A DNA stretch of 64,000 nucleotides, from assembly GCA_011051655.1 (NCBI GenBank), contig DRKS01000053.1, positions 11,790 to 75,789 of the forward strand, in the 5' to 3' direction. Origin of the DNA: Sedimenticola sp. (GTDB lineage Bacteria; Pseudomonadota; Gammaproteobacteria; Chromatiales; Chromatiaceae). The notes under the pieces were generated by a model. It made no database searches. It was given only the letters and a program-made list of their open reading frames with translations, and had not been told where the DNA came from. Made by a program: the position numbers and the translations under genes. The first letter of the stretch is position 1, and each line of letters starts with the position of its first letter. Below are positions 1 through 64,000 of this stretch, one piece after another.

Positions 1-575
1 CGGCGCACGACGGGAATGCCGCCGCCACCGGCGCAGATCACGACGACGCCCTGATTGATCAGCAGTTCGATCACGCCCAGTTCAAGGATGCGTCCGGGGC
101 GTGGCGAAGGGACCACCCGGCGGTAGGAGGCGCCATCGGGCGCAATACGCCAGCCCAGCCGCCGGGCGAGCCGCCGTGCCTCGGCCTCACTGTAGACCGG
201 CCCGATGGGTTTGCTGGGGGCGTCGAAGGCGGGATCGTCCGGGTCCACCTCGATCTGGGTCAGCAGGGTGGCACAGGGTTGACCGGCGGGCAGCAGATTG
301 CCCAGTTCCTGTTCGATCAGATAACCGATCATGCCCTCGGTTTCGGCATCCAGAATGTCCAGCGGCCGGGCCTCCTCCGGCCCACAGCCGGCGCCCTGAA
401 GCGCCAGCAGGCCCACTTGGGGGCCATTGCCGTGGGTGATCACCAAATCGTGCCCGCGGGCAATGGGTGCCAGGGCCTTGGCCGCTGTCTTCAGGTTGCG
501 GCGCTGGTTTTCGGCGGTCAGGGGTTCGCCACGGCGAAGCAGGGCATTGCCACCCAGGGCGATCAGGATGCGCAT
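1..575 (-). CDS. arcC: Carbamate kinase, N-terminal part (gene runs off the left edge of the window)
   Basis: Minus-strand ATG at 575..573 sits 3 nt after the OTCase stop. Hand translation gives [60 protein letters not shown], the classic carbamate kinase N-terminus. It is missing from the ORF track because there is no stop inside the window. Confidence 0.85.
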
Positions 576-578
576 GGT

Positions 579-1577
579 TCAGTCCCCCAGGGTGGCCACC
601 ATTACGGCCTTGATGGTGTGCATGCGGTTCTCCGCCTGGTCGAAAACGATGGAGGCCCCGGACTCGAATACCTCCTCGGTCACCTCCATGGCCTCCAGGC
701 CGTACCTTTGGAATATCTCCTCGCCGATCCGGGTGTCGCGGTTGTGGAAGGCGGGCAGGCAGTGCATGAATTTCACCTCCGGATTGGCGGCCATATCCAA
801 AACCCGCCGGTTCACCTGGTAGGGGCTGAGCAGCCTGATGCGCTCCCCCCATACCGATTCCGGCTCGCCCATGGAGACCCACACGTCGGTATAGAGGAAA
901 TCGGCGCCTTTGACCGCCGCGGCGATATCCTCCGTCAGGAGGAGCCGGGCGCCGCTCTCGCCGGCGATCTCCCGGCAGCGGGCCACCAGCCGGGGGGCGG
1001 GCTGTAACGAGGCCGGTGCTGCCATGCGAAAGTCCAGGCCCATCTTGGCGGCGCCCACCAGGAGTGAATCACCCATATTGCCGCGGCCGTCTCCCAGGTA
1101 GCAGAGGCTGATGTCGCGCAGGCGCTTGTCCGAGTGTTCCGTCATGGTGAGCAGATCCGCCAGGACCTGGGTAGGATGATATTCGTTGGTCAGGCCGTTC
1201 CATACCGGCACCCCGTGGCGCCCCAGCTCCTCCGCCGTCTCCTGATCGAAGCCGCGGTACTCGATGCCGTCGTACATCCTGGCCAGCACCCGGGCGGTAT
1301 CCTTCATGGACTCCTTGACGCCGATCTGGGTGCCGGTTGGCCCCAGGTAGGTGACGTTGGCCCCCTGGTCGAAGGCGGCGACCTCGAAGGCGCAGCGGGT
1401 GCGGGTGGAGTCCTTCTCGAAGATCAGCGCGATATTCCTGCCCTTCAGGCGTTGTCGTTCGGTGCCGGCGTATTTGGCCGCCTTCAGCTCCCTGGCCAGC
1501 TCCAGCAGGAAATGGATTTCCCCTGCCGTGAAATCCATCAGCTTTAGAAAATTGCGGTTTCTGAGATCAAATTCCAC
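579..1577 (-). CDS. argF: Ornithine carbamoyltransferase
   Basis: 332 aa with the STRTR carbamoyl-phosphate motif ([15 protein letters not shown]), HPTQ and HCLPAFH motifs. Adjacency to carbamate kinase suggests a catabolic arcB-like role. Confidence 0.95.
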
Positions 1578-1672
1578 AGTCAGCCTCCATCCCTCTTGAA
1601 ATCAATGGCAAGAATTGCCTTTTCAAGCCATGCAGCTAGTGTCAGACCATAGCACCCTGTTAACCTTTAGAC

Positions 1673-3016
1673 ATGATGAGGATCAAAAAAGGACTGGACC
1701 TTCCCATCACGGGTGCGCCGGCGCAGGAGCCGGAGCGCAAGCCGGTGACGGCGGTGGCGGTGGTGGCCGCCGATTATATGGGCCTGAAGCCCGTGATGCT
1801 GGTGAAGGCCGGCGAGCGGGTAAGGCGGGGGCAGGCGCTTTTTTCCGACAGGAGCAGGCCGGGGGTGCGGTTTACGGCGCCGGCCGGCGGCCTGGTGACG
1901 GCCGTCCATCGTGGCGAAAGGCGGGCGCTGCTGTCGGTGGTGATCCGGCTGGAGGACGCCGAGGAGGAGGTCCCCTTCGCCGCCTATGCCCAGGAGGAAC
2001 TGGGCGGTCTGAGCGCCGATCGGGTGCGGGAGAATCTGCTCGAATCGGGCCTGTGGACCTGCCTGCGGACCCGCCCGTTCAGCAGGATCCCGGCGGCGGA
2101 CAGCGCGCCGCATGCCATCTTCGTCACGGCCATGGACACCAATCCGCTGGCGGCGGATCCCCAGGTGGTCCTGAGGGGGCGGGAGCAGGATTTCATCAAT
2201 GGCCTGGAGATCCTGACAAGGCTCGGGCCGGGCCGGGTCCATCTGTGCAAGGCGCCGGGCGCCGCCATTCCGGAAAGCCCTAATCCCCGGGTGCTCACGC
2301 ATGAATTCGCCGGCCCCCATCCGGCCGGGCTGGCGGGGACCCACATCCATTTCCTGGAGCCGGTGGGGGAGAAGAAGACCGTCTGGCACCTGAATTATCA
2401 GGATGTGGCGGCCATCGGCCGGCTCTTTGTGCAAGGGCGTCTCCCTGTCGAGCGGGTGGTCTCCCTGGCCGGCCCCCGGGTTGAGCATCCGCGCCTGGTG
2501 CAGACCCGCCTGGGCGCCGATCTGGATGAGCTGACGGCCGGCGAGCTGAAGGCCGGAGAGAACCGGGTTGTCTCCGGGCCGGTGCTGTGCGGCAGGCGGG
2601 CGCAGGGCCCCCTGGCTTACCTGGGACCCTATCATTTGCAGGTCACGGTGTTGGCCGAGGACCGCCGGCGGGAGCTGCTTGGCTGGCTGCGGCCGGGAAA
2701 GGCGAAGTTCTCGGCGCTCAACCTGTTCAGCTCCAGTTTCTTTCCGGCCAGGAGATTCGCTTTTTCCACCGGCATGGGGGGCGAGACCCGGCCCATGGTG
2801 CCGGTAGGCGGCTATGAGGCGGTAATGCCGCTGGATATCCTGCCCACCCCGCTGCTGCGCGCCCTGATCGTCGGGGATACGGACATGGCCCGACAATTGG
2901 GTTGCCTGGAGCTCGATGAAGAAGACCTGGCGCTGTGCACCTTCGTCTGTCCGGGGAAATATGATTATGGCCCGCTGCTGCGCGCGGCCCTGAACCGGAT
3001 CGAAAGGGAAGGGTGA
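1673..3016 (+). CDS. nqrA: Na+-translocating NADH:quinone oxidoreductase subunit A
   Basis: 447 aa starting [15 protein letters not shown], and it heads a six-gene nqr-order operon. Confidence 0.93.
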
Positions 3017-3048
3017 CGCCTTTGCCGGAATAAGATGGGGAATCCAGG

Positions 3049-4305
3049 TTGAAACGCTTTTTCGAACAGCATCGGTCGAAGTTCTCCGCCGGGGGCAGGT
3101 TCCGGTACCTGGGGGCGCTCTATGAGGCGGTGGAGGGCTTTTTCTATACCCCGGGCAAGGTGACCTCGGGGCTGACCCATGTCCGCGACGCCATCAGCCT
3201 GAAACGGGTCATGATCATCGTCTGCTTCGCCGCCCTGCCGGCCGCCCTGGCCGGCATCTACAACCTGGGCTGGCAGGCCAATCAGGCCCTGGCCTCCGGC
3301 GGGGGCGGGGAGATCGGGGCCTGGCGCGGCCTGTTGCTGGGGCTGCTGGCCGGCGGTCACGATCCCGCCTCCTGGTGGGACAACCTGGCCCTGGGCCTGG
3401 TCTATTTCCTGCCGCTCTATTGCGTGATCCTGGTGGTGGGCGGCTTCTGGGAGGTGCTGTTCGCCCAGGCGCGCGGCCGGGAGATAAATGAAGGCTTTCT
3501 GGTGACCTCTCTGCTGTTCGCCCTGATCCTGCCCCCCGCCATTCCCCTGTGGCAGGCCGCCCTGGGCATCTCCTTCGGGGTGGTCATGGCCAAGGAGCTG
3601 TTCGGGGGCACCGGCCGCAACTTCATCAATCCGGCCCTGGCCGGGCGCGCCTTTCTCTACTTCGCCTATCCCGCCCAGAATTCCGGGGACGCGGTCTGGA
3701 TCGCGGTGGACGCCCTCAGCGGGGCCAGTCCCCCGGTGGCGGACAGCTTCAGCGGCGCCACCCCCCTCGCCGTGGCGATGAGAGCGGGGCCGGAGGGCGC
3801 CGTGGCGGCCATCGGGTCCTCGGGGGTCGACTGGTGGGACGCCTTCATCGGCAATCTGCCCGGTTGCACGGGGGAGACCTCCACCCTGGCGATTCTGCTC
3901 GGTGCGGCGGTCCTGCTGTACACCCGGGTCGCCTCCTGGCGCATCATGCTCAGCGGGCTGGCGGGCATGGCCCTGTTCGCCACCCTGTGCAATCTGCTGG
4001 GAAGCGACACCAACCCGCTGCTGGCCATCCCGGCCCACTGGCACCTGGTGCTGGGGGGATTCGCCTTCGGCCTGGTGTTCATGGCGACGGATCCGGTTTC
4101 CGCCGCCATGACCGATCGCGGCAAATGGTTCTACGGCGGGCTCATCGGGGTGATGGTGGTGCTCATCCGGGTGTTCAATCCGGCCTATCCCGAGGGCACC
4201 ATGCTGGCCATCCTGTTCGCCAATCTGATGGCGCCTCTCATCGATCACTTCGTGATGCGGGCGGATATCAACAGGAGGAAGCGCAGAAGTGCCCCTCAGG
4301 CATAG
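3049..4305 (+). CDS. nqrB: Na+-NQR subunit B
   Basis: 418 aa polytopic membrane protein. Contains the FFYTPG, GFWEVLFA and GGTGRNFINPALAGRAFL motifs typical of NqrB/RnfD. Apparent TTG start. Confidence 0.93.
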   Translation: MKRFFEQHRSKFSAGGRFRYLGALYEAVEGFFYTPGKVTSGLTHVRDAISLKRVMIIVCFAALPAALAGIYNLGWQANQALASGGGGEIGAWRGLLLGLLAGGHDPASWWDNLALGLVYFLPLYCVILVVGGFWEVLFAQARGREINEGFLVTSLLFALILPPAIPLWQAALGISFGVVMAKELFGGTGRNFINPALAGRAFLYFAYPAQNSGDAVWIAVDALSGASPPVADSFSGATPLAVAMRAGPEGAVAAIGSSGVDWWDAFIGNLPGCTGETSTLAILLGAAVLLYTRVASWRIMLSGLAGMALFATLCNLLGSDTNPLLAIPAHWHLVLGGFAFGLVFMATDPVSAAMTDRGKWFYGGLIGVMVVLIRVFNPAYPEGTMLAILFANLMAPLIDHFVMRADINRRKRRSAPQA

Positions 4306-5083
4306 CAACAGGCGGGTCCTGGGGGTCGCCCTGTCGGTCTGCGTGGCCTGTTCCGCCCTGGTCACCACCGCCACCGTGCTGCTGCGGCCGGTGCAGCAGG
4401 CCAACCGGCTGCTGGAGAAGCAGCGCCATGTGCTGGCCGTCGCCGGACTGCTGGAGCCGGGCAAGAGCGTGGAGGAGCTGTCCCGGCGGCTGGATGTCCG
4501 CCTGGTGGACCTCGCTTCGGGCGGCTTCGTGGAGCTGGAGCGCCCGGAGCGTTTCGACGAGCGCCGGGCGGCCAGGAATCCGGCGCTGAGCATCGCCCTG
4601 CCCCCGGAGCGGGATATCGCCGGGATCAAGCGCCGGGCCAAATACGCCCGGGTGTACCTGGTGCGGAACGGGGCGGGGGATATCGAGACCATCGTGTTGC
4701 CGGTGCACGGCTCCGGCCTCTGGTCCCAGCTCTATGGCTTCCTGGCCTTGGAGGCCGACGCCAATACGGTGGTGGGGCTCAGCTTCTACGAGTATGCCGA
4801 AACCCCCGGTCTCGGCGGCGAACTGGACAATCCGGAATGGAAGGCGTTATGGCCGGGCAAACAGGTCTATGATGAGGAGGGAAGGCCGGCGATACGGCTG
4901 GTCAGGGGGCCGGTAAAGGCCTGGGACCCGCAGGCCCGGCATCAGGTGGATGCCCTGTCCGGCGCCACCCTGACCACCAGGGGGATCGAGAACCTGTTGC
5001 GCTTCTGGCTCGGGCCGGATGGGTTCGGCCCCTTCCTGGCGAGAATCCGTGATGGCGAGGAGGATGGCCCGCATGATTCCTGA
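4289..5083 (+). CDS. nqrC: Na+-NQR subunit C
   Basis: 264 aa with one N-terminal TM. Has the FMN-attachment-type motif SGATLTTRG near the C-terminus. Overlaps the nqrB end; GTG start. Confidence 0.9.
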
Positions 5084-5714
5084 TACGAAACCGGGATGGA
5101 CCGGGGGGCAGGCGCGTGATCTGCTGCTGGGCCCCATTTTCGACCGCAACCCCGTTACCTGCCATGTGCTGGGTGTTTGCTCGGCCCTGGCGGTCACCAC
5201 TTCGCTGCAGACCGCCTTGATTATGTGCGCGGCCGTCATTGTGGTGCTGTGCGGCTCCAACACGGCCATCAGCGCCATCCGGCATCAGATCCCTCCCAGC
5301 ATCCGCATCATCGTACAGATGACGGTGATCGCCTCCCTGGTGATCGTGGTGGACCAGTTCATCAAGGCCTACGCCTTCGATCTGAGCAAGTCGCTGTCGG
5401 TGTTCGTCGGGCTGATCATCACCAACTGCATCATCATGGGGCGGGCGGAGGCCTTCGCCATGAAGAACCCGCCGGGGCTGAGTCTCCTCGACGGTCTGGG
5501 CAACGGCCTGGGTTACAGCCTGATCCTGCTGACGGTGGCGGCCGTCCGGGAGCTGTTCGGGGCCGGCAAGCTCTTTGGCTACACCCTGCTCCCTTCGGCC
5601 TACGAGGGGGGCTGGTATATGCCCAACGGCATGATGCTGCTGCCTCCCAGCGCCTTTTTCATCATCGGGCTTTTGATCTGGGCCATGCGCAGCCTGCGGC
5701 CGGACAAGGAGTAG
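5073..5714 (+). CDS. nqrD: Na+-NQR subunit D
   Basis: Contains [25 protein letters not shown], typical of NqrD/RnfE. I chose the internal ATG at 5073 (about 213 aa) rather than the longest ORF start at 5019. Confidence 0.9.
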
Positions 5715-5718
5715 AGCG

Positions 5719-6330
5719 ATGCTGGAATCCTATCTCAATCTTTTCATCAAGGCGGTCTTCGTCGAGAACATGGCGCTGGCCTTTTTCCTCGGCATGTGCA
5801 CCTTCCTGGCGGTATCCAAGCGGGTGGAGACCGCCCTGGGCCTGGGCATAGCGGTGGTTACGGTGCAGACCATCACGGTGCCCATCAACAACCTCGTTTT
5901 TCAATACCTGCTCAGGGACGGCGCCTGGGGCTGGGCCGGCCTGCCCTTGCTGGACCTGAGCTTTCTCGGCATGGTGAGCTACATCGGCGTCATTGCCGCC
6001 GTGGTGCAGATCCTGGAGATGGTGCTGGACCGGTACTTTCCCGCGCTGCAACATGCGCTGGGGATCTTCCTGCCGCTGATCACCGTCAACTGCGCCATCC
6101 TCGGCGCCTCCCTCTTCATGGTGGAGCGGGACTACGGTTTCGGCGAGAGCCTGGTGTATGGCCTGGGCAGCGGGGCGGGGTGGGCGCTGGCCATCGTCAC
6201 CCTGGCGGCCATCCGCGAGCGTATGAAATACGCCGATCCGCCCAAGGGGCTGGAGGGGCTGGGCATCACCTTCATCACCGTGGGGCTGATGTCCCTGGGC
6301 TTCATGTCCTTCTCCGGCATCAAGTTGTAA
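5719..6330 (+). CDS. nqrE: Na+-NQR subunit E
   Basis: 203 aa with [20 protein letters not shown] and [10 protein letters not shown], the NqrE/RnfA signatures. Confidence 0.93.
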
Positions 6331-6332
6331 CC

Positions 6333-7559
6333 ATGTTGGAAATCGCCCTCGGGACCGGCCTGTTCAGCCTCATCATCCTCTCCCTGGTGGGGGTGATCCT
6401 GTTCGCCAGGGCCCGGCTGGTGGCGGCCGGGCCCGTGGTCATAGAGATCAATGAGGACCCGGGCAGGCGTATCGAGGCGACCGCCGGGGAGACCCTGCTG
6501 AGCACCCTGGCGGAGCAGGGCGTCTTTCTCCCTTCCGCCTGTGGGGGCGCCGGTATCTGCGGCCTGTGCCGGGTCAGGGTGACGGCGGGCGGCGGCCAGA
6601 TCCTGCCCACGGAAGAAGACCTGTTGACCAAGAGGCAAATAGCGCAGGGCTATCGCCTGGCCTGCCAGCTGCTGGTGAAGCAGGACCTGAAGCTGGAGCT
6701 GCCGCCGGAGATCTTCGAGACCGGGAAATGGGACTGTGAGGTGGTATCCAATGAGAGTGTCGCCACCTTCATCAAGGAGCTGGTGCTGCGGCCGCCGGAA
6801 GGCGAGACCGTGGATTTCAGGCCCGGCAGTTATGTCCAGATCGAAGCACCGCCTCATCATCTGAAATATTCCGATATTGAAATTGCCGAACAATACCGTC
6901 CGGTATGGGACAGTCTCGACCTTTGGCGCCTGGAGTCCGGGGCCGACGAGCCATTGCACCGGGCCTACAGCCTGGCCAGTTATCCCGGCGAGGAAGGGGG
7001 GCTGAAGTTCAATGTCCGCATCGCCCTGCCTCCGCCGGGATCACGGGATATCCCGCCGGGCAGGATGTCGTCCTATCTGTTTGGCCTGCGGCCGGGGGAC
7101 AAGGTGGCGGTCTCCGGCCCGTACGGCAGCTTTTTTCCACGCCAGGGTGATGCGGAGATGGTCTATGTGGGGGGAGGGGCCGGCATGGCGCCGATGCGCT
7201 CCCATATCTTTTACTTGCTGAAGCAGGCGGGTAGCACCCGCAGGATCAGCTACTGGTACGGTGCGCGCAGCCTGTGCGAGGTTTTTTACCGGGAGGATTT
7301 CGACCGGCTGCAAAAGCAGCATGATAATTTTCAGTGGCACCTGGCGCTGTCCGAACCCCAGCCCGAGGACAACTGGCATGGCTATACCGGCTTTATTCAT
7401 CAGGTACTGTATGAGCATTACCTGAAAGACCATCCCGCCCCCGAGACCTGCGAATACTATATTTGCGGACCGCCGATAATGCTAAAATGCGTGACGAAAA
7501 TGCTTCAGGAGCTTGGCGTGGATGATGAAAATATATTCTTTGACGATTTCGGCGGTTGA
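6333..7559 (+). CDS. nqrF: Na+-NQR subunit F (2Fe-2S ferredoxin plus FAD/NADH domains)
   Basis: ATG at 6333 gives about 408 aa: N-terminal [12 protein letters not shown] 2Fe-2S motif, RAYSLAS FAD motif and [14 protein letters not shown] motif. The longer track ORF (5796) overlaps nqrE in another frame. Confidence 0.93.
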
Positions 7560-7568
7560 CAGACTACG

Positions 7569-8759
7569 ATGAAAAACCCTAAATCTTTACGCCTTGTCGC
7601 CCTGGCTTTTCTGTTCTATCTCCCCCTGTCGCTGGCGCTCCTCCCCGCCGTCTGCGCCGCGGAGAGCAGCAAGTTCCGCGATGAATTCATCACCAACTAC
7701 AAGACCTTCCAGTTCAAGGCCCAGGAGAAGCTGATCAAGAAGAGCGGGGACATCATGGAGGATGAGATCTTCAGCCTGATCATCGATGCCATGGACGATG
7801 ATCTGACCGTCGGCCAAAGGCTGTTCCTGCTGGATGCCGCCAGCGCCATGGCCCATGGCTATGAGCACTACCACGGCGGCGGCAAGAAATTCATCAAAAA
7901 GATCGACAAGCTGATCAAGAAGGAACTGGAGAAGGAGAAGGCGCGCATGGCCGAGCTTCTGAAGTGGGAGGGGGAGGAACGCTTCATCGGCAACTTCGTC
8001 ATGGACGCCCATGCGGAAGAGATGGAGAAGGAGGGGCTGGCGCCGGTCATCTATCCCCATTGGATCCACCGCATCTGGTACGAGTGCTCGGTGTGCCACC
8101 AGGAGGTGTTCGTGATGAAGCGCTGGCGCAACGAGATCTCCCGGGAGAAGATCCTGGCCGGGCAGCAGTGCGGCGCCTGCCACAATGGCGACATCGCCTT
8201 CGGCGCCGATGAAAAGGACAAGTGCGGGCTCTGCCATGTGGCCGGCAAGCCCGAGGGCAAGAGACTGCACGATCTGGATCACATCGACCACAAGAGGATT
8301 GCGGAAGTGGCCACCAGGGTGGGGGCGGAATGGAATGCGGACAAGCTGCCGGACGGGCGTCTTCCCGTCGACCGCTATGGCTTTATCGATTGGCTGGCCT
8401 TGAAGGAGAATGGGATCTTCAAGCCCATCGAATCCCTGCACGGCGATTACAAGCCGGTGATACGGGACAACCAGATTCTCTTCATTTCCAAGGGCAAGCT
8501 GGAGAACGTCCTGTTCAGCCACAACGTCCATTCGAGCTGGATAAGATGCACCTCCTGCCATCCGGCGGTTTTCGGCGAGGGCCTGGACAACAAGGTCAAG
8601 ATGGTCAGGATGTCAAAGGGAGAGAACTGTGGCTATTGCCACGGCAAGGTTTCCTTCACCTTTGCGGACTGCAAGCGCTGTCACAGCCAGGAAAAAGGGA
8701 CGGAGGTCGAAGGTGCGCTGGTGCATGTGGGCCAGCCGAAGAAGCGGAAGAAGAAATAG
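7569..8759 (+). CDS. Periplasmic hexaheme c-type cytochrome (two c7-like triheme modules behind a helical N-domain)
   Basis: Signal peptide, then six CxxCH motifs (CSVCH, CGACH, CGLCH, CTSCH, CGYCH, CKRCH). They form two blocks of the pattern H-x3-H...CxxCH...CxxCHxG...CxxCH. Starts 9 nt after the nqrF stop. Confidence 0.85.
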   Translation: MKNPKSLRLVALAFLFYLPLSLALLPAVCAAESSKFRDEFITNYKTFQFKAQEKLIKKSGDIMEDEIFSLIIDAMDDDLTVGQRLFLLDAASAMAHGYEHYHGGGKKFIKKIDKLIKKELEKEKARMAELLKWEGEERFIGNFVMDAHAEEMEKEGLAPVIYPHWIHRIWYECSVCHQEVFVMKRWRNEISREKILAGQQCGACHNGDIAFGADEKDKCGLCHVAGKPEGKRLHDLDHIDHKRIAEVATRVGAEWNADKLPDGRLPVDRYGFIDWLALKENGIFKPIESLHGDYKPVIRDNQILFISKGKLENVLFSHNVHSSWIRCTSCHPAVFGEGLDNKVKMVRMSKGENCGYCHGKVSFTFADCKRCHSQEKGTEVEGALVHVGQPKKRKKK

Positions 8760-8766
8760 ATAGGGC

Positions 8767-8884
8767 GGTTGACGGTTTACAGTTTACGGTTGACAGTAAA
8801 AAACAAAACCAATAATTGGACGAAAAACCTTTAACCGTCAACCGTCAACCGTCAACTGTCAACTGTAAACCGCAAACCGTGAAT
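8767..8884. repeat. Heptanucleotide tandem arrays arranged as inverted arms around an A-rich spacer
   Basis: Left arm is GGTTGAC GGTTTAC AGTTTAC GGTTGAC (8767..8797). Right arm is CGTCAAC x3, TGTCAAC, TGTAAAC, CGCAAAC (8835..8880). The arms are reverse complements of each other. Confidence 0.9.
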
Positions 8885-10492
8885 CCCCACCCCAGGCAGC
8901 CGGCTCGGAATCAGCACCAATCATTGATTTCGGAAGGCGGTGATGAGACTCCGGGTGACAGATTTCTCAGGCGCTTTTTCTTCAATCCCCTGGGCCGCGC
9001 CTTTCTTTATGTGGAGGCCTGGTTCAACCTGGCCTTCGGCACGGCGCTGAACCCCTTCTACCACCTGGGGTCTTTGGTCTTCTTCTTCCTGTGGATCGTG
9101 CTGGTCAGCGGCATCTATCTCTATATATTTTTCGATACCAGCATCGTCGGCAGCTATCAGTCCATCGAGTCTTTGACCCACGGGCAGTGGTATCTTGGCG
9201 GGGTCATGCGCAGCCTTCACCGTTATGCCTCGGATGCCGCGGTGGTGGTGACGGTCCTGCATATTCTGCGCGAGTTCGCGCTGGGGCGCTATCGGGGGTT
9301 CCGCTGGTTTTCCTGGTTCACCGGTGTGCCGCCCCTGTGGGTGATGGTCCTGCTCGGCGTCACCGGCTACTGGCTGGTGTGGGACCAGGTGGCCCAGTAC
9401 GTGGCCGTCAGCTCCGCCCGGCTGATGGATGCGCTGCCGCTGCTGTCCAATTCCATGACGCGCAATTTCCTGAGCGGCAAGCTGAGCGACCGCTTCTTCA
9501 CCCTCATGACCCTTATCCATCTGGTGGGCGGCCCCATCACCCTGGTGTTCGCCCTGTGGATCCATGTCAAAAGGCTGTCCAACGTGGATCCCATGGGACC
9601 GCGGGGGCTGGCGATCGGCAGCCTCCTGGCGCTGATCGTGCTGTCGCTGGTCAAGCCGGCGCTCAGCCTCGGCCCGGCGGATATGAGCAAGGTGCCCGTG
9701 GTGCTGAACATCGACTGGTTCTATCTCAACGCCTTTCCCCTGCTCAACCATTGGAGCGAGGGGGCGGTCTGGGTCCTGATCCTCGGCCTCAGCCTGCTGC
9801 TGGCGTTGCTGCCCTGGCTGCCGCCCAGGCGCATGCCGGCGGCCGCCCGGGTGCGGCTGGATCACTGCAACGGCTGCGGCCAGTGTTTCCTGGATTGTCC
9901 CTTCGACGCCATATCCATGCGCAAACGCAGCGACGGCGCGCACTGGGCCACTGAGGCTGTGGTCAACCCCGACCTGTGCGCCTCCTGCGGGATCTGTGTG
10001 GGCTCCTGCCCCTCCTCCAATCCCTTCCGCCGGGCCGATGAGCGGCTCACCACCGGCATCGACATGCCGCAGGTTCCGATCCACGAGACCCACGCGGCCG
10101 CCAAGGCGGCCCTCTCCTCCCTAAAGGGCGAAACCAGGCTGCTGATATTCGGCTGCAACCATGGGGTGAACCTGGCGGAGATCCATGATCCCGGCATCGC
10201 CACCATGACATTTTCCTGCATCGGCATGCTGCCGGCGGGTTTCATCGACTATGCCCTGAAAAACGGCGCCGACGGGGTGATGATCTCGGGCTGCCGCTCC
10301 TCGGACTGTTATTACCGCTTCGGCAACCGCTGGATGGAGCAGCGCCTGAGCGGTGGGCGCATGCCCCATCTGAGAAAAAACACGGACCGCAGTCATCTCC
10401 ATATCTGCTGGGCCGCCGGGCCGGACAAGGATCATTTCCTCCGGGAGCTCAAGGCCTTTCGCCGGCGCCTGTCGGATGAGAGGCAGCGCTGA
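8816..10492 (+). CDS. Fusion protein: cytochrome b (b/b6 N-terminal type, diheme) + 2x[4Fe-4S] ferredoxin + MvhD/FlpD-like domain
   Basis: Multi-TM N-terminal part has His pairs HRYASDAAVVVTVLH and HLVGGPITLVFALWIH. Next come CNGCGQCFLDCP and CASCGICVGSCP. The C-terminus is LLIFGCNHG...GADGVMISGCRSSDCYYRFGNRW, an MvhD-like signature. The true start is probably GTG 8879 or TTG 8924, because the first ~35 codons of the longest ORF translate the heptamer array. Confidence 0.8.
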   Translation: MDEKPLTVNRQPSTVNCKPQTVNPHPRQPARNQHQSLISEGGDETPGDRFLRRFFFNPLGRAFLYVEAWFNLAFGTALNPFYHLGSLVFFFLWIVLVSGIYLYIFFDTSIVGSYQSIESLTHGQWYLGGVMRSLHRYASDAAVVVTVLHILREFALGRYRGFRWFSWFTGVPPLWVMVLLGVTGYWLVWDQVAQYVAVSSARLMDALPLLSNSMTRNFLSGKLSDRFFTLMTLIHLVGGPITLVFALWIHVKRLSNVDPMGPRGLAIGSLLALIVLSLVKPALSLGPADMSKVPVVLNIDWFYLNAFPLLNHWSEGAVWVLILGLSLLLALLPWLPPRRMPAAARVRLDHCNGCGQCFLDCPFDAISMRKRSDGAHWATEAVVNPDLCASCGICVGSCPSSNPFRRADERLTTGIDMPQVPIHETHAAAKAALSSLKGETRLLIFGCNHGVNLAEIHDPGIATMTFSCIGMLPAGFIDYALKNGADGVMISGCRSSDCYYRFGNRWMEQRLSGGRMPHLRKNTDRSHLHICWAAGPDKDHFLRELKAFRRRLSDERQR

Positions 10493-10559
10493 GGCTTGGT
10501 GTCTGCTATTTGCTTTGCGCGGATATAGGCGCAGCGCAAAAATGATAAAAAAGCGGCGA

Positions 10560-11717
10560 TCAAGGATTGGGTGATTCCAGCGCGCCACAGGCAAACTGAA
10601 AAAGGAAATGCGTCAGCGCAATGATGCTTAGGAGAGAGGCCCAGGTTTGGGCCAGCAGTGCGAGCACCCCCGCAGAAAGAAACAGGATGCTGCGGATGCC
10701 GCTGTGCCGGCCGAGGCGCTCGCGCAGGGCCTGCTGTTTTTCCCGTGACTCCTTTGGCAGCAGCCACAGCGGCAGCAGGTGGGTGGCGGCGCCGGTGACC
10801 AGCGGCAGCAGGAAGGCCATGACGAAGGCCTGGGTCGCCTGTGCACCCGGCAGCAGGCCATGGCCGTGGAGTGGTCCCGCCAGCAGGGAGAGCAGCAGGC
10901 CGATGATGGCGGCGGCCAGCGGGGTGGCTGCGCCATGCCGGCGCCATATCTTTTCGCGATGCGGCCACAGCAGGCTGTGCGCCAGCCGCGCCAGGGGGAT
11001 CAGCCAGAGCAGCAGGCCCGCCTCGGCCAAGGGTGGCGCCCAGGCGGCGCCCGCGGCGATCAGCAGGGTCCCGGCGAGGATCCAGCGCCACTCCCGCATG
11101 AGCCAGGGACCGGCCTGTGGATCGGGGAAGCCGCCGACGGTGGGCAGCAGCACCCGCAGGGTCCCCAGGGCGGTGAGGCCGACGAATCCCAAGAGGTTGA
11201 GGTGCAGGTGCAACCGCTTCAAGGGCAGCCACTGTTCCGGCCAGAAGGCGGCCAGGGTGATGGCCGCCAGCCCCAGCGCCAGTGCCGCCAGGGCGAGCTG
11301 GTACCAGAGCAGGCCCGGGTGGGGGCGGCCCAGGGTGGCCCGTGCCCGGTTGCGAGACCACCAGAGCAGCCCGCCGATGGCCGCCAGGGCCAGGGCCGCC
11401 GCCAGGGGATAGAGCCGGTAGGCCAGGGAGAGGGAGAATACGGCCAGGATGCCCGCCCCGAGGGCCGCGAGCGGTGGGAAGAAGGTCTTGGCCTCGGGCG
11501 TGCCGGTGCGGGTGAGTACGGGGATAAAGTAGGTCATGGCCCCCAGGATCAGGGGCATGACGCCCAGGGCCAGGATCAGATGCAGCGGCGCGGCGGGCGG
11601 CAGCTCCAGCAACCCCGGCAGCAGCAGTCCGGGCAGAAAACCGGTCAGGGCCACAATGGCCAGGGCGGCCATCAGTTTAGGAAGAGGAGTGCCGCCTGCT
11701 GGGGATCTGGTATGCAC
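10560..11717 (-). CDS. Polytopic inner-membrane protein, function unknown (possibly NnrS-like; not verified)
   Basis: 385 aa, about 10-12 hydrophobic helices with several conserved-looking His (LHLILALG, LHLHLNLLGF, ATHLLPLW). No motif I can assign firmly. Confidence 0.55.
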   Translation of the reverse strand: MHTRSPAGGTPLPKLMAALAIVALTGFLPGLLLPGLLELPPAAPLHLILALGVMPLILGAMTYFIPVLTRTGTPEAKTFFPPLAALGAGILAVFSLSLAYRLYPLAAALALAAIGGLLWWSRNRARATLGRPHPGLLWYQLALAALALGLAAITLAAFWPEQWLPLKRLHLHLNLLGFVGLTALGTLRVLLPTVGGFPDPQAGPWLMREWRWILAGTLLIAAGAAWAPPLAEAGLLLWLIPLARLAHSLLWPHREKIWRRHGAATPLAAAIIGLLLSLLAGPLHGHGLLPGAQATQAFVMAFLLPLVTGAATHLLPLWLLPKESREKQQALRERLGRHSGIRSILFLSAGVLALLAQTWASLLSIIALTHFLFQFACGALESPNP

Positions 11718-11790
11718 CGAATCTAAAGGCCGTAAACTGGGGATGTCAGACAGAAATTAGCGGCATGAATAAAGAAGCCGGTTATCATCC

Positions 11791-11846
11791 TGACAACTGA
11801 CAACTGACAACTGACAACTGACAACTGACAACTGACAACTGTCAGA
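11791..11846. repeat. (TGACAAC)7 perfect tandem heptamer array ending in a short palindrome CTGACAACTGTCAG
   Basis: Read directly. Seven identical units span 11791..11839. The metF stop codon (11842..11844, minus strand) lies in the terminal palindrome. Confidence 0.95.
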
Positions 11847-12711
11847 TAAGCTCCGCCCCCGGCAGCCCCAGGTTCTTCCAGATGCCCAGCACCGGCTCCG
11901 CCTGGTTCATGGAGTAGAAGTGCAGACCCGGCGCCCCTTGCTCCAGCAGCCGCTGGCACATTTCGCTGATGACATCCAGCCCCAGGGCGCGGATGCTCTC
12001 CAGGTCGTCTTCGAGATCCTCCAGGCGCCGGCGCAGCCAGCGGGGGATCTCGGCCCCGCAGCCGTCGGAGAAGCGGGCCAGCTGGGTGAAATTGGTAATG
12101 GGCATGATGCCGGGCATGATGGGGATGTCGAGCCCCAGTTTTTCACAGCTCTCCACGAAGCGGAGGTAGGCGTCCGCGTTGAAGAAATACTGGGTGATGG
12201 CGCCATTGGCGCCGGCCTCGACCTTGCGCTTGAAGTTCGCCAGGTCCGCCCGGGCGCTGGGGGCCTGGGGGTGGAACTCGGGATAGGCGGCGACCTCGAG
12301 ATAGAAGTGGTCGCCGGTCTCGGCGCGGATGAATTCCACCAGTTCGTTGGCGTAGCGGAAGTCCCCGGTTTCGGCGGCCCCCATGCCCGAGGGGAGATCC
12401 CCGCGCAGGGCGACGATGCGGTCGATGCCGTGGCTGCGATAGAGCTCCAGCAGCTCCAGTATCTCGTCCCTGGAGGAGCCGATGCAGGAGAGGTGCGGCG
12501 CCGCATTCACCCCGGCCTCCTGGAACTCCAGCACGGTCCCGATGGTGCGGTCCCGGGTGGTGCCGCCGGCCCCGTAGGTGACCGAGATATAGAGGGGGTT
12601 GAGCCGCATCAGCCGGTCCCGGACCAGGCGCAGTTTCTCGGCGCCCTGTTCTGTCTTGGGAGGAAAGACCTCGAAGCTGTAGCTGGGTTGGTATTTTTTC
12701 TGGGATTCCAT
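11842..12711 (-). CDS. metF: 5,10-methylenetetrahydrofolate reductase
   Basis: Contains SFEVFPPKT, ISVTYGAGG, HLSCIG and ITQYFFN motifs. Start set at MESQKK (12711); the longest ORF begins at 12732. Confidence 0.93.
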   Translation of the reverse strand: MESQKKYQPSYSFEVFPPKTEQGAEKLRLVRDRLMRLNPLYISVTYGAGGTTRDRTIGTVLEFQEAGVNAAPHLSCIGSSRDEILELLELYRSHGIDRIVALRGDLPSGMGAAETGDFRYANELVEFIRAETGDHFYLEVAAYPEFHPQAPSARADLANFKRKVEAGANGAITQYFFNADAYLRFVESCEKLGLDIPIMPGIMPITNFTQLARFSDGCGAEIPRWLRRRLEDLEDDLESIRALGLDVISEMCQRLLEQGAPGLHFYSMNQAEPVLGIWKNLGLPGAELI

Positions 12712-12794
12712 GCCGCCCCCTTTTAGTCTCAATTGGGTTCAATTCCCCGCAGTTCGCCTGCAGTGTCTGCTTTTGGTGCTGCGAAGAGATAATG

Positions 12795-12878
12795 GTAGGA
12801 GCGGCGCCCTCGCCGCGATGACTTCGCACGGCGGTTTAATCTGTGGGCCGGTCATCGCGGCGAGGGCGCCGCTCCTAC
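12795..12878. repeat. REP-like element: 28-bp perfect inverted repeat with 28-nt loop between ahcY and metF
   Basis: GTAGGAGCGGCGCCCTCGCCGCGATGAC (12795..12822) pairs with GTCATCGCGGCGAGGGCGCCGCTCCTAC (12851..12878). Confidence 0.9.
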
Positions 12879-12881
12879 TGT

Positions 12882-14303
<1,422 letters not shown>

Positions 14304-14322
14304 GGTTTTTACTCCTTGAAAG

Positions 14323-14396
14323 AACCGAGCGCCGTTGTCAGTGAAACCGCGGTACCGAGCCTGGCAGGGGAGGCCCCGTTGCAGCGCTCCTCAGTA
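14323..14396 (-). promoter_or_regulatory. SAH riboswitch in the ahcY 5' leader
   Basis: The minus strand reads CUGAGGAGCGCUGCAACGGGGCCUCCCCUGCCAGGCUCGGUACCGCGGUUUCACUGACAACGGCGCUCGG. It contains the conserved GAGGAGCGCUGC, GCCAGGCUCGG and CAACGGCGCUC blocks of the SAH element as I remember the consensus. It sits just upstream of the AAGGAG SD (14312..14317) and the ahcY ATG. Confidence 0.8.
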
Positions 14397-14430
14397 CGCG
14401 GGTTAGGTGAAGTTTAGCCAAGTATTTGTT

Positions 14431-14503
14431 TTTGCCACAGAGGCACAGAGGACACAGAGGACACAGAGAAAATATAAATTAATGCCCTGTGTCTCTGTGG
14501 CAA
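14431..14503. repeat. Palindromic REP-like element with tandem CACAGAGGA units (probable metK terminator)
   Basis: TTGCCACAGAGGCACAGAGGACACAGAGGACACAGAG, an AT-rich loop, then CCCTGTGTCTCTGTGGCAA. The outer ~17 nt are complementary. Lies directly after the metK stop. Confidence 0.85.
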
Positions 14504-14510
14504 TAGATAA

Positions 14511-15671
14511 TTACAACCCGGCCGCCTCGCGCAGTTCGTCCGCCTTGTCGGTGCGCTCCCAGGTGAATTCGGGTTCCTCCCGGCCGAAATGGCCATAGGC
14601 GGCCGTCTTCTTGTAGATGGGCCTGATCAGATCCAGCATCTTGAGCAGGCCATAGGGGCGCAGGTCGAAATGCTCGCGCACCAGTTCCACCAGCCGGTCT
14701 TCCGCAACCTGGCCGGTGCCGAAGGTCTCGATGCTGATGGAGGTGGGCTCCGCCACGCCGATGGCGTAGGAGACCTGGATTTCGCAACGCTCCGCCAGGC
14801 CCGCGGCGACGATGTTCTTGGCCACGTAGCGGCCGGCATAGGCGGCGGAACGGTCCACCTTGGAGGGGTCCTTGCCGGAGAAGGCGCCGCCGCCATGACG
14901 GGCCGAGCCGCCATAGGTGTCGACGATGATCTTGCGCCCGGTCAGGCCGCAGTCGCCCACGGGGCCGCCGATGACGAAGCTGCCGGTGGGATTGATGTGG
15001 TATTTGGTCTCCTTGGTCAGCCACTCATCCGGCAGGATGGGCAGGATGATGTTCTCCATCACTGCCTCGCGGATGTCCTCCTGGCTGACGCTGGGATCGT
15101 GCTGGGTGGAGAGCACCACGTCGCTGATGCTCACCGGCCTGCAGTTTTCGTAACGGAAGGTGACCTGGCTCTTGGCGTCCGGGCGCAGCCAGGGCAGAAC
15201 CCCGTGCTTGCGCACTTCCGCCTGGCGCTTGACCAGGCGGTGGGCGTAGGTGACGGGGGCCGGCATCAGCACATCGGTTTCGTTGGTGGCGTAGCCGAAC
15301 ATCAGCCCCTGGTCGCCCGCCCCCTGCTCTTCCGGGTTGTCCCGGTCCACGCCCATGGCGATATCGCCGGACTGTTTGCCGATCAGGGACATGACGGCGC
15401 AGGTTTCCCCGTCGAAGCCCATGTCCGAGCTGTTGTAGCCGATATCCATGATGGTGCCGCGCACCACGTCCTCCAGATCCACCCAGGCGGAGGTGGTGAT
15501 CTCTCCCGCCACGATGACGGCGCCGGTCTTGATCATGGTCTCGCAGGCGACGCGGGCGCTGGTGTCCTGCTCCAGGATGGCGTCCAGGACGGCATCGGAA
15601 ATCTGGTCCGCAATCTTGTCCGGGTGGCCTTCAGAGACCGATTCCGAGGTAAAGGTGAAATCTTTCAGCAT
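14511..15671 (-). CDS. metK: S-adenosylmethionine synthetase
   Basis: [39 protein letters not shown] and [16 protein letters not shown] motifs. Internal ATG at 15671 gives 386 aa. Confidence 0.97.
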
Positions 15672-15829
15672 GGGATGGCTTCCGTTTTGATCTGAATGGC
15701 CCGTTTGCAATCGGGCGGATAAGCGCGCGATTATACAGCCAGCTTCCGGCTTTTGCATCGGCTGTCGTGTTTGGCATTTCCGCGCTTGGCGTTATGATGC
15801 GACAAATACCTTTTTTGGGAGTCCGCGCC

Positions 15830-16381
15830 ATGGTGTCATTGCAAACCCCTGTCTGTGAATTCGGCAAGCCCGCGGTGGATTTTTCATTGCCCGGCGTCGA
15901 CGGCAAGACCTGGACCCTGGAGCAGTGCCGGGGGGATAACGGCCTGCTGGTGATGTTCATCTGCAACCACTGCCCCTATGTAAAGGCCATCCGGGAGCGC
16001 ATTGTGCGGGATGCCCGGGAGCTGCTGGATCACGGCGTCAAGAGCGTCGCCATTATGTCCAACGATGCCGCCGGGTATCCGGAAGACTCCTTCGACAACA
16101 TGCGGCGGGTGGCGCGGCGGTTCCATTTCCCCTTCCCCTATCTGCTGGACGAGACCCAGGAAGTGGCCAGGGCCTACGGGGCGGTCTGTACCCCGGACTT
16201 CTTTGGCTACAACGGGGACCTGGAGCTGCAATACCGGGGCCGCCTGGACGAGAGCCGCAAGGAGACCGCGCCTGAAGGGGTTCGCCGGGACCTGTTCGAG
16301 GCCATGAAGCAGATCGCCGCCACGGGGGAGGGGCCGCGGGAGCAGATTCCCAGCATAGGCTGTTCCATAAAGTGGCGTTGA
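15830..16381 (+). CDS. Thioredoxin-fold protein, AhpC/TSA (thiol-disulfide oxidoreductase) family
   Basis: FSLPGVDGKTW...LLVMFICNHCPYV CxxC-type motif. Start set at MVSLQTP. Confidence 0.8.
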   Translation: MVSLQTPVCEFGKPAVDFSLPGVDGKTWTLEQCRGDNGLLVMFICNHCPYVKAIRERIVRDARELLDHGVKSVAIMSNDAAGYPEDSFDNMRRVARRFHFPFPYLLDETQEVARAYGAVCTPDFFGYNGDLELQYRGRLDESRKETAPEGVRRDLFEAMKQIAATGEGPREQIPSIGCSIKWR

Positions 16382-16474
16382 TATCAGTTATCAGTTATCA
16401 GTTTACGGTTGACAGTATCTTGATGCATTTCTTCATGTTATTGGTTTGCCGCTTTTGACCGTCAACTATCAACG
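16382..16474. repeat. Heptamer arrays as inverted arms
   Basis: Left arm (ATCAGTT)3 TACGGTT GACAGT at 16382..16415. Right arm CGTCAAC TATCAAC at 16460..16474. Confidence 0.85.
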
Positions 16475-16727
16475 GGCGATGGCATTGGCGGTTGTACCAA
16501 AAGCGCGGTTGGGCGAAAATAACCGATTTCCCGAGGGGGGATCACCGTCTCTCCCCGCCGTGGTGGGCCTCAAAAACATCCAAAACAATCATCCCGGAAT
16601 ATGGTGACGGGGGGATCTGTAAGCCCTTCGCCGGGGCGTTCTGGCCTGAATTCATTCCGGGCCGGCGAAGCAATGAGATTCCGCCCGGATCCATATCGAA
16701 CCTTTCGGCTTTGACCAGGAGAGACGC

Positions 16728-18725
16728 ATGTCCTCACGCAGAGAACTAGCCAATGCCATCCGTGCGCTCAGCATGGATGCGGTACAAAAAGCAAAATCCG
16801 GCCACCCGGGCGCGCCCATGGGGATGGCCGATATCGCCGAGGTCCTCTGGAACGATTTTCTCAAGCACAACCCGGCCAATCCGAAGTGGCCGGACCGCGA
16901 CCGTTTCGTCCTGTCCAACGGCCATGGCTCCATGCTGATCTACTCGCTGCTGCATCTCAGCGGTTACGACCTCCCCATGGAGGAGATCAGGAACTTCCGC
17001 CAGCTCCATTCCAAGACCCCCGGCCATCCCGAATACGGCCATACCCCCGGGGTGGAGACCACCACGGGGCCGCTGGGGCAGGGCATCTGCAACGCCGTGG
17101 GCATGGCCATTGCCGAAAAGACCCTGGCGGCCCAGTTCAACCGCCCGGGTCACGCCATCGTCGATCACCATACCTATGTCTTTCTTGGCGACGGCTGCAT
17201 GATGGAGGGCATCTCTCACGAGGCCTGCTCCCTGGCGGGGACCCTGGGCCTGGGCAAGCTCATCGCCTTTTACGATGACAACGGCATCTCCATCGACGGC
17301 GAGGTGGACGGCTGGTTCACCGATGACACCGCCAAGCGGTTCAACGCCTACGGCTGGCACGTGGTGTCCGGGGTGGACGGCCATGACCCCGCATCCATCA
17401 AGGCGGCGGTGGAAGAGGCGCGGGCCGTTGGCGACCGCCCCAGCCTCATCTGCTGCCGGACCATCATCGGCTGGGGCTCTCCCAACAAGCAGGGCAAGGA
17501 GGTGTGCCACGGCGCCCCCCTGGGGGAGGACGAGGTCGCCCTGGTGCGCAAGACCATCGGCTGGAATCACCCCCCCTTCGAGATCCCGGAGCAGGTCTAT
17601 CGCGGCTGGGACGCGAAGGAGGCGGGGGCTGCCGCCGAGGCCGACTGGAACCGCCGTTTCGAGGCCTATGCCCGGGCCCACCCGGAGCCGGCGGCCGAGT
17701 TCAAACGCCGCATCGCCGGTGAACTGCCCGCGGACTGGGAGCGCAAGGCCGGGGATTTCATCCAGTCGGTGAACGCCCTGGCCCGGAAGGTGGCCACCCG
17801 CAAGGCCTCCCAGGACGCCATCGAGGGCTATGCCCCGGCGCTGCCCGAACTGCTGGGCGGCTCCGCCGATCTGACCGGCTCCAATCTGACCATGTGGTCC
17901 GGCTCCAGGGCGCTGACCCCGGATGACCCCTCGGGCAACTATATCCATTATGGCGTGCGTGAGTTTGCCCAGGCGGCCATCATGAACGGCATCGAGCTGC
18001 ACGGCGGCTTCCGCACCTATGGGGGCACCTTTCTGGTCTTTTCCGAATATGCCCGCAATGCCCTGCGCATGGCGGCCCTGATGCAAATCAGCCCCATCCA
18101 TGTGTTCACCCACGATTCCATCGGCCTGGGCGAGGACGGCCCCACCCACCAGCCGGTGGAGCAGGCGGCGACCCTGCGCCTGATGCCCCGCATGTCCGTC
18201 TGGCGGCCCTGCGACGCGGTGGAGACGGCGGTGGCCTGGAAGATTGCCGTGGAGCGCCGGGGCGGCCCCACCAGCCTGGTCCTGTCCCGCCAGGGGCTGC
18301 CCCACATGGCGCGCTCCCCTGAGCAATTGGAGGCCATCCGCCGGGGCGGCTATGTCTTGTTCGGCGGCGACGGCACGCCGGATGCTATCATTATCGCCAC
18401 GGGCTCCGAGGTGGAGCTGGCCATGCAGGCGGCCGGGGCGCTGACCCGGGAGGGCCGCAATATCCGGGTGGTGTCCATGCCCAGCACCGACACCTTCGAC
18501 GCCCAGGATGCGGCCTACAGGGAATCCGTATTGCCGGCCTCGGTGCGGGCCAGGGTTGCGGTGGAGGCGGGGGTGACCGGCTACTGGACGAAATATGTGG
18601 GCCTCGACGGCCGGGTCATCGGCCTGGACCGCTTCGGCGAGTCCGCGCCGGCCGCCGAGGTCTATGCATATTTCGGCATCACTGCGGAGCATATCGTCAG
18701 GGCGGTGAAAGAGCTCACGGCCTGA
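16728..18725 (+). CDS. tkt: Transketolase
   Basis: 665 aa. Contains [24 protein letters not shown] and [15 protein letters not shown] motifs. Confidence 0.97.
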
Positions 18726-18750
18726 GGGGATTGGAGCGGTTTTTTTAACC

Positions 18751-18830
18751 CGTGTTCATCCGGAAACCATGTGCGGGACTCCTTCGCGGCTGAAGCCGCG
18801 AAGAGATAAAGCCGTTTCCGGATGATCACG
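18751..18830. repeat. Nested palindromic element between tkt and gap
   Basis: Outer inverted repeat is CGTGTTCATCCGGAAAC / GTTTCCGGATGATCACG (1 mismatch). Inner hairpin is CTTCGCGGC-TGAA-GCCGCGAAG. It shares the 12-mer GCGAAGAGATAA with the ahcY-metF spacer (12781..12792). Confidence 0.8.
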
Positions 18831-18836
18831 GACTAA

Positions 18837-19853
<1,017 letters not shown>

Positions 19854-19867
19854 TCCTGGAAGCCGGC

Positions 19868-21064
19868 ATGCCGATAACCAAAATGACCGATCTCGATCTC
19901 GCCGGCAGGCGGGTGCTGATCCGTGAGGATCTGAACGTTCCCGTCAAGGACGGCAGGGTGGCCAGCGATGCGCGCATCCGCGCCAGCCTGCCCACCATCA
20001 GGCAGGCCCTGGGGGCCGGTGCCAGGGTGCTCCTGATGTCCCACCTGGGGCGTCCCACCGAGGGGGAATACGATGAACGGTATTCCCTGCGGCCGGTGGC
20101 GGTTCATCTGTCGGGGCTGCTGGGCAGGGAGGTGAGGCTGGTGAAGGACTATCTGGGCCGGGCGCCGGAGCTGGGTGACGGCGAGGTCGTGTTGCTGGAA
20201 AACGTCCGCTTCAATCCGGGCGAGAAGAGCAACGACGAGGCCCTGTCCAGGCAATATGCGGCCCTGTGCGATATCTATGTGATGGACGCCTTCGGCACCG
20301 CCCACCGGGCCCAGGCCTCCACCCACGGGGTGGGGCGGTTCGCCCCCCTGGCCTGCGCCGGCCCCCTGCTGGCCGGTGAGCTGGAGGCCCTTGGCAGGGC
20401 CCTGGACAACCCGGTTCGTCCCATGGCCGCCATCGTCGGGGGCTCCAAGGTCTCCACCAAGCTGACGGTGCTGGAAAGCCTGTCCAAGGTGGTGGACCAG
20501 CTTATTCCCGGCGGCGGCATCGCCAATACCTTCATTGCCGCGGTTGGCCATAACGTCGGCAAGTCGCTGTATGAAGAGGACCTGATCCCCGAGGCCAAAC
20601 GCCTGATGGAGGCGGCCAGGGCCAAGGGCGGCGAGATCCCCGTCCCCACCGATGTGGTGGTGGGCAAGGCATTCTCCGAGACCGCCGAGGCCAGGGTGAA
20701 AAAGGTGGGGGAGGTGGCCGATGACGACATGATTTTCGATATCGGCCCCGAAACCGCCGCCCGCTACGCCGCCATGATGAAGTCGGCCGGCACCGTGGTG
20801 TGGAACGGCCCCCTGGGGGTGTTCGAGTTCGATCAGTTCGGCGAGGGCACCCGCATACTGGGCGAGGCCATCGCGGCGTCCGATGCCTTCTCCATCGCGG
20901 GCGGGGGGGACACCCTGGCGGCGGTGGACAAGTATGGCCTCACCGGCCGGATCTCCTATATCTCTACCGGCGGCGGCGCCTTCCTGGAATTCCTGGAGGG
21001 CAAGAAACTTCCCGCCGTCGCCATGCTGGAGGAGCGCTGTTCGGCCCCGAACCCTGAACCCTGA
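19868..21064 (+). CDS. pgk: Phosphoglycerate kinase
   Basis: [21 protein letters not shown] and GGGDT motifs. ATG at 19868 chosen, because the longest ORF overlaps the gap end. Confidence 0.95.
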
Positions 21065-21069
21065 GCCGC

Positions 21070-22524
21070 GTGATGCTGCGTCGAACCAAGATCGTTGCAA
21101 CCCTGGGCCCCGCCACCGATGATCCGGGCGTGCTGGACGAGCTGATAGACGCCGGGCTGGACGTGGCCCGCATCAATCTCTCCCACGGCCCCCGTGAGGT
21201 ACATGCCCGCCGCATCCGGATATTGCGCGAGCGCACGGCGGCCAAGCAGCGGCCTGTGGGCCTGCTGGTGGATCTCCAGGGTCCCAAGATCCGCATCGGC
21301 CGGTTCGCCGGGGGTGCCGTCACCCTGGCCGACGGCGACGCCTTCGCCCTGGATGCCGCCTGCCCGCTGGAGGCCGGTGACGGGGGACGGGTGGGCCTGA
21401 CCTTTCCCCAACTGATAGAGGATCTCTCCACCGGCGATATCCTGCTGCTGGACGATGGGCGCATCGTGCTGCGGGTCGACGCCCTGGGGGAGGGGCGGGC
21501 GGACTGCACCGTGGTGATGGGCGGCAGGCTTTCCGACAGCAAGGGCATCAACCGCCAGGGCGGCGGGCTGTCCGCCACGGCGCTGTCGGCCAAGGACAGG
21601 GAGGACATTGGTTTCGCCGCGGAGATGGAGGCGGATTACCTGGCGGTCTCCTTCGTGCGCGACGCCTCGGACGTGGAGCAGGCGCGGGAGCTGTTGCGCG
21701 AGGCGAGGGGCCAGGGCGGCATCCTGGCCAAGATCGAGCGGGCCGAGGCCCTGGCGTCCATCGAGGACATCATCGCCGCCTCCGACGCCATCATGGTGGC
21801 CCGCGGCGATCTGGGGGTGGAGATCGGGGACGCGGAGCTGCCGGCGGTGCAGAAAAGCCTGATCCGGCGGGCGCGGGAGATGGACACCGTGGTCATCACC
21901 GCCACCCAGATGATGGAATCCATGATCGAGAACGCCATCCCCACCCGGGCGGAGGTGTTCGACGTGGCCAATGCGGTGTTCGACGGCACGGATGCGGTGA
22001 TGCTGTCGGCGGAGACCGCCATGGGCAGGAATCCGGCCAAGTCCGTGGCCGCCATGGACCGGATATGCCGGGAGGCGGAGAAGCACAAGGCGGTGCGCAC
22101 CTCCAGTCACCGCATCGATTCCGTCTTCACCCGGCGGGACGAGGCCATTGCCATGGCCGCCATGTACACCGCCAACCACTACCTGCGGGTCAAGGCCATC
22201 GCCGCGCTGACCGAGTCGGGCTCCACGGTGAAGACCATGTCCCGCATCAGCTCCGGCATCCCCATCTACGCCATGACCCGTCATCGTTCCACCCGCCGGA
22301 AGGTGACGCTCTTCCGGGGGGTCTATCCCATAAGGTTCGATGTGGTCACGACGGACGCGAGGCGGATCAACCAGGCCATCATCGACGAGCTGTTGCGGCG
22401 TCATGCGGTGGAGGAGGGGGATGTGGTCATCATCACCAAGGGCGACCGCTCCGGAGTCGGGGGCCGGACCAACACCATGAAGATCATGCGGGTTGGCGAT
22501 CATGTGATCCCGCCGCAAGCCTGA
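21070..22524 (+). CDS. pyk: Pyruvate kinase
   Basis: RRTKIVATLGPA, MVARGDLGVEI and MLSAETA motifs; 484 aa. Confidence 0.95.
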   Translation: MMLRRTKIVATLGPATDDPGVLDELIDAGLDVARINLSHGPREVHARRIRILRERTAAKQRPVGLLVDLQGPKIRIGRFAGGAVTLADGDAFALDAACPLEAGDGGRVGLTFPQLIEDLSTGDILLLDDGRIVLRVDALGEGRADCTVVMGGRLSDSKGINRQGGGLSATALSAKDREDIGFAAEMEADYLAVSFVRDASDVEQARELLREARGQGGILAKIERAEALASIEDIIAASDAIMVARGDLGVEIGDAELPAVQKSLIRRAREMDTVVITATQMMESMIENAIPTRAEVFDVANAVFDGTDAVMLSAETAMGRNPAKSVAAMDRICREAEKHKAVRTSSHRIDSVFTRRDEAIAMAAMYTANHYLRVKAIAALTESGSTVKTMSRISSGIPIYAMTRHRSTRRKVTLFRGVYPIRFDVVTTDARRINQAIIDELLRRHAVEEGDVVIITKGDRSGVGGRTNTMKIMRVGDHVIPPQA

Positions 22525-22845
22525 CGCCTTGGCGCCGAACAGGATCCGGACTCCGGCCGGATCCAAGGGCTTGAGTCGCGGGCCGGAATCCCCGCAAGTT
22601 GCCGCTGCGCCCTCCCCTCCTTTTTCCTTTCCTCCCGTCCCGCCCCGTCCCGTTTCGCCTTTCCGCTTTTGCTGAGCCAATGGTTTTCGCCGGCGCTTCA
22701 AGCGCTTGCGGGTGCTGCCGGAAAACAGCCCCATCGGTTGGCCGTTATCCGGGAATAATCTGCCCACGAACGGCCTAAAGAAAAGTGGCGTTCCCCCGAT
22801 AAACCTTAGCAAGAACCTCGGCAACCGGGCTTTTATACGCAACAG

Positions 22846-23397
22846 ATGGAGACAACAGTAAACAACATGGAATCCGCCGGGGTGGGATCGTTGCGGCTCA
22901 GAATGGTTGCGCGGATGCTGTTCGGGGCCACCCTTGCCGCACTTGTCCTCCTGGTCGTCGCCATGCTCTTTTTCGCGGACGAAAATGGCATGGATTACAC
23001 CCAACTGATTCAGTCCCATAGCCTTACCCGGCAAAACCTCGGCACCGCCCTGGTCATCGCGGGGCTGTTTCTGACCGTTTGCGTCGGTGCGCTCTCCTGG
23101 CTGTTGGCCCTCTACGGCAGCTTCAGGGTGGCGGGGCCTCTGTTCCGCTTCAGCCGGAACCTGGAGCAGGCGTCCGGCCAGCGGATCCTTCCCGGCGTGC
23201 GCAAGGGGGATTGCTTTCAGGATGTGTCCCGGCAGTTGCAGCAGTCGGTCGAGGCGCTGCACCGGCATCACGACGAGGTGCGCCGGTTGCTCGATCAGGC
23301 CGAGGCGCAGTTTAAATCGGGCTGCCGCGATGAGGAGCGCCTTGAGGAAACATTGGCTCAGCTAAGGGAGGTTGGCGGCCGTGTCCGTATCGATTAG
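22846..23397 (+). CDS. Small 2-TM membrane protein with charged helical tail, unknown function
   Basis: Two hydrophobic helices, then FRVAGPLFRFSRNLEQ and a coiled-coil-like tail. The start could be 22867 (MESAG). First gene of a tight 3-gene cluster. Confidence 0.6.
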   Translation: METTVNNMESAGVGSLRLRMVARMLFGATLAALVLLVVAMLFFADENGMDYTQLIQSHSLTRQNLGTALVIAGLFLTVCVGALSWLLALYGSFRVAGPLFRFSRNLEQASGQRILPGVRKGDCFQDVSRQLQQSVEALHRHHDEVRRLLDQAEAQFKSGCRDEERLEETLAQLREVGGRVRID

Positions 23398-23416
23398 ATA
23401 TTGCATCCCGCCGGCC

Positions 23417-24184
23417 ATGCCCGGCCTGCCGGGGGTCATGATCCTGCTGTTGATAATGCTTTTTTCCCCGCCTGCGCCGGCAAAGGTGTCCCATCCGGCG
23501 GACATGGCCTGCCGGGAGTGCCATCTCGCCCAACTCCCCATCACCCCGGAGAATGCCCATCAGCTCACAGACAGCCAGGAGGTGCTGTGCGCCCGCTGTC
23601 ATGAGAACGCGATAAGGGTCAGTCACCCCAGCGGTTTTCCCGCCATGCGGATGATACCGGCGGAATACCCGGTGGACTGGAAGGGCGATATCACCTGCAG
23701 CACCTGCCATACCGTCCATGGGACGGAGGCGGGCCTGATGCGGGGGGGCAAAAAGGGGCGGGAGCTGTGTCTTTCTTGCCATGATCAGGGGTTCTTTGTC
23801 CGCATGGCGGATGAAGGCGCCTCCATCCGGCAAAAGGGTCATTTGGCCCGGACCGCCGATCTTCAGGCGGGGCTCATAGATGCATATTCCATCAATTGCA
23901 TGTCCTGCCACAACAATAATGGACTTGGCCCGGCAGGGACGAAATACGAGGGCGTCGTATTGGCCCACAGCGAGACCACCATGAAGCATCCCATCGGGTT
24001 TTTGTATGTGAACACGGCGGGCCGTGACCGCTACCACGACATCGGCAGGCTGGATGCAAGGCTGGTCCTGCCGGACGGCAGGCTCAGTTGCGTGACCTGC
24101 CACCTGGCCTACAGTGATTCCCATGGCGAACTGGCCGTGGCGAATACCGGTTCGGCCCTCTGCTACCAGTGCCATGACATATGA
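23417..24184 (+). CDS. Heptaheme c-type cytochrome (secreted)
   Basis: Signal peptide MPGLPGVMILLLIMLFSPPAPA. Seven CxxCH motifs: CRECH, CARCH, CSTCH, CLSCH, CMSCH, CVTCH, CYQCH. The longest ORF begins at 23372. Confidence 0.85.
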   Translation: MPGLPGVMILLLIMLFSPPAPAKVSHPADMACRECHLAQLPITPENAHQLTDSQEVLCARCHENAIRVSHPSGFPAMRMIPAEYPVDWKGDITCSTCHTVHGTEAGLMRGGKKGRELCLSCHDQGFFVRMADEGASIRQKGHLARTADLQAGLIDAYSINCMSCHNNNGLGPAGTKYEGVVLAHSETTMKHPIGFLYVNTAGRDRYHDIGRLDARLVLPDGRLSCVTCHLAYSDSHGELAVANTGSALCYQCHDI

Positions 24185-24729
24185 GTGAGACCAGGGGACA
24201 GCGAAGATGGGAAGAGCAGCGCCGCTGCCATTATGTGGACGTCCGCATCCAGGGCGGACTGGTCGCGGCCCTGGTGCTGTTCGAGGCGGTCGTGCTCGGC
24301 GCGGCGATGCTGGTGCTCTATTACAACCTCGACCAGGTGATCGAGGAGCAGCTCTACCGCATCCATATCACCCCCCGGGACGGTATGCCGGTGCTGGTCA
24401 GCGAGCTTTTCGCCCTGGTGCCCTATATCATTTTCGCCAATGTGGCGGTGGTGCTCTGTATCGACTGGGCCTGGTCGAGGTATGTCAACAGGATCATCGA
24501 GCCCCTCAAAGAGAGGCTCCGGTCGGCCGGCTCGCTGGATCTGCGCGCCATGCCCGCCGGCAACATCCGGCATGAGGTCCTGGACAAGGCGGACGCCTGG
24601 GTGCAAGAGGAGAGCCGGCGTTACCGCAAGCTGCAACGGCTTGCCGCCGGGCTGAGCGCGGAGATGGACAGCGCCGACGCCCTGGCGAAAATCGAGCAGA
24701 TGCGGCGGCTGCTGCCGCCCCCGGGTTAA
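24181..24729 (+). CDS. Small 2-TM membrane protein with charged helical tail, unknown function
   Basis: ATGA start/stop overlap with the cytochrome gene. Two TM helices and the same overall architecture as the 22846 protein. Confidence 0.6.
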
Positions 24730-25619
24730 TTCCCCGTTAACCTGCGCTCCGCCTCGCGGTACTTCTCCGCCGTCCTGGCGATGACCTCCGGGGGCAGCTC
24801 CGGCCCCGGCGCCTTTTTGTCCCAATCCAGGGTTTCCAGGTAATCGCGCACGTACTGCTTGTCGAAACTGGGGGGGCTGGCGCCCGGGCGGTACTCGTCG
24901 GCGGGCCAGAAGCGGGAGGAGTCGGGGGTCAGCACCTCGTCGATGAGATAGAGGTCCCCGGCTTCATCCTGGCCGAATTCGAACTTGGTGTCCGCGATGA
25001 TGATGCCCTTTTCCCGGGCATAGGCGGCGGACTCGGTATAGATTTGCAGGCTGAGATCCCGCACCCGTTCGGCCAGCTCGCGGCCTAAGAGATCGGCGGT
25101 CTGCCCGAAGCTGATGTTTTCATCGTGCTCCCCGATCTCGGCCTTGGTGGAAGGGGTGAAAATGGCCTGGGGGAGCTGGTCCGCCTGGCGCAGGCCGTCC
25201 GGGAGCCGGATGCCGCATACGCCCCCCGTCTTTTGGTAGTCCTTCCAGCCGGAGCCGATCAGGTAGCCGCGAACGATGGCCTCGACGGGCAGGGGCCTGA
25301 GCCGGCGCACGATAATGGCCCGGTCGCCCAGGACCGCCCGCTGGGCCGCATCCGGCACCACCTCTTCCAGGGGCATGCCGGTCAGGTGATTGGGGACCAG
25401 ATCCCGGGTGCGGCCAAACCAGAAGTTGGCCAGCCGGGTCAGCACCTCGCCCTTGCCGGGGATGGGCTGGGGCAGCACCACGTCAAAGGCGGAGAGCCGG
25501 TCGGAGGTGACGATGAGCAGATGCGCATCATCGATCTCGTAGATATCGCGGACCTTGCCCCGGCCCAGCAGCTTCAGATGGGGGAGGTCGGATTCGTAAA
25601 GGGCGTCGGGTTGGGTCAT
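24726..25619 (-). CDS. purC: Phosphoribosylaminoimidazole-succinocarboxamide (SAICAR) synthase
   Basis: [15 protein letters not shown] and the long-form PurC C-terminus ([11 protein letters not shown]). Confidence 0.93.
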
Positions 25620-25676
25620 GGTTTCACTGGCGTCGAAAAAGAAGGCGAGTATACCCCAATCCGGTGCGCCCGGAAG

Positions 25677-26477
25677 CTACAGGGAATCGTCCGTCCCGAT
25701 CCAGTTGATCTCCCTGGCGGTGGCCCGCCCTATGACGCAGCTCCTGAGGCTCTTGGCCATGACCGATTCGGTGGGCGAGGAGGGGATGCGGCCGGACATT
25801 ATTTCAGCCCGGGTCTGTGGATAGCGGGGGCTGCGGGCCGGGGCGGCGTAGCCTTCAGGATAGGTCGGCTGGTTGTTCGAGTCATACTTGTCCGTGGCGC
25901 CGACGGTGTGCAAAAGCTCATGGGCGATGACCAGGTTGTTTTGCCTGTTCTGGGCCTTGATGGCGTAGGCGTGGACGATGCCCAGCAGTCCCTTCTGCAG
26001 GCCCAGTGAATGGGACAGCGGCTGGCCGTCGTCGCCCTGGTAATAGAGCACGAACATGCGGACCCGGTTGCGGTTGGATTCGTCGTCCGGCGTGTTCTTC
26101 CATGCCCAGTAGCGCAGTCTCAGGCTCCAGATGATCCTGGCGAGGATGCTGCTGGATCTGGGGTCCGGCGCCTCGGGCGGCGCCGCTTTCACCGGCGGAC
26201 CCAGGCGGGTGTGGGTGGGGGATCTTTCCAGGATCTTGTATTTATGGCCTTCGCGGGCCATGAAGGCATCGATGTCGGCGAAGTCCCGGTCGCTCAGTCC
26301 GTCGATATAGCGGCCGGTCCCGGGCTTCCCGTCGGCATTGATGGGGAAGATGATGACAGCCAGGGGCTCAAGCCAGGCGGTGGAGTACAGCAGCTGGCTT
26401 TTGCTGTAGATGGCCACCGTGGCCAGCAGGCCCAGCAGCACCAGGATGCGCAGGTTGCGGAAGCTGAAAAGTTTCAT
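25677..26477 (-). CDS. Membrane-anchored hypothetical protein with HExxH motif (possible zinc metallopeptidase-like)
   Basis: N-terminal anchor MKLFSFRNLRILVLLGLLATVAIY and the motif VIAHELLHTVGATDKY. No family recognised. The longest ORF reaches 26522. Confidence 0.65.
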   Translation of the reverse strand: MKLFSFRNLRILVLLGLLATVAIYSKSQLLYSTAWLEPLAVIIFPINADGKPGTGRYIDGLSDRDFADIDAFMAREGHKYKILERSPTHTRLGPPVKAAPPEAPDPRSSSILARIIWSLRLRYWAWKNTPDDESNRNRVRMFVLYYQGDDGQPLSHSLGLQKGLLGIVHAYAIKAQNRQNNLVIAHELLHTVGATDKYDSNNQPTYPEGYAAPARSPRYPQTRAEIMSGRIPSSPTESVMAKSLRSCVIGRATAREINWIGTDDSL

Positions 26478-26962
26478 GTGATCTGCCGGTAAATCTTCAA
26501 TAAAATATTGATATAAAATCACTTATGCACAATGAATATGGCCCGGGCGGGGAGGCCCGGAACAGGCCGTCAACTGATTGGCGACATTTGTCATTGCTGT
26601 TGTAACCGATTGAATTTCAAGTGAAATAAGAATTGTCTGAAATTTCGACAATCTGATGCCGGCCCACGAAAAATACGGCTTGGCGCACAATCCGCCTGTT
26701 TTATTCACAGAGTAATCCACAGGATTTGTGAATAAGGGGCAAATCCCTTTCCTGACAGTCTCGTGGAAGAGATGCTGAAGCAGAAACATCATATTCAGGT
26801 CGTAATCCATTGTGTGGGCTGATGTTTGGCTTTCATTTGGATGATTTGGAATGCCGGGCCCGGCGGTCATCCCCAAATCCGTTATAATGCGCGCCCTCAT
26901 TTGCAGCGCCTGGATTCTGTAGCGGCCCGCGCCGTCCAGGCATTAACCGGATTTATATTTCA

Positions 26963-28783
26963 GTGATCGATAAACTTCGTAATGTCGCCATCATCGCCCA
27001 TGTGGACCATGGCAAGACCACCCTGGTGGACCAGCTGCTGCAGCAGTCCGGCACCCTGGGGGAGCGCTTCGGCCCGGTGGAGCGGGTGATGGATTCCAAT
27101 GACCTGGAAAAGGAGCGGGGCATTACCATCCTCTCCAAGAATACCGCCATCCGCTGGAACGGCTACCGCATCAATATCGTGGACACCCCCGGCCATGCCG
27201 ATTTCGGCGGTGAGGTGGAGCGGGTGCTCTCCATGGTGGACTCGGTGCTGCTGCTGGTGGATGCGGTGGAGGGCCCCATGCCCCAGACCCGCTTCGTCAC
27301 CCAGAAGGCCTTCCAGCACGGCCTGCGCCCTATCGTGGTGGTAAACAAGATCGACCGTGAAGGGGCCCGTCCCGACTGGGTCATCGATCAGACCTTCGAT
27401 CTGTTCGACCGCCTGGGGGCCACCGATGAGCAACTGGATTTCCCCATCGTCTACGCCTCGGCCATCAACGGCTACGCCGGGCTAACAGCGGACGTGCGCG
27501 GCGGCGACATGACGCCCCTGTTCGAGGCCCTGGTCTCTCATTGCCCCCCGCCGGAGGTGGACCCGGAGGGCCCCTTTCAGATGCAGATCTCCTCCCTGGA
27601 CTACAGCAGCTATGTGGGGGCCATCGGCATCGGCCGCATTACCCGGGGCAGTGTCCGCACCAATATGCCGGTGGTCGTGGCCAAGTACGACGGCGAGCGC
27701 CAGCGGGGCAGGATAGGCCAGGTGATGGGCTTTCTCGGCCTGCAGCGGGTGGAGGTGAGCGAGGCGGCCGCCGGCGACATCGTCGCCGTCACCGGCATCG
27801 ACGGCCTGAATGTCTCCGACACCCTGTGCGATCCCGAGCAGGTGGAGCCCCTGCCGGCCCTGAGCGTGGATGAGCCCACGGTGGGCATGACCTTCCAGGT
27901 CAACACCTCGCCCTTCGCCGGCCGCGAGGGCAAGTACCTGACCTCGCGCCAGCTCAAGGAGCGGCTGGAGCGGGAGCTGATCCACAACGTGGCCCTGCGG
28001 GTGGAGGAGGGCAATGATCCGGAGAAATTCCGGGTCTCCGGGCGGGGGGAGCTGCATCTGTCCATCCTGCTGGAGAACATGCGCCGTGAAGGCTATGAGC
28101 TGGCGGTATCCCGCCCGGAGGTGATTTTCCGGGAGCTGGACGGCCGGGTATGCGAGCCCTACGAGCAGCTCACGGTGGATATCGAGGAGCCCCACCAGGG
28201 CGGCCTGATGGAGGCGCTGGGCGAGCGGCGGGGCCAGCTCAGGGACATGGTTCCCGACGGCAAGGGCCGGGTGCGGCTGGATTACATCATCCCGTCCCGG
28301 GGGCTGATCGGTTTTCAGACGGAATTCATGACCCTGACCTCCGGCACCGGTCTTATCTACCATGTCTTCGACCATTATGGCCCGGCCCTTTCGGGCGGCA
28401 TCGCCCCCCGCGCCAACGGCGTCCTGGTCTCCAACGCCACCGGCAAGGCCCTGGGTTACGCCCTGTTCAATCTGCAAGAGCGCGGCCGGCTTCTTATCCG
28501 CCCGGGCGACGAGGTCTATGAGGGCCAGGTGGTCGGCATTCACTCGCGGGCCAATGACCTGATCGTCAACCCCCTCAAGGCGAAGCAACTCACCAATATC
28601 CGGGCCGCGGGCAGTGACGAGAACATCCTGCTCACGCCGCCCATCAATTTTTCGCTGGAGCAGGCGCTGGAATTCATCGAGGATGATGAGCTGGTGGAGA
28701 TCACGCCGGCGGCGATTCGCATCCGCAAGCGGCACCTGAAAGAGCATGACCGCAAACGGGCGGCCCGCGCCGCCGCAGGCTAA
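26963..28783 (+). CDS. typA: Translational GTPase TypA/BipA
   Basis: [33 protein letters not shown] and NKIDR G-motifs; 606 aa; GTG start. Confidence 0.96.
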
Positions 28784-28815
28784 AAAAACCCCGACAGCAT
28801 CCGGTGCTGCCGGGG
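28782..28815 (-). terminator. Hairpin with an A7 run on its left side; it reads as an intrinsic terminator only on the minus strand
   Basis: AAAAAAA CCCCGACAGCA tccgg TGCTGCCGGGG (one mismatch in an 11-bp stem). There is no T-run on the plus-strand 3' side. Confidence 0.4.
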
Positions 28816-28951
28816 CTAGGTCGCCGAGCTTGGTTGGCAAAGGGACTGTCCCTGAGTCTCCGTCCGGTGGAGCAAAGGCATCCTGTTTCATCCGTGGGTG
28901 GCGACGGTTCCATCCTGGCACAGCGGCCCCGGGTTGGCTATGCGGCTTTTC

Positions 28952-28987
28952 CCGCCGCCCTGTAGGGATATTCCTACAGGGCGGCGG
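28952..28987. repeat. 15-bp perfect-stem palindrome upstream of pip
   Basis: CCGCCGCCCTGTAGG gatatt CCTACAGGGCGGCGG. Confidence 0.8.
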
Positions 28988-29037
28988 CGGGAGAAGACGA
29001 GGTGACCTGCGGATTATTCGCCGGTACACTGGGTTCC

Positions 29038-29988
29038 ATGGCCGGTCTCTATCCGAATATCCGCCCTTTCGCCATCCACTCGCTGGCGGTGGATCCCCGG
29101 CACAAGCTCTATGTGGAGGAGTGCGGCAGTGACGACGGCATACCGGTCCTGTTCCTGCACGGGGGGCCCGGCGCCGGCTGCGAGCCTCACCACCGCTGTT
29201 TTTTCGATCCCTGCCGCTACCGTATCGTGCTGTTCGATCAGCGGGGCTGCGGGCGTTCCCATCCCCATGCGGATCTGACGGACAACACCACCGGTCATCT
29301 CTTGAGCGACATGGAGGCGATCCGGGAGATGCTCGGCATCGAGCGCTGGCTGCTGTTCGGCGGCTCCTGGGGCTCCACCCTGGCGCTGGCCTATGCCCAG
29401 GCCCACCCGGAGCGGGTCTCGGGACTGGTGTTGCGGGGGGTCTTTCTCTGCCGGGAGCGGGAGATCCGCTGGTTCTACCAGGAAGGTGCCAGCCGGGTGT
29501 TTCCGGATTATTGGGAGGACTTCATTGCCCCCATCCCCGAGGGGGAGCGGGACGACCTGGTGCGCGCCTACCATCGCCGTCTGACCGGCAATGATGAACT
29601 GGCCCGCATGGCGGCGGCCAAGGCCTGGGCCGCCTGGGAGGCCAGAACCGCCAGCCTGAGGCCCAGCGAGGCCATCCTGAAGCACCTTGGAGGTCCCCAT
29701 ACGGCGCTGAGCATGGCCCGCATCGAGTGCCATTATTTTTTGAACGGCGCCTTCCTGCGGCCGAACCAGTTGCTGGCCGGGGCCCACCGGATGGCGGACA
29801 TCCCCGGCGTCATCGTGCACGGGCGCTATGACCTGATCTGCCCCCTGGAGTCCGCCTGGGAGCTGCACCGGGCCTGGCCCGGGAGCGAGTTGAACATCGT
29901 TGCGGACGCGGGCCATTCGGCCATGGAAGAGGGCATCCGCTCCGCCCTGGTGGACGCCACCGACTGGTTCGCGGACCGGCTGGGATGA
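29038..29988 (+). CDS. pip: Proline iminopeptidase (alpha/beta hydrolase)
   Basis: [25 protein letters not shown] and the [10 protein letters not shown] nucleophile elbow. Confidence 0.92.
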
Positions 29989-30422
29989 TCGGGTTGCTGC
30001 AACGGGTCTCCCGGGCGCGGGTTGAAGTGGAGGGTGAAACCGTCGGCGAGATCGGCGCCGGCCTGCTGGTGCTGGTGGGGGTGGAGCGGGAGGACACGCA
30101 GGCCAGGGCGGAGCGCCTGCTGGAGCGCCTGCTGGGTTACCGGGTCTTTCCGGACGCTGCCGGGCGCATGAACCGCAGCCTTCAGGATACGGGGGGTAGT
30201 CTTCTGTTGGTTCCTCAGTTCACCCTGGCCGCCGACACGCGCAAGGGCATGCGGGCCGGGTTTTCCACCGCCGCCCCGCCGGAACAGGGCCGCCGGCTGT
30301 TCGGGTTTCTGCTGGAGCGGGCGCGCCAGCGTCATCCCCATGTGGCGGCCGGCATCTTTGGCGCCGACATGCAGGTCAGCCTCACCAACGACGGCCCCGT
30401 CACCTTCTGGCTTCAGGCCTGA
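29985..30422 (+). CDS. dtd: D-aminoacyl-tRNA deacylase
   Basis: [20 protein letters not shown]-like VPQFTLAAD, and NDGPVTFWL at the C-terminus. Confidence 0.93.
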
Positions 30423-30491
30423 TATTTTTTCAAGTTTCCAATAGAATAGCGCTTTTCGTCTGCCCCGCAGGGCGTCACTGGGTTGAATCCT

Positions 30492-31082
30492 ATGTCCCGT
30501 ACCGCCGAAATCGAGCGCAATACCCTGGAAACCCGGGTCAGCGTGAAGCTGAACCTGGACGGCGCCGGCGCCTCCAGTTTGGAGACCGGCGCGCCTTTTC
30601 TCGACCACATGCTGGATCAGGTAGCGCGCCACGGCCTCATCGACCTGGAGATCCGGGCCGAGGGGGACCTGCACATCGATGCCCACCACACGGTGGAGGA
30701 CGTGGGCATCGCCTTCGGCCAGGCCCTCTCCAAGGCCGTGGGCGACAAGAAGGGTATCCGCCGCTACGGTCACGCCTGTGTCCCCCTGGACGAGGCCCTC
30801 TCCCGGGTGGTGATCGACCTCTCCGGCCGTCCCGGGCTGGAGTTCCATGTGGATTTCCCCCGCGCCCGCATCGGTGACTTCGAGGCGGACCTGTTTCAAG
30901 AGTTCTTTCAGGGCTTCGTGAACCACGCCGGCGTCACCCTGCACCTGGACGGCCTGCGGGGCGCCAACGGCCACCATGTGGCGGAGACCCTGTTCAAGGC
31001 CTTCGGCCGCGCCCTGCGCATGGCCCTGGAGCCGGACCCCCGCATGCAGGGGATCCTGCCCTCCACCAAGGGAGCCCTTTAG
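30492..31082 (+). CDS. hisB: Imidazoleglycerol-phosphate dehydratase
   Basis: [22 protein letters not shown] and [12 protein letters not shown] motifs. Confidence 0.95.
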
Positions 31083-31088
31083 TCCCTT

Positions 31089-31730
31089 ATGGCGCAAACC
31101 ATCGCAGTCATCGATTACGGCATGGGCAACCTGCGCTCGGTGGCCAAGGCCGTCGAGCACCTGGCCGATGCCGGTGACCGGGTGCGGGTGACCGACGATC
31201 CGGCGCAGATCCTCGCCGCCGACCGGGTGCTGTTCCCGGGCCAGGGTGCGGCCCGGGACTGCATGAAGGCCATCTCCGATCATCATCTGAACCGGGCGGT
31301 GCTGGACGCCGCCGGGAGCAAGCCCTTTCTCGGGATCTGCATGGGCCTGCAGGTGTTGATGGAGTTCAGCGAAGAGAACGAAGGCACCGAGCTGCTGGGG
31401 CTGCTCCCCGGCCGGGTGCGCCGTTTCGATCCTGACGCGGGGGAGGGCGGCGCGCACCTGAAGATCCCCCACATGGGCTGGAACCGGGTGCACCATACCG
31501 GCGGTCACCCCCTGTGGCGGGACATCCCCCAGGACAGCCGCTTCTACTTCGTGCACAGCTATTTCGTGGACCCCGTGGACAAGGCCATGATCGCCGCCAC
31601 CACCGGTTACGGCATCGACTTCGCCAGCGCCCTGGCCAAAGACAACCTGTTCGCGGTGCAGTTCCACCCGGAAAAGAGCGCCCGGGACGGCCTGACCCTG
31701 CTGCGCAATTTTCTGCGCTGGGATATTTGA
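31089..31730 (+). CDS. hisH: Imidazole glycerol phosphate synthase, glutaminase subunit
   Basis: IDYGMGNLRSV, GICMGLQ and FHPEKS motifs. Confidence 0.95.
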   Translation: MAQTIAVIDYGMGNLRSVAKAVEHLADAGDRVRVTDDPAQILAADRVLFPGQGAARDCMKAISDHHLNRAVLDAAGSKPFLGICMGLQVLMEFSEENEGTELLGLLPGRVRRFDPDAGEGGAHLKIPHMGWNRVHHTGGHPLWRDIPQDSRFYFVHSYFVDPVDKAMIAATTGYGIDFASALAKDNLFAVQFHPEKSARDGLTLLRNFLRWDI

Positions 31731-31742
31731 GGAGGGGACGCC

Positions 31743-32510
31743 ATGCTGTTGATTCCCGCAATCGATTTGAAAGACGGCCAATGCGTGCGCCTGCGCCAGG
31801 GGCGCATGGAGGACGATACCGTGTTCTCGGACGATCCGGTGGAGATGGCCGGCCGCTGGGTGGACGCCGGCGCCCGCCGCCTGCACCTGGTGGATCTGAA
31901 CGGGGCCTTCGCCGGCGAGCCGGTGAATGGGGAGGTGATCGCCGCCATCGCCGCCAGATACCCCGGCCTGCCCCTCCAGGTGGGCGGCGGCATCCGGGAC
32001 GAGGCGACCATCGAGGCCTACCTCGACGCGGGGGTGGACTATGTCATCATCGGCACCCAGGCGGTGAAGGAGCCCGCCTTCGTGGCCCGGGCCTGCGCCG
32101 CCTTCCCCGGCCAGATCATTGTCGGCCTGGACGCCAGAGACGGCCTGGTCGCCATCGACGGCTGGGCCACGGTGACGGACCATCTGGTCATGGATCTGGC
32201 CCGGCGGTTCGAACAGGACGGGATAAGCGCCATCGTCTACACCGACATCGGCCGCGACGGCATGCTCAGCGGGCCCAACGTGGAGGCCACCAGGGCCCTG
32301 GCCCTGACGGTGGATACCCCCATCATCGCCTCCGGCGGCATCACCGACATCGACGATATCCGGGCCCTGTGCGAGGTGGCCTCCGCAGGCGTCATGGGGG
32401 CCATCACCGGGCGCGCCATCTACGAAGGCACCCTGGATTTTGCCCAGGGGCAGCGCCTGGCGGATGCAAGCTGCAACCAAGAGCCCGGCAAAATGCCCCC
32501 CCGCAACTGA
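31743..32510 (+). CDS. hisA: ProFAR isomerase
   Basis: [23 protein letters not shown] and GGGIR motifs. The C-terminal codons and the stop lie at the start of a heptamer array. Confidence 0.95.
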
Positions 32511-32560
32511 AAACTGAAAACTGAAAACTGACAACTGACAACTGACAACCAATAACTGAT
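32503..32560. repeat. Unidirectional heptamer array
   Basis: GCAACTG (AAAACTG)3 (ACAACTG)2 ACAACCA ATAACTG. It fills the whole hisA-hisF spacer, and the hisA TGA (32508..32510) is inside it. Confidence 0.93.
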
Positions 32561-32563
32561 CCC

Positions 32564-33334
32564 ATGCTAGCCAAACGCATCATCCCCTGCCTGGACGTGG
32601 ACAACGGCCGCGTGGTCAAGGGCGTGAAGTTCGTGGACATCCAGGATGCGGGGGATCCGGTGGAGGTGGCCCGGCGCTATGACCGGGAGGGGGCGGACGA
32701 GATCACCTTTCTCGACATCACTGCCAGCTCCGACGACCGGGAAACCATGGTGCATGTGGTGGAGCAGGTGGCGGGCGAGGTCTTCATCCCCCTCACCGTC
32801 GGCGGCGGCATTCGCAGCGTGGAGGACGTGCGGCGCATGCTCAACGCCGGGGCCGACAAGGTGGGCATCAACACCGCCGCCGTGTTCAATCCGGAGTTCG
32901 TCAGGGAGGCGGCGGAGCGTTTCGGCTCCCAGTGCATCGTGGTGGCCATCGACGCCAAGCGGGTGAGCGGCGCGGGCGGCCCCCCGCGCTGGGAGGTCTT
33001 CACCCACGGCGGGCGCAAGCCCACCGGCCTGGATGCCATCCAATGGGCCGAAAAGATGGCCGCCTATGGCGCCGGCGAGATCCTGTTGACCAGCATGGAC
33101 CGGGATGGTACCAAGATGGGTTTCGACCTGGAGCTGACCCGGGCCGTCAGCCGGGCCACGCCCGTACCGGTGATCGCCTCCGGCGGCGTCGGCAACCTGG
33201 ATCACCTGGTGGCCGGGGTGAAAGAGGGCGAGGCGGACGCCGTGCTGGCCGCCAGCATTTTCCATTTTGGCGAATACAGCATCGGCGAGGCCAAGGCATA
33301 TATGGCCGGGCACGGCGTCGAGGTTCGCATTTGA
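32564..33334 (+). CDS. hisF: Imidazole glycerol phosphate synthase, cyclase subunit
   Basis: [22 protein letters not shown] and GGGIRS motifs. Confidence 0.96.
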
Positions 33335-33351
33335 TGAGAGGGGACAGTCTG

Positions 33352-34038
33352 ATGGCGCTATTTCGTTCGTTGCTGGCCGTACTCGTTTTGGGCGTTGTGC
33401 TGCCGGGGTCCGTGCTGGCCGAGACGGACCAGGAGGCCAAGATGACGGAGGTCATCGAGGTCCTGGAGGCCCTCAACAGGATACCGGAGCGGAAGATTCC
33501 CCCGTCCCTGCTGGCGAATGCCCAGGGCATCGCCATCATTCCCTCGGTGGTCAAGGTGGGCTTCGTGTTTGGTGGCCGTTACGGCAGGGGGGTGGTCTGC
33601 GTGCGCATGCCGGACGGGGCCTGGAGCAACCCGGTTTTCATCTCTGTCACCGGGGGCAGCGTGGGCTGGCAGATCGGCGCCCAGTCCACGGATGTGATCC
33701 TGGTGTTCAAATCGAAGAAGAGCGTCGAGGGCATGATCGACGGCAAGTTCACCCTGGGGGCGGACGCGGCGGTGGCCGCCGGTCCCATCGGCCGCAAGGC
33801 CTCGGCCTCCACGGACGCCCAGCTCAAGGCAGAGATCTACTCGTACTCCCGCAGCCGGGGCCTGTTCGCCGGCATTGCGCTGGACGGGGCGGCCCTGTCC
33901 ATCAGAACGGAAGACAATACCAACTACTACGAGGAGTTCGACCTCACCGCCGGTCGGATCTTTGCCGGGGAAAGCAAAAAGACCCCGGCGTCCGCCCATA
34001 GACTCAGGCAACTGCTGGACGAGTACGCAAGGCCGTGA
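33352..34038 (+). CDS. Secreted SYLF/Ysc84-like (DUF500) lipid-binding domain protein
   Basis: Signal peptide [23 protein letters not shown]. Contains [34 protein letters not shown] and [16 protein letters not shown], which are SYLF-type motifs. An alternative start at 33334 is possible. Confidence 0.8.
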
Positions 34039-34355
34039 TGAGCGAAACCCTGGACAGACTGGCCGAGGTGCTGGAGGCGCGCAAGGAGGCGGACCCGGAT
34101 GCCTCCTATGTGGCGCAACTCTACAGCAAGGGGCTGGACGCCATGCTCAAGAAAATCGGGGAAGAGGCCACGGAGACCGTCATGGCGGCCAAGGATGGAG
34201 ACCCGGACAAGATTGTCCGCGAGATCGCCGATCTCTGGTTTCACACCCTGGTGCTGCTGGCGTCCCGGGGCCTGGGCCCCGGGGACGTGCTGGCGGAGCT
34301 GGATCGGCGTTTTGGCCTCTCCGGGCTGGAAGAAAAGGCGCAACGTCTGCGTTGA
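34035..34355 (+). CDS. hisE: Phosphoribosyl-ATP pyrophosphatase
   Basis: [24 protein letters not shown] and [11 protein letters not shown] motifs; 106 aa. Confidence 0.92.
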
Positions 34356-34463
34356 GGGTCAAATTGCGGTATCATCGGGCCGTTGCGGGTTACCAATATT
34401 GATGGGGCCGCTCCCGACCGGCCGGCCGGGGGCGGCCCCGCACGTGCTTATGCGGAGAATACA

Positions 34464-34727
34464 ATGGGTTTTAGCGGTATCAGTATTTGGCAGTTATTGA
34501 TTGTCCTCCTGATCGTGCTGCTGGTGTTCGGCACCAAGCGGCTCAAGAACATCGGCTCCGATCTGGGCAATGCGGTGAAGGGATTCCGGGGGGCCATGAG
34601 CGAGGGCGAGGCCGACAAGAAGGAAAAGGAAGAGGAGCCGGCCCCGGAGCAGTTGGAGCAGGCCGACGAGGAGGCCAAAAACGCCGCCCGGAATGATGTG
34701 AAAAGCAGCGAAAAGGAAAAGGTCTGA
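34464..34727 (+). CDS. tatA: Twin-arginine translocase subunit TatA
   Basis: [35 protein letters not shown]. Confidence 0.93.
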
Positions 34728-34772
34728 GCCTTGAGTCTCTTCCCCCTTGCGCCGTCCTGATTCTTTCCCGTC

Positions 34773-35132
34773 ATGTTCGATATAGGTTTTTGGGAACTGG
34801 CCATGCTCGCCCTTGTGGCCTTGCTGGTGGTGGGACCCGAGCGCCTCCCCCGCCTGGCCCGCACCCTGGGCTTTTGGCTGGGCCGGGGCCGGCGGGTCCT
34901 GAGAAATCTCAAGGATGAACTCGACCGGGAGGTGCGGGCCCAGGACATACAGAAGGCCGCCCAGGCGGGGATGCACAATCCCCTGGGCGAGGTCATGGAC
35001 GAGGCGGCGGATTCGCTGCGGGTCATCAAGCAGGACACGGAAAAGATGATGGCCGACGCCGAATCCCGGTTCGAGGGCAAGAAAAAGAAGAAGAAAAAGA
35101 AGAAAAAGGCGCCACCTGCATCCTCCGATTGA
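34773..35132 (+). CDS. tatB: Twin-arginine translocase subunit TatB
   Basis: [26 protein letters not shown]. The C-terminus carries a K10 run. Confidence 0.92.
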
Positions 35133-35136
35133 ACCC

Positions 35137-36327
35137 ATGACGATTTCCGACGACCGGGACGACCAGGGCCTGGTGCAACAACCTTTCGTTAGCCACCTGC
35201 TTGAACTGCGTGACCGCCTGCTGCGCATGGTGATCGCCGCCTTCGTGGTCTTTGTGCTGCTGTTCCCCTTCGCCAATGATCTCTACACGGCCCTGGCGAC
35301 CCCCCTGATCAGGCACCTGCCCGAAGGGACGGGGATGATCGCCACCCGGGTCATCTCCCCCTTTCTGACGCCGCTGAAGCTGGCCTTCGTCATGGCCATT
35401 TTTCTGACCGTCCCCTACATCCTCCATCAGCTCTGGTCCTTTGTGGCGCCCGGCCTCTACCGCCATGAGAAACGCCTGGCCATGCCCCTGCTGGCCTCCA
35501 GCGTATTCCTGTTCTATCTGGGCATGGCCTTTGCCTACTTCGTGGTGTTTCCGCTGCTGTTCGACATCCTGCCCAGCATGGCCCCCGAGCAGATCACCGT
35601 GTCCCCGGACATTAGCGATTATCTGGATTTCGTCCTTACCCTGTTCTTCGCCTTTGGCGTCGCCTTCGAAGTGCCCATCGCCACCATCATCCTGGTCTGG
35701 ATGGGCATCACCACCCCCGGGGCCATGGCGGAAAAACGCCCCTATGTCGTCATTGGCGCCTTTTTCGTCGGCATGTTGCTGACGCCGCCGGATATCATTT
35801 CCCAGACCCTGCTCGCCCTCCCCATGTGGCTGCTGTTTGAGATTGGCGTGATATGCTCCCGCGCCTTCGTGCGGGACAGGGAGGACGCCGAGCCTGCGCA
35901 GCATGGGATGCCGGAGCGGTTTGACGATGATGGGCCCGGGCCGGAGACAGGTCCCCCGGAACCAGGCCCGGGGCCGGAACCGGGACCGGACCAGGCGCCG
36001 GTCAGGCCGGGGCCGGTCTCCTACAGCGACTGCGAATTCAATCCCGCCAACCAGGCCCCCGCCTCTGCGGGCGGGGACTGGCCGGACGCCGCCGGGGAAG
36101 AGGACGACGGGCATGACGGGGAACCCCATCCTTCCCGGCCCCCGGCGAATGCCGCCGCCAGGCCGGGCCGCGAAGCGGTCAATGCCAAGCTGAGGCGGAT
36201 TGTGGATTACCGGGATGAAGCAAAGGACGAGCAGGCCCGCGCCCTGCTGTACGAGGTGCTGGCGGAGGGCGACAAGACCCAGGTCGAGATAGCGCGGGAT
36301 ATGCTCAAACAGCTCGACGGCGGTTGA
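35137..36327 (+). CDS. tatC: Twin-arginine translocase subunit TatC with a ~140-aa C-terminal extension ending in a FimV-C-terminal-like motif
   Basis: The TatC core is [13 protein letters not shown]...PPDIISQT (about 250 aa). It is followed by a Pro/Gly/Asp-rich linker and then [27 protein letters not shown]. Confidence 0.9.
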
Positions 36328-36353
36328 CACCGGCCGGTCGGCCGCGAGGCGTA

Positions 36354-36695
36354 TTATTTATACCGCATCCGGGTGCCATGGTTCAGGGAGAGGTCGAGCT
36401 CGGCGGCCTCCAGCCCGGATGGGAAATAGGCGCCGGAGATCTTGGCCCCTTTTATGCTGGCGCCTTCCAGCCGGGCCTCCCGGAAATCGATGCCGCGCAG
36501 GTCCGCCTGCCTGAAATAGCAGCCCCGCAGGTCCAGCCCCCTGGCGTCCAGGCCCCGCAGGTCCAGGCCCCGCAGATCCGCATTTTGCAGATTGCAGGGC
36601 TCTCCCTTGGCGCGGCGTTCGTTGAATTCCTCCACCTTGTCGTCGCGGAGGAGTTGATACATGGGGTCTGCTTTGATTTCCGGTATGGTGCTCAT
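36354..36695 (-). CDS. Pentapeptide-repeat protein
   Basis: NADLRGLDLRGLDARGLDLRGCYFRQADLRGIDFREARLEGASIKGAKISGAYF. Start set at MSTIPEIK. Confidence 0.85.
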   Translation of the reverse strand: MSTIPEIKADPMYQLLRDDKVEEFNERRAKGEPCNLQNADLRGLDLRGLDARGLDLRGCYFRQADLRGIDFREARLEGASIKGAKISGAYFPSGLEAAELDLSLNHGTRMRYK

Positions 36696-36863
36696 GTCGC
36701 CGGGGCGCTCCAGATCCTGCCTGTCTGAAATTGTAGTGCAGCCGCCCGGCGGATGCGAGGCCAATGCGGCCCTCCGCCCGGATGGCCGCGATCTGATGCG
36801 GTGTTATACTTTTGGAAACAGCGCTTATTCGGAGCAATTGCATGGCCACAGGGGGGGGCGGAC

Positions 36864-37340
36864 ATGGCTGACGAAATACCAGCCCGGGCTATTCTCGTGC
36901 CGGTGGATTTCTCCCCGAATTCCGAGCAGGCGCTGGTCTTTGCGGCGGAGCTGGCAACCCGCATCGATGCCCCCCTGGCCGTGCTTCACGTGGTGCACGA
37001 TCCCGCGGAAGCGCCGGGCTATTATGCCCAGCGGGACCCGGATCACCTGGGCAGAATGGATGATATCGCCGCGGAAATGATGCAGGAATTTCTGCAGAGG
37101 ATGATCGATGCCCATCCGGGCCTGGATATTCTCAGGCAGGCCCACCCAAGGCTGGTATCCGGGTTGCCGGTGACCAGGATTCTGGAAGCGGCCAAAAAAA
37201 TCAATCCCTACATGGTGGTGATGGGCAGCAGGGGGCGAACCGGGCTTTCCCATCTCCTGCTGGGCTCCAAGGCGGAACAGGTGGTGCGCCTCTGCCCGGC
37301 GCCGGTCACCATTGTCAAAATGCCCAATCGGGATGAGTAG
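36864..37340 (+). CDS. Universal stress protein (UspA family)
   Basis: ILVPVDFSPNSEQAL and VVMGSRGRTGLSHLLLGSKAEQVVRLCPAPV motifs. Confidence 0.9.
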   Translation: MADEIPARAILVPVDFSPNSEQALVFAAELATRIDAPLAVLHVVHDPAEAPGYYAQRDPDHLGRMDDIAAEMMQEFLQRMIDAHPGLDILRQAHPRLVSGLPVTRILEAAKKINPYMVVMGSRGRTGLSHLLLGSKAEQVVRLCPAPVTIVKMPNRDE

Positions 37341-37345
37341 ATAAA

Positions 37346-39010
37346 ATGGCGTGGGGCGCCATGTTCATCGGCCTGCTTGGAGGGCTGGCCCTTTTTCTGT
37401 TCGGCCTGGAGCAGATGGCCGAGGCGCTGAAGGCGGTGGCCGGCGAGCGGATGAAGGGGTTTCTCGCCCGTCTTACCGCAAACCGCTTCATGGGTGCTGT
37501 CACCGGGGCCTTCGTCACGGCGATCATTCAATCCTCCTCGGTGACCACGGTACTGGTGGTGGGCTTCATTTCCGCCGGCCTCATGTCTTTGGCCCAGTCC
37601 ATCGGCGTCATCATGGGCGCCAATATCGGCACCACCATTACCGCCCAGATCGTCGCCTTCAAGATCACCAAGGCCTCACTGGCCATGCTGGCGGTGGGTT
37701 TCGGCATGCTGTTCTTCTCCAAACAGGAAAAGATCATACTCTATGGCCGGGTGCTGATGGGGCTTGGCATGGTGTTTTTCGGCATGAGCGTGATGAGCGA
37801 CGCCATGAAGCCCCTGCACAGCTACCAGCCCTTTCTCGACTTCATGGTCCGCATGGAGCATCCGCTCATCGGCATCCTCGCCGCGGCGCTTTTCACCGGC
37901 CTGATCCAATCCTCATCCGCCACCACCGGCATCGTGGTCGTAATGGCCTCCCAGGGCTTCATCACCCTGCCCGCGGGTATCGCGCTGGCGCTGGGCGCCA
38001 ACATCGGCACCTGCGTGACCACCATCCTGGCCTCCATCGGCAAGCCCCGGGAGGCGGTCCGCGCCGGAGTGGCGCACATCCTGTTCAATGTCTTTGGGGT
38101 GCTGCTCTGGGTCGGCTTTATCGATCAACTGGCCCGGCTCTCCGCCTGGCTGTCACCGGCCTACGAAGGACTCAGCGGCGCCGCCAGGCTGGCCGCCGAG
38201 ACGCCGCGCCAGATCGCCAATGCCCACACCCTGTTCAATGTCGCCAACACCCTGGTTTTCATCGGATTCACGGGGCCGTTCACGCGGCTGGTGGAATGGC
38301 TGGTCCCCGACAAACCACTGGAAGAGATCCCCCGCATCAGCCCCAAGTTTCTGGATGAGGCCCTCATCGACACCCCCTCGCTGGCCCTGGATCGCACCCA
38401 CCTTGAGATTGCCCGCATGGGGCGGCGGGTGAGGGAGATGCTGCAACGAAGCATGCCGGCGATATTGAGCGGCGATCACCAGACCCTCAGGCGGATTGCG
38501 AAACTGGATGACGATGTGGATTTCCTGCATGGGCGGGTCATCACCTACCTGGCGCAGATCAGCAAGAAATCCCTGACGGAAACCCAGACGAGAAAATTCA
38601 CCGATCTCATGACCGCCGCCAACAATCTGGAGAATATCGGCGACGTCATAGAAACCGACCTGGTGGAGTTGGGGCACAAGCGTATCGACGAGGGCGTCGT
38701 CATCAGCCAAATGACCCAGGAGGTGCTGTTCCAGCTCCACCAGGCCGTTGCGGAGTCCATAGACCTGCTTCTCGACGCCCTGGAGGGGGACCGGGAGGCG
38801 GCGGAAAGGGTCATCGCCATGAAACAGCATATCGGCCGGCTGGCGGATGCGGCCGCCCTTCACGAGGCCAAGCGCCTGGCGGCGGAAGAGCCGAAGCGGC
38901 TGCAGGCCTACACCATCGAAACGTCCATTATCGAAAAGCTCAAGCGCATCTACTATTTCGCCAAGCGCACGGCCAGGGTCACGTTGCCGGCGGAGGAGAC
39001 GGCTGAGTGA
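37346..39010 (+). CDS. Na+/phosphate cotransporter family protein with C-terminal PhoU-like domains
   Basis: Duplicated QSSSVTT / QSSSATT NaPi-II motifs in the membrane part, with a helical PhoU-like tail; 554 aa. Confidence 0.9.
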   Translation: MAWGAMFIGLLGGLALFLFGLEQMAEALKAVAGERMKGFLARLTANRFMGAVTGAFVTAIIQSSSVTTVLVVGFISAGLMSLAQSIGVIMGANIGTTITAQIVAFKITKASLAMLAVGFGMLFFSKQEKIILYGRVLMGLGMVFFGMSVMSDAMKPLHSYQPFLDFMVRMEHPLIGILAAALFTGLIQSSSATTGIVVVMASQGFITLPAGIALALGANIGTCVTTILASIGKPREAVRAGVAHILFNVFGVLLWVGFIDQLARLSAWLSPAYEGLSGAARLAAETPRQIANAHTLFNVANTLVFIGFTGPFTRLVEWLVPDKPLEEIPRISPKFLDEALIDTPSLALDRTHLEIARMGRRVREMLQRSMPAILSGDHQTLRRIAKLDDDVDFLHGRVITYLAQISKKSLTETQTRKFTDLMTAANNLENIGDVIETDLVELGHKRIDEGVVISQMTQEVLFQLHQAVAESIDLLLDALEGDREAAERVIAMKQHIGRLADAAALHEAKRLAAEEPKRLQAYTIETSIIEKLKRIYYFAKRTARVTLPAEETAE

Positions 39011-39033
39011 TGAGTACCGAGTGTGGCGGAATA

Positions 39034-39378
39034 TTATAAAAAGGCGGGCATGGTGAAGCGCACGGCAATGGGAAGGACCATGCAAACGACAAAAATGAAA
39101 ATAGAGTTTCTCCGGGCGTTCTGGAACAGTGCATCGAGGGCGAAGACCCTCAGGGAAAGCAGCAAGGGAATGGCGCCTGCTATAAAAACCAGTTCGATGA
39201 TCTGGTCCGGACCCTGGGGACCGATGCCGCGGGATATCAAGGCGAACCACAGGGTGACCGGCGCCACGCTCAGCATCCAGTCCCAGTCAAACCATGTGTC
39301 TCTTTTGCGGGCGAAATACCAGGCCAGGGATGAAAGGGATATGATTGCAAGCACGGAGCTCAAAAACAGTATTGCCAT
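39034..39378 (-). CDS. Small hydrophobic membrane protein, unknown function
   Basis: 114 aa, 3-4 predicted TM helices, visibly lower GC than the flanks. No recognisable family. Confidence 0.5.
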   Translation of the reverse strand: MAILFLSSVLAIISLSSLAWYFARKRDTWFDWDWMLSVAPVTLWFALISRGIGPQGPDQIIELVFIAGAIPLLLSLRVFALDALFQNARRNSIFIFVVCMVLPIAVRFTMPAFL

Positions 39379-39446
39379 TTAATGACTCGAATTAGCGGGG
39401 GGACGGTGGTATACATATAAACATAAAAACAGAGATTGGCAATCCA

Positions 39447-41003
39447 ATGTTCAGAACCGCCGAGCTGGGGCGCAAGATATCCAAGGCCGAATTCAAAAAG
39501 CGCGAGATCCTGCTGCGCCAGGAGCTGCTACAGGCCCAGCAGGCCCTGCGCCAGGACGGCGGGTTTCCGGTGATCATCGTCTTCGCCGGCGTGGACGGCG
39601 CCGGCAAGGGGGCGACGGTCAATCTCCTCAACGAGTGGATGGACCCCCGCTGGCTGGTGACCCGCGCCTATGGGGAGCCGTCCCAGGAGGAGCGGGAGCG
39701 GCCGGAGTTCTGGCGCTACTGGCGTGACCTGCCGCCCAACGGCCGCATCGGCCTGTTCCTCAGCTGCTGGTATTCCAAGCCGGTGCTGGACCGGGTCTAC
39801 GGCAACATCAGCGAGGCGGAATTCGATGAGCGGCTGGACCGGATCGCCGCCTTTGAAAAGGCCCTTACCGATGACGGGGCGCTGATCCTGAAGTTCTGGA
39901 TGCACCTCAGCCGGGAGGCCCAGAAAAGGCGCCTCAAGGCCCTGGAAAAGGACCCCCTGCTGCAATGGCAGGTCACGGAGAAGGATTGGGACCACTGGCA
40001 TCTGTATGACCAGTTCATGCAGGCCGCCGAGCGCAATATCATGCGCACCAGTGTGGGCAGGGCGCCCTGGTCCATCGTGGAGGGCGCCGACGCCAACTAC
40101 CGGAGCCTGACCGTGGGCTGCGCCATCCGGGACGCCATTCTCAAGCGCCTGGAAGAGCGCCGGCTGGAAATCAAGCTCAAGGCCGAGCTGAAGAGCCAGG
40201 CGGGCGCCGCCGGGGCGCCTCCGGAACCGGATGAAGACGCCGCCGGGGCCGAGCCATGCCGGGACGATGCCCCGCTGACCATAGTCTCCACCCTGGACAT
40301 GTCGCAGCGCCTGACCAGGGCGGAGTACAAGGTGCAGTTGAAGCAGCTCCAGGGCAAGCTGAACCTGCTGCACCGCAAGGCCCTGGCCAAGGGCATATCC
40401 ACCCTGCTGGTGTTCGAGGGGCCGGACGCGGCGGGCAAGGGCGGCGCCATCCGCCGGCTCACCGCCGCCATGGAGGCCCGCAACTACCAGGTGCTGCCCT
40501 TCTCCGCGCCCACGGACGAGGAGCGGGCCCACCACTATCTCTGGCGTTTCTGGCGCCAGCTCTCCAGGGCCGGGCGGGTCACCATCTTCGACCGGAGCTG
40601 GTATGGCCGGGTGCTGGTGGAGCGGGTGGAGGGCTTTGCCACCGAGGACGAATGGATGCGGGCCTATGCCGAGATCAACGATTTCGAAAGCCAGTTGATC
40701 GAGCACGGCATGGTGTTGCTCAAGTTCTGGATTCACATCACCAAGGAGGAACAGCTGGCCCGCTTCAAGGCCCGCGAAGAGATCCCCCACAAGCGCTGGA
40801 AGCTGACCGACGAGGACTGGCGCAACCGGGAGAAATGGGACGACTACGAGCAGGCCGTCAACGACATGGTGGAAAGGACCAGCACCTCCAGGACGCCCTG
40901 GGTGCTGGTGGAGGGCAATGACAAGCCGTTTGCCCGGATCAAGGTGCTCAAGGCGGTGTGTGACCGGCTGGAAGAGGCGCTTGGAGGCGACCGGGAGGGA
41001 TAA
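39447..41003 (+). CDS. ppk2: Two-domain polyphosphate kinase 2 (class II; polyphosphate:AMP phosphotransferase type)
   Basis: Two PPK2 modules, each with a Walker A (GVDGAGKG and GPDAAGKG) followed by the WRFW/YWR and FDRSWY/SCWYS motifs; 518 aa. Confidence 0.92.
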   Translation: MFRTAELGRKISKAEFKKREILLRQELLQAQQALRQDGGFPVIIVFAGVDGAGKGATVNLLNEWMDPRWLVTRAYGEPSQEERERPEFWRYWRDLPPNGRIGLFLSCWYSKPVLDRVYGNISEAEFDERLDRIAAFEKALTDDGALILKFWMHLSREAQKRRLKALEKDPLLQWQVTEKDWDHWHLYDQFMQAAERNIMRTSVGRAPWSIVEGADANYRSLTVGCAIRDAILKRLEERRLEIKLKAELKSQAGAAGAPPEPDEDAAGAEPCRDDAPLTIVSTLDMSQRLTRAEYKVQLKQLQGKLNLLHRKALAKGISTLLVFEGPDAAGKGGAIRRLTAAMEARNYQVLPFSAPTDEERAHHYLWRFWRQLSRAGRVTIFDRSWYGRVLVERVEGFATEDEWMRAYAEINDFESQLIEHGMVLLKFWIHITKEEQLARFKAREEIPHKRWKLTDEDWRNREKWDDYEQAVNDMVERTSTSRTPWVLVEGNDKPFARIKVLKAVCDRLEEALGGDREG

Positions 41004-41443
41004 TGACCGAGGCGGAATACATAGAACAGCGTCTTGACGACCAGATCATTTGGTATGACCGCAAGAGCCAGTGGAATCAGCTTTGGTATAAGCGCCTGCG
41101 GGTGGTCGAGATCGTCTGCGCATGCAGCATTCCCTTCGTCCTCAGTTTCACTGCGGACGGCAAGGGCGTGATGGTGGGCCTCGCCGGCCTGTTCGGCGTC
41201 GTGGTGGCGGTGGTGTCCGGCGTTATCTCATTGTTCAAATTCGAGGAAAACTGGGTTTCCTATCGCGCCACCTGTGAAAAGCTGCAGCATGAGAAACTGC
41301 TTCACGCCACCGGGACCAGTCCCTATGACGGGGAGAACAATCTGCCCCTGCTGGTGCAGCGGGTGGAGGCCATCATTTCCAGGGAAGGGCTGGAATGGCA
41401 GCAGCACGTGGTGGCGAAAGAAGAGGGAGGCGGATCCGCCTGA
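41003..41443 (+). CDS. DUF4231 / SLATT-clan 2-TM protein
   Basis: EYIEQRLDDQIIWYDRKSQWNQLWYKRLRVVEIVCACSIPF, a second TM, then FKFEENWVSYRATCEKLQHEKLLH. This matches my recollection of the DUF4231 signature. The start overlaps the ppk2 stop (TAATG). Confidence 0.8.
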   Translation: MTEAEYIEQRLDDQIIWYDRKSQWNQLWYKRLRVVEIVCACSIPFVLSFTADGKGVMVGLAGLFGVVVAVVSGVISLFKFEENWVSYRATCEKLQHEKLLHATGTSPYDGENNLPLLVQRVEAIISREGLEWQQHVVAKEEGGGSA

Positions 41444-41499
41444 GCCGGGTTGCACGGCGCAGGCCCGTCAATACCGGCAATGGCTATTCGGATTTTTGC

Positions 41500-42810
41500 A
41501 TGAACGGCATTTTTATCAGTTATCGTCGTGAAGACTCGGAAGGTTTTGCCAGGAGCCTGTTCCAGAGCCTGACGGCGCACTATGGCGCCGACCAGGTCTT
41601 CATGGACGTGGAGGATATCGAGTTGGGGCTGGATTTCGTCGAGGCCATCGACAAAAGCCTCGGCGCCTGTGACGTGCTGCTGGTTCTGATAGGCAAAGAC
41701 TGGCTCAGCTGCACCAACGCCGAGGGCCGCAGGCGCCTGGACGATCCCGAGGACTTCGTCCGTATCGAAGTGGCCTCGGCGTTGCGCAGGAATATACGGG
41801 TGATACCGGTCCTGGTGCGCGGCGGGGTCATGCCGAAAGCGGAAGAGCTTCCAGAGGATTTGCAATTGCTCACGCGGCGCCAGGCCCTTGAGCTTCGGCA
41901 TGACCGCTGGAACTCGGACATCGAACGCCTGGAGGCGGCACTGGACAAAATGCTGGGCATTGTCCCTGACGGCCCCGCCCCCGCCAAAGCGCCGAAAGGG
42001 CCGCCCCTGCCCCCCGCTGAGGCCGGGCCGGCCAAGGCGGCCAAGCCCAAGAGAAAGAAGCTTTTCATTTTGGGAGCGGCGGCCGTTGTGGGGCTTCTGG
42101 CGGCGGGCCTGATCTGGATGCAGGTACCGGACCCCATGCCGGCAAGGCAACAGGGGCAGGTGTATGAGGCCAGCCCCGTTGCAAGGCCCGAGGCGCAACG
42201 GCCTGCGGAGCCTTTCCCTGAGCCGGCCGTGAAGCAGACGGCGCCGGCAAGGGCGCCGGAGCGCCCCCGCCGCCGGCCCGAACCTCCGGATGGCATGGTC
42301 ATGCAGGCGCAGGAACTGCTGACCGAACTGGGCTACGGCCCCGGCCCCGTGGACGGCCGGCCGGGTGCACAGACCAGCCGCGCCGTGCGGACCTTCCAGC
42401 AAGAGGTGGGCATGCAGCCCGACGGCCGGATTACAGAAGGCCTGATCGAGAGGCTGACCGAGGTCATGATCCAGCGCCAGGAGGCCGCGGCCGCTGGAGG
42501 AAGCGCCGTCGCGCTGGATATGTCCGGCACCTGGTATGACGACAAAGGGCTGTATTACGTCACGGTTCAGTCCGGCAATATGGTGCGCCAGGAGGCCTAT
42601 TTCACCCTGGGGGGCGCCTTTGTCGGAAGGGTGGAGGGGGTTCTGAATGGACACGTCCTGAACTACCGGTATGGCGCCTTCGATGGTTCCATGGGCGAGG
42701 GCCGGGGGGTGGTGTCCGAAGACGGCAATCACATGGAGTACGTGGTTACCAACCTGGTTACGGGCATACAGGAATCCGGCGTGTTGCACCGGAACCATTT
42801 GCCACATTAA
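41500..42810 (+). CDS. Membrane-anchored TIR-domain protein with periplasmic PG_binding_1-like domain and an unassigned C-terminal domain
   Basis: N-terminal TIR_2-type domain: IFISYRREDSEGFARSL, DVLLVLIGKDWL and DFVRIEVASAL, with the candidate catalytic Glu present. Then a single TM (LFILGAAAVVGLLAAGLIWM) and a Pro-rich linker. Next is AQELLTELGYGPGPVDGRPGAQTSRAVRTFQQEVGMQPDGRI (PG-binding-like). The last ~110 aa are a Gly/Tyr/Val-rich domain. Confidence 0.85.
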   Translation: MNGIFISYRREDSEGFARSLFQSLTAHYGADQVFMDVEDIELGLDFVEAIDKSLGACDVLLVLIGKDWLSCTNAEGRRRLDDPEDFVRIEVASALRRNIRVIPVLVRGGVMPKAEELPEDLQLLTRRQALELRHDRWNSDIERLEAALDKMLGIVPDGPAPAKAPKGPPLPPAEAGPAKAAKPKRKKLFILGAAAVVGLLAAGLIWMQVPDPMPARQQGQVYEASPVARPEAQRPAEPFPEPAVKQTAPARAPERPRRRPEPPDGMVMQAQELLTELGYGPGPVDGRPGAQTSRAVRTFQQEVGMQPDGRITEGLIERLTEVMIQRQEAAAAGGSAVALDMSGTWYDDKGLYYVTVQSGNMVRQEAYFTLGGAFVGRVEGVLNGHVLNYRYGAFDGSMGEGRGVVSEDGNHMEYVVTNLVTGIQESGVLHRNHLPH

Positions 42811-43053
42811 CCCGCATTTCTCACCAGGCGGACCCAGTTAATTGAGAAATTTATGAAATTCAATGTAGTTGGCCTCATAAGGTGATGGCGGTTAATTTAT
42901 ACTCTGTCCTATTTGGTTTTTGGGGCAAGCTGGCTTCGCATCTTGAACGATCAGCCTTGAACCATAGCTACGGCTATGCTTCGGCGGCCGATCGTCCAAC
43001 CTGCTTCGCCAGCTTGCCCCAAAAATCCAAATCCTGGTGAGAAATGCGGGTTA
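42808..43053. mobile_element. MITE-like nonautonomous element (~246 bp) with 21-bp perfect terminal inverted repeats
   Basis: TAACCCGCATTTCTCACCAGG at 42808..42828 and its exact reverse complement at 43033..43053. There is also an inner ~40-bp imperfect inverted repeat (ATTTGGTTTTTGGGGCAAGCTGGC...). No ORF. The left end includes the TIR-gene stop codon, and the right end abuts the yhcB RBS. Confidence 0.7.
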
Positions 43054-43060
43054 GGAGGCG

Positions 43061-43702
43061 ATGATGAATTTAAAAGCAATTCCCCTGGATGCCGGCATGC
43101 TCGTTTTCGCTGCGGGCATTGTTGCCGGAGGCCTGGTGCTGATGCTGATCATGTTGGCCGGCCGCCGGCGTGACAAAGGGGCGGCGGATGAGCTGGTGAA
43201 GATCAAGCGGGAACTGGAACAACTCAAGGATGAGTTTCAGCTCTACCGCGACAGCGTGGGCCGGCATTTCAGCAAAACAGCGGAGCTGGTCCATTCCATG
43301 ACGGAGAGCTACCGTTCCGTCTATCAGCATCTGGCCCAGGGCGCCCAGGATCTTTGTGATGACAAGGTTACGAAACTCGTCGTGCAATTCGGCGAATCAA
43401 GGCTTGTCGAGTGGGCAAAAGAGCCTGTTGCGGGCGCCGGGGTCTCGCCGGCTCAAACCAAAGACGAAGTGGCCGGATACATAAAGCTCAGGAAGCCGCT
43501 GCAGGTGAAGCGTGCGATGAGCAGAGAGAATGGCCATGAGGCCGCCGGACGCGCACCGGCACCGGCCGCAACCGCCTCTTTCGATAAGCCGGAAGAAGCC
43601 AAGGCCGCTGAGGCCCCCGACGCTGATCCGGCTCCTGTGCAGGGCTCCTCGGCCGTATTGCGCGAAATGGAAAGGGAGGTGCAGGCTCACGGTTCCCGCT
43701 AG
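43061..43702 (+). CDS. yhcB: YhcB/ZapG-family (DUF1043) inner-membrane protein with extended C-terminus
   Basis: N-terminal TM, then ELEQLKDEFQLYRDSVGRHFSKTAELVHSMTESYRSVYQHLAQGA, which is YhcB-like. Confidence 0.75.
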   Translation: MMNLKAIPLDAGMLVFAAGIVAGGLVLMLIMLAGRRRDKGAADELVKIKRELEQLKDEFQLYRDSVGRHFSKTAELVHSMTESYRSVYQHLAQGAQDLCDDKVTKLVVQFGESRLVEWAKEPVAGAGVSPAQTKDEVAGYIKLRKPLQVKRAMSRENGHEAAGRAPAPAATASFDKPEEAKAAEAPDADPAPVQGSSAVLREMEREVQAHGSR

Positions 43703-43708
43703 CCTCCG

Positions 43709-45532
43709 TCAACGCTCCTGCCGCCCGTAGAGCGAGGCATAGAGGCCATTGCTGCCGATGAGCTCATCATGCCGCCCCTCTTCCACGATGCGGCCGTCCT
43801 CGAACACCAGCACCCGGTCCGCCTGTTTCACCGCGCTCAGCCGGTGAGCGATGATGATGGTGGTGCGGCCGTGCAGGAACTTCTGCAGGGCGCTGTGCAG
43901 GCGGGCCTCGGTGGTGGTGTCCAGGGCCGAGGTGGCCTCGTCCAGAATGACGATCCTGGGCTCGGACAGCACCATGCGGGCCACCGCCAGGCGCTGGCGC
44001 TGGCCGCCGGAGAGACGGATGCCGAAGCGTCCGATGAGGGTGTCCAGGCCCTCGTCCAGTTCGCGGATGGTTTCGCTCAACTGGGCGATGTCCAGCGCCT
44101 GCCAGAGCTTCTCCTCCGGGATCTCCCGTCCCAGGGTCAGGTTCTGGCGAATGCTGTCGTTGAACAGGGCGGGGTGCTGCAGCACGGTGGCCACGTGATC
44201 CCGCACCACATCCATGCCGATTTCGCTCACCGGGACGCCGCCGAAACAGACCTGCCCGGACTGGGGCGGATAGAGCCCGAGCAGCACCTGCACCAGGGTG
44301 GTCTTGCCGCCCCCGCTGGCCCCCACCAGGGCCACCTTCTCGCCGCTGTGGATCTCCAGGGAGACGTGGTCGAGCACCAGTGGCCCGTCGCCGTAGGCGA
44401 AGCAGACATCCTCCAGGCGTATGGAGGTGGTCGGCCGGTTGGCGAAGGGGTTGCGCTTGTGGCGGTAGGCCGGTTCCAGGTTCATCCGGATGAGCTGGTT
44501 GATGCGCCCCAGGGCCGCCTGGGCCCCGTTGTAGGAGTACTGGATGGCCAGCACCTCCTGCACCGGGTTCATCATGAACCAGAGATAGGCGAATACCGCC
44601 AGCATCTGGCCGATGCTGAGATCGGAATAGAGCACCATGAACATGCTGACGGCCCGGAAGATGTCGAAGCCGAACAGGAAGACGACGAAGGACAGCCGGG
44701 CCGCCGCGTCGCTCTTCCAGGTGAAGGCGGCGGAGCTTTTGCGAATCTCCCCCGCCCGGTCGATGATGCGGCGGATATAGTGGCGCTCCCGGTTGCTGGC
44801 CCGGATCTGCTGGATGGCGTCCAGGGTCTCCGCCAGGGACTCCTGAAAGGCCTGGTAGGCGCTGTTCTCCCGCCGTTTCAGCTCCTTGACCTTGTGCCCG
44901 AATACGGTGGTGACGTAGATGACCACGGGATTGAGAACCAGGATGAACAGGGCCAGCCGCCAGTTCATCCACAGCAGCACGATGGCGGTGCCGACAATGC
45001 TGAGCACCGCCACCAGGAACTTGCTGGTGGCGACGCCGACGAACTGATCCACCGCATCCAGGTCGGTCACCAGGTGGGAGGCCACGGTGCCGCTGCCCAG
45101 GGTTTCGTACTCCGCCATGGAGACCCGCTCCAGCCGCAGCAGCAGGGCCTTGCGCATGCGGTAGATCACGTCCTTGGCGATGAGAGTGAACTGGCGCATC
45201 TGCCACACCCCCAGGACCAGGGCGATGAGGCGCAGCACCAGGGTCAGGGCCAGGATGGCCAGGATGTAAAGCACCGGACCGTGCCAGCTCTCCGGAAACA
45301 GCCGGTCCATGACGGCCACGGAGATCCCGGGCTGGTGGAGCAGCACCTCGTCCACCAGCAGGGGGATGAGCAGCGGGATAGGCACGCTGACCACGGCGCC
45401 GAGGATGGCGATGATATTGGCCAGCACCAGCTCCCGCCTGTGGCGCAGCACCATGTCGGTAAGCTCCCGCCAAGTGTAATCCCTGTTGCGGATGCGGGGG
45501 GGGTGAAATGGTGATTCTGCTGCGTCGGACAT
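43709..45532 (-). CDS. ABC exporter, fused permease/ATPase (MsbA/multidrug type)
   Basis: Six-TM N-domain. Walker A GASGGGKTT, signature LSGGQRQR and Walker B ILDEATSALD. Confidence 0.93.
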   Translation of the reverse strand: MSDAAESPFHPPRIRNRDYTWRELTDMVLRHRRELVLANIIAILGAVVSVPIPLLIPLLVDEVLLHQPGISVAVMDRLFPESWHGPVLYILAILALTLVLRLIALVLGVWQMRQFTLIAKDVIYRMRKALLLRLERVSMAEYETLGSGTVASHLVTDLDAVDQFVGVATSKFLVAVLSIVGTAIVLLWMNWRLALFILVLNPVVIYVTTVFGHKVKELKRRENSAYQAFQESLAETLDAIQQIRASNRERHYIRRIIDRAGEIRKSSAAFTWKSDAAARLSFVVFLFGFDIFRAVSMFMVLYSDLSIGQMLAVFAYLWFMMNPVQEVLAIQYSYNGAQAALGRINQLIRMNLEPAYRHKRNPFANRPTTSIRLEDVCFAYGDGPLVLDHVSLEIHSGEKVALVGASGGGKTTLVQVLLGLYPPQSGQVCFGGVPVSEIGMDVVRDHVATVLQHPALFNDSIRQNLTLGREIPEEKLWQALDIAQLSETIRELDEGLDTLIGRFGIRLSGGQRQRLAVARMVLSEPRIVILDEATSALDTTTEARLHSALQKFLHGRTTIIIAHRLSAVKQADRVLVFEDGRIVEEGRHDELIGSNGLYASLYGRQER

Positions 45533-45722
45533 GTAGGAAGAAAAGAAGTGGGTGACCGCAGTGGGCGCGCGGCTGCCGATTGTAACGTATGCCCGCCAGG
45601 GTGCGCCAATGGCTTTTTGTGGGCCGCCCCCCGTGCCCGTTGTAGCATTATTAAACGGTTACGCTGTATTATTGAATGGATTTCTATTTTTAGCCGGCCC
45701 GCCGGCCGCCTGGTGAGGGAAA

Positions 45723-46610
45723 ATGCGCCGCCTTTTGTTATTGTTTCTGCTGCTCCAGCTGCCGCCGGCCGTCGCCGGGGCCTGGGCGGCATCCCCCCTG
45801 CTGCTCGAAGGCGCCTTCAGCCAGGGCGGATTGGTGCAGGGGCGGACGGACCCGGCGGCCCGGGTGGAGCTGGACGGCCGCCCGGTGCGTGTTTCGCCGG
45901 AGGGCCTTTTTCTGATCGGCTTCGGTCGCGACGCTCCGGCGGAATCGACCCTGCGGGTGACATACCCGGATGGCCGGGTGGAGCAGCGGCTGCTTCAGGT
46001 GGCGAAGCGCCAGTACCGCATTCAGCGCATCGACGGCCTGCCCAAGCGCAAGGTGGTGCCGGAAAAGAGGGATCTCGAACGCATTCGCAAGGAGGCGGCC
46101 CTGGCCCGCAAGGCCCGCAGGCGGGACGACCCCCGCACGGATTTCGCCTCCGGATTCATCTGGCCGGCGCAAGGGCGCATATCCGGCGTCTACGGCAGCC
46201 AGCGCATTCTCAACGGCCAGCCCAGGCGGCCCCATTACGGCGTCGACGTGGCGGCCCCCGTCGGCGCCCCGGTCAGGGCCCCCGCTGCCGGCCTGGTGAC
46301 CCTGGCGCACCCCGACATGTTCTTTTCCGGTGGCACCCTGATCCTGGATCACGGCCACGGCCTCAGCTCCTCCTTTCTGCACCTCAGCCGCATACTGGTG
46401 AAGGAAGGGCAGCGGGTGCGCCAGGGCGAGGTCATCGCCGAAGTGGGCGCCACCGGGCGGGTGACCGGCGCCCACCTGGACTGGCGCATGAACCTGTTCA
46501 CCAAGCGGCTGGATCCGCAATTGCTGGTTGCGCCCATGGGGGAGCACAAGAAGGTCAAGGCATCCGAAAAAGCAGCGGCCGGGGATGTTTCCGATGAACC
46601 GAAGGGATAG
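45723..46610 (+). CDS. M23 family metallopeptidase (secreted)
   Basis: Signal peptide, then HYGVDVAAPVGAPVRAPAAG and GATGRVTGAHLDW motifs. Confidence 0.9.
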   Translation: MRRLLLLFLLLQLPPAVAGAWAASPLLLEGAFSQGGLVQGRTDPAARVELDGRPVRVSPEGLFLIGFGRDAPAESTLRVTYPDGRVEQRLLQVAKRQYRIQRIDGLPKRKVVPEKRDLERIRKEAALARKARRRDDPRTDFASGFIWPAQGRISGVYGSQRILNGQPRRPHYGVDVAAPVGAPVRAPAAGLVTLAHPDMFFSGGTLILDHGHGLSSSFLHLSRILVKEGQRVRQGEVIAEVGATGRVTGAHLDWRMNLFTKRLDPQLLVAPMGEHKKVKASEKAAAGDVSDEPKG

Positions 46611-46613
46611 AAA

Positions 46614-47930
46614 ATGAAGAAACTCTGCCTTGTGGTCATGCTGGTCCTGTTCTGTGGGGCGGCGCCGGTTCATGCCCTCGATCTGCTCGAGACCTATGAT
46701 TTGGGCCGGCAGAGCGATCCTCAGCTGAGGGCCTCCAGGTCGGCGCTGGAGTCGATGCGGGAGGCCCGTCCCCAGGCCCTGGCCCGGCTGCTCCCCACCC
46801 TGTCCGCCGGCGGCAGCCTGAAGCGCACCCACCAGAACGCCAGGGGTACCGGCTTCAGTTTTGGGGGGGCGGGCGACGATCTCTACAACCAGACGGGACT
46901 CACGCTGAGCCTCAGCCAACCGATCTACCGCCGGGACTACTGGGTCCAGCTGCAGCAATCGGACAACCAGATCGCCCAGGCGGAGGCCGAATACGTCGCC
47001 GAGGAGCAGGACCTCGTGATGCGCATCGCCCAGGCCTATTTCGATGTGCTCGCGGCCCAGGACACCCTGAGCTTCGCCCGGGCGGAACAGGCGGCGATAC
47101 AGCGCCAGCTCGAGCAGGCCAAGCAGCGCTTTGACGTGGGACTGATCGCCGTCACCGACGTCCATGAGGCCCAGGCGGCCTTTGACAACGCCAGGGCCGA
47201 CGTCATCCAGGCCGAGAACGAACTGGACGATGCCTGGGAGGCCCTGCACGAGATTGTCGGCGACACCGAAAAGGCAATGGCCCTGCTGGCGTCCGATCTG
47301 CCCCTGAACCCCCCCGAACCCCAGGCCATCGATCAGTGGAGCGAGGTGGCCGTGCAGCAGAATCCGCGTCTTGTCGCCCTGCGCTGCGCCACGGAGGTTG
47401 CAAGGCAGAACATCCAGTTGCAGCGGGCCGGCCATCATCCTTCCCTGGAACTGGTGAGCGACTACGCCATAAACCGCACCAGCGCATCGGGCAGAAGCGA
47501 TTCCGATGTCGGCAGCATCGGGCTGCAGCTGAACGTGCCCCTCTTTTCGGGGGGAGGCGTCGTTTCCCGCACCCGGCAGGCGCGCCACGATTTCGACAAC
47601 GCCCGGGAGAACCTGGACAAGCAGCGCCGCGCGGTCAAGCGCCAGGTGCGGGACGCCTACCGGGGCGTGGTATCCAGCATCAGCCGGGTCAAGGCCCTGA
47701 AGGCGGCCACCCTGTCCGCCAAGAGCGCCCTGGATGCCACCGAGGCCGGATTCGAAGTGGGAACCCGCACCATGGTGGATGTGCTGGTCGAACAGCGCAA
47801 CCTCTACCGGGCCAGGCGCGACTACTCCCTCGCCCGCTATGAATACATCCTCAACAGCCTGCGCCTCAAGCAGGCCGCCGGCAGCCTGTCGCGCCAGGAC
47901 CTGGAAAGCCTGAACGCCTGGTTGGAGTAA
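46614..47930 (+). CDS. tolC: TolC-family outer-membrane efflux protein
   Basis: Signal peptide, then LLETYDLGRQSDPQL, with the duplicated OEP repeat architecture; 438 aa. Confidence 0.9.
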   Translation: MKKLCLVVMLVLFCGAAPVHALDLLETYDLGRQSDPQLRASRSALESMREARPQALARLLPTLSAGGSLKRTHQNARGTGFSFGGAGDDLYNQTGLTLSLSQPIYRRDYWVQLQQSDNQIAQAEAEYVAEEQDLVMRIAQAYFDVLAAQDTLSFARAEQAAIQRQLEQAKQRFDVGLIAVTDVHEAQAAFDNARADVIQAENELDDAWEALHEIVGDTEKAMALLASDLPLNPPEPQAIDQWSEVAVQQNPRLVALRCATEVARQNIQLQRAGHHPSLELVSDYAINRTSASGRSDSDVGSIGLQLNVPLFSGGGVVSRTRQARHDFDNARENLDKQRRAVKRQVRDAYRGVVSSISRVKALKAATLSAKSALDATEAGFEVGTRTMVDVLVEQRNLYRARRDYSLARYEYILNSLRLKQAAGSLSRQDLESLNAWLE

Positions 47931-47975
47931 GGCTTTAGTACTCTGTCAACCTGATAATTTAGGATACAAAAACAT

Positions 47976-48077
47976 TTAACCGCAGAGGACGCAAAGCTGC
48001 GCAGAGAAATGAAATGCTGGCCAGCTTATTGATAACAAATAAAAACCTCTGCGAATCTCTGCGTCCTCTGCGGTTAA
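47976..48077. repeat. Palindromic REP-like element in an AT-rich convergent spacer
   Basis: TTAACCGCAGAGGACGCA (47976..47993) pairs perfectly with TGCGTCCTCTGCGGTTAA (48060..48077). It shares the CAGAGGAC(A/G)CA core with the element at 14431. Confidence 0.88.
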
Positions 48078-48120
48078 TATTTATCTTTTACCAATCCTAA
48101 TTTATAAAATTGATGAAGTA

Positions 48121-48999
48121 CTAGCGCTCCCGCCGCGAGAACATCAGGCTGGTGATCTGTTCCGATACCAGGCCGATGAGGAACACCAGCAGGGAGGTGG
48201 ACAGCAGCAGGGCGCTCATGTTGGTGAAGCGTCCCTGGGTCAGGTAGGTGTAGGCGTAGAGGCCCATGCCGGAGAGGAAGGCGGCGATGCTGATGGGCAG
48301 GAACAGCTTCAGGGGCGAATAGAGGGAGCCGATCTTGAAGATGATCACCAGAAAGCGCATGCCGTCCCGCAGGGGGCGGATGTGGCTTTTGCCGCGGCGG
48401 GGCCCGGCCTTGATGGGTTCGTAGGCCACCGCATAGCCGCAGCGGAAGAAGGACATGGTGATGGTGGTGGGATAGGAGAAGCCGTTGGGCAGCAGGTGCA
48501 GGAAGGAGCGGAATTTGTTCCCGTCCACCACGCGGAAGCCGGAGGTCAGGTCCGGTATGGAGTGACCGGCCATCCAGCTCGCCAGCCGGTTGTAGAGCTT
48601 GTTGGCCACGGAGCGCCCCATGCTGGCCTGGGAGCCCTTGATGCGGGCCCCCACCACCATGTCATAGTCTTCGTCGAAAAAACGGCGCAACAGCCGCCCC
48701 ACGTCCTCGGGCTGATGTTGGCCGTCGGCGTCCATGAAGACGAATACGTCGCCGCAGGCGGCCCGGGCGCCCTGCTTGACCGCGCCGCCGTTACCCAGGT
48801 TGTAGGGCAGATTCAGCAGGCGCAGGCCGGGGATCTCGTCCGCCAGTCCGGCCGTGTCGTCGGTGGAGCCGTCGTTGACCACCAGCAGTTCCGCGCCGGG
48901 ATGGAGTTCCCGCAACCTGGGCAGGAGCCTGCGCAGGGATTCGGCCTCGTTCTTCGCGGGGATGATGATGCTGACCTTCGGTTCGTTCTCGTTGCTCAT
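48121..48999 (-). CDS. GT2 polyprenyl-phosphate glycosyltransferase (GtrB/ArnC/DPM1-like) with two C-terminal TM helices
   Basis: VSIIIPAKNE, VVNDGSTDDT and FMDADGQH motifs, plus a C-terminal membrane hairpin. Confidence 0.9.
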   Translation of the reverse strand: MSNENEPKVSIIIPAKNEAESLRRLLPRLRELHPGAELLVVNDGSTDDTAGLADEIPGLRLLNLPYNLGNGGAVKQGARAACGDVFVFMDADGQHQPEDVGRLLRRFFDEDYDMVVGARIKGSQASMGRSVANKLYNRLASWMAGHSIPDLTSGFRVVDGNKFRSFLHLLPNGFSYPTTITMSFFRCGYAVAYEPIKAGPRRGKSHIRPLRDGMRFLVIIFKIGSLYSPLKLFLPISIAAFLSGMGLYAYTYLTQGRFTNMSALLLSTSLLVFLIGLVSEQITSLMFSRRER

Positions 49000-50987
49000 G
49001 ATGCCGGCGCCGGGTTGGTGGAGGCCTGTTCTTTCTTCTGCATGGTGGATTGGATAAGCTGTTCCAGCTCCCGGGCCTTTGCCGCGTGAAGCCGGTTTAC
49101 ATCCGCCTCTCGGGCCCGGCGCAGTTGCTCTGCCGCCTCGTCATATTTGCCCATTTTCAGCAGCAGCCGGATGAGCCTGTCCTGATAATACCAGCGTTGG
49201 GGCCAGGCCTCGACCGCCTTGCGGCCGTGTTCCAGGGCCGCCCCGAGGTCGTTCAGCACCTTGTGATAATAGAGGCGCAGGGCCGCATGGATGCCGGCGC
49301 GGGCATAGGCATCCAGGGTTGGATTGTGCAGCACCGCATCGAAGATGCCCAGTATTTCCTTGGGCGGCAGCTCCGGCCCGTCGGTCAGGTGCCATCGGAC
49401 CAGGTAGGAAAACTGGCTGGTGGTGATGTTCTGAGGGTCGTAGGGGGCCTGTTCCAGCCGGCGCTTGAGCTCGTCCAGCCAGCTTTGCTCCACCGGTTTG
49501 CCGGCGTGAAGATTGAGCACGATCAGGCCGAACAGGCCGTCCGCATTATTGCTGTTCAATTCCACCGTGCGTTCCAGGTAGTGGCGCGCCAGCCGGTAGA
49601 CCTGTTCCGGGTCCTTGCTGGAGTTGATCAGGCTGACCAGCAGCTGGCCGGCCCGGAAGTTGGCGCGGGGGGAGTCCGGATGATGTTCCGCCTCGGTCAG
49701 CGCCATGGCCGCCTCGTTTGACCAGTCCTGGGCCCGCAGGGCCGTCTTCAGTCCGCCGACCGCCATGAACACGAGGCCGGCCAGGGCGGCGCCAATCACT
49801 TGCGGGCGCTTCTGAAATACGCAGGTCATGGTGTAGGCGAGCATGAAAAACAGCCCGAAATCGGGCAAATAATTCCGGTGCTCATAGACCGGCTCCAGGG
49901 CGATGACGCTGGATTCGATGCTGTGGCCGGTGAGGAAGAACAGGATGCCGAAGGCCAGCACCGGCGCCCTTTTCAGGCCCCAGGCCACCGCGAGGAGAAG
50001 GGCTATGAGTCCGGCGATGGCCGCCACCGTGGTGGGCGGATCCAGCAGGCCGCGGGAGATGGGGAAGTCGTCGTGATAGAACCCCAGCGCCGCATTGTCC
50101 GGCATCAGGATCATGCGCAGGTAGAACCAGAGCGCCCGCGCCTCGGTCATGAGGCGCTCGGAGAGATTGAAGGGCCGTTTCGCATAACCGCCCATCAGCC
50201 ATTCGGGATTCAGCAGAAGGAAAACGACGGCGGCGACGGCCGGTATGACCACCCCCAACAGAAAATAGAGCTGCAGCAGGCACCGTGCCGGCGCGGTGGC
50301 GGTCTTGAAGCGGAACAGGGTGATCTCCATCACGAACAGGAACCCCGGCAGCAGCGCTCCGTTCTCCTTGCACAGGAAGGCCAGCACGCCGAAGGCGGGG
50401 ACGGCCAGCAGGAGGGCCGCCAGGCCGCCCGTTCCCTCCAGCAGCCGCATCCGCGCGCGCACATAGGTGATCATGCCCAGAATCACGAACAGGGCGGACA
50501 GGCTGGTCATGCGCTGGACCACATAGAGCACCGGGCTCAGGTTGAGGGGATGAAGCAGCCAGATGCCCGCCGTCAGCAGCGCCCAGCCGTTGATGTGGCG
50601 CTCCGGCAGCGGGACTCCCCGGATGCGGCCATGCAGCCCCGCCATCATGCGGGTGAGCTGGAACAGGCCCATGCCGCAGAGCAGGTGGATGAGCAGGTTC
50701 GTGGCCTTGAACCAGAAGGGATCGAAGCCCGAGAATACATGGTTGAGGCCGAACGTCAGCATGCTCAGGGGGCGGCTTTCGGGAAAGCCGAAGGGCGACG
50801 AGTTCCAGGCCTGGAGCAGCTGATCCGGCGCAAGCCCGGTAATGGCGACCAGCTTGTTCTTGGAGACATGGACGATGTCGTCGAACATAAAGGCGCCGCT
50901 CAGGCCCGGATAATAGGCGGCGGCCGTGATCGCCAGCAGGGCGGTCAGCGCAAGAATGCTCTTGCGGGAGGAGAGTGTGAATTCCAA
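48996..50987 (-). CDS. GT-C-type polytopic glycosyltransferase with C-terminal TPR domain (PMT/TMTC-like)
   Basis: N-terminal FMFDD motif after TM1 and about 10 further TM helices. The C-terminal ~220 aa are TPR-like. 4-nt overlap with the GT2 gene. Confidence 0.8.
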   Translation of the reverse strand: MEFTLSSRKSILALTALLAITAAAYYPGLSGAFMFDDIVHVSKNKLVAITGLAPDQLLQAWNSSPFGFPESRPLSMLTFGLNHVFSGFDPFWFKATNLLIHLLCGMGLFQLTRMMAGLHGRIRGVPLPERHINGWALLTAGIWLLHPLNLSPVLYVVQRMTSLSALFVILGMITYVRARMRLLEGTGGLAALLLAVPAFGVLAFLCKENGALLPGFLFVMEITLFRFKTATAPARCLLQLYFLLGVVIPAVAAVVFLLLNPEWLMGGYAKRPFNLSERLMTEARALWFYLRMILMPDNAALGFYHDDFPISRGLLDPPTTVAAIAGLIALLLAVAWGLKRAPVLAFGILFFLTGHSIESSVIALEPVYEHRNYLPDFGLFFMLAYTMTCVFQKRPQVIGAALAGLVFMAVGGLKTALRAQDWSNEAAMALTEAEHHPDSPRANFRAGQLLVSLINSSKDPEQVYRLARHYLERTVELNSNNADGLFGLIVLNLHAGKPVEQSWLDELKRRLEQAPYDPQNITTSQFSYLVRWHLTDGPELPPKEILGIFDAVLHNPTLDAYARAGIHAALRLYYHKVLNDLGAALEHGRKAVEAWPQRWYYQDRLIRLLLKMGKYDEAAEQLRRAREADVNRLHAAKARELEQLIQSTMQKKEQASTNPAPAS

Positions 50988-51121
50988 GAGATCAGCGTCT
51001 TGTCAGGGATGGGGCCATGTTTCAGTCTGGCGTTGTTTGTCCTTTTCCCGGGGTGTTCCGGTACCGCGGCCGCGCTTTCGCGGCCTGGCGTGAAAATCCG
51101 CCTCCGGCGGGTCGATTGTGT

Positions 51122-51390
51122 TAGGGCCTGTTAACACTAATCCAATAGGCTCTGTTGCGCCTGAAAAAGCGCCAATCAAGGCGCGAGGAGCGCAGTTTGG
51201 TAATTCCAAATAAGTGACGAGCAACGCCGAGTGGCGCTTTTTCAGGCGCAACCCACAGGGCTGGGGCTATTTTTCCACCCAGCTGCGTTATCATTCGCTC
51301 ATGTAGAGTCACTAAACTTCGCTCATTCTGCCTTGCTGGGTGAAAAAATAGTCCCAGCAGGGCCTATTGGATTAGTGTTAACAGGCCCTA
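51122..51390. mobile_element. MITE-like element (~269 bp) with 29-bp perfect terminal inverted repeats and two internal long hairpins
   Basis: TAGGGCCTGTTAACACTAATCCAATAGGC at 51122..51150 has its exact reverse complement at 51362..51390. Inner stem 1 is perfect: GTTGCGCCTGAAAAAGCGCC (51154..51173) pairs with GGCGCTTTTTCAGGCGCAAC (51232..51251). Inner stem 2 is imperfect: about 51261..51283 with 51335..51357. Confidence 0.75.
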
Positions 51391-51462
51391 GATTCTATCG
51401 GAATTTCAATCGTAAACTTTAATTGGGCCTCAGGTTACGGCCTTGGGAAAACCGGGATCCCC

Positions 51463-52734
51463 ATGACCAAGTTGAAACTGCATTGGCAAATCCTGATCGC
51501 CCTGGTATTGGCGGTCATCGCCGGCACCTTGACGGGTACAGAGGGCGCATTGTTCGGCCTGCGTTTCTACGATGTCTACGCCTTCGTGGGGCAGTTGTTT
51601 CTCAATGCCCTGAAGATGCTGATCGTGCCGCTGATCCTCTCTTCCATCATCGTGGGCATCGGCGGCATCGGTTCCGGCGGCGCCCTGGGCAGGCTGGGGG
51701 GCAGGACCCTGCTCTATTATGCGGCCACCAGCCTTATCGCCATCCTCATCGGCCTGGTGGTGGTGAACGCGGTGGCGCCCGGGGTGGTGGACGGGCAGCC
51801 GGCCAGGGAGGTCATCGGCCTGTCGGAGGAGGCGGCCGGCGCGGTCGCCGCCAGGGTGGAGGGCAGGAGCGCCGGCGACCTGGTGGACATTTTTCTGCGC
51901 ATGGTGCCCACCAATATCGTCGCCGCCGCGGCCGAGGGGCAGATGCTGGGGCTGATCACCTTCGGCCTGCTGTTCGGCTTCTTCATGACCCGCATCGAGG
52001 AGGCCTATGCCGAGGCCATGTACAACTTCTGGCAGGGGGTCTTCAGCGTCATGATGAGGATCACCGAATGGGTGATGCGGTTCGCGCCCATCGGCGTGTT
52101 CGGCCTGGTGGCCAAGGTGGTGGCCGGCACCGGCCTGGCCGCCTTCGTGCCCCTGCTGTGGTTCTTTCTCAGCGTGCTGGCGGCCCTGGCGCTGCATTTC
52201 GGCCTGGTCATGCCGCTGCTGCTGAAGGGCGTCGGGCGGGTCAGCCCCCTGCGCCATTACCGGGCCATGGCCCCGGCCCTGCTGACGGCCTTCTCCACCA
52301 GCTCCTCTTCCGCCACCCTGCCCCTGACCATGGAGTGCGTGGAAAAGAACGCCGGCGTCTCCAACCGCACCAGCAGCTTCGTGCTGCCCCTGGGGGCCAC
52401 GGTGAACATGGACGGCACCGCCCTGTATGAATGCGTGGCGGCCATGTTCATCGCCCAGGCCTATGGCATCGAGCTGGGCTTCGGCGCCCAGTTCACCATC
52501 GTGCTGACGGCGCTGCTGACCTCCATCGGCGTGGCCGGGATTCCGGCCGCCAGCCTGGTGGCCATCTCCATCATACTGGCCGCCATCGGCCTGCCGGCCG
52601 AGGCCATCGGCCTGATCCTGGCGGTGGACCGGGTGCTGGACATGTGCCGCACCGCTGTAAACGTATTCAGCGACTCCTGCGGGGCCGTGATTATCGCCCG
52701 GCTCAGTGGCGAGAAGGATATTCTCCGGAAATGA
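51463..52734 (+). CDS. Dicarboxylate/amino acid:cation symporter (DAACS family)
   Basis: FLNALKMLIVPLI, SSSATLP and NMDGTALYE motifs; 423 aa. Confidence 0.92.
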   Translation: MTKLKLHWQILIALVLAVIAGTLTGTEGALFGLRFYDVYAFVGQLFLNALKMLIVPLILSSIIVGIGGIGSGGALGRLGGRTLLYYAATSLIAILIGLVVVNAVAPGVVDGQPAREVIGLSEEAAGAVAARVEGRSAGDLVDIFLRMVPTNIVAAAAEGQMLGLITFGLLFGFFMTRIEEAYAEAMYNFWQGVFSVMMRITEWVMRFAPIGVFGLVAKVVAGTGLAAFVPLLWFFLSVLAALALHFGLVMPLLLKGVGRVSPLRHYRAMAPALLTAFSTSSSSATLPLTMECVEKNAGVSNRTSSFVLPLGATVNMDGTALYECVAAMFIAQAYGIELGFGAQFTIVLTALLTSIGVAGIPAASLVAISIILAAIGLPAEAIGLILAVDRVLDMCRTAVNVFSDSCGAVIIARLSGEKDILRK

Positions 52735-52783
52735 CGGTCATCCGGCCGTGGCGCCAAAGGGTTGGCATGCCGTACAGCCCTTT

Positions 52784-53551
52784 ATGCTATTTTTAATGAT
52801 TATGCTCAAGAATCTGAACATCTTTGGCTCGGCGGAGCCCTCCAGGCCCAGGAGGCGCTCCAGGTTTCATGTCGTCAACAAGTCGGCCATAACCGCGCTG
52901 TTGACCCAGGCTCACAAGCATAAGCTCTTTTTTACCGTAAGCTTCGAAAATCACAAGGGTCTGTACAATACGGCCCTGCTGGGGGTCTATGCCGAGCAGG
53001 GCTTTGTGGCCTTCGATGAACTGACCCCCTCGAAAGGCCATAAGCTGTTTCTGGAAGAGAAAGAGGCCCGGGTCACGGGACGGCTGGAGGGGGTGGAGTT
53101 GCGCTTCTCCGCCCGCCTGCTGGAGGCCGGCAGCAAGGCGGGGGTGGCCTTCTACAAGGTGGCCCTCCCCGAAGAGCTCGTGTACAAGCAGAAGCGGGAG
53201 TACTTCCGGGTGACCCTGCTGGGCAGCCCCGTTTCGTTTCAGGGTCGCCTGGGAGAAGATGAAGGTATCCTGTTGCAAGGCCACCTGTATGACCTGTCCC
53301 TGGGCGGGGCCAAGGTGGTTCTGGAGCAAACGGCGCCCCTGTCCGCCGGTGATATTCTTTCCGCCTGCACGATTCGTCTGCCCGATGGTGTTGATATTCC
53401 TTTTTCGTTACGGGTCTGTTACGCCGGTGCCGACAAGTCCGGCGGGGGCACGGTCCTCGGTGGACAGTTCCGGGATCTGCAAAAATCCGACGAGAACAGG
53501 ATCGCAAGGTTCATCAGTGACGTGCAGCGGGAGAAGGCCAAGAAGTCCTGA
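52784..53551 (+). CDS. PilZ-domain c-di-GMP receptor (YcgR-like two-domain architecture)
   Basis: C-terminal PilZ motifs QKREYFRV (RxxxR-type) and DLSLGGAKV (DxSxxG). The start is uncertain: 52784, 52796 or 52802. Confidence 0.8.
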   Translation: MLFLMIMLKNLNIFGSAEPSRPRRRSRFHVVNKSAITALLTQAHKHKLFFTVSFENHKGLYNTALLGVYAEQGFVAFDELTPSKGHKLFLEEKEARVTGRLEGVELRFSARLLEAGSKAGVAFYKVALPEELVYKQKREYFRVTLLGSPVSFQGRLGEDEGILLQGHLYDLSLGGAKVVLEQTAPLSAGDILSACTIRLPDGVDIPFSLRVCYAGADKSGGGTVLGGQFRDLQKSDENRIARFISDVQREKAKKS

Positions 53552-53591
53552 GGGTTTCAGGGGCCGGGCCGGGGGGAGCACGGGGCAGGGG

Positions 53592-54107
53592 CTATTCCAT
53601 CAGCTGGGATACGCCGCGGGCGGTCCAGGCCGCGTCGCCCAGGGGGGGGCGCCCAAAGTCTTTCCATAGCTGGGCTATCTGCTCCACGGAGATGGCGTTG
53701 GCCTGGAATTCATAGGCTTCACGCCGCAGGGCGGCAATGTAGCTGTCTTTTCCGGCGAGGTCCGTTAGTTGCACCATGGTGAGCATGGCCCCGTGCTCTC
53801 TCGCCAATATATCCAATGTCTCTTCAAAGCCGTGGATGGCCAGCAGCTCGCGGGCGGCGGTTGCGAGCCTGTCCTTATCCACCGGGGTGTCCTCTTCCGG
53901 CTCCGGCTCGTTCAGGGTCGTTTTTATCCGAATCCGGTCCGGTTTCGAATGATGCTGCTCCAGCTCGAGGGGACGTCGCCGGAATTCCACCACCGCCTCG
54001 ATGGTGAAATCGCTGGCGAGGTTGGGGAATTGTTTGTTGAGCCTGTCCAGCAGGTCCGCGCCCTCGGTGAGGGCCGCCAGGAATTCGGGTGTGATTTTGG
54101 GGTTCAT
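53592..54107 (-). CDS. Hypothetical cytoplasmic protein
   Basis: About 171 aa, acidic, no motif recognised. The ORF is clean and its codon usage resembles the neighbours. Confidence 0.5.
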   Translation of the reverse strand: MNPKITPEFLAALTEGADLLDRLNKQFPNLASDFTIEAVVEFRRRPLELEQHHSKPDRIRIKTTLNEPEPEEDTPVDKDRLATAARELLAIHGFEETLDILAREHGAMLTMVQLTDLAGKDSYIAALRREAYEFQANAISVEQIAQLWKDFGRPPLGDAAWTARGVSQLME

Positions 54108-54392
54108 GGCTGGATGACGGAATAAAAAGAGCCGGTACAACCTGAATTCGGCATAGGAAGCGGAATCTTTAGGGATCTGTAACTTGGGTTTGCGGCCGGG
54201 TCGGGGCGTCCCGGCGGCGGATGGGACCGGCGCTAAATATCCGGCTCCGCCGACCGCTATGGAGGGGGTTACTCCGGTTTGGTGGTCGTGTTGGCGGAAT
54301 CCAAGGATTCAGCGGCCAAAACCGGGCCTGTTTTCTTATCGCTGCTGTTTGACGGGATGCGCTCTGGCAGTATGAATTGGAGCCATGATCCT

Positions 54393-56981
54393 ATGCAGAA
54401 GATTCTTGTCATTGGCGGCGGCAAAGGCGGCAAGGCCCTGATCGAGCTGTTTCAGTCTTATGACGATGTCAGGGTTGTCGCCGTGGTGGATACGAGGGAA
54501 GACGCCCCGGGAATGCTGCTGGCCAGGCAATTGGATATTCCCACCGCCCGGTCATACGCCCGGATCCTGAAAGACAACGAGCCGGATATCATTGTCAATG
54601 TAACGGGTGATGCGGCCGTTTCAAAGGCCGTGAAACAACTGGTTTCCGATGATGTGGAGATCCTGGAAGGCTTCAGCGCAAGGCTGTTGTGGGGGCTCAC
54701 CGAACGGGAACGGCAGATAAGGGCCCATGCGGAGGAGGCCAAGTCACGGATCGAAAAGTCCCACCTGGCCGCCATCAATATCATCAAGACCTCCCATCTG
54801 AAGGATGCGATAAAGATGACGCTGAGCGAGGCGATGAATCTGACTTCGTCCCCGGCCGGCAGCATTGCCCTCTATGATCACGACAGCCGGGAGATGCAGC
54901 TCTTCGTCTCCAAGGGATTTTCACAGAAATTCCGCAAGGCCGACAAATGGCGGCTCAGGCCGGGAGGGATAACGGAATATATTATCCGGTCGGATGAGCC
55001 TGTCGCCATCGAGGATATCGACGAACATCCGAGTTTTAACAATCCGGTTCTTAAACAGGAAGGGGTCAGGTCGCTGGTGGCGGCGCCTCTTCTTTCGAAC
55101 GGCCGTATTATCGGCATTCTCTATGTGGACGATTTCAAGGCCAGGGCCTACTCCGGGGAATTGCTTGGCTTGCTGGGGATCCTTGCCCGGGAGTCGGCCT
55201 GCCTGCTGGAGAAGTTCAGATTGCTCGAGGAACTCAAGACCAAGAATGCCGAGTTGAAAAAATTCAGCGACCAGCTGGAAAGAATGGTGGCCGATCAGAC
55301 GGCGGAGCTGAAAAAGCTTTCGACCACCATCGAACACAGCCTGAACATCATTATCATTATGGATGGCGAAGGCCGCATAGAGTATGTGAACCCCATGTTT
55401 GAAACGGTCTCCGGCTATACGATAGAGGAGGTGCGGGGCCTTACCCTGAGCATCATCTCCCCGGAGTTCACGCTGACCGGCGCCTACAAGAAAATGCTGC
55501 GGGAAATACAAAAGGGAAACACCTGGCGCGGGGAAACCAAGAACAGAAACAAGAGCGGGGGGGATTACTGGACCAATACGGTGGTTTCGCCGATAAAAAA
55601 CGAGGCGGGCGAAATCACGCACTATTTTTCCGTACAGGAAGACATCACGGAGAAAAAGAAAGCGGCGAAGCAGGCCCAATACCTTTCGACCCATGATGAA
55701 ACCACGGGCCTTTTCAACCGGCCCCAGTTCATGGAGCTGGTGAATCTGTGGCTGGCGAATGCGGTCAACAACGATGAAGCCGGCGCCTTGATGATTATCG
55801 ACATGGATGACTTCATGCTGATCAACGACACCTATGGCCACAACGCCGGTGACGAATTCATCCAGCAGGTGGCCAGGGCGATCGAAGAAAGCCTGCGTAA
55901 ACTCGATGCATTGCGCAATGATGCATGCTGCCGCTGCAGCGCCATTGCCCGTCTCTCGGCGGATGAATTCGCCATTATCACGCCGGCGGGGGGCGGGGAA
56001 GAGGCGCTTGAAATCGCCGAAGCCATCAGGGCGGCCATTACTGAATGCCGCATCCCCGGCCACCCTTGTGATATTACCGAAACCGCCAGTATCGGCATTG
56101 CGCTCTATCCGGAGCATGGAGTCATCACCACCGAGCTGCTGACCAAGGCGGATACGGCGCTGTATCGCGCCAAGGAGCTGGGCAAGGACAGGAGCTATGT
56201 CTTTTCCCCCGAGAACGGTGACGAGAAGGTCTTCCACTCGAGACGGCTGTGGAAGGAGCGTATCGTGAGGGCGCTCGAAGAGGACCGCTTTGAACCCTGG
56301 TTCCAGCCGATGCTCAATCTGAAAACCAATGAGATCGACCATTACGAGGCCCTGGCGAGGATGCGGGACGAGGACGGCGGCATCATCTCACCGGGCGCAT
56401 TCATCGAGGCGGCGGAGCGGTATAAGCTTATTGATCTGATCGACAGGGACATAAGTCAGAAGGTCATGCGTTTCCAGGCGGAGCTGCAACGCTCGGGAAG
56501 GCATGAGCATTTCAGCATGAATCTTTCGGGGAAGAATATCGGCAACGAGAAGCTGCTTTCCGCCTTGATAGAGAGCATCGAGAAATCGGGCGCCGACCCC
56601 CGTTACCTGACCTTCGAGCTGACGGAAACGGCCGCCGTGAAGGACCTGGACAAGGCCAGCAGGTTCATCGGTCCGCTCAAAAACCTGGGATGCAAGATAT
56701 CGCTCGATGACTTCGGCGTCGGCTTCACATCCTTTCTGTATCTGAGCGAGCTGCAGGTGGACATTATCAAAATCGACGGCTATTTCATCAAAAAGCTGGC
56801 GGAGTCTCCCCGCGACCGGCTTTTTGTCAAGGCCATCACCGATGTGGCCAAGGGTATGGGGATCGTTACCGTCGCCGAATTCGTCAATGGCGGCGAGACC
56901 CTCGAAATGCTCAGGGAGTTGGGGGTCGACTACGCCCAGGGCTTCATGATCGGAAAGCCCTCGCCGGATCTTTCCGGTTAG
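54393..56981 (+). CDS. Multidomain c-di-GMP signalling protein: Rossmann-like N-domain, GAF, PAS, degenerate GGDEF (SADEF), EAL
   Basis: MQKILVIGGGKGGKAL (GxGxxG). GAF domain (SPAGSIALYD...ILYVDDF). PAS domain (IIIMDGEGRIEYVNPMFETVSGY). GGDEF-domain core with RLSADEFAII. EAL motifs are YEALARM, DDFGVGFTS and KIDGYF. The start could also be 54372. Confidence 0.9.
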   Translation: MQKILVIGGGKGGKALIELFQSYDDVRVVAVVDTREDAPGMLLARQLDIPTARSYARILKDNEPDIIVNVTGDAAVSKAVKQLVSDDVEILEGFSARLLWGLTERERQIRAHAEEAKSRIEKSHLAAINIIKTSHLKDAIKMTLSEAMNLTSSPAGSIALYDHDSREMQLFVSKGFSQKFRKADKWRLRPGGITEYIIRSDEPVAIEDIDEHPSFNNPVLKQEGVRSLVAAPLLSNGRIIGILYVDDFKARAYSGELLGLLGILARESACLLEKFRLLEELKTKNAELKKFSDQLERMVADQTAELKKLSTTIEHSLNIIIIMDGEGRIEYVNPMFETVSGYTIEEVRGLTLSIISPEFTLTGAYKKMLREIQKGNTWRGETKNRNKSGGDYWTNTVVSPIKNEAGEITHYFSVQEDITEKKKAAKQAQYLSTHDETTGLFNRPQFMELVNLWLANAVNNDEAGALMIIDMDDFMLINDTYGHNAGDEFIQQVARAIEESLRKLDALRNDACCRCSAIARLSADEFAIITPAGGGEEALEIAEAIRAAITECRIPGHPCDITETASIGIALYPEHGVITTELLTKADTALYRAKELGKDRSYVFSPENGDEKVFHSRRLWKERIVRALEEDRFEPWFQPMLNLKTNEIDHYEALARMRDEDGGIISPGAFIEAAERYKLIDLIDRDISQKVMRFQAELQRSGRHEHFSMNLSGKNIGNEKLLSALIESIEKSGADPRYLTFELTETAAVKDLDKASRFIGPLKNLGCKISLDDFGVGFTSFLYLSELQVDIIKIDGYFIKKLAESPRDRLFVKAITDVAKGMGIVTVAEFVNGGETLEMLRELGVDYAQGFMIGKPSPDLSG

Positions 56982-57895
56982 CCCGGTGCGGATTCATCCT
57001 CGCCGCCAAAGGCCTTCATCAGGGCGGGGATGAAGCGCGAGAGCTCCAGGGTCATCAGGGAAAAATCCGCATCGAAACGGCTGGCCTCGTCATCGGCCTC
57101 CATGTCGGCGGCGGCCTCCTGGATCAGGTCGAGAAAGCGCAGGCGTTTGATGGAAAGATCATCGGAGAGGATGCAGCCAAGGTGCTCGCGCCACTGCACC
57201 GCGAGCCTGGTGACCCGCTTGCCGGCCTTCAGGTGGGACTGGATTTCATCGGATGCCAGATCCTGCCTGATGCAGCGTACGACGCCGCCTTCCTCATCGG
57301 GGTCCCGCAGTTCGCACTGGTCTTCCACCAGGAAATCGCCGGGCACGGCCTGCCCCTTCAGCCAGTTGGTCAGCACATCGGACGGGGCGTTTCGCACGGC
57401 GGGGGGAATGGCGGGCAGGCTGCCGAGGGTCTCGCGCAACAGGCTGACCAGTTCCTCCGCCCTGGCGGCGCTGGCGGCGTCCACCACCAGCCAGCCCTTC
57501 CCGGGGTCGATATAGGCATGGGTCAGGCTGGACTTGCTGAAGGCCTTCGGCAACAGATCCAGCAGCACCTCCTGGCGCATCTCTTCTTTCTCCTTGCGGC
57601 GCACGGTGCGGGCCTGCTCCGCTTCGATGGCGGCGATTTTTTCATCCAGCATTTCGCGGACGACGGCGGCGGGCAACACCTTCTCCTCCTTGCGGCCGCA
57701 GACCATGATGCAGCCGTTGGCGGCGTGGGTCAGCAGCTCGCTGTTGCGTCCCAGCGGCGGCGTCCAGCCGTAGGTGAATGGCTCCAGGCTGCCGCACGAG
57801 CGGGAGCTTCTTTCGGTCAGGCGTTCGTGCAGCGCCTCCGGAGAGAGGTTGAAGGGTTTTGTGAGACGGTAGAGGCGCAGGTTTTTGAACCACAT
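56978..57895 (-). CDS. rdgC: Recombination-associated protein RdgC
   Basis: MWFKNLRLYRL N-terminus; 305 aa; typical RdgC length and motifs. Confidence 0.9.
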   Translation of the reverse strand: MWFKNLRLYRLTKPFNLSPEALHERLTERSSRSCGSLEPFTYGWTPPLGRNSELLTHAANGCIMVCGRKEEKVLPAAVVREMLDEKIAAIEAEQARTVRRKEKEEMRQEVLLDLLPKAFSKSSLTHAYIDPGKGWLVVDAASAARAEELVSLLRETLGSLPAIPPAVRNAPSDVLTNWLKGQAVPGDFLVEDQCELRDPDEEGGVVRCIRQDLASDEIQSHLKAGKRVTRLAVQWREHLGCILSDDLSIKRLRFLDLIQEAAADMEADDEASRFDADFSLMTLELSRFIPALMKAFGGEDESAPG

Positions 57896-57978
57896 CAGCG
57901 GCGGATTCCTCGGTGTAAAAAAAGGGGGGGATTATGGATGAAAGGGCGGCCGTTGTCAGGGCATGTGGCAATCCGGGC

Positions 57979-59298
57979 TCAAGCGCCGTTGCCGGGACCA
58001 GGGGCCCGGCCCGTTCTCGCCGGCGGAAAACGGCAGGAAAACGTGCTGCCCTTGCCCTCTTTGCTGGTGATTTGCAGTTTGCTGCCGTGGCGGTTCAGGA
58101 CGTGCTTGACGATGGCCAGCCCCAGGCCGGTGCCCCCGGATTCGCGGGAGCGGGCGGCGTCCACCCGGTAGAAGCGCTCGGTGAGCCGGGGGATGTGGCG
58201 CGCCGGGATGCCCTCCCCCGTGTCGCTGACGGAAAAGACGGCGCCCCGGCCGTCGGCCTCCCAGCGGATCCGGATCTCAGATCCCCCCGGCGTGTGCCGC
58301 ACGGCGTTGAACACCAGGTTGGAGAAGGCGGCCCGCAGTTCCTTCTCATCGCCCTTCAGCAGGAGGCCGGGGTCCGCGTCGAGGCTGATGCGGTGGCGGG
58401 CCTGGCCGCTCAGCACCCCGGCCTCTTCCGCGATGCCGGCCAGCAGCCTGGCGACGGCCACCGGCTCTCCCGCGGGCTCCTCCTCGTTCATCTCCAGGCG
58501 GGACAGCACCAGCAGGTCGTTGATGGTGTCCGCCATGCGTTTTGCCTGCTGGCGCATCAGCGAGATGGAGTTTCCCCAGGTCTCCGCCATCCTTTCGTCT
58601 TCCTCCATGGTCTCCAGAAAGCCGGAAACCACGGTCAGGGGGGTGCGCAGCTCATGGGAGACGTTGGCGACAAAGTCCCGCCGGGCGCGGTCCAGGTGGT
58701 ACAGGCGGGTGATGTCCCGGGCCACCACCAGATGCTGGCGGCGGCTCCGGCCGAAGGAGGTGATCATCAGGGACAGCACCTTGGTCTTGTCCACCGGAGA
58801 GGTGAGTTCCAGCGGCCGGCCGTAGTCGCCTTTGGAGAGGTAGTCCGCCAAAACCGGGTGTTGCATCAGGCGGCCGAAGTCCTTCCCCGCGGCCTGGGGC
58901 CACTCCAGGCCCAGCAGCGCCCGGGCGGCGGGATTGCACCACTCGATATGGCCCTGGTCTCCGAGAATGACGGTCGCATCCGGCAGGGCGGCGGCCGCTT
59001 CCCGGAAGCGGCTGAAATAACGGACCAGGCGGCGCTTTCGTTTCCGGCTCTTGGCCTGAAGCTGCCTGATGCGTTCGAAGATCCCCCTCCAGAGGCCGCC
59101 GGGAAAGGGCGGTCGCAGCGGCCGGTTTTCACGCAGCAGGCGGGACAGGCGCAGAAGCTGGCGGAAGTGCCAGCCCAGGTAGACAATGGCCCCCGCCAGT
59201 AGCAGCGGAACCGGATGGCCGCTGAGAAGGCCGGCGGCGGCCGATACGAGGGTGATTGCGGCGAGACGGATCAGCTCGGTGTTGCGGGGACTGGTCAC
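57979..59298 (-). CDS. phoR: Phosphate regulon sensor histidine kinase PhoR
   Basis: N-terminal LGWHFRQLLRLSRLL...KRKRRLVRYFSRFREAAAALPDA (PhoR-specific region). Followed by a PAS domain, the H-box SHELRTPLT, and the N/G boxes. GTG start at 59298 inferred; the longest ORF reaches 59418. Confidence 0.88.
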   Translation of the reverse strand: MTSPRNTELIRLAAITLVSAAAGLLSGHPVPLLLAGAIVYLGWHFRQLLRLSRLLRENRPLRPPFPGGLWRGIFERIRQLQAKSRKRKRRLVRYFSRFREAAAALPDATVILGDQGHIEWCNPAARALLGLEWPQAAGKDFGRLMQHPVLADYLSKGDYGRPLELTSPVDKTKVLSLMITSFGRSRRQHLVVARDITRLYHLDRARRDFVANVSHELRTPLTVVSGFLETMEEDERMAETWGNSISLMRQQAKRMADTINDLLVLSRLEMNEEEPAGEPVAVARLLAGIAEEAGVLSGQARHRISLDADPGLLLKGDEKELRAAFSNLVFNAVRHTPGGSEIRIRWEADGRGAVFSVSDTGEGIPARHIPRLTERFYRVDAARSRESGGTGLGLAIVKHVLNRHGSKLQITSKEGKGSTFSCRFPPARTGRAPGPGNGA

Positions 59299-59336
59299 AA
59301 GGGTCCTGGCTTGCCTATACGGACACGGGCTAACGC

Positions 59337-59762
59337 TTACGCCTGCAATACGAAGCGGAACACAAAAGGGGATTCGGATGTCCCGATGACCAGCAGGTCG
59401 CCGTCTTTCAACGGGCACTCGCCGCCTGCATCATGCCCGCCTATTTTGTTGCTGCCCACCAGGGTGCCGCAGGCGCTGCCCCTGTCCAGGACGCGGTAGC
59501 CGCCATCCCCGTCACGCTCGATCTGCAGGTGCTGGCGTGACACGTTCAGCATCCTGCCCCGGTCCTGGAGATAGAGGTCGTTGTTCGGATTGGGGTCGCC
59601 GGAGCGCCGCCGCTCCGCAAGCCGGGGCATGCCGCTCACCATTTCGATGCGGGACTCCCGCCCGATGCGGAAGGGGAAATGGTCCAGCACCAGCCGTTCG
59701 CCGCCGATGGAGGCCTCGGCCTCCGGGGTCAGGGCCACCAATACGGGATTTTCTTCAGCCAT
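59337..59762 (-). CDS. FHA-domain protein
   Basis: FPFRIGRES...VSRQHLQIERDGDGGYRVLDRGSACGTLVG...GDLLVIG. Confidence 0.85.
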   Translation of the reverse strand: MAEENPVLVALTPEAEASIGGERLVLDHFPFRIGRESRIEMVSGMPRLAERRRSGDPNPNNDLYLQDRGRMLNVSRQHLQIERDGDGGYRVLDRGSACGTLVGSNKIGGHDAGGECPLKDGDLLVIGTSESPFVFRFVLQA

Positions 59763-59788
59763 TGGGTATCTCTTCTCCAGACCGGTTC

Positions 59789-61165
59789 TTATTGCTCTTT
59801 GGGCGTCACCGCCCGGGTTTCGCCCACGAACATGATGGCGGGAAAGTTGTGCTTCAGCTCCTTGCTGTAGAAATTGCGCATGATCACGCCGTCGGGGAAG
59901 CGGATGCGGGTGCCTGCCGGCAGGTCCGTCACCGGCGCCGCCAGCCAGGCCGACAGGCCGTCATCCCGCTTCACCACCAGATAGCTGTAGCCGGAGGTCC
60001 TGATGTGCCGGATGATCACCGCCTCGTTGGGCAGCGTTCTCCGCCGCGCCTCGCGCCGGGACAGCTCCGCCCGCTGCGCCGCGGCCTCCGCGGGCGTGGC
60101 CCAATAGCCGATATCGCCCTTTTCGTTGAAAGTGGCATATTCCACGCTGCGCTTGTAACCGTCCAGGTTGGTGCCGCCGATGATGTAGAGACGGTCGTTC
60201 ACGGCCAGGGCATTGAACCCCTCGCGCCTGGACGGCAGGGCGGTGGTGGGTTCCCATTTGGAGAGGCCGCCATCCGCGTTTATCCGGCTCTTTTCGATGC
60301 TGTCCAGGTAGGCCGCCCCGTCGAGGCCGCCCAGGGCATAGAGGTAGCCGCCGTGCAGGGCGGTGGCCAGGCCGTAGCGCCCCGTGCGCAGGGGTTCGGC
60401 GGTTCTCCAGGGCTCCAGCCAGCCCTCCGCGTCCTCCCGGCTCCATTCGATATCGGGGATGCCGACGCCCCTCTCCTTGTCGTGGCCGCCGATCACATAG
60501 ACCCGGCCGCCCACGGCCTTTACCCCCTGGATGTAGCGCGGCAGGTTCATGCTGTCCAGCAGCACCTCCCACTCACCCAGGGTGCCGTCCGGCCAGATCT
60601 CGGCGCGTTCCACGGAATCCAGCAGGATGCCGCCGAAGCCGCCGAAGACGTAGATATGGTTGCCGAGGACCGCCAGCTTGGTGCAGCGGCGCTTGGTGTT
60701 CAGCCTGGATTGCTCCAGCGACCACTCACCCAGGGTGCCATCGGGCCGGATCTCGGCGCGTTCCACGGAATCCAGCAGGATCTTGCCGTAGGCCCCCCTG
60801 CCGCCCCCCACGGCATAGACATGGTTCCCATGCCGCGCCACGGAGAAGAAACCGCGCTCGACGTTGAGGGCCGGGCCGGGCCGCCACTGCGTCAACGAGC
60901 CATCCGGATTGATCCTGGCGTATTCGCCGGAGCGCAGGAAATCCTTGCCGTCCACCCCGCCGATGACGTGGATGACCCCGCCGGTTTCGATGGCGGCCGC
61001 CCCGCTCCTGGGGGTCAGCATGGACGGCCCCTCGCGCCAGCCGGGCGTCCACACCAGGTCTGCCCCGGCCCCGCCCGCCTTCGAAGACGCCGCCGCGCCC
61101 TGATTGCAGACGCCAATCAAAACGGCCAGGAAAAGGAGGGGGAGAATACGGGGAGGGGAGGTCAT
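59789..61165 (-). CDS. Secreted Kelch-repeat beta-propeller protein with an unassigned C-terminal domain
   Basis: Signal peptide, then six or more blades of the hxVxGG...W type (IHVIGG, VYAVGG, IYVFGG, VYVIGG, LYALGG, LYIIGG). The last ~100 aa belong to no family I recognise. Confidence 0.85.
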   Translation of the reverse strand: MTSPPRILPLLFLAVLIGVCNQGAAASSKAGGAGADLVWTPGWREGPSMLTPRSGAAAIETGGVIHVIGGVDGKDFLRSGEYARINPDGSLTQWRPGPALNVERGFFSVARHGNHVYAVGGGRGAYGKILLDSVERAEIRPDGTLGEWSLEQSRLNTKRRCTKLAVLGNHIYVFGGFGGILLDSVERAEIWPDGTLGEWEVLLDSMNLPRYIQGVKAVGGRVYVIGGHDKERGVGIPDIEWSREDAEGWLEPWRTAEPLRTGRYGLATALHGGYLYALGGLDGAAYLDSIEKSRINADGGLSKWEPTTALPSRREGFNALAVNDRLYIIGGTNLDGYKRSVEYATFNEKGDIGYWATPAEAAAQRAELSRREARRRTLPNEAVIIRHIRTSGYSYLVVKRDDGLSAWLAAPVTDLPAGTRIRFPDGVIMRNFYSKELKHNFPAIMFVGETRAVTPKEQ

Positions 61166-61170
61166 GGGAG

Positions 61171-61328
61171 CGTTGACGGTTTGCGGTTAACGGTTGACGG
61201 TTGTTTAATTCTAGCTGGTCGGCGGCCAGAAACCATGCGGAACATCATGCCAGGCGCGATCTCCCCCCAACCATTAACTGATAACTGACAACTGATAACT
61301 GATAACTGTCAACTGATAACCGTAAACT
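61171..61328. repeat. Largest heptamer locus: inverted arms flanking a ~65-bp spacer in a divergent promoter region
   Basis: Left arm is GTTGACG GTTTGCG GTTAACG GTTGACG GTTGTTT (61171..61208). Right arm is TAACTGA TAACTGA CAACTGA TAACTGA TAACTGT CAACTGA TAACCGT AAACT (61274..61328). Confidence 0.93.
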
Positions 61329-61334
61329 ATTCTT

Positions 61335-62294
61335 ATGTCCAATCAACCTTCTGTCCGCGTCTATGCCGGCGAAGAACTCGCCCGCTACGGCTTCGGCGAC
61401 GGCCATCCCTTTGGCCCGGACCGGTTCGACGCCTTCTGGCGCGAGTTCACCCGGCGGGGGCTCAACCACCGGGTCCAGGTCGCCGGCCCGGTGCGGGCCA
61501 GCCGCGACGCCATCGAGCGCTTTCATACCGCCAACTATGTCTCCAGGGTCAAGGCCATGTCGCAGACGGGCGGCGGTTACCTGGACCAGGGCGATACCCC
61601 CGCCTTTGCCGGCGCCTACGAGGCCGCCGCCTTTGTCGTCGGCAGCGTGCTGGATGCGCTGGAGGGGATCCCGGGGGGAGAGTGCAGGCGCGCCTTTGTC
61701 CCCATCGCCGGGCTGCACCATGCGCGCCGTGATTCGGCGGCCGGCTTCTGCGTGTTCAACGATTGCGGCATCGCCATCGAGACCCTGCGCGCCCGCCATG
61801 GCGTACGGCGGGTGGCCTACGTCGACATCGACGCCCACCATGGCGATGGCGTCTTCTACGCCTTCGAGCAGGATCCCGATCTGATCTTCGCCGACCTGCA
61901 CGAAGACGGCCGCTTTCTCTATCCGGGCACGGGCTTGGCCTGCGAGACCGGCAAGGGCCCGGCCGCCGGAACCAAGCTCAATATCCCCCTGCCGCCCGGC
62001 GCGGATGACCGGGCTTTTCTCCGGGCCTGGCCCAGGGTGGAGGCCTTTATCGCCGAGGCGCAGCCGGAGTTCATCATCCTGCAATGCGGGGCCGACAGCA
62101 TCGGCGGCGACCCGCTCACCCATCTCCAATACAGCCCCGAGGCCCACGCCCATGCGGCGGCGTCGCTGGCCGCTATCGCCGATGCCGCCTGTGGCGGCCG
62201 GCTGCTGGCCGTGGGCGGGGGCGGCTACAACCGGGACAATCTGGCCCGTGCCTGGACGGCGGTCGTCGAGGCGATGATCCCCACGGGCGAGTAG
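61335..62294 (+). CDS. Histone deacetylase-family protein (AcuC/acetylpolyamine amidohydrolase-like)
   Basis: GLHHARRDSAAGFCVFND, DIDAHHGDG and GGGGYN motifs. Confidence 0.9.
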   Translation: MSNQPSVRVYAGEELARYGFGDGHPFGPDRFDAFWREFTRRGLNHRVQVAGPVRASRDAIERFHTANYVSRVKAMSQTGGGYLDQGDTPAFAGAYEAAAFVVGSVLDALEGIPGGECRRAFVPIAGLHHARRDSAAGFCVFNDCGIAIETLRARHGVRRVAYVDIDAHHGDGVFYAFEQDPDLIFADLHEDGRFLYPGTGLACETGKGPAAGTKLNIPLPPGADDRAFLRAWPRVEAFIAEAQPEFIILQCGADSIGGDPLTHLQYSPEAHAHAAASLAAIADAACGGRLLAVGGGGYNRDNLARAWTAVVEAMIPTGE

Positions 62295-62299
62295 GGGTT

Positions 62300-64000
62300 T
62301 CAGTTCCCCAGGATGGCCCTCAGGTTGGCCAGATGCGCCGTGCCGCGCTCTTGCTTTTCCTGCGCAGTCGCTTCGCCGCCGCGTCCTTCCCACACCAGGT
62401 CCTCCTGCGGCAGTTCGTCCAGGAAGCGGCTGGGCTGGCAGGCCGTGGTTTCGCCGAAGCGCTTGCGTTTGGCGGCAAAGCTGAGGGTGAGGCTGCGCCG
62501 GGCGCGGGTGATGCCGACGTAGGCGAGGCGGCGTTCCTCTTCGATGTTGTCCTCTTCGATGCTGCTGCGGTGGGGCAGCAGCTCTTCTTCCATGCCGACC
62601 AGGAAGACGTGGGGGAACTCCAGTCCCTTGGCGGAGTGCAGGGTCATGAGATGGACCTGGTCGCCGCCTTCTTCTTCGTTCTGGCGTTCCAGCATGTCCA
62701 TGAGGGTGAGGTGGTTGACCATCCCGGCCAGGGTCTGGCCCTGGAGTTCGCCTTTATGCAGGTGGCCCAGCCACTGGATCAGCTCTTCGATGTTCTCCAT
62801 GCGCTGTTGCGCCGCGCGGTCGCTGCTGCTGGTCTCATGGAGCCAATCCTCGTAGGCCATATCCCGGATCAGCCGGCGCAGGGTGTCGATGGGGTCGCCC
62901 GTGCCGGCGCGGCGCCGGAGGTCTTCGATCCAGTGGCAGAACTCGCCCAGCCTGTCCCGGGCGCGCCGGGCCAGCGTCTGCTCCAGCCCGAATTCGCCGC
63001 AGGCCTGGAGCAGGCTGACCTTGCGCTGGCCGGCGTAGCGGGTCAGCTTTTCCAGGGTGGAGGGGCCGATCTCCCGCCGCGGCACGTTGACGATGCGCAG
63101 GAAGGCGGCGTCGTCATCGGGGTTCGCCAGCAGGCGCAGGTAGGCCATGAGGTCCTTGATTTCGGTGCGGGCGAAAAAGGAGGTGCCGCCGTTGAGAAAG
63201 TAGGGGATGTGGTGCTCCCGCAGCACCTTTTCGAAAATACGGGCCTGGTGGTTGCTCCGGTAGAGGATGGCATAGTCGCCGTGGCGCGTGCCCTTGCTGA
63301 AGCGGTGGTGCAGGATCTCGGAGACCACCCGCCGGGCCTCGTGCTCCTCGTTGCGGCACTCCAGCACCCGCAGGGGCTCCCCCGGCCCCAGTTCGCTCCA
63401 GAGCCTTTTTTCGAAGACGTGGGGGTTGTTCCCGATCAGCCGGTTGGCGCTGCGCAGGATGCGCCCGGAGGAGCGGTAGTTCTGCTCCAGCTTGATGACT
63501 TTGAGGCGGGGGAAGTCCTGCTTCAGCCGCGCCAGGTTTTCCGGGCGGGCGCCGCGCCAGGCGTAGATGGACTGGTCGTCGTCGCCCACCACGGTAAAGG
63601 CGGCGTGCCTGCCCACCAGCATGCGCACCAGTTCGTACTGGCTGCCGTTGGTGTCCTGGTATTCGTCCACCAGCAGGTGGCGGATGCGGTTCTGCCAGCG
63701 CTCCAGGGCCTCGGGGCGCTGGCGGAAAAGCCGTACCGGCAGCCCGATGAGGTCGTCGAAGTCCACTGCGTTGTAGGCCTCCAGGGCGCGCTGGTATTCG
63801 GCGTAGAGCAGGGCGGCGCGGGCCTCCGGGTCATCCTGGGCGCGGGACAGGGCCTGCGCCGGGGAGAGCAGGTCGTTCTTCCAGGCGGAGATGCGCCACA
63901 GGCCGTTGCGGGCGCTGTCGTCATCGCCCGCCGGGGCCTTGCGCAGCAGCTCCCGCAGCAGGGCCTCGGCGTCCTGGGCGTCGTAGATGGAAAACCCCGG
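62300..64000 (-). CDS. rep: ATP-dependent DNA helicase Rep (C-terminal ~565 aa; the 5' end lies beyond the window)
   Basis: LLVDEYQDTNGSQYELVRMLVG, VVGDDDQSIYAWRGA, LEQNYRS and TLHSAKGLEF motifs. The reading frame stays open to position 64000 (…YDAQDAEALLREL…). Confidence 0.9.
   Translation of the reverse strand, partial: PGFSIYDAQDAEALLRELLRKAPAGDDDSARNGLWRISAWKNDLLSPAQALSRAQDDPEARAALLYAEYQRALEAYNAVDFDDLIGLPVRLFRQRPEALERWQNRIRHLLVDEYQDTNGSQYELVRMLVGRHAAFTVVGDDDQSIYAWRGARPENLARLKQDFPRLKVIKLEQNYRSSGRILRSANRLIGNNPHVFEKRLWSELGPGEPLRVLECRNEEHEARRVVSEILHHRFSKGTRHGDYAILYRSNHQARIFEKVLREHHIPYFLNGGTSFFARTEIKDLMAYLRLLANPDDDAAFLRIVNVPRREIGPSTLEKLTRYAGQRKVSLLQACGEFGLEQTLARRARDRLGEFCHWIEDLRRRAGTGDPIDTLRRLIRDMAYEDWLHETSSSDRAAQQRMENIEELIQWLGHLHKGELQGQTLAGMVNHLTLMDMLERQNEEEGGDQVHLMTLHSAKGLEFPHVFLVGMEEELLPHRSSIEEDNIEEERRLAYVGITRARRSLTLSFAAKRKRFGETTACQPSRFLDELPQEDLVWEGRGGEATAQEKQERGTAHLANLRAILGN

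Follow-up and report, generated by a model that had tools for sequence, protein, structure and literature searches.

A SLATT gene beside a gene for a SARM1-like transmembrane TIR protein with a predicted periplasmic sensor: a candidate receptor-type variant of TIR-to-SLATT signalling

Results

The locus lies in a 64,000-nucleotide stretch of Sedimenticola sp. DNA (the window), in which the polyphosphate kinase gene ppk2 is followed by a gene for a small SLATT-type membrane protein (gene 1), a gene for a TIR protein (gene 2) and a long palindrome (Table 1). Both reading frames had been placed correctly in an initial annotation, and the reported overlap of the ppk2 stop with the start of gene 1 (TAATG) was confirmed by reading the sequence. 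Despite this overlap, conservation of the pair does not extend to ppk2; beside the pair in the other loci compared no PPK2 gene was found, apart from one unlinked copy in the locus of a distant family member (L171).

Table 1. Features of the SLATT/TIR locus, in coordinates of the window.
Feature	Position	Strand	Basis or description
ppk2, two-domain PPK2 (polyphosphate:AMP phosphotransferase), context gene	39447..41003	+	PF03976 E 2.3e-139; TIGR03708 698 bits
Gene 1, SLATT_1/DUF4231 gene, 146 aa	41003..41443	+	Family profile matches, hydropathy, AF2
Gene 2, SARM1-like TIR_2 domain, predicted cytoplasmic, aa 1-150	41500..41949	+	PF13676, SARM1 match, conserved site
Gene 2, Pro/Ala/Lys linker, single TM helix (about aa 186-207, nt 42055-42120) and Pro-rich periplasmic spacer	41950..42297	+	Hydropathy
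Gene 2, PG_binding_1 domain, periplasmic, aa 267-319	42298..42456	+	PF01471 E 8.8e-13; AF2 pLDDT about 95
Gene 2, C-terminal eight-stranded antiparallel beta-barrel, aa about 343-431, GTWYD start motif	42526..42792	+	AF2, Foldseek
Palindromic intergenic element, 246 nt	42808..43053		Perfect 21-nt terminal inverted repeat and inner 45-nt imperfect inverted repeat

Profile searches matched gene 1 to DUF4231 (PF14015, E 3.8e-20), SLATT_1 (PF18181, E 1.2e-12) and also NF033634, for which the score of 132 bits (E 1.3e-38) exceeds the cut-off of 41, and hydropathy revealed two TM helices at about residues 31-50 and 55-78, bearing out the DUF4231-type assignment first made from the sequence. The AF2 model contains three long helices (pLDDT 77); the N-terminal helix is predicted to be cytoplasmic and is followed by a two-TM hairpin and by C-terminal helices that are again cytoplasmic. 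The family alignment has 24 invariant columns, including R10, W17, Y18, R88, E122 and W132, and the protein is predicted to be a membrane-perforating effector or receiver.

Gene 2 (41500-42810, ATG at 41500) encodes a protein of 436 residues, of which residues 4-144 match TIR_2 (PF13676, E 1.2e-14), the domain named in the initial annotation. The glutamate of the DFVRIE motif that had been singled out there as catalytic (E90, codon 41767-41769) is invariant across 23 family members, as are Y8, R9 and R10. The top PDB match of the family profile is the SARM1 TIR domain (E 3e-13), to which the gene 2 TIR is 29% identical in pairwise comparison (E 5e-15). In the alignment, E90 falls on E642, the catalytic residue of human SARM1, and Y8/R9/R10 on Y568/R569/R570, and the aromatic residue ahead of the catalytic glutamate, F86, is kept as in SARM1. 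Judged from these alignments, the domain retains the SARM1-type active site (Y8, R9, R10, aromatic F86 and catalytic E90), and human SARM1 is its best match among solved structures.

A single TM helix was found in the gene 2 protein, with a hydropathy peak of 2.43 in windows at residues 186-193. The segment KAAKPKRKK precedes it, and the flanking lysines and arginines number six ahead of the helix and one after it, a bias that under the positive-inside rule indicates an N-in/C-out orientation. By hydropathy and the positive-inside rule only, this is a single-pass inner-membrane protein with a cytoplasmic TIR domain and a periplasmic PG_binding_1 domain and barrel, consistent with the topology proposed at the outset.

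The periplasmic part combines the peptidoglycan-binding module already suspected in the initial annotation with a barrel. In Foldseek, the PG_binding_1 model matches the PG-binding domain of Pseudomonas aeruginosa SltB3 (5anz, 5ao8) at an rmsd of 0.8 A and 41-42% identity. The last ~110 residues, which are conserved in the family alignment, had been described as fitting no recognised family, and no Pfam family covers them in any of 17 family members; they are nevertheless confidently modelled by AF2 (pLDDT 92.3, 8 strands) as an avidin/calycin-like barrel, with Foldseek matches to zebavidin (E 3.7e-4), avidin, nitrobindin, FABP, lipocalin and the Cap15 barrel. Among 1.84 billion representatives, 70 clusters contain the barrel, which is C-terminal in almost all of the matches listed. 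The complete PG_binding_1 and barrel cassette also follows the TM helix of a Hanks-type Ser/Thr kinase, P0293, and the barrel without PG_binding_1 stands at the C-terminal end of at least six other kinases; SLATT-linked sister TIR-TM proteins instead have three PASTA domains or a PD40 (TolB-like) propeller as ectodomain. Because the cassette is common to a transmembrane kinase, the ectodomain looks like a receptor sensor module, a role that we still infer but that is strengthened by this finding; envelope or murein sensing by the TIR protein is plausible, if unproven. Between the window and the related locus L167, identity is about 50% in the ectodomain, against 81% in the TIR domain and 82% in the ABC transporter on the flank.

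Co-conservation of the two genes was found in a neighbourhood survey, though a SLATT neighbour is not obligatory for the TIR protein. SLATT_1 adjoins the TIR gene in six of ten loci of the full-length family; four of these six are orthologues from one lineage that occupy a single chromosomal junction, so that independent support comes from about three lineages. One of the six belongs to the distant member L171 (38% identical), and in another, L168, the gene order is swapped, with SLATT downstream of the TIR gene. Pairwise identities of the TIR and SLATT proteins co-vary (r = 0.84). In the reverse direction, TIR_2 genes lie near all three SLATT homologues sampled on long contigs, immediately adjacent in two cases, and at one locus (L174) three SARM1-like TIR-TM genes with differing C-terminal parts flank one SLATT gene, an arrangement that resembles the several ThsB genes per effector in Thoeris. 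In the remaining four family loci SLATT is not found within 4-5 kb, and in one of these a patatin phospholipase gene stands directly upstream instead. In the wider TIR group, a TM helix follows the TIR domain in 133 of 161 complete ORFs. Among 160 unselected loci, about a dozen (~8%) have SLATT no further than a few kb away, in several orientations; about 90% of the wider TIR-TM group has no nearby SLATT. Conservation of the pairing through changes of gene order and orientation, and the TIR genes beside or near SLATT homologues, support functional coupling of SLATT and TIR.

The locus lies outside defence islands and its inheritance is stable and vertical. In relatives with 82%-identical ABC proteins, the pair occupies the same chromosomal junction, marked by ABC transporter and M23 peptidase genes, and no recognisable defence genes were seen around any of the ten family loci. 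PADLOC returned weak partial ThsB-like matches at the locus and no system model. The family is patchy rather than universal among related genomes. A low GC content had been noted for the pair, and GC3 is indeed lower (0.755 and 0.778) than in ppk2 and the ABC gene (0.89-0.91); however, it is equally low in ordinary neighbours (Usp 0.736, a zapG-like gene 0.682), and over its full length the TIR gene has the same GC (0.644) as its flanks. Similarly, the inverted repeat beginning at the TIR stop codon is perfect (arms 42808-42828 and 43033-43053) and its predicted RNA fold has -132.5 kcal/mol (z = -11.8), but the MITE label given to it is not supported, since the palindrome was found in single copy in the window and in the loci compared. 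It has no Rfam match. The element is probably not part of the TIR/SLATT system. With the junction shared by relatives, no defence genes on the flanks, the GC3 deviation shared with neighbours and a palindrome in single copy, the contextual case for an acquired module is weak, as is the evidence for recent acquisition.

Discussion

The pairing of TIR with SLATT is not in itself new: it was reportedly predicted in 2015 by Burroughs et al., who are said to have regarded SLATT as a membrane effector, and was verified in 2025. TIR+SLATT operons, termed type VII Thoeris, protect E. coli and B. subtilis; their TIRs produce canonical cADPR upon infection, which brings about SLATT-dependent toxicity, and the verified SLATT effector responds only to canonical cADPR (Yirmiya et al., December 2025 preprint, bioRxiv 10.64898/2025.12.03.692087). 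The window pair shares with these operons the two-gene layout, the TIR catalytic glutamate and, if the expected logic holds, a TIR nucleotide that would open or assemble SLATT in the membrane. Like the type VII effector ThsH, the window SLATT belongs to DUF4231/SLATT_1; its homology to ThsH is indirect, running through the SLATT of Staphylococcus phage X2 (40% identity, E 2e-30), which adjoins a ThsB TIR that is itself 37% identical to the verified B. licheniformis type VII TIR (E 5e-26). The TIR proteins differ more. Type VII ThsB proteins are small and fall into several ThsB-type clusters, with no mention of membrane anchors found, whereas the window TIR protein spans the membrane, has 436 residues and periplasmic domains, falls into the SARM1-like FISYRR class of TIR_2 and is encoded outside a defence island. 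Pairwise comparison of its TIR domain with those of verified type VII ThsB proteins gave no useful similarity, and no FISYRR-type TIR is among the rows listed in the table of the type VII study, a defence-island survey (bioRxiv 10.64898/2025.12.03.692087).

The best reading of the window pair is a receptor-type variant of the TIR-to-SLATT signalling module, and we put the probability that the two genes form such a module, of the type VII Thoeris kind and built on a receptor-type TIR, at slightly better than even. A diffusible TIR product that could act on SLATT has direct experimental precedent in type VII Thoeris, where it is cADPR. A periplasmic cue, most likely a changed state of the murein bound by the PG-binding domain or a ligand of the barrel, would alter the clustering or conformation of the ectodomain and thereby bring the cytoplasmic TIR domains together. 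TIR NADases require self-association to form the active site; once assembled, the TIR would cleave NAD+ and release a cyclic ADP-ribose-type nucleotide. The likeliest candidate for this signal is canonical cADPR, because SARM1 makes cADPR and the verified type VII SLATT effector answers only to it. The nucleotide would then bind the cytoplasmic face of SLATT, which may oligomerise and breach the inner membrane, so that the cell would stop growing or die. Where relatives lack SLATT, the TIR protein probably works by itself, consuming NAD+. A membrane-tethered TIR with a wall-binding sensor offers a way to test how TIR/SLATT systems sense danger.

Such solitary action might also be the rule, with the TIR protein as a self-contained sensor and effector that answers envelope or wall damage with NAD+ depletion and arrest, and SLATT as an optional add-on, amplifier or separately regulated partner rather than a signal receiver that the TIR protein must have. 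The family loci without SLATT, its scarcity in the wider group, the patatin gene upstream of one SLATT-less member and the fact that SARM1, the nearest solved relative, acts by NAD+ depletion all point this way. However, the sampled SLATT_1 homologues have adjacent or nearby TIR genes, adjacency persists through changes of order and orientation, and the single SLATT common to three TIR-TM genes at L174 fits a shared receiver better than an unrelated neighbour, and we regard self-contained action as a serious but distinctly less probable explanation, to which we would give about one chance in four.

The signalling itself could serve purposes other than phage defence. It might report on the wall in a housekeeping or stress pathway, in parallel to PASTA or PG-binding Ser/Thr kinases, the TIR nucleotide being the second messenger and SLATT a gated channel; or it might bring about regulated death or dormancy once the envelope is injured, whatever the cause. 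Consistent with this are the ectodomain cassette on Hanks-type kinases, the PASTA domains of sister proteins, stable inheritance next to ABC transporter and M23 peptidase genes, with no defence genes nearby, and the lack of FISYRR-type TIRs among the listed rows of the defence-island survey. Such a role is nonetheless improbable, given that every experimentally studied bacterial TIR+SLATT pair works in phage defence, that SLATT_1 homologues occur in accessory regions of Staphylococcus and Streptococcus prophages or satellites, typical of defence cargo, that the family is patchy, and that the ectodomain diverges much faster than neighbouring genes. That SLATT is a holin-like protein tied to murein hydrolysis, with the TIR protein only a wall-anchored regulator, is very improbable: it would account for a TIR-less arrangement on a Chondrinema plasmid, in which an Amidase_3 gene stands directly upstream of a DUF4231 gene, and for another Amidase_3 gene close to the L174 cluster, but these are two observations only, neither the window nor the other family loci have a murein hydrolase next to the pair, the M23 peptidase lies two genes away, divergent, and is present also where the context of the pair differs, and the catalytic site of the TIR is complete.

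Among other nucleotide-activated small membrane effectors, the receptor-type TIR-to-SLATT module would stand beside the Macro-TM effector of type II Thoeris, the SLATT/2TM effectors of CBASS and those predicted by Burroughs et al. (2015). In type II Thoeris and CBASS, however, the signal enzyme is described as cytosolic, with intracellular sensing, whereas here it is membrane-anchored with an extracytoplasmic domain. In this layout, of cytoplasmic output, one TM helix and murein-binding ectodomain, the window TIR resembles Hanks-type transmembrane kinases (for example the PASTA kinases PknB, PrkC and StkP, and here P0293, with the identical cassette type); it differs in that its predicted output is a NAD+-cleaving TIR domain and its partner is SLATT rather than phosphorylation substrates.

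The TIR of SARM1, of which cADPR is a major product (bioRxiv 10.64898/2026.04.20.719644), shares the catalytic glutamate, the Y-R-R motif and the preceding aromatic residue with the window TIR; SARM1 is an octamer that carries ARM and SAM domains and whose gating depends on the NMN/NAD+ ratio, whereas in the window protein the TIR is joined to a TM helix, PG_binding_1 and a beta barrel. A survey from 2020 reported no bacterial SARM1 homologues (PMC7075850), and a bacterial SARM1-like TIR group therefore bears on the origin of SARM1. Animal Toll-like and IL-1 receptors likewise cross the membrane once, with a part outside the cell that binds the ligand and a TIR domain in the cytoplasm (PMC7075850). 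The likeness is one of layout only and not of descent: the window TIR is N-terminal, in the opposite orientation, the ectodomains are unrelated, and the TIR is predicted to be a SARM1-type enzyme.

The TIR domain and its resemblance to SARM1

The TIR protein begins with a TIR_2 domain (PF13676, aa 4–144, E 1.2e-14, 55.3 bits against a gathering cut-off of 28), as the initial annotation had proposed, and the glutamate singled out there as catalytic is conserved: E90, in the motif DFVRIE, is invariant among 23 family sequences, as are Y8, R9 and R10. Counted along the alignment, E90 falls opposite the catalytic glutamate of SARM1 (E642, in DWVHKE), and the other three residues opposite SARM1 Y568, R569 and R570. 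A profile built from the 23 full-length family members retrieved, from all PDB sequences at E ≤1, SARM1 and the nematode orthologue tir-1 as its TIR matches (best E 3e-13) and no solved bacterial TIR; the window domain itself is 29% identical to the human SARM1 TIR over 141 residues (E 5e-15). Taken together, the SARM1 match and the four invariant residues make it very likely, at the level of sequence, that this is an active, NAD+-cleaving TIR. The TIR domain is the sole part that the two proteins have in common, as SARM1 is built as ARM-SAM-TIR, whereas the window protein combines its TIR with a transmembrane (TM) helix, a PG_binding_1 domain and a barrel.

Hydropathy places the single TM helix at about aa 186–207. 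The protein has no N-terminal signal peptide, and six K/R residues flank the helix on the TIR side versus one on the other, so this heuristic predicts a cytoplasmic TIR domain and a periplasmic location for the remainder of the protein.

Structure of the predicted ectodomain

The peptidoglycan-binding module suspected beyond the TM helix scores well above threshold (PF01471, aa 267–319, E 8.8e-13, 48.7 bits, gathering cut-off 23). The last ~110 residues, previously described as belonging to no recognised family, are blank in Pfam in all 17 family members scanned; they are conserved in the family, with the motif GTWYD..G..Y.I.Q.G. In an AlphaFold2 model of the PG-binding domain and the C-terminus (mean pLDDT 92.3), a three-helix PG-binding domain is followed by a barrel of eight antiparallel strands. 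Foldseek searches of the PDB superposed the helical part on the PG-binding domain of SltB3 (rmsd 0.8 Å, 41% identity), and matched the beta part to zebavidin (E 3.7e-4), avidin, nitrobindin, fatty-acid-binding proteins, lipocalins and the Cap15 barrel. The TM-scores of the barrel matches are moderate (0.5–0.58 on target), so the model supports a fold class, that of calycin/avidin-type small ligand-binding barrels, and no specific family. Between the window and L167, another locus of the full-length family, the ectodomains are about 50% identical, versus 81% for the TIR domains and 82% for the neighbouring ABC transporters, a divergence that would fit a fast-evolving sensor.

A search of 1.84 billion representative proteins with the barrel returned only 70 clusters, and in almost all matches listed it lies at the C-terminal end. 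It occurs in TIR proteins, in small stand-alone proteins and in kinases, with Hanks-type Ser/Thr kinases making up seven of the ten matches scanned (P0293, P0248, P0262, P0274, P0282, P0292 and P0296). In P0293 (747 aa), the order of kinase, TM helix, PG_binding_1 and barrel reproduces the ectodomain cassette of the window TIR protein, while in P0292 a PEGA domain stands ahead of the barrel. This unannotated barrel merits being defined as a family in its own right.

Among the best 120 relatives of the TIR protein, PG_binding_1 is present in 26 and PASTA in 21, and others have FGE-sulfatase or unassigned C-terminal parts. Scans of genomes and metagenomes yielded 161 complete ORFs of this TIR class, 133 of them with at least one TM helix after the TIR domain, and a TIR-TM sister group with PASTA, propeller and other ectodomains contributes more than 3000 matches among the matches listed from one search. 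By these domain counts and predicted helices, the window protein belongs to a large and as yet uncharacterised group of TIR-TM-ectodomain proteins, whose layout parallels that of wall-sensing receptor kinases. A literature search for TIR proteins with peptidoglycan-binding or PASTA ectodomains, of partial coverage and hence not proof of absence, found no description of the architecture, in agreement with the earlier impression that no system with a TIR joined to a murein-binding ectodomain had been characterised.

The SLATT protein

Assignment of the smaller gene to the SLATT/DUF4231 class was borne out by three profiles: DUF4231 PF14015 (E 3.8e-20, 72.7 bits, curated cut-off 24.7), SLATT_1 PF18181 (E 1.2e-12, 48.3 bits, cut-off 26.3) and NCBIfam SLATT_1 NF033634 (E 1.3e-38, 132 bits, cut-off 41). 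Hydropathy peaks at aa 31–50 and 53–80 mark two TM helices, and the AlphaFold2 model has helices at residues 3–49, 55–103 and 113–142. R10 and R88 are invariant in the family and K21, K30 and R120 nearly so; the conserved, partly basic helical regions are predicted to face the cytoplasm. Searching solved structures with the SLATT profile identified no relative, and Foldseek returned no match to the model below E 0.5.

Coordinates of the genes, gene clusters and elements discussed in the text
Feature	Locus	Position	Strand	Description
SLATT_1/DUF4231 gene	window	41003-41443	+	146 aa; PF14015, PF18181 and NF033634 matches
TIR protein ORF	window	41395/41500-42810	+	translated from ATG 41500, the start used by all homologues
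Palindromic element	window	42808-43053		246 nt, between TIR stop codon and zapG-like gene; 21-nt perfect terminal inverted repeat
Hydrophobic ORF	window	39034-39378	-	114 aa, between Na/Pi cotransporter gene and ppk2
Phosphate-related genes	window	37346-41003
Phosphate-related genes	L167	1457-3424 and 8231-9305
Phosphate-related genes	L171	769-1707
SLATT/TIR-TM cluster	L174 (JGI Ga0315338_1000030)	611-6644		one SLATT_1 gene, three TIR-TM genes
bPH_3-SHOCT, SLATT and TIR block	L176 (Staphylococcus phage X2, AY954968.1)	1738-3333		three genes
Long ORF with two tandem SLATT domains	L078 (myxobacterial genome)	3984-6017
Long ORF with two tandem SLATT domains	L144 (unclassified metagenome contig)	1947-3767
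LOG-family gene	L168	5813-6280		PF03641, 155 aa; convergent
Patatin-like phospholipase gene and TIR gene	L169 (GCA_975966095.1)	371-2919
Amidase_3 and DUF4231/SLATT genes	L177 (Chondrinema litorale plasmid NZ_CP111046.1)	2281-3423

Conservation of the SLATT-TIR pair

In the window the two genes share a strand and are separated by 56 nt. Family-specific gene context was taken from 12 exact-protein look-ups; a metagenome scan with the full family alignment returned mostly TIR-only relatives. Consistent with the proposed pairing, a SLATT_1 gene is adjacent to the TIR gene in six of ten family loci, namely the window, L083 (which ends at a contig end), L167, L001, L168 (where it lies downstream of the TIR gene) and L171 (where the TIR protein is 38% identical), and is absent from L085, L086, L169 and L170. 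The first four of these are not independent, with an ABC-transporter/M23-peptidase junction common to at least the window, L167 and L001, and the pairing is thus supported by about three lineages. Viewed from the other partner, all three SLATT homologues examined on long contigs have TIR_2 genes nearby, immediately adjacent in two. One of these loci, L174, has a single SLATT_1 gene flanked by three SARM1-like TIR-TM genes, whose products end in a multi-TM region, a GTW barrel (in a protein that lacks the PG-binding domain) and two TM helices, respectively; this looks like several sensors with one common effector.

When 160 loci of the wider TIR class, taken without selection, were scanned with a SLATT HMM, about a dozen had a SLATT neighbour, in tandem, convergent or divergent orientation and including fused double-SLATT ORFs. 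The identities of SLATT and TIR proteins co-vary over loci (r = 0.84), a correlation to which shared ancestry contributes. We conclude that the sampled SLATTs have TIR genes adjacent or nearby, and that this TIR class has a SLATT beside it only sometimes. Chance adjacency was rejected on the strength of L168, L171 and the three SLATT homologues with TIR genes nearby.

Two loci, L078 and L144, carry a long ORF with two tandem SLATT domains directly upstream of a TIR-TM gene.

Genomic surroundings

The contig derives from a hydrothermal-vent metagenome, and NCBI lists an exact copy of the SLATT protein under a Sedimenticola sp. MAG. In the ten family loci, the neighbours are transport, secretion, respiratory and metabolic genes, and none of the ten has a defence gene beside the TIR locus. 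The SLATT start codon does overlap the ppk2 stop by one base (TAATG), as first read, which suggests co-transcription of the two genes in this organism; ppk2 was rejected as a third component, since its position next to the pair is not conserved.

The initial annotation took the context to suggest an acquired module, and this view was not supported: the junction is fixed in the window, L167 and L001, which points to vertical inheritance, and recent horizontal acquisition was rejected as unsupported. The reported drop in GC stands in part, with GC3 modestly below that of some neighbours and equal to that of others. The element at the TIR stop codon has the terminal inverted repeat expected of the MITE-like sequence it was taken for, and no dispersed copies turned up in the DNA searched: it occurs once in the 64-kb window and the other loci examined, the same contig aside, have none. 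It contains an inner 45-nt imperfect repeat and has a predicted RNA fold of -132.5 kcal/mol (z = -11.8); the orthologous junction in L167 lacks both the element and the zapG-like gene. Rfam identified no family in 38900–43800, a chance miRNA match aside, and promoter and terminator scans gave chance-level results.

Phosphate-related genes (Na/Pi cotransporter with PhoU, PHO4, PhoU_div, PPK2) lie near the pair, and their recurrence in the window and L167 probably reflects shared ancestry; in the distant locus L171, PPK2 is about 1.8 kb away. The hydrophobic ORF next to ppk2, which is a gene call in the public contig, matches no family, and its GC (0.536) is lower than anything around it.

Discussion

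Coupling of TIR and SLATT proteins is already known: it was predicted in 2015 (Burroughs et al. 2015, as represented in later citing papers) and verified in 2025. A December 2025 preprint reported that TIR+SLATT operons, named type VII Thoeris by its authors, confer phage protection on E. coli and B. subtilis, that their TIRs produce canonical cADPR on infection, and that cADPR added to cells is toxic (10.64898/2025.12.03.692087). In the model of the SLATT effector, ThsH, an oligomer spans the membrane and has basic pockets; Thoeris types are set by the effector, and type VII TIRs are drawn from several unrelated TIR clusters (10.64898/2025.12.03.692087). A type VII system has since served as a specific reporter of cADPR, which was shown to be a major product of the SARM1 TIR (10.64898/2026.04.20.719644, April 2026).

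The window pair and its relatives share with type VII Thoeris the placement of a TIR gene next to a SLATT-effector gene, and differ from it in the TIR itself. BLASTP of the window TIR against two verified type VII TIR domains revealed no useful similarity (E 24, and E 0.009 over 24 residues), and there is no PF08937 match. PADLOC recognised no complete system and returned just weak, partial matches to ThsB, the Thoeris TIR protein (aa 4–63), PDC-S66 and SAVED-TIR. The type VII study tables, as far as they are covered here, have no FISYRR-type TIR, PG-binding or PASTA entries (10.64898/2025.12.03.692087). The SLATT protein can be linked indirectly to ThsH through a block in Staphylococcus phage X2 that encodes a bPH_3-SHOCT protein, a DUF4231/SLATT protein and a ThsB_TIR. 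The phage TIR and that of the verified B. licheniformis type VII system are 37% identical (E 5e-26), and the phage SLATT is 40% identical to the window SLATT over its whole length (E 2e-30); judged through this pair, the window SLATT is probably a ThsH-type protein. Homologues of SLATT_1 are present in 34 phage records, for the most part Staphylococcus and Streptococcus prophages and satellites.

The initial observation is borne out and its interpretation in part: the SLATT-TIR link and the domain assignments stand, the acquired-module context is not supported, and the pairing is of a kind already known. What is new is the receptor-like layout of the TIR protein, its SARM1-like class of TIR, a sensor cassette that kinases also carry and the identification of the C-terminal barrel.

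The reading that we favour, with moderate confidence, is of a TIR-to-SLATT signalling module built around a receptor-type TIR protein. A periplasmic cue, which could be a small ligand, a phage at entry or lysis, or wall damage of another origin, would change receptor clustering; the TIR domains would associate and cleave NAD+, and a cADPR-type product, or local loss of NAD+, would activate the SLATT protein, which would breach the membrane.

To our knowledge, the means by which Thoeris TIR proteins detect infection have for the most part yet to be worked out. We tentatively put forward a further reading that we regard as possible and rather doubtful, namely that this is the first Thoeris-like system in which the TIR is itself an extracytoplasmic receptor: damage to or remodelling of the sacculus would be sensed in the periplasm and converted to a cADPR-type signal that opens a SLATT pore, with the TIR-TM sisters forming a Toll-like receptor class and a possible source of the SARM1 TIR. 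One TM helix would wire the SARM1-like TIR to the murein-binding and calycin-like cassette also carried by Hanks-type kinases. Detection would precede any entry into the cytoplasm, and the insults to the sacculus could include phage tail lysins at entry, endolysins, type VI amidases and lysozyme.

Two other readings stay alive: that the system is an autonomous NAD+-depleting sensor, or that it belongs to a wall-integrity signalling pathway. Both are sustained by the points against a classical defence-island system. Whereas type VII Thoeris was found via defence islands, the ten family loci have no such setting; the pair is inherited vertically at a fixed site, its GC3 is modestly lower than in some neighbours and the same as in others, and ppk2, despite the one-base overlap, is no conserved partner.

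If the receptor reading is true, an explicit, swappable periplasmic sensor on a TIR would offer an input that is concrete and open to testing, made up, as in receptor kinases, of a murein-binding domain and a small ligand-binding barrel. It would carry bacterial TIR signalling beyond the cytoplasm to envelope surveillance, and give the PASTA/PG-binding receptor theme a second type of output, an NAD+-derived nucleotide. The TIR-TM sister group would then amount to a whole class of bacterial 'Toll-like' TIR receptors and could be the bacterial stock behind the SARM1 TIR, providing the close bacterial relatives that a 2020 survey did not find (PMC7075850). Should the pair instead prove to be type VII Thoeris of the ordinary sort that happens to be anchored, less would be gained, namely a new member with an unusual TIR.

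Several neighbouring genes are recorded here in their own right. An Amidase_3 gene lies just upstream of the SLATT/TIR cluster in L174, and another directly upstream of a DUF4231/SLATT gene on the C. litorale plasmid, with no TIR gene nearby; the latter arrangement resembles a holin-endolysin pair. In L168, the SLATT gene is followed immediately by a LOG-family gene, which we take to encode a member of the SLOG superfamily. Directly upstream of the TIR gene in L169, a family member without SLATT, is a gene for a patatin-like phospholipase, which may be an alternative effector.

Follow-up and report, generated by a model that had tools for sequence, protein, structure and literature searches.

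The tandem heptamers of this genome are probably the hypervariable, TAACTGA-type arms of hairpin cassettes resembling the intervening sequences (IVS) of 23S rRNA, and we favor this composite reading, its proposed mechanism included, with some reserve. It is the most likely origin for the arrays because their layout is the same as that of the arms that bracket genes for S23p, a four-helix-bundle, Avd-like protein. Catalogs of tandem heptamers in cyanobacteria go back to about 1990, and to our knowledge neither an origin nor a function has been established for those of cyanobacteria, sulfur bacteria, and Bacteroidota. S23p has a solved structure and, as far as we know, no known role outside the Avd proteins of diversity-generating retroelements (DGRs). 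A strict polarity of the arrays, their association with S23p genes, and one decay intermediate join these two puzzles as hypotheses that can be tested at the bench.

Genome-wide census of period-7 arrays

The window is the 64,000-nucleotide stretch of DNA analyzed here (C53:11790-75789), taken from a 3.12-Mb draft of 103 contigs with 61.6% GC. Five intergenic loci of this window had been described, in the original prediction, as heptamer arrays of a single family, and Tandem Repeats Finder identified period-7 arrays at all five (Table 1). In our own census, the genome holds approximately 85 period-7 arrays totaling 4.3 kb, and any other period from 4 to 12 accounts for at most 1.4 kb. Furthermore, the pattern AACTGANAACTGANAACTGA matched 161 times genome-wide, compared with 0 matches for its backwards-read version. 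Given this period excess and the pattern matches, the arrays occur far beyond chance. Four other independent metagenome assemblies, some of them from hydrothermal vents, contain period-7 arrays as well; the possibility of an assembly artifact, which had been raised together with the prediction, is thereby removed.

The genome-wide unit census bore out the view of one repeat family with the unit variants first listed. Units of family A, NAAC[T/C]G[A/T], include CAACTGA (127 units), TAACTGA (79), AAACTGA (50), and CAACCGT (22), and those of family B, TAANNGC, include TAACAGC (45 units), TAATCGC (26), and TAACCGC (25); the core CTRA is common to both families. The longest arrays reach 21 units, and arms extend up to 144 nt. 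An Rfam scan of the window returned nothing at the arrays, its sole match being an SAH riboswitch at 14320-14398.

Table 1. Heptamer arrays of the window and S23p loci of the genome (window positions, except where contig C84 or C13 is named)
Feature	Position	Strand	Tandem Repeats Finder call	Description
Reverse arm	8768..8797	(-)	8768-8797	directly 3' of the stop (8757-8759) of gene 7569-8759(+)
Forward arm	8833..8880	(+)	8833-8880	AACCGTC x3, AACTGTC, AACTGTA, AACCGCA, AACCG; upstream of gene ~8924/8943-10492(+)
Forward array	11790..11841	(+)	11790-11841	perfect (CTGACAA)x7.4
Reverse arm	16382..16410	(-)	16382-16403	TATCAGT x3, TTACGGT, TGACAG; begins at the stop of gene 15830-16381(+)
Forward arm	16456..16474	(+)		short, GACCGTCAACTATCAAC
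Forward array	32504..32559	(+)	32505-32549	fills the hisA-hisF junction
Left arm	61172..61203	(-)	61172-61203	minus-strand reading CAACCGT CAACCGT TAACCGC AAACCGT CAAC
Spacer	61204..61274	(.)		unique, GC-rich, between the arms; ~71 nt
Right arm	61275..61328	(+)	61275-61328	TAACTGA TAACTGA CAACTGA TAACTGA TAACTGT CAACTGA TAACCGT AAAC; 6.6 copies
Intact S23p	C84:16807-17121			122 aa; TIGR02436 E = 1e-38; nearest solved relative Xanthomonas XCC0516, PDB 2gsc
S23p pseudogene	C13:40803-41105			one in-frame TGA
Internally deleted S23p copy	C84:13345-13598			fragment C84:13433-13543; ~3.4 kb from the intact cassette

Placement relative to genes and polarity

Genes were called with our own codon-likelihood caller, which uses dynamic programming; it yielded 2683 genes, recovered the his operon correctly, and agreed with public calls at both loci checked (hisA-hisF and 61171). 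An array is termed forward when it is oriented so that the unit reads AAC..., and that strand carries CTGA or CTAA. Almost all arrays are intergenic; overlap with a coding sequence of at least 14 nt was found for only 4 of 84. Measured to the gene boundary, the forward 3' end lies at a median of 9 nt and the 5' end at 70 nt (64 of 82 arrays, p = 3e-7). For 49 of the 82 arrays, the forward 3' end faces a same-strand start codon, at a median distance of about 10 nt, and for the other 33 it faces the stop codon of an opposite-strand gene.

Array-bearing intergenic regions were collected by a more sensitive unit scan (n = 81). Both orientations were present in 31 of these regions, all of them with the reverse arm before the forward arm (rev..fwd), none in the order fwd..rev and none mixed; solo arrays occupied the remaining 50. 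The order is always (NTCAGTT)n-spacer-(AACTGAN)n, with the CTGA strand running toward the adjoining start or stop codon. The inverted-arm layout first seen in the window is therefore real and a rule throughout the genome, and the census that had been suggested as a check thus returned arrays that are not merely numerous but intergenic and strictly polar. This rule, which holds in 31 of 31 regions, appears to be unreported. Among the at least 120 loci listed from other phyla, 26 rev..fwd pairs were found compared with 3 fwd..rev pairs, with gaps of 5-152 nt (median 60 nt).

The array-bearing regions are spread over co-directional, convergent, and divergent gene pairs about as these types occur in the genome. 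Only 6 of the 81 are divergent, compared with a background of 12.5%, and a special link of the arrays to divergent promoters is not supported. Eleven array-bearing regions lie between convergent genes and hence contain no start codon. A Shine-Dalgarno (SD) core is found at only 4 of 36 array-adjacent starts, compared with 30% genome-wide. All-against-all BLAST of the spacers recovered only three related pairs and otherwise no mutual similarity. The two arms of a region share their sub-type (cosine 0.62 vs 0.29 for shuffled partners, p = 2e-4), which points to a common origin or to selection for pairing.

The two strands of an array also differ as RNA. Forward family-A RNA is essentially unstructured, with a mean minimum free energy (MFE) of -0.4 kcal/mol and 48 of 54 arrays near 0, whereas the reverse reading is GU-rich and self-folding, with a mean of -5.1 kcal/mol (p = 3e-8 vs forward). 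Stop codons occur in all three frames of the forward arrays, together with no ATG, GTG, or TTG; the reverse reading is without stops and can contain TTG. For annotation, it matters that starts beside forward arrays mostly lack an SD, that arrays can supply stop codons, and that reverse arrays create long spurious open reading frames (ORFs).

Loci of the window

Blocks facing each other in opposite orientation had been reported at 8767, 16382, and 61171, with folding into long hairpins as the expected consequence; the layout is real at all three, and the fold is strong at 8768-8880 but weak at 16376-16478 and, for DNA, at 61166-61334. At 8768-8880, a spacer of ~35 nt separates two arms that are both of the CCGT/CTGT sub-type, and the RNA fold of 8760-8890 (-45.2 kcal/mol, z = -5.9) is the best hairpin of the window. 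RNA structure, one of the roles initially considered, is thus plausible for this locus. The arms at 16382-16410 and 16456-16474, with a spacer of ~45 nt, pair weakly, and their fold does not rise above shuffles (z = -1.1). The array at 11790-11841 has its 3' end against the TGA stop (11844-11842) of gene 11842-12711 on the minus strand; in the mRNA of this gene it reads (GUUGUCA)n and self-folds at -20.6 kcal/mol (z = -5.1). In the hisA-hisF junction, the TGA of the first unit is the hisA stop, and the array, with an RNA MFE of 0 kcal/mol, ends 4 nt before the hisF ATG (32564).

The locus at 61171-61328 lies between two divergent genes. Its left arm stops 6 nt before the ATG (61165) of a Kelch-repeat gene (59789-61165, minus strand), a start on which our own calls and independent public calls (L158 8455-9831) agree, and its right arm ends ~6 nt before the ATG (61335) of a histone-deacetylase-family gene (61335-62294, plus strand). 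No SD core is present at either start. Pfam labels confirmed the neighbors that had been named from the sequence, namely Kelch, FHA, and PhoR genes and the histone-deacetylase family. The left arm is identical in a second assembly, and the right arm differs in the order of its unit variants in two other assemblies with identical flanks. The spacer presumably holds the divergent promoters; BLAST revealed no homology between it and other spacers, and no sigma-70-like site was recognised in it. The idea that reverse arms serve as TTGACA -35 boxes was dropped because the 7-nt phase places no -10 element.

The two arms at 61171 belong to different sub-types, CCGT on the left and CTGA on the right. 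In plus-strand RNA, G·U pairs allow them to form a stem (z = -3.1); the DNA fold of 61166-61334 stays at the level of shuffled sequences (z = -1.0). The cruciform or long hairpin proposed for this locus in the original prediction is thus not supported by the DNA fold or by the differing sub-types, and the arms are best read as separate 5' leaders of the two divergent genes, not as a cruciform. Because these arms are poorly complementary and lie in divergent leaders, the hairpin step of the mechanism outlined below cannot apply there.

Unit-number variation between strains

The hisA-hisF array contains 8 units in the window and in one vent metagenome contig, 8 units with one substitution in a second contig, and 12 units in a third, with HisF 100% identical in all. 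The anticipated polymorphism in unit number is therefore observed, as 8 versus 12 units between strains with an identical HisF. From one near-identical strain to another, units are gained or lost and unit variants change their order, a hypervariability that appears to be new. In family-level relatives, the hisA-hisF junction measures 0-30 nt and carries no array, indicating that the array is a recent, lineage-specific addition. Unit changes do not touch the start-proximal sequence. With regard to phase variation, the tracts sit in leaders or trailers, and the promoter scan recognised no promoter. As a separate observation, slippage within an array does not by itself explain why arms abut gene boundaries.

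S23p cassettes

S23p (PF05635/TIGR02436) is the ORF in the loop of 23S rRNA intervening sequences (PMC4990558). Among the array-bearing regions of this genome, several with a long spacer proved to code for a small protein there. The only two PF05635 hits of this genome each sit between a reverse arm and a forward arm, and the same holds for the internally deleted copy, so that all three S23p loci of the genome (3/3) lie within arm pairs. In the intact cassette on contig C84, the upstream host gene ends with a TAG within the reverse arm, the first forward units supply the TGA at which S23p stops, and 7 nt separate the end of the forward arm from the following ATG. The internally deleted copy retains a leader and two ORF pieces (47 nt and 46 nt) between short arms and is a decay intermediate toward an ORF-less pair. 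All array loci are located between protein-coding genes, and none interrupts helix 25 or 45 of 23S rRNA. In a sensitive HMM search, the five window loci yielded neither S23p nor relics, and the same search of spacers found no S23p traces in 78 of the 81 array-bearing regions.

The association extends to other genomes. Arrays abut an S23p gene in the genomes G034 and G007, and those of G007 are its only NAACTGA arrays. Across 15 other genomes, a period-7 array lies within 150 nt of 18 of the 31 S23p loci, and an independent scan of metagenomic S23p loci found a period-7 array at 42 of 80; about half of the S23p loci elsewhere thus have no array. Around the 80 metagenomic loci, 52 arrays were counted in 23 kb near the gene, compared with 4 in 127 kb of distal flank, and periods of 5, 6, 8, 9, and 10 gave 0-1 arrays. 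Relative to the strand of the S23p gene, the upstream arm is of the TYAG type (16 vs 3) and the downstream arm of the CTRA type (21 vs 0; p = 1.5e-8), the latter often providing the S23p stop codon. Units vary from one S23p locus to another (AGCCGTC/GACGGCT; TAGCTCT/AGAGCTA), and the arms of each locus are still complementary.

In the literature searched, no paper tied heptamer arrays found throughout a genome to S23p, and the bracketing of S23p genes by arrays specifically of period 7, seen in several phyla, appears to be unreported. Considered as a partner for an Avd-like protein, the only reverse transcriptase of this genome is part of a Cas6-RT-Cas1 fusion and is unrelated. In PADLOC, no defense family matches S23p.

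Proposed mechanism and alternative explanations

We read the cassettes of this genome as one intact, one pseudogene, and one internally deleted, and the other array-bearing regions as ORF-less pairs or solo arms. Given that 78 of the 81 regions lack any S23p trace and that spacers are mostly unrelated, descent from cassettes is shown for one decay intermediate, and arrays and cassettes could share a mechanism without common ancestry. According to the proposed mechanism, slippage-prone arms that both lie on one transcript would form a long, register-tolerant stem. RNase III would then cut this stem, as it cuts those of the Coxiella IVS and the Haemophilus hmw heptamer leader; taken by itself, this cleavage step is drawn from analogy with those two systems and we regard it as rather doubtful. 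Cleavage would give the upstream mRNA a protective, self-folding tail rich in GU, and the downstream mRNA would begin with an open, SD-less leader. Solo arms and the arms of divergent regions, such as 61171, would serve as leaders or trailers only. The opposite polarity would place a structured, stop-free tract with possible TTG starts ahead of genes. We infer that rev..fwd alone is harmless to the flanking genes and is for that reason the only polarity seen.

Translational leader elements, as envisaged by MacGregor, provide a different account, in which a single-stranded (AACUGAN)n replaces the SD and binds ribosomal protein S1, cold-shock proteins, or similar factors, the inverted layout being incidental. 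Consistent with such a role, 49 of 82 arrays aim at a start codon at a median of ~10 nt, 48 of 54 arrays give unstructured forward RNA, an SD core is found at only 4 of 36 adjacent starts compared with 30% of all genes, both arms at 61171 fit, and the arrays of BOGUAY (the Guaymas Basin 'Maribeggiatoa' genome) point toward starts in 147 of 170 cases. We nevertheless judge this account unlikely, given that 33 of 82 arrays aim at an opposite-strand stop codon and 11 regions between convergent genes offer no start codon. It also leaves the S23p association unexplained, and it sits uneasily with arm sub-types that co-vary per region and with a copy number that varies freely between strains. Pairing of the units with helix 45 of 16S rRNA (CGGUUG) was also considered and dropped as structurally unlikely.

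The two remaining explanations both appear improbable. One, along the lines of the original prediction, operates on DNA, through a cruciform or protein binding at promoters, with phase variation of neighboring genes as the result of changes in unit number. In its favor, the inverted arms exist, strains do differ in the number and order of units, and in Nostoc reporters in E. coli, deletion of a heptamer array altered the promoter read-out (bioRxiv 10.1101/2022.06.06.494920). However, the DNA fold of 61166-61334 (z = -1.0), the lack of enrichment in divergent regions (6/81 vs 12.5%), and the solo arrays in 50 of 81 regions argue against a cruciform or promoter function. Moreover, arrays are located downstream of the presumed promoter and ahead of the start, or after stops, rather than separating -35 from -10 elements; the 61204-61274 spacer showed no sigma-70-like site, and unit changes spare the start-proximal sequence. 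The other explanation regards the arrays as functionless microsatellites, grown by slippage from seeds (AACTGA), of which the harmless orientation survives and which come to lie near S23p by hitch-hiking at permissive sites. Hypervariability, a patchy distribution (8 of 401 genomes of the class), the absence of bias by type of intergenic region, the seed-like position of the hisA stop within the first unit, and mutually unrelated spacers all agree with it. Nonetheless, a CTRA-core heptamer recurs in at least eight phyla while other periods are absent beside S23p, the arms of one region match in sub-type, and polarity is equally strict in convergent regions, where filtering based on translation should not act.

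Beyond the IVS-type cassette reading that we favor for this genome, a wider joint reading can be offered, albeit tentatively. Throughout bacteria, intergenic heptamers of both the TAACTGA and the STRR (short tandemly repeated repetitive) kind would be arms of S23p-encoding hairpin cassettes, which would make up a widespread and hitherto unrecognized family and represent a free-living form of the IVS. S23p, as a pentameric, Avd-like nucleic-acid binder, might recognize or propagate CTRA-core arrays, ORF-less arrays would be non-autonomous, and RNase III would couple changes in repeat number to the expression of flanking genes.

Comparison with known systems

The heptamer arrays of this genome belong to the known TAACTGA-type heptamer direct repeats, which MacGregor (2015, PMC4679880) described in marine Beggiatoaceae, Thiocystis violascens, Cyanobacteria, and Bacteroidetes; the kinship with repeats of large sulfur bacteria that had been noted in the original prediction is correct in both units and layout. 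The repeats of that study are mostly forward and lie a few nucleotides before start codons without an SD (PMC4679880). That study named ribosomal protein S1, cold-shock proteins, and CsrA as candidate binders without settling on a function, and it noted co-distribution with XisH/XisI (PMC4679880); an XisH model search gave no match, and neither did its control. Common to both sets are the unit and its one-base variants, tandem and intergenic arrangement, a forward end near SD-less starts, stops in three forward frames, a patchy distribution, and indels in 7-nt steps between strains. The present arrays differ in several respects. Stop-pointing arrays amount to 40% here vs 12 of 170 in BOGUAY, array length reaches 21 units vs 2-6, and inverted arms form 31 strictly ordered regions vs one inverted repeat. 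A second unit family (TAANNGC) coexists here, and the S23p/IVS link is not mentioned by MacGregor (PMC4679880).

A scan for at least 5 units returned at least 120 stretches, with a much wider spread than reported in 2015. Among the matches listed are Acidobacteriota, Planctomycetota, Verrucomicrobiota, Chloroflexota, Cyanobacteria, Bacteroidota, Desulfobacterota, Parabeggiatoa, Thiocystis, and others, with the TAACTGA-type unit also in Acidobacteriaceae. Within the own class of this genome, 8 of 401 sampled genomes contain any such array, and more than 100 hits occur only here and in G034. The presence of these repeats in a high-GC genome had been called unusual; the massive expansion is indeed rare (2/401), but the unit itself is also found in Thiocystis, Acidobacteriaceae, and Planctomycetota, among others.

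The STRR heptamers of cyanobacteria, reportedly described by Mazel et al. in 1990, resemble the present arrays in being tandem and intergenic, in forming many families within a genome, and in having no assigned function. They were defined in heterocystous cyanobacteria, and their units, for example CCCCAGT, probably differ from those here. The matches listed include many NAACTGA arrays of Nostocales, Microcystis, and Microcoleus. REP/BIME elements and MITEs are likewise intergenic, hairpin-capable, multicopy, and often located just past stops, whereas the elements here have no conserved internal sequence, no fixed length, and arms made of tandem heptamers, and in passing no target-site duplication was noticed. 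An origin as MITE or REP mobile palindromes was rejected because the spacers are mostly unrelated and share no homologous internal sequence.

RNase III cuts an (ATCTTTC)n hairpin in the 5'-UTR of Haemophilus influenzae hmw1A, with consequences for expression, and changes in repeat number depend on this processing (Rapun-Araiz 2025, PMC12721329). The likeness lies in a transcribed leader heptamer array that forms one arm of a long hairpin in a gammaproteobacterial host. The hmw1A case differs as a single locus with another unit, a G-rich non-repeat partner arm, and an adhesin-level phenotype; unlike the arrays here, it has no genome-wide family and no S23p.

The IVS of Coxiella burnetii carries the S23p ORF in its loop (Warrier 2016, PMC4990558). 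On the 5' side of its 28-bp stem lie GACAGAT heptamers, in 2-3 copies that vary between strains, the first repeat being the site of RNase III cleavage (PMC4990558). IVS with S23p are also reported from Leptospira and Xanthomonas in work cited there (PMC4990558). The IVS reside in helix 25 or 45 of 23S rRNA, whereas the elements here lie between protein-coding genes; in addition, the arms here are long, pure arrays (up to 144 nt), most copies are ORF-less, many are solo, and cutting by RNase III is known from the Coxiella data. Both systems share a PF05635 ORF in the loop of an inverted-repeat stem, strain-variable tandem heptamers, and decay of the ORF by deletion.

Related spacers and other period-7 arrays

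Two contig ends of the Sedimenticola sp. draft genome (contigs C91 and C95) share a family-B (TAANNGC) arm pair with its spacer; a 24-nt segment bounded by inverted repeats of about 22 nt lies in opposite orientation in the two. Candidate readings of this difference are an invertible hairpin loop, variation between strains or an inversion introduced by the assembler. A second, 49-nt spacer is shared by contigs C46 and C61; at both loci, it separates one family-A (NAAC[T/C]G[A/T]) arm from one family-B arm, and its orientation relative to the flanking genes is opposite. Additionally, a few period-7 arrays in this genome carry other units (AGGTTAA/TTAAAGG, AGTGCCG and TGCCTTT) that fit neither family cleanly, and some of these have inverted partners of their own.

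Coordinates of the features discussed
Feature	Location	Strand	Remark
SAH riboswitch (RF01057)	window 14320-14398	-	60.9 bits
C-run immediately 5' of hisA stop	window 32495-32503; L155 (locus from assembly ERZ27262676) ~9940		length differs between assemblies
Family-B arm pair and spacer	C91:1-345; C95:36387-36633		common to two contig ends
49-nt spacer between arm pairs	C46:35655-35706; C61:47042-47093		98% identical
Arrays with other units	C90:25140-25164; C28:5713-5730; C101:11099-11120; C47:5985-6018; C13:23427-23487		
Cas6-RT-Cas1 fusion	C31:17845-20781 = L252 (retrieved locus) 1846-4782	-	978 aa

Gene context

The C-run before the hisA stop comprises seven C in the window versus six in ERZ27262676. 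This one-base difference gives hisA a different C-terminus (255 aa versus 257 aa) and makes a different TGA of the array its stop. Elsewhere in the window, the SAH riboswitch lies upstream of a 473-aa gene (12882-14303, minus strand); the stop of the next gene downstream (11842-12711, minus strand) adjoins the (TGACAAC)7 array. Genome-wide, a GGAG/GAGG/AGGA core occurs within 20 nt upstream of approximately 30% of predicted starts versus 14.5% of random windows, a Shine-Dalgarno frequency that seems low and may partly reflect start-prediction errors.

The single reverse transcriptase of the genome, a Cas6-RT-Cas1 fusion, showed no link to S23p (PF05635, the ORF of 23S rRNA intervening sequences) or to the heptamer arrays. 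Together with the RAMP-family protein adjoining it, this fusion is a type III CRISPR adaptation module.
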